From Octopus vulgaris (Eukaryota), in the NCBI GenBank assembly GCA_951406725.2, contig OX597820.1:7998001-8062000 (forward strand): a stretch of DNA of 64,000 nt. The letters run 5' to 3'. Made by a program: the position numbers and the translations under genes. Every line of letters begins with the position of its first letter. Position 1 is the stretch's first letter. The notes under the pieces were generated by a model. That model searched no databases and had not been told where the DNA came from. It saw only the letters and a list, made by a program, of their open reading frames with translations. This document shows, one piece after another, positions 1 through 64,000 of the stretch.

Positions 1-27
1 CGAGAAATCTTGAAATAACCTGAATGA

Positions 28-1278
<1,251 letters not shown>

Positions 1279-3264
1279 TGAGAAAGATGGTGGATATAGG
1301 TAAAATATCTTTTAATAAACAAATTGCTTTTTTTTCTGTGTCAACTCAGTCTTACTTCCATCTTAATATTGTTGTTGCTTTTATTTGTATTTTTCTTTCT
1401 TATTTCCGCATCTTTCCGTCATCTTAATTTCTCTAGTATTCTTCTTCTTCTTGTTATTGTTATTGGCTGTTTCTGTAGTTTTGATGTTGTCATTCGTATC
1501 ATCGTCGTCGTCGTCGTTGTTGTTGTTGTTGTTGTTCCTATTTTTTTCTCTCTTTTTTTTTTCTATTTTTATGTATTTGTCTTTCAGATTTATTTCTGCC
1601 ATTGTTGTCTTTGTTGTTGTTGTTGTTGTTGTTGTTGTTGCAGAGTTTGTTGTTTTTCTTGGTCGTTCTTTGCTTCTGTCATTCGTGTATTGTTATCGTT
1701 GTTATTCTTTCTGTTTCACTTGCCATTTGCAGTCACCGAATAGAAGTATCCTCCTCTGCCTCCCACCTCTTCTTCTTCCTCCTCTTCTTCTTCTTCAGCC
1801 TCTCTTCTTCTCCTCGTCATTCCCTTTTCTTCTTTTTCATCTTCTTCCTCCTCCTCCTCTTTCTTCTCCATCTTCTTTTCTTATTTTCTTCTTCTTTCCT
1901 TCATTTTTCTCCTTCTTCAAATCTTATTCCATCCTCCATCTTCCTTCTCGATTTTCTCAATTTTTTCTTTCTTCCTTTCTTATTCTTTTTCCTTCTCATC
2001 TTTTTTCACTTCTACCTCCAACTACCTCCTCTTCTTACTCCTCTTCCTCTGACTCCTCTGACTCCTCTGACTCCTTCTTCAACGAAGTCACTCACTGTAA
2101 CATGTATCTGTGGCATAGAGTGGCAGGAGGTGGGCAGGAGCGGAAGGCCGGCCTCTATATATTCATCTGTCTTTTTGTAAACTTATTTACTTATTTCCAT
2201 CTCAAAAGTAAGCAACACATGTTTATTTGTTGAACGCAACAACAACGACGCCTCGACCGACACCCAGACACGTTTCTCCTGGTACTCAGTAAATTAGTTT
2301 TGTAACCGATACACAATACAATATAAATAACAACACAGAATATAAATAAGACGCCAGTGTGAGACGGTAAACAAGCAACAGGTCCATTGGCGGGACTCGA
2401 ACCATCTCCGTTTGTTTTTCCCGCCAGGGATAGTGAGATGGAGGGAGGGAGATGTTTAAGATATCTTAATATCATTTGCATTAAAAATATTAAAAATATT
2501 AGCAATTTTACCATAATTCATGGAATTGGCTTCACCAGTTAACTCTCAAGACCAAATCCAATCCAAACGCCATTATCGATACTATTGAAAAGTTCAACTG
2601 ATTGATTTCATAGGAATCTTCTCACCTGTTTATTATTTCAATTTTAGACAAACCTAGAGGAAGTATTTGAACGCTAATTACTTGAATAATCTCAGCTGAC
2701 AGAAGTTTTTCAATTTACGATATTACATGTGTGAGACTCTGCTATATTTCTGTTTAATTTATAAGGTGTCCTTCCCCCTAGGCTAGGGGATATTTTCTAT
2801 GAGTTATAAAGTATTTCAATATATCAAACACAATCAGATATCTTGAACCAACGAGGGAGCCTATTAGGGGCCAAATAATATGTTAGTACTAACAGCCTCC
2901 ACGTTACTCCTTCACGTTACTCACTCAGTTGTGTTAAATAATCTAAGGGCACATCCTATGATGTAGTCTGATAAACCTATAAAAAGTGAGAAAGTCAAGT
3001 TTGTAAAATCTTTAATCACAAATCTCTTGGATTAAGGTTGACTTGAGATCAAACAACCGCAGCAAAATCCAGTTTTGACTGGAGTTAGAGAGAAAAATAA
3101 AGGTTTACAAAATAGGGATAAGAGCAAAACTGAGTCGTTAACAAAATTCTTTCCTCAGTTTCTGGTTCGATATCAGTGTACGGCACAAAAAGGCAAATGC
3201 CATCTGCAAGGATCTCGGGTTAACCAAAGCTGCGTCAGTAAAATTACGTGCAATTCAGTCGATG

Positions 3265-3310
<46 letters not shown>

Positions 3311-4046
3311 TTGGACCAGCATTCCATGACTAAACTAAACGCATTCAAGCCGATTTGACAATATACATCTGCTCAAACCTTCATACATGACCTATCGCTG
3401 GTCGACTGGTCTTTCGCACGCACACACACACACACACACAACAAACAGCACTCACACATACACATACAACGCACACACAGTGGGCAACAATAAAACCATT
3501 AGAATCGGAAATTTAATCATTCTTCAGTCCAGCTTGGAACAATCCTGGTCAAGTGGGGCTTTCGATTAAATTAAATACGAACCAAAATTTTGTTTCTTTT
3601 GTGAGAGAAATAAACACATATCGAGGTAGTTGTTTTTACCCCTAGGTCTTCTGACTAATGAAAGCAACCCTTATCACAATGATGCCAAGAGAAATGGTCG
3701 AGATTCTACAGAAACAATACTGTGCCATTTCCTGTGGTGTCATTTAGATGGACTTGAGTAATGGCAGTGAAGACAAGCCCCAAATATATCATCAGAGTCA
3801 TAACTTCTGGTGAATCAGACATTGTAGCAACAATGAATATAATTAAACGCGACTCAGCAGCAGGTTCTGTTAAGTCCTCTGCTTATGTTCTGAACGATTA
3901 ACAGCACCAGCAAGCAGATCACTGGACAAAGACACTGCATAGGGCTCAGATAGATAGGGAGAGATGGAGAGAGAGAGGGAGAGAGAGAGGGAGAGAAACA
4001 GAGAGAGAGAGATTAAAATATAAGTATACGTGTATATGTATATATA

Positions 4047-4253
4047 ACGTCGCGTGTGTACCGTTGGCGATTTTTTTCCCTCCGTCTTCCCTTCCTTGGA
4101 TCTTTCCTTTTCCTATGTTTCTGACGAAGAGCTCCGCTCGAAACGTTAAATCCTCCTTCTTTCTTTCCTTTCCTGAGCGTCCAATAACACTATACTTGTT
4201 CCACGTCCTCGCGTGGTTGTGTTTTCTCTTTGTGTTTTCATGTTTGGATTAAC
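4047..4253 (+). mobile_element. Short hammerhead-bearing module in (TA)n, family H1 (Penelope pLTR/retrozyme-like)
   Basis: ~205 bp; close second copy at 47156-47362; both flanked by (TA)n; contains a hammerhead core. Confidence 0.7.
4117..4151 (+). ncRNA. Minimal type-I hammerhead ribozyme motif
   Basis: GUUU-CUGACGA-A-GAGC(UCC)GCUC-GAAA-CGU-U-AAAU: intact core, extra A after A9, 4-bp stem II, palindromic ACGU stem III. Confidence 0.65.
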
Positions 4254-4272
4254 TATATATATACATATATAC

Positions 4273-4326
<54 letters not shown>

Positions 4327-4357
4327 GCGTGCGTGTGTACATGCATGTATATATATA

Positions 4358-5390
4358 TGGTTTCCCAAAATTAAGGCGACCAACCTTTTTTTAATTTTGC
4401 CAAAACAAAATATTATATTTCGGATCCGAGTGTTGCGTTACAATGGTAAAGGAAACACAATTATGACACTACCATATTTATTCGATATGACCACCTCTGT
4501 TTCAAACCCCAGCCTTAAGTCTAGGCGCGAATGCTTCACACGTGGCACACGGCTGTTCTTGCGGAAACGAAGCCCATTCCTGGCGCAGTTTCGCCGTCGA
4601 GCGAAGCATCGGGAGTGCTGGAGACTCTCATCTCCAAAATGGACCAAACAGAAAACTTCAACGGGTTGAGATCAGGGTTCCACGAGGGCCATACATTTCT
4701 TCCTATGAAAGACGGAATGTTTTTTTCTGAATCCAGTGTTGTGTCGGTTCGGAGCTGTGGGGCTGGTGCCGAGTTCTGTTGGAGGCTCCAAGGTGTACCT
4801 TGAAAGCGCTCATTCACCCGTAGAATCAGTTCAGCTTCCAGAATATCACTAATGTATTGTTGGGGGTTAATTTTAACACCCGGGGTCACAACACGAGCGA
4901 AGACCTTTCAGTGGCTGTCATTGTCACCCAAACCATAAATGACTAGATTTTGACGTCGATTTATGAGTCTACCCTCAACGGAACCAGAAACCTTCCAAAG
5001 TCGGTTGTATATATAAGATCCAGGAATCGAGGTGTAGTACGTAAAAAAAAATGTATAGAGCATTGGAGTTTGATGTAAAGTACCTTACAGGATTTAGCGG
5101 ATTTCTGATAAGAAGATCCCAACATTTTCTGATCGACGAAATCCAGCAAAAGTCATCAGTTGAGTTCACTTCTCTATGTAACAAACGTCTTCATAGCACA
5201 ATAAATTATTCTCTGACCTTCAGTTGATTCTCGATCACAAAATGTTGACGACAGCTCCATCTGGAGCAAATACATTAATAATAAAGTGGATATGAACCCT
5301 TGGATGCTCAAAAGTTCCCGGACCGAAAAACCGTGTCATCTTTCTTTTCTCTAACTTTTTTTAAATAGGCGCACATTGAGAACCACTCTG
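4358..5390 (-). mobile_element. Decayed Tc1/mariner superfamily transposon (DD37D/maT-like)
   Basis: Minus ORF 4536-4889 has GVKIN...Y, LQQNSAPA and WPSWNPDLNPLKFSVWSILE (degenerate QQDSAPAH / WPPxSPDLNPLDY); ends approximate. Confidence 0.75.
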
Positions 5391-5455
5391 ATACATGCTG
5401 TGGTTGCCCCATACCAAGCAAAACAGCATCAGAAGAAAACCACGTTATCTTTCAT

Positions 5456-5788
5456 CTTTTAACCTTTGTTTCTTTCAAGCATTAGACTGCGGCCATGCTG
5501 AAGCACATTTTTTTAAACCTGTTACTTATTTTATCGGTTCTTTTGCCGAACCGCAATGCAACGGGAACGCGAACAAGCCAAGCGTTGGTGGTGGACAAAC
5601 ACAGATACAAACACTTACACACAGTAATATACGTATATAAGACGGGCTTCTTTCAGTTTCCGTCTACCAAATCCATTGACAAGGCTTTGGTCGGCCTGAG
5701 ACTATAATAGAAGACACTTGCCCAAGGTGGGGACTGAACCTGGAACCATCTGGTTTGGAAGAAAGCTTCTTACCACACAACCACATCT
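5456..5788 (-). mobile_element. SINE family C, degenerate copy
   Basis: Reverse complement matches 14195-14612 (gacggaaactgaaagaagcccgtc, cagcatggccgcagtc). Confidence 0.8.
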
Positions 5789-6105
5789 GAGAATACATTA
5801 GAAGGCAATTATCAAATGAAATATATAAGCATGACATGCCTTCCTTACAAGAATCCGCCCAAACATTCGGAGTTTTCTTTTTCTTATGGCTACCATTAAA
5901 AGTTGCATCAATTATACGATGTGAAAAATGTCAGCAGAATTGTCCATTTGATATAAACATTGAGTTTATATAACATACATTCTTATATGCATACATATAC
6001 ATATATACATTGTTCATTCATATAAATAAATTTGTGTGCGTATGTGTGTGCGTGTGTGTGAATATATACAAATACACATATATACATATATATATATGTA
6101 TGTAT

Positions 6106-6184
<79 letters not shown>

Positions 6185-6265
6185 TATAAGTTTGTATACA
6201 TGATGTGTGTATGCATGAACATATATATATACATATATACATACATGTGTGTGTGTGTGTGTGTG

Positions 6266-6735
6266 TAATCGATCAGAAGAAAATAGATGGCATGACAGGC
6301 CTTGATTATTGGAATCGTCTCGAAAAACTCATTCTTTATTCTCTTCAACATGGCCACAAGTGTTATATCATTTGTATGATGAGCAAAATATTCCAACAGC
6401 TCTTCCCAAATGATGTTGGCATCCGCTTTAAAATTCACCTGAGGCTTGGTCCCCGTGCTATCCGTCCTCGACAAAAGTCATAATCACGTCACATCACAAC
6501 ATTCTAGGATGCGTGAGAAAAGAAAAAGACCCCTTAATATTTAAACGGTTCCTGGACGAATATCTCCACCGAATTCCAGATGAACCACCTAACCCCGGAT
6601 ATATCTCTGCAAATAATAACTCTCTGCTCGAATGAGCCATGATGCCCATGGAAAGACTCGTATCAAACACATTTTATGTGGTGCTATTAAGTTAGACATG
6701 GTCTGGGCAAATATCGTCCTAAACTTGTCTAAGTA
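6266..6735 (+). mobile_element. CR1-like LINE 3' fragment
   Basis: [23 protein letters not shown]; homologous to the minus-strand copy at 47765-48627. Confidence 0.75.
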
Positions 6736-6742
6736 ATATATA

Positions 6743-8037
6743 TTGGTTTGGCAACTAAGTTCCCGCCGTTTTTTTTTTGGGGGGGGGGGAGTATTACGTT
6801 TTTAAATTTTGGAATCTATTTTTTTCGAGAATTCTATTTTTGAATCATTTTGGAATCTGTTTTGTTCTTTTTTGTTTTTTTTCTTTCGAGTTAATTTTTG
6901 TTTATTTTCAGATCATTAAAATGGAATGTCAAGTTAAGAAAAACGAGCATTTTCGACTCCTCCTTGTTTTTGCTTTTAATCAAGGTTCTAAAGCTGATCG
7001 CGACATTTGTGCTGTGTATGGAAAGGTTGCCATAGCTGAAAGAACTGCTCGTGATTGGTATGCCAAGTTGAAAAATGGAAATTTTGACCTCAAAGACGCA
7101 CCTCGTTCTGGCCGTCCAGTTGAGTTCGATGAAGAGCGATTAAACCAACTTTTGCACGAAAATTCTCGTCAGACGACGAGGAAACAGGCAGAGAAAATGG
7201 AATGCTCCCACACTACTATAGAGAAGCATCTTCACTCGATGGGAAAGGTTCAGAAGTATGGAGCATGGGTTCCGCATGCTTTAAGTGTCAACAACAAAAA
7301 TCAACGAGCCACAATCTCCGCTGGTTTGCTTGCTCGTCACCGCTTAACTCATGGACACAAACAAAGATTTCTTTACCGAATCGCTACTGGCGACAAAAAA
7401 TGGTGCCTGTACATCAATATGAAGCAGCGTAAGGAATTACTTAGTCCCGGTAAACAAGCGACACCACGCGTGAAACAAGATTTTCATCCACGTAAAACGA
7501 TGTTGTGCGTATGGTGGAACTGGGAAGGGATTATCCATTACGAATTGCTTGAACGGAACCAAACGCTCAACACAGAACCCTATGTTCAACAAATGGAACG
7601 ACTTAACATGGCTATTAAAGAGAAAAGACCTAATCGTCAGCATGGAGTTCTTCTGTTACACGACAACGCCCGCCATCGCATCGCCAATATGACCAAGGAG
7701 CCATTTAAACGCATGGTTAGGAAGTGCTGATACACCCGCCGTACTCTCCTGATTTGGCACCAACGGATTTCCACCTCATTCGATCTCTTTCAAATGCTAT
7801 GCGCGGAGTTTCGTTCAATACTGATGCAGAATTGAGAGATTGGTTGGATCATTTTTTCCAATCGAAATCGGGTGATTTCTACCAACGAGGTATTGAAAAT
7901 CTTGTTGAACGTTGGGAAGAAGCTGTAAAAAACAAGGGTGAATACATAATTGATTAATTAGTTGCCATTTTTTATTAAACCTTTTTTAAAAAATTTTAAT
8001 TTTTAAAAAAACGGCGGGAACTTAGTTGCCAACCTAA
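6743..8037 (+). mobile_element. Full-length mariner transposon (1295 bp)
   Basis: ~33-bp TIRs (ttggtttggcaactaagttcccgccgttttttt / aaaaaaacggcgggaacttagttgccaacctaa) flanked by TA at 6741-6742 and 8038-8039. Confidence 0.95.
6921..7957 (+). pseudogene. Mariner DD34D transposase with one frameshift near 7700
   Basis: MECQVKK... HTH region, PRSGRP, WVPHAL, TGDKKW, HDNAR, then HPPYSPDLAPTDFHL in another frame; stop at 7957. Confidence 0.93.
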
Positions 8038-9893
8038 TAAATAAATATATATATGTATATATATATATATATAAGTATGAATTTCCATCCGCACGTTATC
8101 GTTATTATAATATTTATCCTAAGCTGAAAGGATTTCCACTTGTATGACCATTCCATCGGAATACTCTGGGACTTGGGTCTGACGGGTGGCAGCCGACAAC
8201 GAGAAGCATTGGAGATTTTAAGAGCGCCTTCTGAAGCCTTTGCCCAAAACAAACTAAACGGTAACATACATAAGTATGTATGTAAAGCCACTCTTCTAAT
8301 AAATGCATCATCTTTCTACTGCATGGGCTGAGTATTTTGCCTTAGATCTAGATTTCCAATATTTTAACAACGTCCAACAACTATACGTAGGTGCATGAGC
8401 ATGCATGCGTGTGTGTCATAGTATGTATGTAATTACAGAGACAGACAGACAGATAGACGTTATTTAGGCCCAAACCGTCAATGCACTCAAACAGAAGTAT
8501 GGTTTAATCCAGGTGAATCCATAACTTGGGGATAGACTTAAGCAATCACCAACTTAACACTGCTACCTGGCATACTGAGACCCTCTAATCTAAAATACCC
8601 TGTTTCTAGCATGAGGATCGAGCTTCCAGTTTGAGGATGGCTTCCTCCTTCCCTTCCACAAGTCACGTGAACCATGGATCGGGTCGTAGGCACTGTTTTT
8701 CCCCTTCTGACAAACTTAGTTTTATTTCAAGCATAATGTGCCCGGGATTCACATCCAAACTAATTGCCACCATAATACGCTACCCTTTGTGTGTTAGCAG
8801 TGCGTTGTTTTCATTTTAAAGTTTATCTTTATTGACTTATAAACCGTTAATATAAACGAAATACAGAGTCCCTACCAAAAATTAATATCTACGTACCCCC
8901 AGAGCCACAAATGTGCTTAATGTGTAAATTCGGTCTATCCTGTAGTGTTACACCGCTAAACTTAGTTAAGCAATATATTCGTGGTTGGAAGTGGTACTGA
9001 AGAAGAAACAACAATTCCTGAAATATGAATAGACACCCATTCCTTATTCTCCTATCTTCGATCGCATTCTTCATGTAGATGTATTTGTATGCGAAAAGTC
9101 CTAACTTGCAGTGTTGGTTCCAATTTCTATAGAAAATCTGTAGGGATCCACTTTAAAATTATCAAAACTATATTTTGATTCTTTTTGTTTTTTTGATATT
9201 GTAGAGTATGGTTTCGAGAGTATTTAACTGCTTGTTTTATCAGTGTTTACGTCCACGCAGAGGGCCAACTCGTTAGTCGGTTACAGAAGCGTTGTGTTGC
9301 CGACGAGTCATTGTTATGGAGCGCGAAAAAGCTAAACATGAGAAGAGCAAATATAAAGATACAATATGGCCGTTTGTAAAAAGCATTTTGACTGATTAAC
9401 CAGTACATATGTACAGTCATGCCATCTAGTGGCAGATAATACAAAATGTTTGTCAGAAATAACAATCAATCATTTTCTTCTGTTCTGCGTGCCATCCATC
9501 ATTTCTTACAAACCGTTCTTATATTATATTATATCATATGCATACATAGAAACATATATACATATATACATAAATATATACGCATACATACACAGACACA
9601 CACATCAAAACGTGTATGTATGTGTGTGCGTGTATATATATATATATATGCGCACTCATACACAAACACGAATCTATACATGCAGGAAAATATGAATATA
9701 CGCTTAGATATGTATGTATATTTATATATATATATATATATATATATGTAAGCGTATGTATATATAAATATATACACACACGCTCACAAACACATACATC
9801 AATGCGCATAACATAAACTATCAAATAAAGATGGTAGAAAAAATGTTTACATGGATAAACAAACACATCTTTGGTTAATATTTAGATGTGCGT

Positions 9894-10630
<737 letters not shown>

Positions 10631-10969
10631 CTCTGTATATATATGTCTATACACTCGTGTGTAACAGTATATATTCTGGCAGAGAGAACGAAATATATAA
10701 ACAGGCTTTTTAGTAGATTAAGAGAAAGTGGATTGTGTAAGCTAACCACCATCGACACCACCGCCATTACCTCCACCGCTTATACCCTTACCATCACAAC
10801 GCCAATACCACCGTCACCACCACCAACATCATCGGCACCTTCGCTTCATCCCTCCCCCCTCGTCTCTACCAACACTACATCCACGCGCACCACCTCCACC
10901 ACCACCGCCGACGCAACAATTTTTACGATAGAAGCGGAGTTGTTGGAGGTTGATGGGGGATAAATTCTA

Positions 10970-11475
10970 TGATGGTGGTGGTGGTGGTGGTGGCGGCGGC
11001 GGCGGCGGCGGAGATGGGGGAGGAGGTGAGGGTGGGCAGGCGATGGTTGATATCCGGGGTGTGTGGAGGATAGCGGGTGAAGTGGGTGAGGGGGGTGGAG
11101 ATGGTGGAGGTAGTGGTGGATGTAGTAATGGTGGTGGTGGTGGTGGTGGTGGTGATGGTGGTGGTGATGGTGGTGGTGGTGGTGATGGTGATGGTGGTGG
11201 TGGTGATGGTGATGGTGGTGGTGGTGACGGTGGTGGTGGTGGTGGTGGTGGTGGTGGTGGTGGTGGTGATGGTGGTGGTGGTGATGGTGGTGGTGGTGGT
11301 GGTGGTGGTGGTGGTGGTGGTGGTCGTGGTTGTGGTGGTCGTGGTCGTGGTCGTGGTTGTGGTGGTGGTGGTGGTAGTGGTGGTGGTTGTGGTGGTGGTG
11401 GTGGTGGTGGTGGTGGTGGTGGTGGTAGTGATTGTGGTGGTGGTGGTGTCCATGGTCGTCATCGTAGTGATGGTG
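10970..11475. repeat. Degenerate (GGT)n trinucleotide tract
   Basis: Visible; produces the poly-Gly/His/Thr/Val ORFs in several frames. Confidence 0.9.
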
Positions 11476-12439
11476 GCACCAATGTTGATATTGATATTCC
11501 TCCTGGTAGTCGATACGATTATGGCGGTTCGTGAAGAAGAAGCTACTCAAAGTCAGGTAGTCAGTACCTTACTGTGGTACCTGTTTAGAACCAGGTAGAC
11601 TGTACTTCATTGTGGTACCTACTTACAGCTCTTTAAACTCTACCCCTCATCTGATGCTCATAGCGAAGCCATCAAAACCTTTAAAAACCCCAAAAATTCT
11701 TGTGATTGTTTTCTACCACAAATATTCAGTTTATCAGTAAATTCTGCAAATCAACGAAGGAATTTCATCAAAGCTCCTCAGAATGTTAGAAATAACAGCA
11801 AAATATCACTCAAATCACACCCTACCGTCTTGAACAATGAAAGTAAGTATTTATTAATATGGTTATCGATGTAGAAACAGGTCGGATAGTCGTAGCTGGT
11901 TCATCTTTCATCATAGGTTTTCTCAATCAAGGCTACTCTGGGGTTTATAACGTGAACTACGTCTCCATGTCACTACCCACCGAATATCGTTATGTGCAGC
12001 AACGACCTTAGTTAGGCGGGGTCCTGATAGCCCTACTGCAAAGGGGTCCAGATATGTTTTCTCTGAGTTATAGACACCTACATGTCACAGATCCATTCAG
12101 CGTATGGGATTACACAACAGCAGCAGGTGACTAAAGATGAGCCTTTTTGTAGAATTGTAGATTATTTCCGAATAAGGAATCGGGAGGGGTTTGGTCTAGG
12201 GGGAGGTGGGCGAGTGATTAGAGTGGAATTGGGCAGAAATAGTGTGAAACTGGTTACTTTAAAGAATATACCATGGGGGGGGGAGTTGTAGGGAAATGAA
12301 TGCTCAAAGAAACAGAGAAACTGTGATGTGATGGTTTTTGGTGGAGAGAGAGACCTGGAATAAGGTCTTAGAGAATAAAGGACATTGGGCCCCTTTTTCA
12401 TTGCCCTTGTGACATTTGATGTGAGGAATGAAAGGGCTG

Positions 12440-12626
12440 GATACCTATTTCTTTACTACCCACAAGGGGCTAAACACAGAGGGAACAAACAAGGACAGAC
12501 ACACGGATTAAGTCGATTACATCGACCCCAGTGCGTAACTGGTCCTTATTTAATCGACCCCGAAAGGATGAAAGCAAAGTCGACCTCAGCGGAATTTGAA
12601 CTCAGAATGTAACCGCAGACGAAATG
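12440..12626 (-). mobile_element. SINE family B, body only
   Basis: Matches the 185-bp unit at 18798-19769, including the inter-unit junction atacctatttctttactaccc. Confidence 0.85.
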
Positions 12627-13932
12627 CTTGTACTAGAGTGGATGATCTGCTGAAGTTAACCCCGGGACGAGTGGTGGTGTTAAATCAGATTAAATCTAGC
12701 ACTAAACTATCGCCCCACCCTCACACACACACACATCCGTTTAATTTCCTTTCACTGAATTGCACATAAAAGACATTGGCTGATCCGAAGCTAGGATAAA
12801 AGACATTGGCTTCAGACGACGCCGTGCTGTGGGATCGATCTCGAACAGTTTATTAACGAAGCAATCTTTTAAATCACACAGCCATGTCTATTCCTTTAAA
12901 CGATCTTCATTTCCAGGTGCTGTGATCATTACTCCCCCAGCACATGTAAGCAGGTTTTACTTGATGATCTGATGAGATGTGAGGTATATGCTCATGATGA
13001 AGTGAAAGCCTAGTCTCAGGGAGCAGAAGCAGTTTTAGTGATGATGTTTGTTGTTGTTGTTGTTGTTTTAACCCTCACGTCAGTCGTCATGACTCCTCCA
13101 TTCGGCACTTCATATTTCACACTACGTTTTTCAATATATCTTTTCCTTTTCAAGAACATAATTTGAATATGATTTGAGGGAGATTCGATTGCTTTTTCCA
13201 GCAATGTTGTTTTATGTAAAGTTTGTGTGTAAATCTTCTCTGCATATTCCGTCCCCATCCACAATACCAGTGGCTAAAAAAGATCTAAATATCCCTATCA
13301 GGTCATTGTTTGTCACTCTTCTACAAATTCCTCTTTATATTTTCTTTGCTGAACGCTTACGTAACTCAAAAGACATTCTGGACTCCCTTAACACTCCATC
13401 TACGTTAGTCTTTCTTTCTCATCGGACAAAGCAAGTTTCCAAATATATTTCCTCATTCTTTAACATAGACAGCCTTAACACGCAATCGACGCTAGATTTT
13501 TCTTCTCATTGCTATCTAGATTGCCAAGGACAGTTGAAAAATATATCTCCCCAGACTGTCGTCTGTTTTTCAGTGAATGAATTTCTAAATTAGAACTGAC
13601 GCAAGCAAAATATTAGCCAGCCACAGATATTTTCTAATGAGAAGGAAGAATAATTATTGATAATTTCGAATATATTTTCATTATTCTAACGAACATTAAT
13701 TTCATTATAGACAAACAGCAAAGAATGAATAATAGACTAAATTGTTAAATGTTTGATAAACTTGTTTCACGTCCATGAATAAAATGTCGCTATAAATGGA
13801 ACAAATTATATTTTGTTAAACACATTGTTAGCAGTTTGTTTGTCTGACAGTGTTTTTATATATGAAAGTTCTTTGTTTTTATAAATGGTTGTGATGCCAC
13901 GTGAGACATAACAATTATTATCATTATTATTA

Positions 13933-13983
<51 letters not shown>

Positions 13984-14030
13984 GTTGAAGCTTGTTTGTT
14001 TGGGTGATTGGTTTTACAAGTATAACGACG

Positions 14031-14170
14031 ACGGGTGGTGGATTGACGAAATGGTTCGAGCTTTGGACCAAGTGCCTTGTGGTATTTGTTCCAGCTCTTT
14101 GCATTCTGAATTCAAATCTCCCCAAAGTCGACTTTAACATTCATCCTTTCAGATTCGATGAAATGAAAGT
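14031..14170 (+). mobile_element. SINE family B, old degenerate copy
   Basis: ttctgaattcaaat...gtcgacttt...ttcatccttt core. Confidence 0.6.
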
Positions 14171-14194
14171 ATAATGGTAAAATAAATAAATATA

Positions 14195-14363
14195 GGCGCA
14201 GGAGTGGCTGTGTGGTAAGTAGCTTGCTTACCAACCACGTTGTTCCGGGTTTAGTCCCACTGCGTGGCACCTTGAGCAAGTGTCTTCTGCTATAGCCTCG
14301 GGCCGACCAAAGCCTTGTGAGTGGATTTGGTAGACGGAAACTGAAAGAAACGCGACGTATATA

Positions 14364-14423
<60 letters not shown>

Positions 14424-14612
14424 TATGTTTGGCCCCCACCATCGCTTGACAACCGATGCTAGTGTGTTTACGTCCCCGTAACTTAGAGGTTCGGCAAAAT
14501 AGACCGATAGAATAAATACTAGACTCACAAAGAATAAGTCCTGGAGTCGATTTGCTCGACTAAAGGCGGTGCTCCAGCATGGCCGCAGTCAAATGAATGA
14601 AACAAATAAAAG
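14195..14612 (+). mobile_element. SINE family C, full length with internal (TG)n
   Basis: tRNA-like head (A box tggctgtgtgg, B-box-like gggtttagtccc); at least five copies in the window. Confidence 0.88.
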
Positions 14613-14649
<37 letters not shown>

Positions 14650-14853
14650 GGGCGGTGAGCTGGCAGAATCGTTACCTCGCCGAACAAATTACTTAGCGGC
14701 ATTTCGTCCATTTTTATGTTCTGAGTTCAAATTCTGGTCGACTTTGCCTTTCATCCTTTCTAGATCGATGAAATAAGTTGAGTACTGGGGTCGAAGTAAT
14801 CGGCTGGTCCCCCTCCTCCAAAATTTCAGGCCTGGTGCCTTTAGTAGAAAGGA
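14650..14853 (+). mobile_element. SINE family B
   Basis: ggcggtgagctggcagaa head, gagttcaaat B box, gcctttcatcctttc core; flanked by (TTA)n. Confidence 0.85.
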
Positions 14854-14946
14854 TTATTATTATTATTATTATTGTTATTATTATTATTATTGTTGTTGTT
14901 ATTATTATTATTATTGTTGTTGTTATTATTATTATTATTGTTGTTG

Positions 14947-14989
<43 letters not shown>

Positions 14990-15990
14990 TTTTTTTTTTC
15001 TTCTTTCAAATTTGCCTCCATTTCTTGCCGAGTGTCTTCCCGACTCCTAGGGCAAAGAAACTCATAGTATACATTGGTAGGCCATTAAACCAAACTCAAT
15101 AGTTCGTTCATTTTTTTTCATTTTTTTTTTTAAGTTAAATTAAAATACATGAGCAGCAACAGTTCTCACATCGACAATGCTCTTCTCAATACGTGTGATG
15201 TACCAGTTAAGACAATCTTTTGCACTTCTTGCAGGGATGGTAAGCCAGGGATCATTCTCATATAATTTTCGGTTCCCTTCTTGATCATTCCTAGTGCTCC
15301 TACGATCACTGGTATTGTAACCGCCTTGAGATGCCACATTTTATCAATTTCAATGAGTAGGTCTTTATATTTTCTGAGCTTGTCAAACTCTTTCGCTGAG
15401 ATATTATGATCACAGGGGATGCTCATGTCGATCAATAAGCAAACTTTATTGTTTTGATCTTTCACAACAATATCTGGTTTATTGGCCTTGATGGTTCGGT
15501 CTGTATGTACTGGAAAGTCCCACAGAATGGTTACATTTTCTCCTTCAGTTACAGCCTCAGGGTGGTGATTATACCACTTGTCGGCAGTTTTGATATTGTA
15601 ATGCCGACTTATTAGCCAGTGTAGATATTGGCCAACTCTGTCATGTCTTAATTTATACTCCACTGGTGCTAAGACGTTACATCCAGAGATTAGGTGGTCC
15701 ACTGTTTCAATCATGTCGTTGCAGAATCGGCATTTTGGGTCTGCTCCATTTTTCATCACATTCGCCTGGTAGTTCCGGGTTAATAGGCTTTGATCTTGAG
15801 CAGCCAGGATGAAACCTTCGCTCTCTGCTTTTAGCCCTGAGCTCCGTAGCCACTGATGGGTTTGCTTCTGGTCAACATCAGCTTGTTTGCTGCGGGCCAC
15901 ATATTTGCCGTGCAGAGGTTTCTCCTCCCACCTATCAGCCAATTGCTCGTGCGCTTTTTTGGTTGCCATTATTTTCACCTTCTTTGCAAC
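14990..15990 (-). mobile_element. 5'-truncated RLE-type non-LTR retrotransposon (R4/Dong-like), copy 1
   Basis: Open 270-aa frame 15166-15978: CRFC..H..SGC zinc knuckle, RHD, KPDIV, EFDKLRKY restriction-like endonuclease; A-rich 3' end; both ends in (TAA)n. Confidence 0.9.
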
Positions 15991-15992
15991 AA

Positions 15993-16050
<58 letters not shown>

Positions 16051-16068
16051 GTTATTATTATTATTATT

Positions 16069-17782
16069 CAGTAGTTTTATTTTTATAGCGTGTTTTCACT
16101 TCACTGCCGAGCGCAGCTGTGTGCCTTGGGTATGTGCTGTGATTTGTTGCGATGCTCTGATGGTTATTGTATGGAAAGTGTTCTGCGTAGGATGTGTGCA
16201 GTGCCTAGTAGTGCAATTTTCTGTATGTTATATGTGTTTGTAAGTCCTGGTGTCTTTGTTATGTATTTGTCTGAATATTTTTTTTATCATGCCTAATACA
16301 CCTACTATGATAGGAATTGTTTCTGGTTTTAGATTCCACATTCTGGTTACCTCTATTTCCAGGTCTTTGTATTTTGAGAGTTTCTCCATTTCTTTTAGAG
16401 ACACGTTGTCATCTGCCGGTATTGATACATCAATTAGAAAGCATTTTTTTCTTCATGATCTCTGACAACTATATCTGGTCTGTTGGCCTTAATTTCTCTA
16501 TCTGTGTGTATCGGCATATCCCAGAGTATGGTTGCTTTCTCGTTTTCTGTGACCTTTTCTGGTGTGTGCCTATACCATCTTTTTTCTGTTGTTATTCCAT
16601 AATGTTGGCATAGCTTCCAATGTATTTAGGTTCCAACTCTGTCATGTCTGTGAATATATTCCTTCTTAGCCAGGACTGGGCAGCTAGAGATAATATGATT
16701 TATTGTTTCTTTTCCATCTCCACATATTCTGCAGTTACTTGTAATATTTCTTTTCATTACATGTTTTTGGTAATTTCTGGTGGGGAGGCTTTGGTCTTGT
16801 GCTGCAATTAAAAATCCCTCTGTTTCTGCTTTGAGTCCTGAGCTTCTCAACCATTGCTGGGATTTTTCTTTGTCTATTTCTTTGCGTTTAGTTTAGTCCA
16901 GTATTTACCATGAAGGGGCTTTTCTTGCCATCGTTTTATCATGGTTCGTTACTGTTCTATTTTTAGTTTGGATTTCATTTGTTTTATAGCTTTTGTTGTT
17001 TCTTCATCATCTTCTTCTTCTTTGTGTTTATTAGATGGTATGATTTCTTGTTTGTATTTGTCAGCTTCCTTAAATACTGAGAACAGTTTTTTGTTTTGCT
17101 CGTGTTTTGCCGCTATTTGTATCAGTTTTCCTTCCTTCTGAAGTAGATATTTTTGCAGTCCTATGGTGGTTATTTTATAGTAGTTTTCCAGTTGTATAAG
17201 GCCTCTACCACCTTCTATACGTTGTATATATAGTCTTTCTATGTCAGATTTGGGGTGATGCATCCTAGATCCTGTCATTATTTTTCTTGTTTTTTATCTA
17301 TTTTGGTCAGTTCATTTCGTGTCCAGTTAAGGATATTGTAGCTGTAACTTATAACTGGGACAGCTAAAGTGTTAATACCTATTATCATGTTTTTAGCATT
17401 GAGCTCTGTTTTTAGTATTGATCTAACTCGTCTATAATATTCTTTCTTTAATTTATCTTTCATTTGTGTGTGTTGTGTCTTATCTAGTTCATGGATTCCT
17501 AAGTACTTGTAAGTTTGGCTTTGGTCTAATTCTTTTATTTCATTGGTTTTATCTAGTGTGATGTTGCTACTCTTAACTAGTTTTCCTCTTTTCATGGTTA
17601 CTTTGGCGCATTTTTCTAATCCAAATTTCATATCTATTTCTTTGGTAAATCCATGACCTGTCTTTAATAGTGTTTCCAGCTGTTTGTCATTTGCAGCGTA
17701 TAGTTTTAGGTCATCCATATATAAAAGGTGGCTGATCGTTTTGCCGTAACATTTATATCCGCATCCAGTTCTATTTAGTATA
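16069..17782 (-). mobile_element. 5'-truncated RLE-type non-LTR retrotransposon (R4/Dong-like), copy 2 with frameshifts
   Basis: RT motifs HLLYMDDLKLY, FGLEKC, YKYLG, GGRGL; CRIC..H..SSC, RHD; flanked by (TAA)n. Confidence 0.9.
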
Positions 17783-17783
17783 A

Positions 17784-17816
<33 letters not shown>

Positions 17817-17913
17817 GAAGAAGAAGAAGAAGAAGAAGAAGAAGAAGAAGAAGAAGAAGAAGAAGAAGAAGAAGAAGAAGAAGAAGAAGAAGAAGAAGAA
17901 GAAGAAGAAGAAT

Positions 17914-18122
17914 GCGGTGAGCTGGCAAAATCGTTAGCAAGCTGGGGGAAATGCTTTGTAGCATTTCGTCCGTCTTTATGATCTGAGTTCAAATCCTGCC
18001 GAGGTTAACTTTACCTTTCATCATTTCGGGGTCGATAAATTGAGTACCAGTTGAACACTGGGGTCGATGTGATCGACTTAGCCCTCCACTACCCCGAATT
18101 TGCTGGTCTTGTGCCAAAGAAA
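17914..18122 (+). mobile_element. SINE family B
   Basis: gcggtgagctggca head and core; follows (GAA)n 17817-17911. Confidence 0.85.
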
Positions 18123-18797
18123 CTAATATTTGACGAAGGACATATTGCATTGAGATTGCTCAGTATAAGCTATAGGCTGTATGTTGTATATGTGTGTGTG
18201 TGTGTGTGTATGTGTGTGTGAGTCCTGAGATACACTACTCAATATGCATGCGATACCCAGTAATCTTATTTTTGTATGTGTAACTCTTGTGCTACTCCGC
18301 TGTAATGTCCATGCAATTCCAAATAGAAGCACTCATATACGCAAATACGCAACTCTTTAGATTTTGGCGACATATTTGTCTGCATCTCTTAATAAACCCA
18401 TTCCAAAACCCATATTATAGAGATTCTGTCTATTTTCTAACCTCACACGCAGGATCGCGTGTCTATTTTAAGACGTACGGGCTGCCATAGATTGAATCGA
18501 ACTCCCGTACATAGCTGGTTATTATTTCATCTCACATAGAAATGAGACTAATCACTGCTTGTCATTATCGTGCGTCCCACAGAAGGAAGAGAGAAATTAA
18601 CATTGACACATATACTGACTTAGAAAATCAGTTATTGTATTAAATAAACTAATTTGGTTATTTGAGCAGAGATACCACCTGCATGACAAAAGCAAATAGT
18701 TAAGTAACTGTTAATGAATACTCAACAACAATTAAAAGATAATTATGCGGTGAGAAAACAGGTCGCCAAGTAAGGGAGATAATTTGAGGATGTTTCT

Positions 18798-19769
18798 TAT
18801 TTCATTATTGCCCACAAGGGGCTAAACATAGAGAGGACAAACAAGGACAGACAAAGGGATTTAAGTCGATTACATCGACCCCAGTGCATGACTGGTACTT
18901 AATTTATCGACCCCGAAAGGATGAAAGGCAAAGTCGACCTCGGCGGAATTTGAACTCAGAACGTAGTGGCAGACGAAATACCTATTTCTTTACTACCCAC
19001 AAGAGGCTAAACATAGAGGGGACAAACAAGGACAGACAAAGGGATTTAAGTCGATTACATCGACCCCAGTGCGTGACTGGTACTTAATTTATCGACCCCG
19101 AAAGGATGAAAGGCAAAGTCGACCTCGGCGGAATTTGAACTCAGAACGTAGTGGCAGACGAAATACCTATTTCTTTACTACCCACAAGAGGCTAAACATA
19201 GAGGGGACAAACAAGGACAGACAAAGGGATTTAAGTCGATTACATCGACCCCAGTGCATGACTGGTACTTAATTTATCGACCCCGAAAGGATGAAAGGCA
19301 AAGTCGACCTCGGCGGAATTTGAACTCAGAACGTAGTGGCAGACGAAATACCTATTTCTTTACTACCCACAAGAGGCTAAACATAGAGGGGACAAACAAG
19401 GACAGACAAAGGGATTTAAGTCGATTACATCGACCCCAGTGCGTAACTGGTACTTAATTTATCGACCCCGAAAGGATGAAAGGCAAAGTCGACCTAGGCG
19501 GAATTTGAACTCAGAACGTAGTGGCAGACGAAATACCTATTTCTTTACTACCCACAAGAGGCTAAACATAGAGGGGACAAACAAGGACAGAAAAAGGGAT
19601 TTAAGTCGATTACATCGACCCCAGTGCGTGACTGGTACTTAATTTATCGACCCCGAAAGGATAAAAGGCAAAGTCGACCTCGGTGGAATTTGAACTCAGA
19701 ACGTGAAGACGGACGAAATGTCGCTAAGCATTTTGCCCGGCGTGCTAACGTTTCTGCCAGCTCGCCGCC
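18798..19769 (-). mobile_element. Pentameric SINE B array: one tRNA-like head plus five 185-bp bodies, 15-bp TSD
   Basis: 185-bp period (ORF starts 18884, 19069, 19254, 19439, 19624); tttgaggatgtttct at 18783-18797 and 19770-19784. Confidence 0.93.
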
Positions 19770-20646
19770 TTTGAGGATGTTTCTGCCTTATAAAACTTCA
19801 TCAGCTTAGCAGAGTCTTCGCCGGTCTTGCAGAAGTGGCAGATGTTAGAATAACTGTTGGTATTGTTGTTTAACTCCAAAGAACAGTTCTATGACCAAAG
19901 ACATTCTTGGCATGACGACCTTGTTGTTGTTTAAGCGCAGGTTAGTCCTGATTCAACACATCTGTAATGAAAGATCTTCCCTCCATGATCATCACGTCTA
20001 TTTTAGACATGATATAAGACTGCATCATTTAACTAACCCTTCTCTACCACATTTTAAGACTACCCGGCGTGATTTGAGGAAGATTCGACTACTGTTTCTT
20101 ACAGATCAAGCCACCAAGTCCATCTCTCCACTTGATTCGGTGGTCTACTATTTTAGCCAAGTGGTAATCTGTCTCGTTAATGACCACAACCCATTTGGAT
20201 GACCGGCCAAGAATCACTTTCTTAATGTGACATGGCCCTCAGCTAAAGAGAGAAAATATATAATAATAATAATAATAATAATAAGGGTATGTAAGTTAGT
20301 GGTAGACGTTCGTTATGTGTAAACTATATGTGATATCCTGTTTGTTGAATATTAAATCAGAACTAAACATGTTCAGGAGTGGTCCATTGCCAGACATTAA
20401 AACGATTCGCACAAAGCAACAGCAATTTACATCGGTGAGACTGAAATATTCATAGAGAACTCATTAATCTTTCTAATATACATATATATATATGTATATA
20501 TATGAGGTGGAGTGCGTGTGCGCATATATGTGGCTGTGTTTGTGAGTATACATCTGTGTAGGCTCATATATCCATACATGTATGTATTAGTGTATACGTA
20601 TATACACGATACACATGTATATGTAGATATGTGTCTATGTGTGTAT

Positions 20647-20688
<42 letters not shown>

Positions 20689-20801
20689 ATAGATACACAT
20701 GCATGTATAAAAATACACATATATACATATATATACACACATATACACACATATATACATATATACTCATATACGTATTTAACTGTTTATAATCAAATAT
20801 T

Positions 20802-20833
<32 letters not shown>

Positions 20834-20841
20834 CACGCGCG

Positions 20842-20898
<57 letters not shown>

Positions 20899-20920
20899 GA
20901 GAAATCTTCAGGAAGCTCAT

Positions 20921-20971
20921 AGCTTCCTGAAGATTTCTCTTGAATGAAACAGTTCTAGTCCTGTAGAAGCT
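20921..20971 (+). ncRNA. Complete type-I hammerhead ribozyme motif (family H2)
   Basis: AGCUUC-CUGAAGA-(U)UUC ucuu GAA(U)-GAAA-CAG uucuaguc CUG-UA^-GAAGCU; 6-bp stem I; predicted cut after 20965. Confidence 0.8.
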
Positions 20972-20982
20972 CCTTCTATATA

Positions 20983-21030
<48 letters not shown>

Positions 21031-21033
<3 letters not shown>

Positions 21034-21384
21034 TATCTTTTCTGTTGTCAAAGAATATATTTCTCCAGCGTTCGCTATTTTACCCTCGTTCTGGTCTAAC
21101 GACCCTCCATGTTTGTTTGCGTTCAGTTTTCTTGTATGTTTCCACTGTCCTGTTTTTGATCCTATCTTTGACCCTCCATAGATCCCAAATTTGATTTTGG
21201 TACTTATGGGAGCAACTGTCTTCGAAGACTCATATTGTCGGTCAATGCACGAAATGAGGAGTAGACAGACAGCCGGCAACTGATGAAGGGTCGTTCTTTA
21301 TGCTACTTGTCCTGTTTTCCATTTGTTTCTCTCGTTTCATTTGCTTTCGTATCTCATGTTTACTGTTGGTGATGTCCTGTACCC

Positions 21385-21385
<1 letters not shown>
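21031..21385. mobile_element. Unclassified ~355-bp insert between (TA)n tracts
   Basis: Complex sequence bounded on both sides by long (TA)n; internal hairpin 21216-21268. Confidence 0.45.
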
Positions 21386-21417
<32 letters not shown>

Positions 21418-21426
21418 AACATATAT

Positions 21427-21473
<47 letters not shown>

Positions 21474-21474
21474 T

Positions 21475-21512
<38 letters not shown>

Positions 21513-21521
21513 AACATATAT

Positions 21522-21558
<37 letters not shown>

Positions 21559-21565
21559 GTTTGTG

Positions 21566-21630
<65 letters not shown>

Positions 21631-21635
<5 letters not shown>

Positions 21636-21940
21636 GGTGCAATGGCCCAGTGGTTAGGGCAGCGGACTCGCGGTCGTAGGATTGCGGTTTCGATTCCCAG
21701 ACCGGGCGTTGTGAGTGTTTATTGAGCGAAAATACATAAAAGCTCCACGATGCTCCGGTAGGGTGTGGTGGTGATCCCTGCTGTAATCTTTCACCACAAC
21801 TTTCTCTCACTCTTTCTTCTGTTGGCCTGCTCGTTTAGCCAGCGAGGTGGCGTCATTTCAAGGCTAAACAATGCGAAGCACACTGTGACCAGCGATGTGT
21901 AGCAACATCTGATAACCTGGTCGGTCACGTGATCACGTGA
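21631..21940 (+). mobile_element. SINE family A (tRNA-derived head), tail type 1
   Basis: A box tggcccagtgg, B box gtttcgattcc; tail shared with 29550-29841. Confidence 0.9.
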
Positions 21941-21947
21941 GATATAT

Positions 21948-22020
<73 letters not shown>

Positions 22021-22362
22021 CATACACAGACACACACAGAGAAAGTCAGGTAGACAGTCAGATAGGCGGATAGCTGTGATCTCTTTTACCAGAGATTTCT
22101 TAACGTATCTCTACAGAAATATCTCTAATATTACTCTTTTTGTCAAGATATGCATTCAAATGTTACACTCTCAAAGGGAAACAACCTCGTTTTGGTCGCT
22201 CTGCTCTTCTTAGTTGTGAAGCAATAAGGAAAAGAGAAAGTAGTACGAGCGTTAGTGGGAGGTGTGTGAAAGGTCAGAGGAGAAACAGCAATTCCTAATT
22301 GTTACTAATTCTATATATTTTTTATTACTATTACTATTAGTATTACTATAGAAAACTATTAG

Positions 22363-23394
22363 ACCAGTTTGATTCAAAAGCTTATCGGACTTTTTCACTG
22401 GTAAATTTTGGCAACTTGTACCGCCATGTTATATCGTTAATTTGATACAACATGTTGGCCAATCGTTGCTGAATTGTTTATTCTTTATTTTCCAGATTTG
22501 ATAATGAGTCGTGAAAAATTTGCAATTAAAGCCATTTTACTCAACTTGTGACGGTAAAGGGTCGCGGCAAAGGACATTATGGAGAAGGCCCAGGAACTGT
22601 CAAGGAACGTGTAGTAGAAAACTGGTTCAGACATTTCAAGGAGGTTGACACAAGCCTCGAAGAAAAACCAATGTCAGGGAAATCTTTTGCTGTGGAAGAT
22701 AAGGCCTTAATTGAAATAATTGAGCAACAGCCAGGCACAAACACTTGTACATTGTCGGCAAGACTTGGTCTTTCACAAAGCACCATCAGTCGACGCCTCC
22801 ATCAGCTCGGTCGGGTTAACAGACGCTGTCGAAAAGTTACTCGTGAACTGACCAGTAACCAGACTCAATGACGTGTGAACATCTGCAAACAAGTGTTGGC
22901 AAGTCCTCTAGGTAACCGTTTTCGGCGTCGAATTGCAACTGGAGATGAAAAACGGGTGTATTTTCGTAATCCTAATATGAGAAATAGGTGGCTTCGTTAT
23001 AACCAGGCTTCAGAACCTGTTGTCAAAGAAGGGCTGCCAATCTGACCAAGTGCAAACTTGAGGAACTTGAGGGGCTGGAAGTACTGCCTCACCTTGTCTA
23101 CAGTCCAGATCCCTTGCACCATCAGATCATCACCTTTTCTGAACCAGTGCTCATTTCCTGCACAATCGGAGCTTCAGCAATATGGACGATGTCGAAAACG
23201 GAGGCAGGGAGTTTTTTGCCTCTGAGCCCGGCAAATGTTTTAAGCGTGGAACCGAAATTCAGGCATAGCAATTGGCAACAGACAACAGAATATCATGGGA
23301 TATATTTTGGTAACTAAACGCTTTTCGTATGTAATTTGTTTGAATTGTTAATTAAGGCTTGAAAAAGGAAAAAATGCTTTTCACTCCACCCGGT
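22363..23394 (+). mobile_element. Decayed, internally deleted mariner
   Basis: WFRHFKEVDTSLEEKPMSGK, ATGDEKRVYF, HLVYSPD; degenerate TIRs (acc...aaaagc...tttttc). Confidence 0.8.
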
Positions 23395-23685
23395 AGTGCT
23401 ACTAATACTAAGACGTAGTACACGGCCGAATAGGGGTGGAAACGATGAAATCAAGGAGATAAAGGATATTTGGGGCGCACAGTGAATAAATTTTCATTAA
23501 AAAGGCATTTTATGCCCTATTTTAAAAAAGTTTAACACAACTTTCATCCTTTCTCCAACAAATCGAACGCCAGTTCACTGTGATATCTACTTCCTGTCAT
23601 CGTCTTTTAATATTCAGGACATGACAGTCCTGTTTAGTTTTCTTTGTATCTTATTCTATTTAATAAAGGTATTGCTATCGTCTTC

Positions 23686-23915
23686 CGGCGAGCTGGCAGA
23701 AACGTTAGCACGCTGGGCGGAATGCTTAGCGGTGTTTCGTCTGCCGCTACGTTCTGAGTTCAAATTCCGCCGAGGCCGACTTTGCCTTTCATCCTTTCGG
23801 GGTCTATTGAATAAGTACCAGTTACGTACTGGGGTCGATATAATCGACTTAATCCGTTTGTTTGTCCTCTCTGTGTTTAGCCCCTTGTGGGTAGTAAAGA
23901 AATAGGTATTTCGTC
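23686..23915 (+). mobile_element. SINE family B, running into the start of a second unit
   Basis: Full head and body, ending ...aaagaaata-ggtatttcgtc. Confidence 0.9.
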
Positions 23916-24709
23916 TTCGTTTTCAAATGGTACAGCAATTTGGCTGCCATTTCTAGTGGATTGATTGACGCATAAAGCTAGCTATCTATATTTGTGAATG
24001 CCGTAGTAGCTATTGTTAATGGTTGTTAGGGCTGATGTTTAGCACCAGGTGACCTGTGTTCAACGACGTGCCAACCGTGACCTTCTGCTTCCATACAATG
24101 TATTCTCCTCCAAGATGGAGACTGCTATTTGATGTATATCGATAACAATATACATCCTTAGTGAGTGTATATATTTACTACACTTCTACTGAGTGTATAC
24201 TAGTAAACCTAATGCACACAACTTTAGCGAGGGTATATAAGTGCTCTTACTCGGGAGACAGGGCTAATTAAAGATGTGCAATTAGTAATCTTTTAATTAA
24301 AGTTATGTAATTAAGAATGCGAAAAAGGAGTTGTATTTAATGAATACGTAATTAGGAAGATAGAGATGGTGAATTGTATTTAGGGAGCTATGGTGGTGGT
24401 GGTGGTGGTGGTGGTGGTGGTGGTGGTGGCGGTAGTGTGGGTGGGGGTGATGGGGGAGGGAGGGTTCTAGACGGTAGTAGATGATGATGGGTAAGGATGT
24501 AGTGGTGGTAGTGGTGTTGTAGTTGTGTTGATGTACCATGTGTTGATGTATGGCGGGTAGTAGTGGTGTTTTGGTACGTGTGAAGGCTGTAGTGTAGTGA
24601 TGGTGTAGTTATACCAGTAATAATGGTGTGGCTGTAGTAGTAGTAGTAGTAGTAGTACAGTTGTGGCGACAGTATGATATTCACACAAACCTATCGTTTA
24701 TTCCTTCAA

Positions 24710-25752
24710 AGCTCAGACCTACCCCTATCGCTCAAACCTACCCCTATCGCTCAAACCTACCCCTATCGCTCAGACCTAACCCCTATCGCTCAGACCTACC
24801 CCCTATCGCTCAGACCTACCCCCTATCGCTCAAACCTATCCCTATCGCTCAGACCTACCCATATCGCTCAGACCTACCCCCTATCGCTCAGACCTACCCC
24901 TATCGCTCAGACCTACCCCCTATCGCTCAGACCTACCCCTATCGCTCAGACCTACCCCCTATCGCTCAGATCTACCCCTATCGCTCAGACCTACCCCCTA
25001 TCGCTCAGATCTACCCCTATCGCTCAGACCTACCCCTATCGCTCAGACCTACCCCCTATCGCTCAGACCTACCCCCTATCGCTCAGACCTACCCCTATCG
25101 CTCAGACCTACCCCCTGTCGCTCAGATCTACCCCTATCGCTCAGACCTAACCCCTATCGCTCAGACCTACCCCCTATCGCTCAGACCTACCCCTATCGCT
25201 CAGACCTACCCCTATCGCTCAGACCTACCCCCTATCGCTCAGATCTACCCCTATCGCTCAGACCTAACCCCTATCGCTCAGACCTACCCCCTATCGCTCA
25301 GACCTACCCCTATCGCTCAGACCTACCCCCTATCGCTCAGACCTACCCCTATCGCTCAGACCTACCCCCTATCGCTCAGACCTACCCCTATCGCTCAGAC
25401 CTACCCCCTGTCGCTCAGATCTACCCCTATCGCTCAGACCTAACCCCTATCGCTCAGACCTACCCCCTATCGCTCAGACCTACCCCTATCGCTCAGACCT
25501 ACCCCCTATCGCTCAGACCTACCCCTATCGCTCAGACCTACCCCCTATCGCTCAGATCTACCCCTATCGCTCAGACCTAACCCCTATTGCTCAGACCTAC
25601 CCCCTATCGCTCAGACCTACCCCTATCGCTCAGACCTACCCCCTATCGCTCAGATCTACCCCTATCGCTCAGACCTAACCCCTATCGCTCAGACCTACCC
25701 TCTATCGCACATACCTACCCCTATCGCTCAGACCTACCCCTATCGCTCAGAC
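24710..25752. repeat. 19-20 bp minisatellite (cgctcagacctacccctat), ~53 copies
   Basis: Direct tandem repeats differing in C4/C5 run, gatct and ctaacc variants. Confidence 0.97.
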
Positions 25753-26671
25753 ACAGTCACCGGAGATGTTCTTTCAGCCATTGATACAACTCCATGCTCA
25801 ATGTCACAGCTTATTGGTTAGACACAACAGCTCGACAATATGGCTCGACCAATCACTACTGGTGGACTTGTTATGGTTGATGTGATGAACTTCCGTGGAA
25901 CCCTGAGCACTTTTCCTTACGGTTATAAAATTAGATTGAGACCTCAACCCCATATGAATGCTACTCAGTATACCTCGAGGGGATACGTCACAGAGCTCTG
26001 TGTGTCTCTCACCCTTTTACTTTTCCCTTCTTAACATGCTTGTATCGTATTCAACAAGAGTTATCAGCCTCGAAGAGTGATGTCGAATCATGTACACTGC
26101 TTTATATTCAGAAGTTCTCATACTTTCTACTTATTTCGTCTTCAATAACTACGAACTTATTTCATATCATCTCGCATGTTTTTTGAGGGGTTTTTTTCTA
26201 CAAAAGATTCCTAATTATTGTTTGTTATCTCATGAATGTTGCTCCATGAAATCAAATATGTGTGTACACATGTAAAAATAAACAATGAAGATTAATAAAA
26301 ATGTATGAAAACTGAAATGCATATTAGCGTGGTCCTTCTAGCTTTCATATTGTTTACAGCCAACGAAGAATTAAGGACTAAAATCCCACACAAAACAGTG
26401 ATGCCCTATACTTGCACATATAATCTTTTAGTGGGGTATTGAGGGCTTGATTTCTAACTTAGGCTCAAGATCAAGCATTACGGTGGAGGGATCAATCAGC
26501 CATATCGATTGCAGAATTTAAGGACTTAACTGAAGCTTATTTTATCGATTCTAACAAATCTGTGCAACAGAAACAGAAGAACAAAACGGAAAATTCTTGT
26601 TATTCCGTCATCACTTTATAGCCCACCAGATCGATCGTCCTTTCTGGGGATGAATTAAAATAATATATAAT

Positions 26672-27165
26672 AATGAAATTATTGTATACAGTGCTCAGGT
26701 GCACCACAACTTGTCTAAAGTGCGTATAAAGCATATGCAGTAATGTACAAATGCCTGGGAAGCTAACAGAGTATGAGTAAGATACATACTTGCGTGTATA
26801 TGGAGGGGAGGAGAAAATCAGGTGTAGTGTTGGTGAATCTCAGGAAGCATGGAAGTTTTGAAGGATGCAGTGCTCTGACAACTAACAACTGATGCCGCCA
26901 GTTTGTTCCATGCTTCAGCAACTCTCAGCGTGAAAAAATGTTTCCGAAAGTCATGGAAGCTGTGCTGTTTTCTGACTTTGTAAACATGTCCTGATGGAGG
27001 GTATTCTCTTGGTTGCACGTCGCTGAACGGCTTCCAGACGATTAATATCCTGAGCAAGATAGGGGTTCCAGACCGGTGGTGCAAATTCCAGGTGATGTCG
27101 TACCATAGCTATATAAAGCCGCAGATACATAGCCGGAGAGCGGCTCACAAAGGACTTGGTGATAT
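26672..27165 (-). mobile_element. CR1-like LINE 3' fragment (second family)
   Basis: LYIAMVRHHLEFAPPVWNP, LEAVQRRATK, FFTLRVAEAWNKL; 3' UTR shared with 35210-35400. Confidence 0.85.
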
Positions 27166-28410
27166 GGCGGATAATTTTACCCGTGGGGACACTACAAGGA
27201 AATATGGCAGACATGCAATAATTATAATTTAGCTTTAATCAAATTTCTTGGTGCTTATACGAAATGATGAAATATATCCTAATTTTTAAAAGAAAATTTA
27301 TAAAGCAATTTTATCTTTTGTCTAACTCCTCCCACAACTACTCTGTCACTTGTTACCTCCCCTCCGATGTCACAAGACTTCTTTCTCCCTCACTGTGTGT
27401 TGCTTTACTCATTGCCCGCCACCAAATCTAGTATGTGCAGTCATTCTGCACTTTCTAACCGTCTCTGTATGTCTCTTCATTCTCCCCGCCCCTACTCTTT
27501 ATACGATGAAAAGCGTGATTGGAAAAAAAAAACATTTGTACGCCAAACGTTTAGTTGCACCACATCAATGTGGGGGGTGTGAGTGTGTGTGTGTGTATTT
27601 ATGTGTGTGTATTTATGTGTGTGTATTTATGTGTGTGTGTTTGTGGGAGTGCGAGTGTGGGGGTGCGAGTGTGTGTGTGTGTGTTTATGTGTGTGTGTTT
27701 GTGGGGGTGCGAGTGTGTGTGTGTGTGTTTATGTATGTGTGTGTGAGTGTGGGGGGTGCGAGTGTGTGTGCTGGAAGCCTTCGCTAAGCAACAGTAGAAT
27801 GTTACATACCTGACACGAAGCGAATGTTTAAGGTAAGATCGAATGTGAAACGGTGAACTGGGATTGATATACTTTGGCGATTTTGGTAAGTCTTCCCTTT
27901 AGAAGAAAATGGTGGAACAAAGAAAAACCAGTAAAACAACCAGAAGCAAAAATATAAATAAATAAATCTTTATAACATCGTAAGTTTGAACAAAGTTGGA
28001 CAAGGAATCAACGAGAAGACCGTAATTAGATTGAATATGTTTCCATAAATTCTTCCAAATAGTGAGATTTATTTGAAAGATAGCAAAGTCGAGTCGCCTG
28101 AGGAATTTATGAAGCCTTCCAGAGGTGGAAAATCCCAAATTTTGATAATTAAAATCTGTAATTGAATAGTGATATTTGTATTCGGTGAATCTGTTGGAAC
28201 TGTTTAGTATTCATGGGTTGTATCATCGAGTGGTGAGGCCTACTAAAGATGGCTGCCTTCCCATCTACAACGCACTGATATATTATCATTGCCGCCAAAT
28301 ACACAAGCGCTAATCTGGTCTGCTTTCTTCACAAACTCATCAGTGTCCAGAAAAGCTAAGCTAAATATATTGCTTTTCAGTTACGTGCTGGGGACTGGCT
28401 CGAATTGGCG

Positions 28411-28444
<34 letters not shown>

Positions 28445-28479
<35 letters not shown>

Positions 28480-28510
28480 GGGTAGTTGTTGTAGCGCTGG
28501 CAACAACAAC

Positions 28511-28565
<55 letters not shown>

Positions 28566-28611
28566 TGCGTGTTGTTTTTCTTAATCCCCACTTCATTGAT
28601 GCTCCTGTGTC

Positions 28612-28649
<38 letters not shown>

Positions 28650-28680
28650 GGGTAGTTGTTGTAGCGCTGGCAACAACAAC

Positions 28681-28714
<34 letters not shown>

Positions 28715-28890
28715 TGCGTGTTGTTTTTCTTAATCCCCACTTCATTGATGGTCCTGTGTCAGTAGTAGTAGTAGTAGAAGTAGTAGTGGAGGTAGTTGTT
28801 GTATCGGCGGTGCCAGCAGCAACAGTAGTAGTGGTAGTAGTAGTACTAGTATTGTTTTTCTTAATCCCCCTCATTGATGCTCACGTGTCA
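28445..28890. repeat. Three tandem ~150-bp units built around (AGT)n
   Basis: Repeated spacers ggtagttgttgta...caacag and gtttttcttaatcccc..tcattgatg..gtgtcag. Confidence 0.9.
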
Positions 28891-29150
28891 GGGGTCGATA
28901 AAATAAATACCAGTCAAGTACTGAGGTCAATGTAATCAACTGATCCGCCCACCCCCACCCCCCGTCACCAACTAAAATCACGGGGGGGAGGGGGGCTGGC
29001 AAAATCGATAGCACGCTGTCTTTACGTTCTGAGTTCAAATTCCGCTGAGGTTGACTTTGCCTTTCATCCTTTCGGGGGTCGATAAAACAAGTACCAGTTG
29101 AGTACTAGAGTCGTCCCCCAAAATTGCTGGCCTTGTGCCACAATTTGAAA
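28888..29150 (+). mobile_element. SINE family B fragments
   Basis: ggggtcgataaa core twice; ttctgagttcaaattccg. Confidence 0.7.
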
Positions 29151-29155
29151 TCGTT

Positions 29156-29187
<32 letters not shown>

Positions 29188-29549
29188 AGCAAGATGGCAG
29201 AACCGTTAGTGCGTGGGACAAAATGCTCAGCAGCTTTCCTCCCATCTTTGTTTCCATCAACCTCAAACAAATACATTATTTCGGATTATTTCTGTTTCCA
29301 GTCTGCTCATTCTGGTTGTCTCCTGTTTCCGGGTCTTCGTATATTTGGATAGTGCCTCGGTGTTTAGACAGGGTTGTGTCTCTTCTTTTAAAGCTCTTCT
29401 CGCCCCCGGGTCTCTGATACGAAACCGGAATGGACGTACTTTGTTTGTAGAATTCAGCAGCAAATTATTTACTAATGCATCTTGATGTCTGCCTATCTGA
29501 TATTAATTGTTTTGAGCAGGTAAAACCGGGAGAATCAAATGATTTGTAG

Positions 29550-29841
29550 ATCACCGTGACCGACCGGGCAATCAGATGTTGCTACACATCGCTGGTCACA
29601 ATACGCTTCGCATTGTTTTAGCCTTCAAATGACGCCACCCCGCTGGCTAAGCGAGCAGGTCAACAGAAGAAAGAGTGAGAGAAAGTTGTGGCGAAAGAGT
29701 ACAGCAGGGATCGCCACCACCCCCTGCTGGAGCCTCGTGGAGCTTTAGGTGTTTTTTGCTCAATAAACACTCACAACGCCCGGTCTGGGAATCGAAACCG
29801 CGATCCTACGACCGCGAGTCCGCTGCCCTAACCACTGGGCC
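29550..29841 (-). mobile_element. SINE family A, tail type 1
   Basis: Reverse complement of 21631-21940; head clipped at the junction with SINE B. Confidence 0.9.
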
Positions 29842-30000
29842 ACACGGATTAAATCGATTATATCGACCCCAGTGCGTAACTGGTACTTATTTAATCGACC
29901 CCCCGAAAGGATGAAAGGCAAAGTCGACCTCGGCGGAATTTGAACTCAGAACGTAACGGCAGACGAAATACCACTAAGCATTTCTGCCAGCTCGCCGCCT
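29842..30000 (-). mobile_element. SINE family B (3'-truncated), abutting SINE A
   Basis: ctgccagctcgccgcc head at 29984-29999; core present. Confidence 0.85.
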
Positions 30001-30304
30001 TCTACAGGGGTATATGCGCATATATGTGCGTGTGTGTATGGGACCGTGTGTAAACGTGGGCGCGCGTGTGTGTGTATGTGTGTGTTTGAGTGTACGTCTG
30101 CGATGATCAGAGACAGAGATGAGTGGGGGGGAAAGGGGTGAATTCGACAAATATTTTTGTAAATACACTCACATACATATACACACACACATACATACAA
30201 ACATACATATATACAGATATAATGGACACATATTTATACATATGCGCATACACACATACATACATACATGTATACAGATATAATACACACATATTTATAC
30301 ATAT

Positions 30305-30342
<38 letters not shown>

Positions 30343-30578
30343 ACATATATATATCGAATATTGGCAGATTAACAGAATGGAGTGTTGAGGATAAAGTGAG
30401 AGTGAGAGGGGGGACTCACTTGGAGGGCAGGTAAGTGTGGGGAGTGAAAAGGTGAGTGAGGGAGAGGTAATAACTGAGTGGTCAGTAATTTTGAGTGAGA
30501 GTATAGGCGAAAGTATGAGAGTATGAGAGGTGGGGGAGTAAGTGGGAGAGTGCAGCTTTGTGTTTGGTTCGGTGCAAA

Positions 30579-30623
<45 letters not shown>

Positions 30624-30657
30624 TGAGTAAGGAGAAGTAGGGAAGTAGCATTGTGAG

Positions 30658-30691
<34 letters not shown>

Positions 30692-30939
30692 GTGAAGAGG
30701 TATAGCGGGAGGGAAGGGAATAGAGAGAGAAGTGGGGGAGATTGAGAGTGATGAGTGAAAAGAAAGAATGGGAAAAGGGGGGGGGAGATGTTAGAATCTA
30801 GTTTTAAACATGTGGAAGGAGGAGGAGGAGGAGGAGGAGCAAGAAGGGGTAAATATAGAAATAACTTTGATTAAATTGTCGATATATGAACTTGTGACTT
30901 CTGTTGACTTCTCTTATACATTCAGAAGTAAATACATAC

Positions 30940-30982
<43 letters not shown>

Positions 30983-31025
30983 GACATATAGACATACACA
31001 CACACACACACATATATACATATCT

Positions 31026-31255
31026 CTCTTTTACTCTTTTACTTGTTTCAGTCATTTGACTGCGGCCATGCTGGAGCACCGCCTTTAGTCGAGCAAATCG
31101 ACCCCCCCAAGACTTATTCTTTGTAAGCCTAGTGCTTATTCTATCTGTGTCTTTTGCCGAACCGCTAAGTAACGGGACATAAACACACCAGCATCGGTTG
31201 TCAAACGATGTTGGGGGAAGGACAAACACAGACACCCAAACATATACACACACAT

Positions 31256-31299
<44 letters not shown>

Positions 31300-31552
31300 T
31301 TATTTATTTTATAGAAGGAGCTCCTTCTATAAAATAAATTAATTTACTCCGCTATGTATTGAGTACCTTATTTACTGTGGTTAACCCCGACTCAACCCGG
31401 GACCTACATATATATATATATACATATATACGACGGGCTTCTTTCAGTTTCCGTCTACCAAATCCACTTGCCCAAGGTACCACGCAGTGGGACTGAACCC
31501 GGAACCAAGTGGTTGGTAAGCAAGCTACTTACCATACAGCCACTCTAGCGCC
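31026..31552 (-). mobile_element. SINE family C, interrupted by an H2 fragment in its internal microsatellite
   Basis: Both halves match 14195-14612; insert at 31302-31408. Confidence 0.85.
31302..31408 (+). mobile_element. 3' part of hammerhead module H2 with inverted 5' duplication
   Basis: agctccttctata shared with 20968-20980; 38-bp perfect palindrome 31302-31339; flanked by (TA)n. Confidence 0.6.
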
Positions 31553-31568
31553 TGTATATATATATATA

Positions 31569-31625
<57 letters not shown>

Positions 31626-31719
31626 CACAAACATTCATATATTCACAACACATACACACACGGACACACACACACATATATATATACACACAAATACTTA
31701 AACACTTAATTTCGCATCG

Positions 31720-31895
31720 CTCCAGTCCACTCAGCTGGCAAAACTAAGGTGTACCTGTAATTTTTCAAAGAGGCCAGTCTTGTCACATTACGTCAAGGGT
31801 TCGCGTGACTGTGGAGTACTCAGCCATTAGCACCTTAATTTCACGAGCAGGCTGTTTTGTTGATCGGATCAGCTGGAACCGTCGTGATCGTCGTC
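31720..31895 (+). mobile_element. Degenerate SINE A type-3 tail
   Basis: ttaatttcacgagcaggctgtt..ttgatcggatc matches 42843-42880. Confidence 0.65.
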
Positions 31896-31939
31896 GTAAA
31901 AAGAAGCCGGTTAAAAGAAGTCTCTTTACAGCAGTGGTC

Positions 31940-32170
31940 AAACCGCGCTGGTGGTCAATGAGGAGAGAAAGATATTAGAAAAGGTGGAGAGAAATGATCG
32001 CCTAAGGACTGTCTCCATCATGTTGGAGGTCAGAGAAGAGAGGACGATCGGACAATGGCTGGGAATCAAAATGGTTGGTTTTCGGTTTGAAACACTTGTA
32101 GCACGTCTCCTGGGAAATGCAGTCACAAGACCGCCCTGGCTGGAGAATCTGCACCAACACAAGAGGTGCC
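31940..32170 (-). mobile_element. Degenerate LINE RT N-terminal fragment
   Basis: HCPIVLSSLTSNMMETV resembles the YRPIxLxSxxSKxME motif. Confidence 0.45.
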
Positions 32171-32287
32171 ACCTCTTATGAACAGAAGAAGATTACAGGA
32201 GCACAAAGATAAAATGAACTACGCTGGTCCGGAGCCACCCGCCCCGCCCCCATAGCCCTACATGCGAAAAAGCCTTCCCAGCACACT

Positions 32288-32680
32288 GGACTTGACTTGA
32301 CTTGAGACAGCATTCACCTGGGGTGGGTTGAGCTGGCGTCATTCATCCTCAATGCTGCATCTCTCGCAAACGCCGACCAGACCTGGCAATTTGAGGCTAA
32401 CGACCGCGTGATCTCCAACCACACCTTATTCCAGCGGCAAATGCCGTAGATATGGGGGGGGCCTAGGTTGGGTTCCAGGTCAGCCTTGACTGTCATCAGC
32501 CAGGTTTTTCGTTGTCCACCACATCGCTTTCGCCAACCCTGAAGGGGAACTGGGGCAACTGCTTCGTAGGTTGGGTTTCAGATCAGCTTTGACTGTCATC
32601 AGCCAGGTTTTCCGTTGTCCACCACATCGCTTTCGCCAACCCTGAAGGGAAGCTGGGGCAATTTTTTCGTAGATGAATTC
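32288..32680 (-). mobile_element. RTE-like LINE 3' end with ~100-bp internal duplication
   Basis: GGQRKTWLMTVKADL...LASNCQVWSAF; (TCAAG)n tail at 32290-32305; 32481-32575 repeated at 32583-32672. Confidence 0.65.
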
Positions 32681-33843
32681 TCCTGGTTGACGACGGAGGG
32701 CATGACCCAGCCAAGGCAGACGTCTTGTCAGGATGACTTGTCGGAGGGAGGTGATTTTGCACTGGTGTCACACCGAATCGTTGGAGACAAAGTGATGCCA
32801 TCGGACCCGAAGGACACTGGACTGGCTTGCCACAGCCGGACACACCGTGACCCGTCTTCTTTTCCTATGTGACGTCGTTCTTCGTCATCGTCGACATGAC
32901 GGACAAACAGACAAACTAGCGCATCTCCAGAGAAAGAGAGAGAGAGAAAGTATGGTTGAGAGTCAAAATGGATTCGAGAGTTTGATGAACATAATGGGCC
33001 AGACCACAGCTGACTGCGGCACCTTGGATGAGGCCGAGCAATGTTTGGTTTCTTTACGATGTTTTCTCTTGTAGAGCCCCACCACTACCACCGCCACCCC
33101 CTTCCCTATCACCACCAGCACCTTCCCTATCACCACCGCCACCCCCTTCACTATCACCACCAACACCACGTTGTTAAGGAGGAGGCATCTTACGTAACTC
33201 GGAGCAAATTTTGACATGTGATGTTGAATGCAATGATTGGTTATGTCTGGTGTTTCCGGTAAATAGCGAGGTGGAGGGCATAGTGTTTGGGGACAGTGGT
33301 GGTGGTGGTGGTGGTGGTGGCAGTGATGGTAATGTTGACAGCAATGAAAGAGGGGGCTAGAAAGAGGAGGACAATAGTGATAGCGATAGTAATAATGATA
33401 ATGAAGAGAATTTGGATAGCAACGACGATCGTAACAATGCTGCCGATGATGGTGATGATGATAATAATGATAGTAATGGTGGTGGTGAGAATGATAGTGG
33501 TGGTGGTGGTGGTGGTGGTGGTGGTGGTGGTGGTGGTAGTGGTGGTAGTGGTACTATACAGTACTTCACCTTTGACCTTCCTTCAACAACATCGTTTTTG
33601 CTGCTGTTTCCAGTGAGGTGGGGGAGAGAGAGGTGGAGAGATCATGAAAAAAAACCAAATGGAGGCAACAAAAACAATAACAAAACAACGAAGTTGTCCG
33701 GATGGAGGGAGGGGGAGGTGCATTCTTTAGTTGTTGTTGTTGTTGTTGTTGTTGTTATTGTTGCAGTTGTTTCAGCCATGTTTTGTCTGTTTAGTCAGCG
33801 ACAATTAGCAGAGTGATGATCATGTCTAATTGGTAACACACAC

Positions 33844-33945
<102 letters not shown>

Positions 33946-34457
33946 GCATATATACATATATATATGTATATATACTGTATACATTTTTATACTCATACAT
34001 ACACGCGCGCACACACACACACACACATACTGAGTTATACATACACTTTATACATACTCAACAATCGGTCAAATACACATACTCCCACCGACTCCACCAC
34101 CAATATAATGTCCAACAACTACATCCCCTTCGCCACCTCCCGTCTCCCTTCAGAGTCTTTCCGTGACATATCGGCCGAAAATTACTCAGGACAGCTACAA
34201 TTATGATGACCATTTCTTAATTGTTTTTGACTTTCAATAAAAATCCGGTCGGTGCCATTCTCTTGCTTAGTCTTCGCTTGTAATTGTATTCACGCCTAGC
34301 AAACATTATAAGAATATAAATCGCCCCCATTAGCTGACTGGTACTCTGTTTTAGTTGACCCCAGAATGATGCAAGTCACAGCTGACCTTGGCAGGCTTTG
34401 AACCTAGAATGTAAAAACTAGTAACTAATTTTTTTTTTGTTCGCTTGTGTGTGTGTT

Positions 34458-34543
<86 letters not shown>

Positions 34544-34689
34544 TATGTGAAGGATATTCCGACTAAATTCGACAGTTTGCATAAAAGGGAAAGAAAACAA
34601 TATCCTGTCCAAAAATAAAAATATTTTAACAAAATCAAAAACTATCAACTGGATTATGGTTAGAAGATAGAAGTTTACTCAAAGTAGCC

Positions 34690-35018
34690 AACCCTCAGCT
34701 TGCACCACGATCTCAAGGCGACTCCAGAACCTGTTGCACGCGTTCCTCACTGTTCTTAGGAAGATCTTCGAACACCTCTTTGATCTGGGCCACCAGCTCA
34801 GCTTTGGTGTGACGGGCAGAACGGTTGGTGTCTTTCTCAACCGCGCCTCACACATGGTAATCTATGGATTCCAATCGGAAGAATTATGAAACCAGAAATT
34901 GCGGCTGAAGAAGTAGAAATACTCCGGCAACCACTTCTGACTCTTTCCGGAGATGTGGCAAGGAGCTGAAGGCTGCTGCCTCACATTTGGCCTTCCAGCA
35001 GCAACCCTCTCCAGCCAC
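34690..35018 (-). mobile_element. Tc1/mariner (DD37D-like) transposase C-terminal relic
   Basis: Minus translation RQQPSAPCH..KSQKWL..FWFHNSSDWNP, then GAVEKDTN..RLEIVVQAEG after frameshifts. Confidence 0.7.
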
Positions 35019-35025
35019 GGCGTGA

Positions 35026-35080
35026 GTGGAGGCGCAATGGCCCAATGGTTAGGGCAGCGGACTCACTGTCGGAGGATCGC
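35026..35080 (+). mobile_element. SINE family A head fragment
   Basis: gtggaggcgcaatggcccaatggttagggcagcggactc. Confidence 0.8.
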
Positions 35081-35139
35081 TCCTTATATTACATACAGTT
35101 TCGTGTATGTAAATACACGACCATCCCGGACATCGTTAT

Positions 35140-35400
35140 TAGTTGTTAGTTGTCGGAGTTGTTGGTTGTTAGTTGTCGGAGTTGCTGGTTGTTAGTTGTC
35201 GGAGTACTGAATCCTTCAAAACTTCCATGCTTCCTGAGATTCGCCAACACTACACCTGATTTCCTCCCCTCCATACACACGCAAGCATGTATCTGACTCA
35301 TACACTGTTCGCTTTCCAGACATTTGTACATTACTGCATATACTTTATACGCACTTATGACAAGTTGTGGTGCACCTGAGCACCATATACAATAATTTCA
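35140..35400 (+). mobile_element. CR1-like LINE 3' end with (ATT)n tail
   Basis: Reverse-complement match to 26672-26890; 5' motif gttgttagttgtcggagt triplicated. Confidence 0.85.
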
Positions 35401-35408
35401 TTATTATA

Positions 35409-35471
<63 letters not shown>

Positions 35472-35726
35472 CATTATTATTATTATTATTATTATTATTG
35501 TTGTTTGCTTTCAAATCTCCGAGGATCTCATTCCAACGTCCACGAAACTTTAAGTAACACGCGTAGTTCAGTCAACCTTTCACTCAATATGTGTAACAGG
35601 TGAAACCACTTGAAATGACATACCTTGCTCAAGGCCACAACGCGCTGCCTGCTCCAGGAGTCGAAACTATGACCTTGTGATCTTGAACCTGATACCCTAA
35701 ACCCCGTGCTTTCACAACAACATCAA

Positions 35727-36065
35727 GTGGAGGCGCAATGACCAGTGGTTAGGGCAGCGGACTCGCGGCCGGAGGATCCCACACCGGGCCTTGTGTGTGT
35801 TTATTGAACGAAAACACCTAAAGCTCCACGAGGCTCCGGCAGGGGGTGGTGGCAACCCCTGTTGTACTCTTTCGCTCCAACTTTCTCTCACTCTTTCTTC
35901 CTGTTTCTTGTCCCCGACTTCCTACGCAACCGCTGAGCCTGGATGCGCATTCATCCATCCGTCGATGCTCTCGATGTCGGGGGTTGACCTGCTTTCTCTT
36001 CTGCGGGTCTTACGAATAGCAAAGGATCACGGTTCAGACCGCTCAACAGCAACAGCAACAACAAC
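35727..36065 (+). mobile_element. SINE family A, tail type 2 (B box deleted)
   Basis: Head and core as in other A copies; tail shared with 41189-41580. Confidence 0.88.
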
Positions 36066-36794
36066 ATCAACACCAAAGACAGGAGAAAAAAGTAAAAGGA
36101 ATCCGTAAGAAAGATGAAATGTCATTTCCCAACAAAAGATAAAACAAAAAATTATATTAATTTTTTTAAATATTTTTTTAAATATCTTTTAATATTTTTA
36201 CTCTTTTTTGTCTGATACAAAATCAGACGAAAGCGGAAAAAAAATTGTTTTTTCTATTTCTTTCCTATCGGCAAGATTTTTGTCTATTTTTTCTAGTAAA
36301 ACAGCCATTGGCCTCCAAACAATCCAAATATGGCCTTGTTACGATATTATAGGAAGGTGATTTAATTTTCGTCTCTTAAAAAATAATTTTGAAACCAAGA
36401 CAAGTTTAACCTAAATTTTTAAATCATTTCCAAACGTAAAGTCCTAATGGCCTTTATTTTTTCTCTAGATTTTTTTTAGTTTTACGATCAAAAAAATTTA
36501 ATAAATGAAAACTATGAAAATAATTTTCTATAAAATAGATTTTATGGAGTTGGTGGGGGGTCTTAATATTATATTTTTTCTAATGCAAATGGCGGAAGCA
36601 AAAGCTAAGAACTCAATAAAATGGAATTAATGTTTTATTGGTTAAATATTTCAATGGAGTTTGGTAAGGGAACATGTTTGTTAACCATTATATATTTGAT
36701 GGTGCAGGAAGTAATGGAGAAGTGTGTGTGTGTGGAATGGTTTGATTTGATCGGCCATTGCCAACGCTTGCACGATGAATAACACACACTCTCT

Positions 36795-36846
<52 letters not shown>

Positions 36847-36856
36847 AGAGAGAGAG

Positions 36857-36892
<36 letters not shown>

Positions 36893-37324
36893 AGACAGAG
36901 CGAAAGAGATAGAGAGCGAGAGAAATCTTGTCGGTTTTTACAAATGGATCCGAAAGAGAGGAAACTAAATTTTTGTCTTTTGTAGGCATATCATGAAGGT
37001 GTCGTATCTTCTGTTTGCGTTTGTTGATGTTATTAACATTTTGAACAGAACTGTGATGTTTAAAACAACATCTCGTCTCTCTGGCTGCACGGTTCCATGC
37101 TTTTTATTTTTGTTTGTTTGTTTTCTTTGTTTCTTTTTTTTACAATATTAACTCGTCCGCGTTCAGCTGTTTGGCCGCGTGGTTAAGGTGTTCAGCTGAC
37201 CACCAGAACGCCGTGCATTTCATTCAGGAACCGGGCAGCGCGTTGTCTCCTTCAGCAAGGCACTTCATTCCACGTTGCTCCAGTCTGATTAGCCACAAAA
37301 GAGTACCACCAGATATTGGTACAG

Positions 37325-37355
<31 letters not shown>

Positions 37356-37680
37356 ACTCTCACTCTCTCTCACTCTCTCTCGCTTTCACTCTCTCTCGCT
37401 CTCACTCTCTCCCTCTCTCTCCCTCTCTCTCCCTCTCTCTCCCTCTCTCTCCCTCCCCCACCCTCTCTCTCTCTCCCTCTCTCTTCCTCTCTCTCTCACT
37501 CTCACTCTCTCTCGCTCTCTCTCCCCTCTCTCTCTCACTCTCTCTCTCACTCACTCTCATTCTCTCGCTCACTCTCTCTCACTTTCTCTCACTCTCTCTC
37601 TTCCTCTCTCTCTCTCACTCACTCTAATTCTCTCTCTCACTCCCCCCCTCTCTCTCTCTCTTCCTCTCTCTCTCTCTCTC
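37325..37680. repeat. Degenerate (CT)n polypyrimidine tract
   Basis: Directly visible. Confidence 0.9.
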
Positions 37681-38249
37681 CGGCTGTCATAATCTCGATG
37701 TACCAGCAAAGGTCGGGGCGCTGCCTGTGTCTGCTTTCGGCTCTCTTCACACCTGAAAACAAGGATCGAAACTACGGCGCATACTATCATTTACTATTGC
37801 TCGTGGGTGAGAGCTGAACACATTCCCCTTTCTCGTTGACTCGGTCAAGTTTAAATGGAGTTTTAACAAACCCAGTATATACCATTTCACTATTAATTGT
37901 AATTATGAATACAGAAAACCTCCTTATCATTTGAAAGAGCACACTTAGCTGCTAAGAATGAAACCTAGTCTCCGAACGAATGTATATTTCTTTCATTCGT
38001 TAAACTGCTTTTGGTCATCGCTAACTGTTCATGAGTTTACTTTACATCGTTGGTCAGAGCAAAACTTTACAATGTGTACTATGTGCTTATTTCGTGGCAC
38101 CAACATTAGAGTGATAGCCATGTACTCTACACCGGACTGCACAACCCCAGATCTCTTCTCGTTTGCCAAAGTATTTACTAAATGCAAGCCATAAGTAACA
38201 AAGGCCTGAATGATACAGATGAGTAATAAAGGTGGTGATAGGAATACTC

Positions 38250-38570
38250 ATTTATCTTCATTCGTCCGTTTTCTCCACCTTTTATTCCCAAGAGGGAAAG
38301 TCATGGTGACAGAAGTGTCTCCTCCATAGGCAACCATCATTAGAAGCAACCATCGTCGGGCTTTCCCCGCAGGATTCCAACTGAGACTATGAATACTACC
38401 CAACCATCTCGTTCTTGATCTACTTTTAGATCTCCTGTCAATTGGCTCAGCTTGGAAAATCCGTCTTGTGATTCTGTCCTCTGACATTCGAATCACATGC
38501 TTGTAGTATGGGAGCTGTGATTTCTCAATACAGATGGGCAGTGACTTGACCTGGAGAGACTCCTGATCTC
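38250..38570 (-). mobile_element. RTE-like LINE 3' fragment
   Basis: HVIRMSEDRITRRIF...RSKSRSRTRW resembles the RTE GHVxRM...RxxGRPxxRW motif. Confidence 0.65.
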
Positions 38571-38837
38571 CGAGCTACGCACACTGTCGAATAAAGTTAC
38601 AGATTACAAAGAGCCTTTCAAGGATCTCAGTTATCTCTGCTGTGTAATTATATTCAAGGTAGCGCAATGTGACTGAGTTGGTTGGTGGAGATGACAGAGG
38701 TCTGTGTGAATCAGAAGATAGCGAGGTGACAGTGTCCCCGGGATGCGTAGCAATCAATGACATGAAATGATGACAGGCAGTGAAGGTATAATATCTCTCT
38801 CTCTTTCTTTCTTTCTTTCTCTCTCTCTCTCTCTATC

Positions 38838-38867
<30 letters not shown>

Positions 38868-38868
<1 letters not shown>

Positions 38869-39252
38869 ACAAAGGGTAAAATTAATTAATTAAGAAGTAA
38901 TCAGTAATTTCACCAAGTAGAATTCGGCATGAAAAAAGGACCATTTCATGGTAAACTTAAGTAATACTAAATAGTTAGGGTTCAGCAAAGATTTGCTTTA
39001 CCACATACCGAAGTTTAGAAATAGCAGCCAAAAAACGTTAGCTATTTCTTCTACTTTAAAAAGGACTCCCAGAAAAACCAAAATACTTGAAAACAATCCA
39101 CACAGGCAGAGAGGAAGGAGTAACGAAAATCAATCAATATCTGGTCACCTATGGACGCGCGTTTCGGAATTAGGTTGGAATGAAGAATATAAAATTATAC
39201 TTTACCAACCGTTTTCCTCTTCAGGATAGGTCCCCATCAATATACTAATTAT
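38868..39252 (-). mobile_element. Hammerhead-bearing module H3 ending in (TA)n
   Basis: ~385-bp insert bounded by TA repeats; hammerhead near its 5' end on the minus strand. Confidence 0.65.
39147..39231 (-). ncRNA. Type-I hammerhead ribozyme motif with palindromic stem III
   Basis: Minus: ACCUAUc-CUGAAGA-GGAA aac GGUUGG...CCAACC uaa UUCC-GAAA-CGCGCG-UC^-cAUAGGU. Confidence 0.82.
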
Positions 39253-39267
39253 TTATATATACACACA

Positions 39268-39424
39268 TTTTTTTCTCTCCTTGGTTTTTCTATGTCCCTT
39301 TCTGTAGAAGAGCGTAGGCTCGAAACGTAAAAGATTTTTTCTATTCCTGGGCGTTATACTAATACATCTGTTTGTTTTGTACACCACTTGTCTTCGTCTT
39401 TTGTTTTTTTCGTAAACTCTCCCT
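39268..39424 (+). mobile_element. Module H4 with variant hammerhead-like core (39298-39333)
   Basis: CUUU-CUGUAGA-A-GAGC(GUAG)GCUC-GAAA-CGU-A-AAAG; second copy at 46786-46960 (-); 3' end abuts (TA)n. Confidence 0.65.
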
Positions 39425-40247
39425 ATATATATATATCACTGCCTGTCTATCTTTATATCCGTCTGTTTGTCAATCTGTCTATCGTCTATCGGTATACATG
39501 TCTGTGTATGTCTTTCTGTTTGTGTGTGTGAGGAGAAAGACGAGGAAGAGGAGGAAGAGGAGGAGGTTGTTGTTATCATCGATATAACTGGTGGACACTA
39601 TAAACACGGACGAGATTATCCGCTGACGCTACTTCGTCACTTCCGCTGTCATAAAGTTTTAGTAATTAACGACACTATTGTTCACAATTTGCCAATAAAA
39701 AAAAAGTAGAACAGCTTTCAAGGCGATGCTACAGCATGGCCTGAAACTTAATGATTGAAATGAACTAAAGAACTATAGAAAATAACAAAAATAACCTTTA
39801 ACAAAATGGCTGCCATTTGTTGTCTGATTAGTTATCAATGTCTGAATGTTCTGGAAGGAAATGAGGCGGGGGTGAAGGAGGTGGAGGATGGAGGACAGTG
39901 GCGGCGGGGGGGGACTGTTGGCCCATGGGAGATGATCGGTCTCTTGCCCACTAGCACATTGCACACACACACACACATACAACATACTCACACACACACA
40001 TATATACAGATATGCACAGACATACACATAGACACATAGACATACACACACACGTAACATATACATGCACACACACACACATACGCATACGAACACACGG
40101 ACGTGTACAACCACTGTCGCCTATGAAGTGGCGTGTGTGTGTGTGTTAATATGTGTATATATGTAAATGCATGAGTGTGTCAGTGTGTGTTGTGTGTGTG
40201 TGCACGGAACGATAGAAAGACGTGTGAAAATATGTACGTAAGTGCAC

Positions 40248-40668
<421 letters not shown>

Positions 40669-40845
40669 TGAGGAAATTTGTGTATATTATACGTAGGTAT
40701 CATGTAAATATATAGATCGCACATATGTAAATATGTGCAGGTGTGTGTTGAATGCATACAGGTATGTGTGTGCGTGCAGGTGTGACTCTGTGTGTGTGTG
40801 TGTTTAGTACATTAAAGTCCCCCACCCGCTGTAAAAAGAAGACGG

Positions 40846-40860
40846 AGCGCCACCTGCCGG
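40846..40860 (-). promoter_or_regulatory. Candidate CTCF binding motif
   Basis: Minus strand CCGGCAGGTGGCGCT fits the CCRSYAGRKGGCRS consensus, in non-repetitive-looking GC-richer sequence. Confidence 0.4.
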
Positions 40861-41188
40861 TTCCTGAACCAATGTAATTTGTCACAACTGTCAGAGACGA
40901 TGGCGCTGTTAAAAACAACCAGCAAAGCGCTGAGCTGGAGTTGTGTCTAGCTTGTAAGATATCGTGGGGCGAGGGGGTGCGTGCGTAGCGGGGTTGTTAG
41001 AGGGGTGGATATTAGTGGTGGTGGTAGTTGTGGTGGTGGTAGTTGTGGTGGTGGTGGTGGTGGTGGTGGTGGTGGTGGTGGTGGTCATTATTGCCATCAA
41101 CACACTATTTCAATGTAACAGTCATGGTTGTAGTGATTTTCTGTCTGCTGGATTGTGGTTAACCTAGGGCTAAACAACAGCAACTGCT

Positions 41189-41580
41189 GTGGAGGTGCAA
41201 TGGCCCAATGGTTAGGGCAGCGGACTCGCGGTCGGAGGATCGCGGTTTCGATTTCGATTCCCAGACCGGTCTTTGTGTGTGTTTATTGAACGAAAACACC
41301 TAAAGCTCCACGAGGCTCCGGCAGGGGGTGGTGGCGACCCCTGTTGTACTCTTTCGCCCCAACTTTCTCTCACTCTTTCTTCTTGTTTCTTGTCCCCGAC
41401 TTCCTGCGCAACCGCTCAGCCTGGATGCGCATTCATCCATCCGTCGATGCTCTCGGTGTCGGGGGTTGACCTGCTCTCTCTTCTGCGGGTCTTACGAATA
41501 GCAAAGGACCACGTTTCGGACTTCTCCCACTACAGAGGCGCGATCTTGCGAGCTCTGGGACGAAGACCGCCTCGCTCAAC
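41189..41580 (+). mobile_element. SINE family A, tail type 2 (longer), (AAAC)n tail
   Basis: A/B boxes; tail homologous to 35910-36035. Confidence 0.9.
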
Positions 41581-41904
41581 AAACAAACAAACAAACAAAC
41601 AAACAAACAACAGCAACAATAACGAAGACGACGATGCTAATTGGTCACCAATGAAATACTTTTACGGAACAAACAATCCGCCATCATGGCAAATATCGTT
41701 CACATTTCAACAAAATGAAACTCTCGTCGCCCATAGAAATCTATAGAAAATTCCAGCCACGAAAGCGTGTCAGTGCAAAGAGGAGCCGGGTGCGATGACA
41801 TACACGAGATTGTTGATAGATACCCCTCATGATACTCGGGTATCAATTGGCTACGACAGTGTAGATGGTGATAGAATGTAGATAGTGATAAGTAACAAAT
41901 ACTG

Positions 41905-42077
41905 ATTTCAAATTTTGACAGGTGAGCAGTTTCGGGAAAGGTGACAAAGTGATTACAACGACCCCAGATAAATGGCAAAGCTACCACAGCGGAAGTTGAA
42001 CTCAGAACATAAAGACAGACGAAATGCAGCTAAGCATTTCGCCCGGTGTGCTAACGATTCTGCCAGCTCGCTGCCTT
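41905..42077 (-). mobile_element. SINE family B, degenerate/deleted
   Basis: tgaactcagaac...ttctgccagctcgctgcc. Confidence 0.75.
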
Positions 42078-42109
42078 AATAAGTAACAAAATATTTCTTT
42101 ATTGCCCAC

Positions 42110-42300
42110 AGCGGTTCGGCAAAAGAGACCGATAGAATAAGTACTGGGCTTACAAAGAATAAGTCCCGGGGTCGAGTTGCTCGATTAAAGGCGGTGCTCC
42201 AGCATGGCCGCAGTCAAATGACTGAAACAAGTAAAAGAGTAAAAGAGTAAAAGAGAAGGCTAAACATAGAGGGGACAAACAAGGACACACAAAGGGTTTA
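42110..42300. mobile_element. SINE C 3' fragment (+) embedded in a SINE B 3' fragment (-)
   Basis: 42095-42110 tttctttattgcccaca and 42258-42300 ggctaaacatagaggggacaaacaagg are contiguous in family B and are separated here by a family C tail. Confidence 0.7.
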
Positions 42301-42362
42301 AGAATTATGCAGCGACAGGGAAACTCTGAGTAGCAAGAGACTGACCCGACCGAAATAATGTG

Positions 42363-42393
<31 letters not shown>

Positions 42394-42532
42394 GACAAAC
42401 AGACAGACACATACAGTAAGGTAGGCGAAGAGAAAGGAGAGAAAGGGAGAGACATGGCAGAATGAGTTGGTGTAACCATTGGGCAGAGAATATATGTATA
42501 GGTGAGTGTATGTGTGCGTATACATACATATA

Positions 42533-42920
42533 GTGGAGACGCAATGGCCCAGTGGTTAGGGCAGCGGACTCGCGGTCATAGGATCGCGGTTTCGATTCCC
42601 AGACCGGGCGTTGTGAGTGTTTATTGAGCGAAAACACCTAAAGCTCCACGAGGCTCCGGCAGGGGATGGTGGTGATCCCTGCTGTACTCTTTCACCACAA
42701 CTTTCTCTCACTCTTACTTCCTGTTTCTGTTGTACCTGTATTTTTTCAAAGGGCCGGCCTTGTCACTCTCTGTGTCACGCTGAATATCCCCGAGAACTAC
42801 GTTCAGGGTACACGTGTCTGTGGAGTGCTCAGCCACTTACACGTTAATTTCACGAGCAGGCCGTTCCGTTGATTCGGATCAACCGGAACCCTCGTCGTCG
42901 TAACCGACGGAGTGCTTCCA
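42533..42920 (+). mobile_element. SINE family A, tail type 3
   Basis: Full head; near-identical inverted copy at 43575-43963. Confidence 0.92.
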
Positions 42921-42985
42921 TACATACATATCCATGCACACACACATATCTATACATACACATTGACTGAAGTATATGTTGTGTG

Positions 42986-43054
<69 letters not shown>

Positions 43055-43083
43055 GTATGTATATATGTATGTATATATATACG

Positions 43084-43120
<37 letters not shown>

Positions 43121-43473
43121 TATATATACATGTATATATTTGTGTGTATATGCAAACATGTGCGTGTCTGTGCGCGTGCGTGTGAATATTTGTTGATGCT
43201 CCATGCAGGAGGGGACATGGCCCAGAGTCATGGGCTTTTTCCTCGTTACATCTAGATGTCTGTAGGAGGCTGGAATGTGAAGAGGGCGATTTAGATATTT
43301 GATGAGATCAATAATCAGTGATGAGGAGGTGTAGACCCCCGAAAATATTCGATACAAACGGCACGAAGTCATGTTTCCACCTCAAAACTATAAACATATC
43401 GCCAATGGAGGTTTTGAACCATCGTCACACGTTAGTAAATACTAGTTTCTCCCCGAGAAGTGTGTGTGTGTGC

Positions 43474-43530
<57 letters not shown>

Positions 43531-43574
43531 CTGCCTCCCTCTTTTGTAAACAGTGCCGAACGTTCTTGTTAACA

Positions 43575-43963
43575 TGGATGGAAGCACTCCGTCGGTTACG
43601 ACGACGAGGGTTCCGGTTGATCCGAATCAACGGAACAGCCTGCTCGTGAAATTAACGTGTAAGTGGCTGAGCACTCCACAGACACGTGTACCCTTAACGT
43701 AGTTCTCGGGGATATTCAGCGTGACACAGAGAGTGACAAGGCCGGCCCTTTGAAATACAGGTACAACAGAAACAGGAAGAAAGAGTGAGAGAAAGTTGTG
43801 GTGAAAGAGTACAGCAGGGATCACCACCATCCCCTGCCGGAGCCTCGTGGAACTTTAGGTGTTTTCGCTCAATAAACACTTACAACGCCCGGTCTGGGAA
43901 TCGAAACCGCGATCCTATGACCGCGAGTCCGCTGCCCTAACCACTGGGCCATTGCGCCTCCAC
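43575..43963 (-). mobile_element. SINE family A, tail type 3, with 11-bp TSD
   Basis: tcttgttaaca 43564-43574 / tcttgctaaca 43964-43974. Confidence 0.92.
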
Positions 43964-44050
43964 TCTTGCTAACATACACTCAGAACCAATCTAAAAACAG
44001 ATTCAAAACAGAATATACCCAAACGCATAAACATTGTTTTTTTTTTTTTT

Positions 44051-44262
44051 CTCTTTTACTTGTTTCAGTCATGTGACTGCGGCCATGCTGGAGCACCACC
44101 TTTAGTCGAGCAAATCGACCCCGGGACTTATTCTTTGTAAGCCGCCTAGTACTAATTCTATCGGTCTCTTTTTGCCGAACCGCTAAGTTACGGGGACGTA
44201 AACACACACACACCAGCATCGGTTGTCAAGCGATGCTGGGGGACAAACGCAGACACACAAAC

Positions 44263-44341
<79 letters not shown>

Positions 44342-44505
44342 TACGACGGGCTTCTTTAGTCTCCATCTACCAAATCCAGTCACAAGGCTTTGGTCGGCCC
44401 GAGGCTATAGTAGAAGACATTTGCCCAAGGTGCCACGCAGTGGGTCTGAACCCGGAACCATGTGGTTGGTAAGCAAGCTACTTACCACACAGCCACACCT
44501 ACGCC
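44051..44505 (-). mobile_element. SINE family C, full length
   Basis: Reverse complement of 14195-14612 with internal (CA)/(TA) tract. Confidence 0.9.
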
Positions 44506-44789
44506 TATGTGTGTGTGTGTGTATGTGTGTGCGTTTAGATCATACCATTTGTTAATTAAATGTGTGTGTAAATAAGTATATATATATGTATGTATTCGTG
44601 TGTATGTGTGTGTATGTATGAATATATGAATATGCATGTATCTATATATGTATATGTATGGATATATGTATGCATGTGTGTGTGTATTTACACGGATACG
44701 TAGATATATCTATATATATATATGAATACGTATGTGTAAACACACTGGCATGTAAACACACACGCTGATATATATATGTATATATATGA

Positions 44790-44821
<32 letters not shown>

Positions 44822-44937
44822 TTTCTGCATATATGCGTTTATGTGTGTGTAATGAATGTCTGCGTATATGCTTGTGCGCATGCTTGTATGTGTGCGTCTG
44901 CGTGCATGTATGAATGTGTGTGTATGTGTATATACAC

Positions 44938-44982
<45 letters not shown>

Positions 44983-45422
44983 CGTTTAGATCTTACCTCC
45001 ATTTGTTAATTAAATCAATCAATTTAAATAATCGAACCCTTTAACGATTTAAGCCTCCATTTCGAAAGCTTCGGGCTGTTGCGTGCAATTTTCGAAGTAA
45101 TTTGCTATTTGATGGGAAACAGCTTCAAAAAATATATATAAACACACAGCAAAGACCATCCTCACTCCCTATAGTTTCAAATACTAAAATAAAACTGCTA
45201 GCTTAGCTTTAAACACCCGTTCTTCACGTATCGTCTGCCCTTTCCATTTCAAATTATTTTAAAAGATTCACTCAAGTTTAGTTCACAGCTATGGGGCGGA
45301 ACCTTGCTTCTTTCGCCTAAATAACACAGATTTCACACAGATACAGTTTATAAATTCACAATCTCTCTGTTTTGTGAGCGAAGGTGTAAGCTAGGGAGGT
45401 TTGTATGTATATGTTGATAACA

Positions 45423-45471
<49 letters not shown>

Positions 45472-45617
45472 TTGTGTGTATGTATGTATGTATGTACGTA
45501 TGTATGTATGTATACATATGTGTGTGTATGTATGTATATATACATATGTATGCGAGTAAAATGAAAAAAATATACATATATTTATATATATATATATATA
45601 TATACACATTCACACAA

Positions 45618-45657
<40 letters not shown>

Positions 45658-45832
45658 CACACACGTACCTTTGATCAGATAAGCGTATGTATACATGTGT
45701 ACGCGCGTGTGTGTATGTGTATGTGTGTGTGTATGTGTGTGTGTGTGTGTCTGTCTGTCTGTCTGTCTGTGACTGTGTGTGCGCGTGCACGTGTATCTAT
45801 ATCCTGTTATTCTTTATGATGTTGTTTTGTAC

Positions 45833-45888
<56 letters not shown>

Positions 45889-46181
45889 TTATTTTTCGCA
45901 ATCATTTTCTTAGATTTTCTATGAATTCTCTTTATTTCCCGCTAAAACGTTTCCGCACAGCACCTACCCCACCCCACCCCGCAATCAACGTTGATCCCCT
46001 TTCAGCTGCCCCTGCAGAAGATATTTGGTGCTAAATACTGAGGATTATGCAGTATTTACGGTTAATTCTATTAAAATCCAAGTTGTTTCTTTCGATCTCA
46101 GCCAAAACCTGCTGAGGGAAAATCACCTCATTGCAAATAAATTCACAATCGAGTCACTCTTTCTATTATTCTTCAAATGGT

Positions 46182-46212
<31 letters not shown>

Positions 46213-46216
46213 GTGC

Positions 46217-46252
<36 letters not shown>

Positions 46253-46281
46253 CTATATGTACATCTGCATGTATACATGCA

Positions 46282-46317
<36 letters not shown>

Positions 46318-46438
46318 GAGAGAGAAACGGGTGAGGAGGGAGGGAGAGAGATCCTTATACGTCTATGTGCGCGGGCAAATATATATATATATATATAAAA
46401 CAGTGTGTGTAGCACACACACATGTGCATGTGTGTGCG

Positions 46439-46500
<62 letters not shown>

Positions 46501-46738
46501 TATACACATATATATATATAAATATATGCGCTCACATACACACGCGTGCGCGCACACACACACATGTATATATGTGTGTGTATGTTCATAAATTCATATA
46601 CACATAAATATATTTCCATATATTTACATACACACACACAAACATATCCATGCTGAACTATATAAGATTGTCGTAAACAGTCCGAATCGGAGCGAAACTG
46701 TCAACTTTCGATAAGAAATATGTAGGTAGTGTATATGC

Positions 46739-46785
<47 letters not shown>

Positions 46786-46788
<3 letters not shown>

Positions 46789-46960
46789 GAGATTTACAGA
46801 AAAACAAAAGACGAAGACAGGTTTATGAACTGGAAGCAGGTGTATTAGTTTGACCTTCGGGAAAGTGAGAAAGGCGTTTACGTTTCGAGCCTACGCTCTT
46901 CAGCAGAGAGGAATAAGAGTCAATAAACAGAGAGAATTTTTTTAAAAAACTTGTGGATCT
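46786..46960 (-). mobile_element. Module H4, second copy
   Basis: Minus: CUGCUGA-A-GAGC(GUAG)GCUC-GAAA-CGUA at 46875-46910; 3' end abuts (TA)n. Confidence 0.65.
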
Positions 46961-47082
46961 ATATAAGTAATAAGTGAGTAACAAAGAAATACAGGTATCA
47001 ATTCATTACGGCCGTTTCCAGTGACTCAACTGAATCTTAATTGTACACACGCACGCACACACACACACACAAACACAAACAT

Positions 47083-47155
<73 letters not shown>

Positions 47156-47157
<2 letters not shown>

Positions 47158-47358
47158 GTGACCTCGTGTGTACCGTTGGCGATTTTTTTTCCTCTGTCTT
47201 CCCTTCTCGGGATCTTTCCTTCTCCTATGTTTCCGACGAAGAGCTCCGCTCGAAACGTTAAACCCTCCTTCTCCCCTTCTTTCCTAAGCGTCCAATAATA
47301 CTATATTTGTTCCACGTCCTCGCGTTGTTGTGTTTTTTGTGTTTTCTTGTTTGGATTA

Positions 47359-47362
<4 letters not shown>
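47156..47362 (+). mobile_element. Module H1, second copy (hammerhead motif 47229-47263 with U4C)
   Basis: GUUU-CCGACGA-A-GAGCUCCGCUC-GAAACGUU-AAAC; (TA)n on both sides. Confidence 0.7.
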
Positions 47363-47404
<42 letters not shown>

Positions 47405-47415
<11 letters not shown>

Positions 47416-47759
47416 GGCAAAATGTCTGTCTGTGTGTGTGTCCTTTATACAAATCCACAATTTTTCAGTTAGAGGGCTCGCACTTTCTATGGTCATTCAA
47501 AACCGTCCAATGGTGGTCGTGCACATCTTTACATTTCCCCAGTCACCCGGCAAAGCCATTAAAAAATCGATAAAAGTGACTTTTTTGTGAATTTTCTATC
47601 CAAAACCCAATCAAAATGCCCGAAACTTGAATGCCAGTTAGCTGTATGTGATTGGTCGGAAATTTGGACAGTACTCGCGTGTATGTGTATGTGCGCACGC
47701 ACGCAGCTGTATATGCATTACTAGCACTATGACCCGGCGTTGCTGTGTCATAGTGCTAG
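47405..47759 (+). mobile_element. Non-autonomous Helitron-like element
   Basis: 5' tatataaacggca...tgtctg shared with the 49146-49527 element; 3' hairpin ending in CTAG followed by T. Confidence 0.65.
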
Positions 47760-47764
47760 TATAA

Positions 47765-48627
47765 ACTTAGATATGTTTCGACCAAAGATTGGTCCAGGCC
47801 ATGTCTAACTTAATAGCACCACCTGATAGGATTATCTAAATCCTTTTTAAGTCAAGTTTTGTGTTCTCATGGTCCAGTCACATAATGAGTTCATGTTTAG
47901 TGAGTTGTATCCAATTATGGGTGGCTTATCCGGTATACCTGGAAGAAATCTGTCCAGACTCCGTTTAAAGGTGATGGGACCCTTTTCCTCTTTGATCTCT
48001 GTCGGGACAATGTTAAACAGGACAGAGCCTGTTGAGGAAAAGAAAATATGTTGCAGTGTACCTATATGCTGTGATCCTGAATTGGGCAGGGGACGTATTG
48101 CCCGTGGTCCCAGCCTTGGATGAACCTTGAAGCTAATGTTCAGGTCGTTTGGGCAATGCTGGCGGTATATTCTCCACATCGTACAAATGATGTATCACTC
48201 TCGGCATCGCTGGAAAGAGTAGAGTTTCAATGCTTTAAGGCGGTCCCAGTAATCGAAATCAGTCATGTCCTTAATTCGTTTAGTGAGTGCCCTCTGGGGT
48301 GATTCAATCCTTGAGATGTTTTGTTTTGTATGGGGAGACCACAAGGGACAGCAGTATTCGAGGTGTGGCCGTACAAAGGAGGAGAAAAGTGGAATGATGA
48401 CACCTTGTTTTCTGGACCGGAAGGTTCTTAAGATCCAGGAGCTCATCCTACGAGCTATATCGACCTTATTGTGGATGTGGGCACTCCAACTGAGATTGTT
48501 ATCAACAATTACACTTAGGTCTCTGATATTATTAGATGGTGTGAACGGTTCCCCAGAACGAAGAGAGTATGGTTGTTTTAGTATAGACTTTCTTCCAAAA
48601 TGCATCAGCTCAAAATTTCCCTCGTTC
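47765..48627 (-). mobile_element. CR1-like LINE 3' fragment
   Basis: RDLSVIVDNNLSWSAHI, VRPHLEYCCPLWSP, IESPQRALTK, YWDRLKALKLYS. Confidence 0.9.
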
Positions 48628-48640
48628 AAATATATATATA

Positions 48641-48782
48641 TATCCTTGTTGCTTATTTTGATTATAATCACCTTATTTTAAATTATATGGATATAATACC
48701 ATACTAAATTCTGGTGCCTTCAACTTAAGTACCATATTCATCTGAATCTAAATTTTTACTGAACTTATCTATAAGTATATAA
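48641..48782 (+). mobile_element. 3' fragment of module H5 in (TA)n
   Basis: Reverse-complement similarity to 49665-49783; (TA)n on both sides. Confidence 0.7.
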
Positions 48783-48786
48783 TATG

Positions 48787-48890
<104 letters not shown>

Positions 48891-48907
48891 CATATATATA
48901 CATACAT

Positions 48908-49130
48908 ATCATCATCATTATCATTTAACGTCCGCTTTCCATGCTAGCATGGGTTGGACGGTTCAACTGGGGTCTGGGAAGACAGAAGGCTGCACCAGGC
49001 CCAGTCTGATCTCGCAGTGTTTCTATGGCTGGATGCCCTTCCTAACCACTCCGTGAGTGTAGTGGCTGCTTTTTACATGCCACCGGCACAGGTGCCAGAC
49101 GAGGCTGGCAAATGGCCACGATCGGATGAT
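48908..49130. mobile_element. Short interspersed repeat with (CAT)n end (RTE-associated SINE-like)
   Basis: catttaacgtccgctttccatgctagcat recurs inverted at 49624-49655; ggctggatgcccttccta motif. Confidence 0.55.
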
Positions 49131-49145
49131 GCTTTTATATATATA

Positions 49146-49527
49146 CTAGTAGTATCGCCCGGCGTTGCTCAGGTTTGTAAGGGAAATAACTATAAAGCAT
49201 TTTTAGAGAGTTATAGCCAAAAAATAGCAAAAAAATGGAAAAAAATTATGGTAAATTTTTTTTGAGAGTTAAAAAAGGTGGAGTTGCGTCCCCTAGACAG
49301 TTTGTGGTTTGTGTTTCTGATTCTCGACCCCATGTCGAATTTATCGATTTTTTTCAGAACTGGGGGAACTTTTCAAAATTTTCGCTGCGTTAGTTTTGAA
49401 TTATGACATTGGGCTATGTGTGTGTCAAGTTTCATCAGAATCGGTTGAAAGCCGTGGTCAGGGTGAGGGTACAAGCAAACAGACACACAGAAACACACAC
49501 AGACAAACTGCCGTTTATATAGAGAGA
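49146..49527 (-). mobile_element. Non-autonomous Helitron-like element
   Basis: Minus strand starts TC(tctctatataaacggca) and ends cctgagcaacgccggg-N9-CTAG, between A and T. Confidence 0.7.
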
Positions 49528-49659
49528 TATATATATGTGTGTGTGTGTGTGTATATATAATATGTGTGTATATATATATATATATTGTATATATATGTTA
49601 TATATACATATGCTAGCATATATATGCTAGCATGGAAAACGGACGCTAAACGATGATAT

Positions 49660-50780
49660 ATATTATAGCAAAAATTTTGATTCAGGTGAATATGGTACTT
49701 AAGTTGATGCACCAGAATTTAGTATGGTATTATCCATACTATTTCAAAGTAAGGTGATTAAAATAAAAAAAAACAAGGATATCCAGAGGTAATGCTGTAC
49801 GATCATTTCATGTAACTCCATTTAATTGAACAACACAATCATTGCATCAATTTAAAATGTAGAGCAATCTTCAGCTGCACAAAGACATAGAATTTAATTA
49901 AATTTAACAGATGGACACAGTAGTATAATTATACCTAAAATCTCCAAGCAGTTAAGGAGATAGACAAAGAACATGTTGTTTCTACTTCAGCATAGAAGTT
50001 ACTAAAATTATCAAGAAGATTCTGCCTGCCACTGATTTTTTTTTTGTCTTTATGGGGTCAGTTTTAATTTATAGACTAGTTTATCAAATAACTTGTATAT
50101 CTAAGTCTGAGGGAACAGAGGGCAGTATCTATTAGGGGTAGGGCTGAGGTAGTAGACATACATTCTAGTTGGTATAGTCATAAAAAAATCAAGATTTATT
50201 ATAAGCAATATCATGAGGTTTAGTAAGGGAAAACTTAAAACAAGATGTTAGCTGATAATTAAGGGAATCGCTCACTAGCAGACTATTGATAATGAAACAG
50301 GGGGAGTCTTATCATGTGGTTAAATATTTTATCAATGTTGCTATATTGTATACAGTTAAAGTTTAGGGTTATTCAAAGGATTATTAAGAAGAATATTATA
50401 ACAAAAGGATAGAAATTTATATATACTTTTGAGTATATACCAAACTTTTAGCACAACAGAGGGAGGAAAAGAAATTATCCAGAAATAGTTTAATATTTAT
50501 ACATATTGTACACTTAAATACTAACTCATCAGATGGTGTCTGCGAATATTGATTAATTGGTATATCCTGGTATTAATAAAGGAGTATTGAGGTAAAGGAA
50601 AATGCTAATTATATGTTAATAGAATTTTAATCTAAGCAGTATTTTTATAAGTAGTGACTAGGTTTAAGAAGTTATTATTGTTACTCCCTACATGTTATTT
50701 ATAGTTTCTTAGTGGTACTTGTTTGGAATAGTTATCATTATAAAGGTCCTAATACACACTAAGATCAGGAGGGTAGAGTG
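49660..50780 (-). mobile_element. AT-rich Penelope-like remnant (H5) with decayed hammerhead at 49793-49879
   Basis: Minus: UGCAG-CUGAAGA-long stem II-GAAA-UGAUCG-UA^-CAGCA; extent beyond 49900 uncertain, no ORF recognised. Confidence 0.45.
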
Positions 50781-50789
50781 CTTACATGC

Positions 50790-53700
50790 GTAGGGGGGAA
50801 GGAGACGAAGGAATATTGAACATTCCAGAGAGGGTTATTTGAGAGGTGAATTTTCCAGGGGGGGATGGATTTGAAGGTGAAGGAGAGGAAGGGGAATAAG
50901 GAATATTGAACATTCCAGAGAGGGGGATTTGAGAGGTGAACATTCCAGGGAGGGGGATTTGAAGATGAAGGGGGAAGGGGAGGAAGAGATATTGAACATT
51001 CCAGAGAGGGGGATTTGAAGGTAAAGGGGAGGAAGGAATATTACACATTCCAGAGAAGGGCATTTGAAGTTGAAGGAAAGGAAGGGGAGGAAGGAATATT
51101 AAACATAACAGAGAGGGGGATTTGGAGGTAAAGGAGAGGAAGGGGAGGAAGAAATGTTGAACATTCCAGAGAGGGGGATTTGAAGGTGAAGGGGAGGAAG
51201 GGGAGGAAGAAATGTTGAACATTCCAGAGAGGGGGATTTGAAGGTGAAGGGGAGGAAGGGGAGGAAGGAATATTAAACATTCCAGAGAGGGGGATTTGGA
51301 GGTGAAGGAGAGAAAGGGGAGGAAAGAATATTGAACATTCCAGAGAGGGAGATTTGAAGGTGAAGGGAACGAAAAGAAAGAAGAAATGTTGAACATTCCA
51401 GAGAGGGCGATTTGAAGGAGAAGGGGAGGAAGGGGAGGAAGAAATGTTGAACATTCCAGAGAGGGGGATTTGAAGGTGAAGGGGAGGAAGGGGAGGAAGG
51501 AATATTAAACATTCCAGAGAGGGGGATTTGAGGTGAAGGAGAGGAAGGTGAGGAAGGAATATTGAACATTCCAGAGGGGGATTTGAAGGTGAAGGGGAGG
51601 AAGGGGAGGAAGGAATATTAAACATTCCAGAGAGGGGGATTTGAGGTGGAAGGAATATTGAACATTCCAGAGAGGGGGATTTGAAGGTGAAGGTGAGGAA
51701 GGGGAGGAAGGAATATTGAACATTCCAGAGAGGGGGATTTGAGGGTGAAGAGGAGGAAGGGATGGAAGGAATATTGAACATTCCAGAGAGGGGGATTTGA
51801 AGGTGAAGGGGAGGAAGGGGAGGAAGGAATATTAAACATTCCAGAGAGGGGGATTTGAAGGTGAAGAGGAGGAAGGGTTGGAAGGAATATTGAACATTCC
51901 AGAGAGGGGGATTTGAAGGTGAAGGGGAGGAAGGGATGGAAGGAATATTGAACATTCCAGAGAGGGGGATTTGAAGGTGAAGGGGAGGAAGGGATGGAAG
52001 GAATATTGAACATTCCAGAGAGGGGGATTTGAAGGTGAAGGGGAGGAAGGGATGGAAGGAATATTGAACATTCCAGAGAGGGGGATTTGAAGGTTAAGGG
52101 GAGGAAGGGATGGAAGGAATATTGAACATTCCAGAGAGGGGGATTTGAAGGTGAAGGGGAGGAAGGGATGGAAGGAATATTGAACATTCCAGAGAGGGGG
52201 ATTTGAAGGTGAAGGGGAGGAAGGGGAAGGGAATGGAAGGAATATTGAAAATTCCAGAGAGGGGGATTTGAAGGTGAAGGGGAGGAAGGGATGGAAGGAA
52301 TATTGAACATTCCAGAGAGGGGGATTTGAAGGTGAAGGGGAGGAAGGGATGGAAGGAATATTAAACATTCCAGAGAGGGGGATTTGAAGGTGAAGGGGAG
52401 GAAGGGGAGGAAGGAATATTGAACATTCCAGAGAGGGGGATTTGAAGGTGAAGGGGAGGAAGGGATGGAAGGAATATTGAACATTCCAGAGAGGGGGATT
52501 TGAAGGTGAAGGGGAGGAAGGGATGGAAGGAATATTGAACATTCCAGAGAGGGGGATTTGAAGGTGAATGGGAGGAAGGGGGTAAGAAATATTAAACATT
52601 CCAGAGAGGGGGATTTGAAGGTGAAGGGGAGGAAGGGATGGAAGGAATATTAAACATTCCAGAGAGGGGGATTTGAAGGTGAATGGGAAGAAGGGGGGAA
52701 GAAATATTAAACATAACAGAGAGGGGGATTTGAAGGTGAAGGGGAGGAAGGGATGGAAGGAATATTGAACATTCCAGAGAGGGGGATTTGAAGGTGAAGG
52801 GGAGGAAGGGATGGAAGGAATATTGAACATTCCAGAGAGGGGGATTTGAAGGTGAAGGGGGAGGAAGGGATGGAAGGAATATTAAACATTCCAGAGAGGG
52901 GGATTTGAAGGTGAAGGGGAGGAAGGGGAAGAAGGAATATTAAACATTCCAGAGAGGGGGATTTGAAGGTGAAGGGGAGAGTAAGGAATGGAAGGAATAT
53001 TGAACATTCCAGAGAGGGGGATTTGAAGGTGAAGGGGAGGAAGGGATGGAAGGAATATTAAACATTCCAGAGAGGGGGATTTGAAGGTGAAGGAGGAAGG
53101 GATGGAAGGAATATTGAACATTCCAGAGAGGGGGATTTGAAGGTGAAGGGGAGGAAAGGATGGTAGGAATATTGAACATTCCAGAGAGGGGGATTTGAGG
53201 GTGAAGGGGAGGAAGGGATGGAAGGAATATTGAACATTCCAGTGAGGGGGATTTGAAGGTGAAGGGGAGGAAGGGGAGGAAGGAATATTGAACATTCCAG
53301 AGAGGGGGATTTGAAGGTGAAGGGGAGGAAGGGATGGAAGGAATATTAAACATTCCAGAGAGGGGGATTTGAAGGTGAAGGGAAGGAAGGGATGGAAGGA
53401 ATATTGAACATTCCAGAGAGGGGGATTTGAAGGTGAAGGGGAGGAAGGGATGGAAGGAATATTGAACATTCCAGAGAGGGGGATTTGAAGGTGAAGGGGA
53501 GGAAGGAATGGTAGGAATATTGAACATTCCAGAGAGGGGGATTTGAGGGTGAAGGGGAGGAAGGGATGGAAGGAATATTGAACATTCCAGAGAGGGGGAT
53601 TTGAAGGTGAAGGGGAGGAAGGGATGGAAGGAATATTGAACATTCCAGAGAGGGGGATTTGAAGGTGAAGGGGAGGAGGAAGGAATGGAAGGAATATTAA

Positions 53701-56700
53701 ACATTCCAGAGAGGGGGATTTGAAGGTGAATGGGAAGAAGGGATGGAAGGAATATTGAACATTCCAGAGAGGGGGATTTGAAGGTGAAGGGGAGGAAGGG
53801 ATGGAAGGAATATTGAACATTCCAGAGAGGGGGATTTGAAGGTGAAGGGGAGGAAGGGGAGGAGGGAATATTGAACATTCCAGAGAGGGGGATTTGAAGG
53901 TGAAGGGGAGGAAGGAATGGAAGGAATATTAAACATTCCAGAGAGGGGGATTTGAAGGTGAATGGGAAGAAGGGATGGAAGGAATATTGAACATTCCAGA
54001 GAGGGTGATTTGAAGGTGAAGGGGAGGAAGGAATGGAAGGAATATTGAACATTCCAGAGAGGGGGATTTGAAGGTGAATGGGAAGAAGGGATGGAAGGAA
54101 TATTGAACATTCCAGAGAGGGGGATTTGAGGGTGAAGAGGAGGAAGGGATGGAAGGAATATTGAACATTCCAGAGAGGGGGATTTGAAGGTGAAGGGGAG
54201 GAAGGGATGAAAGGAATATTGAACATTCCAGAGAGGGGGATTTGAAGGTGAAGGGGAGGAAGGAATGGAAGGAATATTGAACATTCCAGAGAGGGGGATT
54301 TGAAGGTGAAGGGGAGGAAGGGATGGAAGGAATATTGAACATTCCAGAGAGGGTGATTTGAAGGTGAAGGGGAGGAAGGGGAGGAAGGAATATTGAACAT
54401 TCCAGAGAGGGGGATTTGAAGGTGAAGGGAGGAAGGGATGGAAGGAATATTGAACATTCCAGAGAGGGGGATTTGAAGGTGAAGGGGAGGAAGGGGGGAA
54501 GAAATATTAAACATTCCAGAGAGGGGATTTGAAGGTGAAGGGGAGGAAGGGATGGAAGGAATATTGAACATTCCAGAGAGGGGGATTTGAAGGTGAAGGG
54601 GAGGAAGGATGGAAGGAATATTGAACATTCCAGAGTGGGGATTTGAAGGTGAAGGAGGAAGGGATGGAAGGAATATTAAACATTCCAGAGAGGGGGATTT
54701 GAAGGTGAAGGGGAGGAAGGGATGGAAGGAATATTAAACATTCCAGAGAGGGGGATTTGAAGGTGAAGAGGAGGAAGGGATGGAAGGAATATTGAACATT
54801 CCAGAGAGGGGGATTTGAAGGTGAAGGGGGGGAAGGGGAAGATGGAATATTAAACATTCCAGAGAGGGGGATTTGAAGGTGAAGGGGAGGAAGGAATGGA
54901 AGGAATATTGAACATTCCAGAGAGGGGGATTTGAAGGTGAAGGGGAGGAAGGGATGGAAGGAATATTAAACATTCCAGTGAGGGGGATTTGAAGGTGAAG
55001 GGGAGGAAGGAATGGAAGGAATATTAAACATTCCAGAGAGGGGGATTTGAAGATGAATGGGAAGAAGGGATGGAAGGAATATTGAACATTCCAGAGAGGG
55101 GGATTTGAAGATGAAGGGAGGAAGGGATGGAAGGAATATTAAACATTCCAGAGTGGGGGATTTGAAGGTGAAGGAGAGTAAGGGATGGAAGGAATATGAA
55201 ACATTCCAGAGAGGGGGATTTGAAGGTGAAGGGGAGGAAGGGATGGAAGGAATATTGAATATTCCAGAGAGGGGGATTTGAAGGTGAAGGGGAGGAAGGG
55301 ATGGAAGGAATATTTAACATTCCAGAGAGGGGGATTTGAAGATGAAGGGAGGAAGGGGATGGAAGGAATATTGAACATTCCAGAGAGGGGGATTTGAAGG
55401 TGAAGGGGAGGAAGGGATGGAAGTAATATTAAACATTCCAGTGAGGGGGATTTGAAGGTGAAGGGGAGGAAGGGATGGAAGGAATATTAAACATTCCAGA
55501 GAGGGGGATTTGAAGGTGAAGGGGAGGAAGGGGAGGAAGGAATATTGAACATTCCAGAGAGGGGTTTTGAAGGTGAAGGGGAGGAAGGGATGGAAGGAAT
55601 ATTAAACATTCCAGAGAGGGGGATTTGAAGGTGAAGGGGAGGAAGGGATGGAAGGAATATTGAACATTCCAGAGAGGGGGATTTGAAGGTGAAGGGAGGA
55701 AGGAATGGAAGGAATATTGAACATTCCAGAGAGGGGGATTTGAAGGTGAAGGGGAGGAAGGGATGGAAGGAATATTGAACATTCCAGAGAGGGGGATTTG
55801 AAGGTGAAGGAGAGGAAGGGGAGGAAGGAATATTGAACATTCCAGAGAGGGGGATTTGAAGGTGAAGGGGAGGAAGGAATGGAAGGAATATTAAACATTC
55901 CAGAGAGGGGGATTTGAAGGTGAAGGGGAGGAAGTGATAGAAGAAATATTGAACATTCCAGAGAGGGGGATTTGAAGGTGAAGGGAGGAAGGGATGGAAG
56001 GAATATTGAACATTCCAGAGAGGGGGATTTGAAGGTGAAGGGGAGGAAAGGGAGGAAGGAATATTGAACATTCCAGAGAGGGGGATTTGAAGGTGAAGGG
56101 GAGGAAGGAATGGAAGGAATATTAAACATTCCAGAGAGGGGGATTTGAAGGTGAAGGGAGGAAGGGGATGGAAGGAATATTGAACATTCCAGAGAGGGGG
56201 ATTTGAAGGTGAAGGGGATGAAGGAATGGAAGGAATATTAAACATTCCAGAGAGGGGGATTTAAAGGTGAATGGGAAGAAGGGATGGAAGGAATATTGAA
56301 CATTCCAGAGAGGGGGATTTGAGGGTGAAGAGGAGGAAGGGATGCAAGGAATATTGAACATTCCAGAGAGGGGGATTTGAAGGTGAATGGGAAGAAGGGG
56401 GGAAGAAATATTAAACATTCCAGAGAGGGGGATTTGGAGGTGAAGGGGAGGAAGGGATGGAAGGAATATTGAACATTCCAGAGAGGGGGATTTGAAGGTG
56501 AAGGGGAGGAAGGAATGGAAGGAATATTGAACATTCCAGAGAGGGGGATTTGAAGGTGAAGGGGAGGAAGGAATGGAAGGAATATTGAACATTCCAGTGA
56601 GGGGGATTTGAAGGTGAAGGGGAGGAAGGATGGAAGGAATATTGAACATTCCAGAGAGGGGGATTTGAAGGTAAGGGAGGGAGAAGGATGGAAGGAATAT

Positions 56701-59700
56701 TAAACATTCCAGAGAGGGGGATTTGAAGGTGAAGGGAGGAAGGGATGGAAGGAATATTGAACATTCCAGAGAGGGGGATTTGAAGGTGAAGGGGATGAAG
56801 GTATGGAAGAATATTAACATTCCAGAGAGGGGGATTTGAAGGTGAATGGGAGGAAGGGATGGAAGGAATATTGAACATTCCAGAGAGGGGGATTTGAAGG
56901 TGAAGGGGAGGAAGGGAGGAAGGAATATTAAACATTCCAGAGAGTGGGATTTGAAGGTGATGAGGAGGAAGGGATGGAAGGAATATTGAACATTCCAGAG
57001 AGGGGGATTTGAAGGTGAAGGGGAGGAAGGGGAGGAAGGAATATTAAACATTCCAGAGAGGGGGATTTGAAGGTGAAGGGAGGAAGGAATGGAAGGAATA
57101 TTAAACATTCCAGAGAGGGGGATTTGAAGGTGAATTTGGAGGAAAGGATGGAAGGAATATTAAACATTCCAGAGAGGGGGATTTGAAGGTGAAGGGGAGG
57201 AAGTGATGGAAGGAATATTAAACATTCCAGAGAGGGGGATTTGAAGGTGAAGGAGAGTAAGGGATGGAAGGAATATTGAACATTCCAGAGAGGGGGATTT
57301 GAAGGTGAAGGGGAGGAAGGGATGGAAGGAATATTAAACATTCCAGAGAGGGGGATTTGAAGGTGAAGGAGAGTAAGGGATGGAAGGAATATTGAACATT
57401 CCAGAGAGGGGGATTTGAAGGTGAAGGGGAGGAAGGAATGGTAGGAAAATTGAACATTCCAAAGAGGGGGATTTCAGGGTGAAGACGAGGAAGGGATGGA
57501 AGGAATATTGAACATTCCAGAGAGGGGGATTTGAAGGTGAAGGGGAGGAAGGGGAGGAAGAAATATTGAACATTCCATAGAGGGGGATTTGAAGGTGAAG
57601 GGGAGGAAGGAATGAAAGGAATATTAAACATTCCAGAAAGGGGGATTTGAAGGTGAATGGGAGGAAGGGATGGAAGGAATAGTAAACATTCCAGAGAGGG
57701 GGATTTGAAGATGAAGGGGAGGAAGGGATGGAAGGAATATTAAACATTCCAGAGAGGGGGATTTGAAGGTGAAGGAGAGTAAGGGATGGAAGGAATATTA
57801 AACATTCCAGAGAGGGGGATTTGAAGGTGAAGGGGAGGAAGAGATGGAAGAAATATTGAACATTCCAGAGAGGGGGATTTGAAGGTGAAGGGGAGGAAGG
57901 GATGGAAGGAATATTGAACATTCCAGAGAGGGGGATTTAAAGGTGAAGGGGAGGAAGGAATGGAAGGAATATTGAACATTCCAGAGAGGGGGATTTGAAG
58001 GTGAAGGGGAGGAAGGGATGGAAGGAATATTGAACATACCAGAGAGGGGGATTTGAGGGTGAATAGGAGGAAGGGATGCAAGGAATATTGAACATTCCAG
58101 AGAGGGGGATTTGAAGGTGAAGGGGAGGAAGGGATGGAAGGAATATTAAACATTCCAGAGAGGGGGATTTGAAGGTGAAGGGGAGGAAGGGATGGAAGGA
58201 ATATTGAACATTCCAGAGAGGGGGATTTGAAGGTGAAGGGGAGGAAGGGATGGAAGGAATATTGAACATTCCAGAGAGGGGGATTTGAAGGTGAAGGGGA
58301 GGAAGGGATGGAAGGAATATTGAACATTCCAGAGAGGGGGATTTGAAGGTGAAGGGGAGGAAGGGATGGAAGGAATATTAAACATTCCAGAGAGGGGGAT
58401 TTGAAGGTGAAGGGAGGAAGGGATGGAAGGAATATTGAACATTCCAGAGAGGGGGATTTGAAGGTGAAGGGGAGGAAGGGATGGAAGGAATATTGAACAT
58501 TCCAGAGAGGGGGATTTGAAGGTGAAGGGGAGGAAGGGATGGAAGGAATATTGAACATTCCAGAGAGGGGGATTTGAAGGTGAAGGGGAGGAAGGGATGG
58601 AAGGAATATTGAACATTCCAGAGAGGGGGATTTGAAGGTGAAGGGAGGAAGGGATGGAAGGAATATTGAACATTCCAGAGAGGGGGATTTGAAGGTGAAG
58701 GGGAGGAAGGGATGGAAGGAATATTGAACATTCCAGAGAGGGGGATTTGAAGGTGAAGGGGAGGAAGGGATGGAAGGAATATTGAACATTCCAGAGAGGG
58801 GGATTTGAAGGTGAAGGGGAGGAAGGGATGGAAGGAATATTAAACATTCCAGAGAGGGGGATTTGAAGGTGAAGGGAGGAAGGGATGGAAGGAATATTGA
58901 ACATTCCAGAGAGGGGATTTGAAGGTGAAGGGAGGAAGGGATGGAAGGAATATTAAACATTCCAGAGAGGGGGATTTGAAGGTGAAGGGGAGGAAGGGAT
59001 GGAAGGAATATTAAACATTCCAGAGAGGGGGATTTGAAGGTGAAGGGGAGGAAGGGATGGAAGGAATATTAAACATTCCAGAGAGGGGGATTTGAAGGTG
59101 AAGGGGAGGAAGGGATGGAAGGAATATTAAACATTCCAGAGAGGGGGATTTGAAGGTGAAGGGAGGAAGGGATGGAAGGAATATTAAACATTCCAGAGAG
59201 GGGGATTTGAAGGTGTAGGGGAGGAAGGGATGGAAGGAATATTAAACATTCCAGAGAGGGGGATTTGAAGGTGAAGGGGAGGAAGGGATGGAAGGAATAT
59301 TAAACATTCCAGAGAGGGGGATTTGAAGGTGAAGGGGAGGAAGGGATGGAAGGAATATTGAACATTCCAGAGAGGGGGATTTGAAGGTGAAGGGGAGGAA
59401 GGGAAGGAATATTAAACATTCCAGAGAGGGGGATTTGAGGGTGAAGAGGAGGAAGGGATGCAAGGAATATTAAACATTCCAGAGAGGGGGATTTGAAGGT
59501 GAAGGGGAGGAAGGGATGGAAGGAATATTGAACATTCCAGAGAGGGGGATTTGAAGGTGAAGGGGAGGAAGGGATGGAAGGAATATTAAACATTCCAGAG
59601 AGGGGGATTTGAAGGTGAAGGGGAGGAAGGGATGGAAGGAATATTAAACATTCCAGAGAGGGGGATTTGAAGGTGAAGGGAGGAAGGGATGGAAGGAATA

Positions 59701-62700
59701 TTAAACATTCCAGAGAGGGGGATTTGAAGGTGAAGGGGAGGAAGGGATGGAAGGAATATTGAACATTCCAGAGGGGGATTTGAAGGTGAAGGGGAGGAAG
59801 GGATGGAAGGAATATTAAACATTCCAGAGAGGGGGATTTGAAGGTGAAGGGAGGAAGGGATGGAAGGAATATTGAACATTCCAGAGAGGGGGATTTGAAG
59901 GTGAAGGGGAGGAAGGGATGGAAGGAATATTAAACATTCCAGAGAGGGGGATTTGAAGGTGAAGGGGAGGAAGGGATGGAAGGAATATTAAACATTCCAG
60001 AGAGGGGGATTTGAAGGTGAAGGGGAGGAAGGGATGGAAGGAATATTAAACATTCCAGAGAGGGGGATTTGAAGGTGAAGGGGAGGAAGGGATGGAAGGA
60101 AAATTAAACATTCCAGAGAGGGGGATTTGAAGGTGAAGGGGAGGAAGGGATGGAAGGAATATTAAACATTCCAGAGAGGGGGATTTGAAGGTGAAGGGAG
60201 GAAGGGATGGAAGGAATATTGAACATTCCAGAGAGGGGGATTTGAAGGTGAAGGGAGGAAGGGATGGAAGGAATATTAAACATTCCAGAGAGGGGGATTT
60301 GAAGGTGAAGGGGAGGAAGGGATGGAAGGAATATTAAACATTCCAGAGAGGGGGATTTGAAGGTGAATGGGAGGAAGGGATGGAAGGAATATTGAACATT
60401 CCAGAGAGGGGGATTTGAAGGTGAAGGGGAGGAAGGGATGGAAGGAATATTGAACATTCCAGAGAGGGGGATTTGAAGGTGAAGAGGAAGTGAAGGAGGA
60501 AGGGATGGAAGGAATATTAAACATTCCAGAGAGGGGGATTTGAAGGTGAAGGGGAGGAAGGGATGGAAGGAATATTAAACATTCCAGAGAGGGGGATTTG
60601 AAGGTGAAGGGGAGGAAGGGATGGAAGGAATATTAAACATTCCAGAGAGGGGGATTTGAAGGTGAAGGGGAGGAAGGGATGGAAGGAATATTAAACATTC
60701 CAGAGAGGGGGATTTGAAGGTGAAGGGGAGGAAGGGATGGAAGGAATATTGAACATTCCAGAGAGGGGGATTTGAAGGTGAAGGGAGGAAGGGATGGAAG
60801 GAATATTGAACATTCCAGAGAGGGGGATTTGAAGGTGAAGGGGAGGAAGGGATGGAAGGAATATTGAACATTCCAGAGAGGGGGATTTGAAGGTGAAGGG
60901 GAGGAAGGGATGGAAGGAATATTGAACATTCCAGAGGGGGATTTGAAGGTGAAGGGGAGGAAGGGATGGAAGGAATATTGAACATTCCAGAGAGGGGGAT
61001 TTGAAGGTGAAGGAGGAAGGGATGGAAGGAATATTGAACATTCCAGAGAGGGGGATTTGAAGGTGAAGGGAGGAAGGGATGGAAGGAATATTGAACATTC
61101 CAGAGAGGGGGATTTGAAGGTGAAGGGGAGGAAGGGATGGAAGGAATATTGAACATTCCAGAGAGGGGGATTTGAAGGTGAAGGGGAGGAAGGGATGGAA
61201 GGAATATTGAACATTCCAGAGAGGGGGATTTGAAGGTGAAGGGGAGGAAGGGATGGAAGGAATATTGAACATTCCAGAGAGGGGGATTTGAAGGTGAAGG
61301 GGAGGAAGGGATGGAAGGAATATTGAACATTCCAGAGAGGGGGATTTGAAGGTGAAGGGGAGGAAGGGATGGAAGGAATATTTAACATTCCAGAGAGGGG
61401 GATTTGAAGGTGAAGGGGAGGAAGGGGATGGAAGGAATATTAAACATTCCAGAGAGGGGGATTTGAAGGTGAAGGGGAGGAAGGGATGGAAGGAATATTA
61501 AACATTCCAGAGAGGGGGATTTGAAGGTGAAGGGGAGGAAGGGATGGAAGGAATATTGAACATTCCAAAGAGGGGGATTTGAAGGTGAAGGGGAGGAAGG
61601 GATGGAAGGAATATTGAACATTCCAGAGAGGGGGATTTGAAGGTGAAGGGGAGGAAGGGATGGAAGGAATATTAAACATTCCAGAGAGGGGGATTTGAAG
61701 GTGAAGGGAGGAAGGGATGGAAGGAATATTAAACATTCCAGAGAGGGGGATTTGAAGGTGAAGGGGAGGAAGGGATGGAAGGAATATTAAACATTCCAGA
61801 GAGGGGGATTTAGAAGGTGAAGGGGGGAGGAAGGGATGGAAGGAATATTAAACATTCCAGAGAGGGGGATTTGAAGGTGAAGGGGAGGAAGGGATGGAAG
61901 GAATATTAAACATTCCAGAGAGGGGGATTTGAAGGTGAAGGGGAGGAAGGGATGGAAGGAATATTGAACATTCCAGAGAGGGGGATTTGAAGGTGAAGGG
62001 GAGGAAGGATGGAAGGAATATTGAACATTCCAGAGGGGGATTTGAAGGTGAGGGAGGAAGGGATGGAAGGAATATTGAACATTCCAGAGAGGGGGATTTG
62101 AAGGTGAAGGGAGGAAGGGATGGAAGGAATATTAAACATTCCAGAGAGGGGGATTTGAAGGTGAAGGGAGGAAGGGGATGGAAGGAATATTAAACATTCC
62201 AGAGAGGGGGATTTGAAGGTGAAGGGAGGAAGGGATGGAAGGAATATTAAACATTCCAGAGAGGGGGATTTGAAGGTGAAGGGAGGAAGGGATGGAAGGA
62301 ATATTGAACATTCCAGAGAGGGGGATTTGAAGGTGAAGGGGAGGAAGGGATGGAAGGAATATTAAACATTCCAGAGAGGGGGATTTGAAGGTGAAGGGGA
62401 GGAAGGATGGAAGGAATATTAAACATTCCAGAGAGGGGGATTTGAAGGTGAAGGGGAGGAAGGGATGGAAGGAATATTGAACATTCCAGAGAGGGGGATT
62501 TGAAGGTGAAGGGGAGGAAGGGATGGAAGGAATATTGAACATTCCAGAGAGGGGATTTGAAGGTGAAGGGGAGGAAGGGATGGAAGGAATATTAAACATT
62601 CCAGAGAGGGGATTTGAAGGTGAAGGGAGGAAGGGATGGAAGGAATATTGAACATTCCAGAGAGGGGGATTTGAAGGTGAAGGGAGGAAGGGATGGAAGG

Positions 62701-64000
62701 AATATTGAACATTCCAGAGAGGGGGATTTGAAGGTGAAGGGGAGGAAGGGATGGAAGGAATATTAAACATTCCAGAGAGGGGGATTTGAAGGTGAAGGGA
62801 GGAAGGGATGGAAGGAATATTGAACATTCCAGAGAGGGGGATTTGAAGGTGAAGGGGAGGAAGGGATGGAAGGAATATTAAACATTCCAGAGAGGGGGAT
62901 TTGAAGGTGAAGGGGAGGAAGGGATGGAAGGAATATTGAACATTCCAGAGAGGGGGATTTGAAGGTGAAGGGGAGGAAGGGATGGAAGGAATATTGAACA
63001 TTCCAGAGAGGGGGATTTGAAGGTGAAGGGAGGAAGGGATGGAAGGAATATTGAACATTCCAGAGAGGGGGATTTGAAGGTGAAGGGGAGGAAGGGGATG
63101 GAAGGAATATTAAACATTCCAGAGAGGGGGATTTGAAGGTGAAGGGGAGGAAGGGATGGAAGGAATATTAAACATTCCAGAGAGGGGGATTTGAAGGTGA
63201 AGGGGAGGAAGGGATGGAAGGAATATTAAACATTCCAGAGAGGGGGATTTGAAGGTGAAGGGGAGGAAGGGATGGAAGGAATATTGAACATTCCAGAGAG
63301 GGGGATTTGAAGGTGAAGGGGAGGAAGGGATGGAAGGAATATTAAACATTCCAGAGAGGGGGATTTGAAGGTGAAGGGAGGAAGGGATGGAAGGAATATT
63401 AAACATTCCAGAGAGGGGGATTTGAAGGTGAAGGGGAGGAAGGGATGGAAGGAATATTGAACATTCCAGAGAGGGGGATTTGAAGGTGAAGGGAGGAAGG
63501 GATGGAAGGAATATTGAACATTCCAGAGAGGGGGATTTGAAGGTGAAGGGAGGAAGGGATGGAAGGAATATTGAACATTCCAGAGAGGGGGATTTGAAGG
63601 TGAAGGGGAGGAAGGGGATGGAAGGAATATTAAACATTCCAGAGAGGGGGATTTGAAGGTGAAGGGGAGGAAGGGATGGAAGGAATATTAAACATTCCAG
63701 AGAGGGGGATTTGAAGGTGAAGGGGAGGAAGGGATGGAAGGAATATTAAACATTCCAGAGAGGGGGATTTGAAGGTGAAGGGGAGGAAGGGATGGAAGGA
63801 ATATTGAACATTCCAGAGAGGGGGATTTGAAGGTGAAGGGGAGGAAGGGATGGAAGGAATATTAAACATTCCAGAGGGGGATTTGAAGGTGAAGGGGAGG
63901 AAGGGATGGAAGGAATATTAAACATTCCAGAGAGGGGGATTTGAAGGTGAAGGGGAGGAAGGGATGGAAGGAATATTAAACATTCCAGAGAGGGGGATTT
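50790..64000. repeat. 58-bp tandem satellite, >13 kb (~225 units), continuing beyond the window
   Basis: Consensus aacattccagagagggggatttgaaggtgaaggggaggaagggatggaaggaatatt(g/a). Confidence 0.99.

Follow-up and report, generated by a model that had tools for sequence, protein, structure and literature searches.

A 5′-truncated, folded-back copy of a hammerhead-bearing repeat, likely Penelope-like, between (TA)n arrays of Octopus vulgaris DNA

The 93-bp element piece at 20893-20985 of the window, which is the whole stretch of 64,000 nucleotides analyzed here (Octopus vulgaris assembly GCA_951406725.2, contig OX597820.1, positions 7,998,001 to 8,062,000 of the forward strand), is most likely a routine 5′-truncated, folded-back insertion of Penelope type. 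The full account, to which we assign a probability of roughly 0.75, is that the piece is a 5′-truncated copy of a high-copy hammerhead repeat, likely the end-repeat of a Penelope-like element (PLE), and that its cDNA end folded back at AGCT during insertion. The window is rich in microsatellites and pieces of mobile elements, and the piece is flanked by (TA)n arrays at 20854-20893 and 20989-21030, neither of which has a strand. The left array is the probable insertion target and has the letters AT in common with the outer end of the inverted arm; because both flanks are (TA)n, a target-site duplication is unreadable. From left to right, the piece is composed of an inverted arm on the minus strand (20893-20917), which copies the 5′ strand of stem I, the core and helix II, and lacks GAAA, stem III and the cleavage site; a 3-nt junction on the plus strand (20918-20920); a type I hammerhead motif on the plus strand (20921-20971), with predicted cleavage after 20965; and the short 3′ end of the element, also on the plus strand (20972-20985).

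An earlier note on this DNA, made from the letters alone, had described a perfect 25-bp antisense copy with the 3-nt loop CAT, and this description is exact: 20893-20917 and 20921-20945 are reverse complements in 25/25 bp, with no further Watson-Crick pairs when the arms are extended. Such a hairpin has a chance expectation of about 5e-9 in 64 kb, and the arm-bearing fold has a z score of -9.0, equaled by 0/200 shuffles. A miRNA reading of the hairpin was rejected, because the Rfam miRNA matches all lie below the gathering score and are typical of any long hairpin or TA repeat. Two further inverted repeats occur in the window, namely a perfect 15-bp repeat with a 13-nt loop that is not of low complexity (47719-47761), and an inverted pair (42532-43964) whose members, each about 400 bp, are separated by 650 nt and are 98% complementary, which resembles a dispersed repeat present twice in opposite orientation.

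The hammerhead motif possesses a complete type I core (CUGANGA, GAAA, A15.1-U16.1 and a UH cleavage site), surrounded by three helices of 6, 3 and 4 bp, of which helix I is open. As the earlier note had stated in calling the motif canonical, stem I (20921-20926/20966-20971, 6 bp), CUGAAGA (20927-20933), GAAA (20946-20949), stem III (20949-20952/20961-20964, 4 bp, with a near-palindromic loop) and GUA (20963-20965) are all present. The word canonical does not extend, however, to helix II, in which 3 bp (20935-20937/20942-20944) are closed by U.U (20934/20945) and the G10.1-C11.1 pair, described as highly conserved at the base of this helix in hammerheads (PMC4209133), although it is not universal, is missing, or to the Rfam hammerhead models, which gave 0 matches at the gathering score and do not appear in the 53 obtained at E up to 10. 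With a strict hammerhead descriptor, 20921-20971 is the sole match in the window, and 0/200 dinucleotide shuffles match; the bare core pattern is common there (33 matches versus a mean of 10.5 by chance). Decay of this particular copy as the origin of the U.U is unsupported, because U.U is the majority form among the family contigs, with no other letter at 3% or more. A literature search for U10.1 hammerhead variants returned 0 papers; precedent for a basal U.U is provided by HHR_Amex2 of the axolotl, for which weak cleavage alone and better cleavage as a dimer are reported (PMC7229834).

Without the arm, the hammerhead folds no better than shuffles (z 0.14). The monomeric hammerhead fold is predicted at -7.3 kcal/mol, which is 1.2 above the minimum of -8.5, and its share of the monomer ensemble is 0.019, or 0.5% once the element's own downstream hairpin is included, these shares being rough because nearest-neighbour models ignore core and tertiary contacts; an 8-bp hairpin possible at 20962-20980 would compete with stem I. 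The near-palindromic stem III region allows two copies to pair over 12/16 bases (-12.8 kcal/mol). The two-strand minimum lies at -27.2 kcal/mol, compared with -24.8 for the exact double hammerhead and -17.2 for two monomers, and contains helices I and III of the double hammerhead, with the core mispaired as in the monomer. Helix I would be longer with the native flank, which bears on a loop 1-loop 2 tertiary contact and which has been replaced in the 20893-20985 copy. Taken as folding predictions, these energies suggest that the motif probably works as a dimer-assisted hammerhead. Two other hammerhead-like motifs are present in the window, each in a short repeat between TA runs. The one at 4106-4160 (plus strand) is a minimal type I motif of another family, with the core, an extra A, a G-C-closed 4-bp helix II and a palindromic short stem III, and no inverted arm was found at it; the other, at 46871-46915 (minus strand), is a minimal motif whose best reading has one core change.

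Other copies of the family were surveyed with 20886-20992 as the reference, at 80% likeness, in three public contig runs from 3 organisms and 2 studies, which contained 4808 (in the 76% of the run that was read), 423 and 584 family contigs. No alternative letter reaches 3% at any position among these contigs, in a listing that may omit variants close to the termini of short contigs; the copy at 20893-20985, including its hammerhead, carries the majority sequence and is therefore probably young. The earlier note had proposed surveying other copies for inverted 5′ arms and their breakpoints, and such arms do recur, at or near the same place, in 3/3 runs. A form in which 7 letters are absent at 20914 occurs in 7, 3 and 3 contigs, at depths of 43602, 1670 and 2171, or 1.3%, 0.12% and 0.24% of the peak, a tenfold spread in a summed contig depth that is no copy number. 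Like most fold-backs of other family copies, the 7-letter form is perfectly palindromic on AGCT; in further forms 5, 8, 9, 10 or 11 letters are absent. One contig of run X4 folds back inside stem III, and at least one X1 contig joins (TA)n without inversion.

The contigs also indicate what the arm has displaced. A different flank, shared by at least 30 X1 and at least 12 X2 contigs, stands before 20919-20920 and is the native upstream sequence that the arm replaces in the 20893-20985 copy. The junction at 20918-20920 was delimited from contig loose ends before 20919 and 20920; position 20920 (in some copies also 20919) agrees with the native family flank, and the other 1-2 nt do not. The native upstream consensus before 20920 has one frame open for 10 codons with a stop at 20920-20922, as at the end of an ORF, a length too short to count as evidence. 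Loose ends before 20921 occur in at least 23 further X1 contigs, and their consensus (agreement 0.68) equals the arm in 13 of the last 14 letters. Among the 24 pieces listed of 5870, 10 begin at 20893 with 0 other letters, and all of these continue for 2-8 letters unlike the flank in the window, so that the short outer end of the arm is special to the window copy. None of the same 24 pieces listed of 5870 crosses the CAT loop ungapped; junction contigs carry fewer than 31 letters on the arm side, under the 31-letter bridging threshold. On the 3′ side, family copies depart from the window at 20985 in at least 37, 16 and 25 contigs and at 20987 in at least 11, 2 and 5, beyond which they run either into (TA)n or into a tail, giving two types of 3′ end. 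Exact-pattern scans for relatives yielded 0 in metagenome contigs (two patterns) and 0 in viral contigs. No RNA run figured among the datasets listed as containing the sequence, and 0 reads aligned in the roughly 6% covered of RNA run X22, which derives from a different organism than the runs richest in the family, a result without bearing on expression.

A second copy of the family within the window bears the same marks of insertion. Its perfect palindrome, with 19-bp arms and no strand (31302-31339), is centered on the AGCT of the 3′ strand of stem I, at the equivalent of 20969/20970 and 4 nt past the cleavage site, and is accompanied on the forward side only by a 71-nt tail on the plus strand (31337-31407), followed by (TA)n. 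The X1 loose-end consensus behind 20985 matches this tail in register over the 10 letters at each end. Both family copies in the window (2/2) are fold-backs and lie in (TA)n, which makes up 3.6% of 1-50800.

An adjacent inverted 5′-truncated copy, a palindromic junction, a one-sided tail and a (TA)n target, all of which are found here, are features of PLE insertion. Penelope-like insertions are described as having an inverted 5′-truncated copy, a one-sided tail and a (TA)n bias (PMC8557442), palindromes at their inverted junctions have been interpreted as self-priming (PMC3846280), and hammerheads occur in pLTRs of PLEs (PMC4209133). The statement in the earlier note that Penelope insertions often carry an inverted partial pLTR at the 5′ end agrees with these accounts (PMC3846280; PMC8557442). 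The hammerhead motif, which in PLEs lies near the 3′ end of the terminal repeat, is here followed by 14-16 nt up to the 3′ boundary of the family at 20985-20987. Membership among PLEs falls short of proof, because the ORF for a telomerase-like RT and GIY-YIG endonuclease that full PLE copies carry could not be linked to the family: Pfam gave nothing in a reading frame across 20893-20985, and no RT/GIY-YIG domain specific to PLEs in the 8 ORFs scanned of the 59 in the window. Remnants of other mobile elements in the window include a broken non-LTR retrotransposon at 15166-17988 (minus strand), with an RT piece (PF00078) and a zf-RVT piece broken up by trinucleotide runs, and a mariner-type transposase remnant at 6759-7730 (plus strand; PF01359, PF17906). 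A separate repeat-like segment between TA runs, right of the piece at 21030-21385, has CUGAUGA without a matching GAAA and no second copy in the window, and is possibly another decayed element end. From 50900 to 64000 the window consists of a satellite of 58-bp units, with more than 200 copies and an extreme strand skew (GC skew about 0.78), which continues past the window end.

Formation of the folded-back copy probably resembles insertion of the anole element, which starts at two internal sites bounding its tail and cuts AT-rich DNA (PMC11167929). By analogy, the element protein would nick the AT-rich target and prime reverse transcription at the short 3′ boundary, which is itself observed. 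The copy is seen to end at 20919-20920, immediately beyond stem I, and there the native flank gives way to the arm; reverse transcription would have halted at this point. At the self-complementary AGCT the cDNA end, with 1-2 untemplated bases, may have primed itself and copied 25 nt, or a second cDNA may have been joined to it head to head. Finally, the new strand would join the left (TA)n array through the AT microhomology, unless a longer arm was made and later trimmed.

The arm could also have been made by host break repair, in which a break or a stalled cDNA end folds back on a microhomology, is briefly extended and is closed by end joining. Breaks in yeast are reported to yield templated inverted duplications mostly of 5-34 bp (PMC11724301), a range that 25 bp fits, and the arm terminates within the element at an AT microhomology, with 1-2 non-native bases at the junction. 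This origin is nevertheless unlikely, because random breaks in old copies would not produce a recurrent position and a one-sided tail, whereas fold-backs are seen repeatedly at one family position in the three runs, and in 2/2 window copies, the second of which has such a tail. Repair that acts on the cDNA end while the element inserts is indistinguishable from cDNA fold-back, the preferred reading, and could account for its last steps.

It is still less probable that the family is a non-autonomous non-LTR retrozyme, that is, a short hammerhead repeat in tandem that depends on a PLE for its movement, and that the piece is a broken monomer. The 6-bp stem I, the short helix II with its basal U.U and the predicted dimer fold do resemble HHR_Amex2 (PMC7229834), retrozymes have been proposed to be PLE derivatives (10.64898/2026.07.22.740005), and no ORF was found. 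Against these points, both window copies are single stubs without tandem units of 170-400 nt, and both show the inverted junctions typical of PLE integration; a retrozyme origin would alter the label of the family, not the mechanism of the scar.

The hairpin and hammerhead folds exclude each other, as the earlier note had claimed and as fold computation confirms. In the presence of the arm the hairpin fold reaches -42.8 kcal/mol and the predicted probability of the hammerhead is 2.5e-24, versus 0.019 without the arm; the gap between the two folds exceeds 30 kcal/mol, leaving no second state. The arm is thus predicted to block self-cleavage in cis, irreversibly, and since it is transcribed before the ribozyme, the block would be kinetic as well: in a read-through RNA the arm would be made first and the enzyme half locked for good. 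A reversible, riboswitch-like role was rejected on these energy grounds, the arm being a lock without means of release. The predicted block covers the enzyme half alone, and the 3′ half with the cleavage site should stay free for cleavage in trans by normal family RNA. Between a blocked and a normal RNA, helices I and III are expected from the fold prediction to form in trans, with a minimum of -60.8 kcal/mol, and the exact trans hammerhead lies at -59.6, compared with -51.4 for the two RNAs apart.

The earlier note had interpreted the arm as a fold-back scar that also silences the ribozyme. The scar is upheld by the replaced flank and the recurrent fold-backs, and the block in cis by prediction; a silencing role finds no support, because the copy is a 93-bp stub in (TA)n, the block has no off-switch and the 3′ half is usable in trans. 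Silencing is most likely a by-product of insertion, and for the anole element cleavage by the ribozyme is described as dispensable for insertion in vitro (PMC11167929). Self-complementary 4-mers occur in the ribozyme as AGCT in each strand of stem I and as CTAG in stem III; that these set the fold-back sites, and that blocked copies damp the family as trans-cleavable decoys or small-RNA sources, is a speculation to which we give little credence.

Selection for the arm, either as an antisense off-switch or as a hairpin maintained to supply small RNAs that act against the family, is very improbable, even though the folds are mutually exclusive, the arms are 25/25 identical and Penelope copies are reported to give antisense small RNAs in a rotifer (PMC3846280). 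An energy gap of this size offers no second state to switch to, the junctions differ among copies, perfect arms with majority letters fit a young insertion, and no compensatory change or conserved ortholog speaks for selection. A library or assembly chimera at a short palindrome is hardly credible either: chimeras formed by fold-back are a familiar artefact of library preparation, the CAT junction itself does not occur among the 24 pieces listed of 5870 and both flanks are (TA)n, but related junctions occur in 3 runs from 3 organisms and 2 studies at depths up to 43602, and the window contains two fold-backs of the family that differ from each other and have ends resembling those of insertions.

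As a single locus the piece carries little weight, being one of very many dead stubs. A natural hammerhead under the control of an antisense lock would be truly interesting, but what is seen here argues for an accident. How PLEs form head-to-head junctions is still an open question according to the available accounts (PMC8557442; PMC11167929), and a young, very abundant family with junctions at three short palindromes inside its ribozyme is a pointer to it: counting junctions across the genome might distinguish self-priming from the joining of two cDNAs and from host repair. A literature search revealed no paper on this family or on an arm that blocks a PLE hammerhead, and repeat libraries may already catalogue the family.

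Inverted truncated copies, palindromic junctions, one-sided tails and (TA)n bias have all already been published for PLEs. The closest counterparts are Pen2, Pen2a and Pen3a of Adineta vaga (PMC3846280; scheme in PMC8557442), which, as described there, share with the window copies the head-to-head inverted 5′ copy, the palindrome at the junction, the AT-rich or (TA)n target, the microhomology joint and, in the case of the second window copy, the one-sided tail. Unlike these elements, the window piece is 93 bp in length and without an ORF, and the outer end of its arm lies inside the hammerhead and not at a pLTR end; typical PLE inverted copies, as published, extend to the 3′ end of the element, whereas this arm ends internally. 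The 71-nt tail of the second copy is longer than the published PLE tails of 30-40.

With the type I hammerheads of PLE pLTRs, as described in PMC4209133, the window motif has in common the topology, the full core, the palindromic stem III region, the predicted dimer fold and the occurrence mostly as single dispersed copies, and differs in having a real 4-bp stem III and a 6-bp stem I. Three features of the minimal metazoan motifs in that account are absent from it, namely the G10.1-C11.1 pair, an additional base following position 9 and a long helix II (PMC4209133). HHR_Amex2 has the same U.U at the base of helix II and is reported to cleave weakly as a monomer (22% in 1 h) and to do better as a dimer (PMC7229834), behavior that is also predicted for the window motif; it is found in 350-bp tandem repeats expressed as circles, whereas the window motif is a lone stub with a longer stem III. 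Finally, the fold-back inverted duplications described at yeast breaks (PMC11724301) are similar in their short templated inverted copy and end microhomology, whereas the fold-back in the window belongs to a mobile family and to one set position within it.
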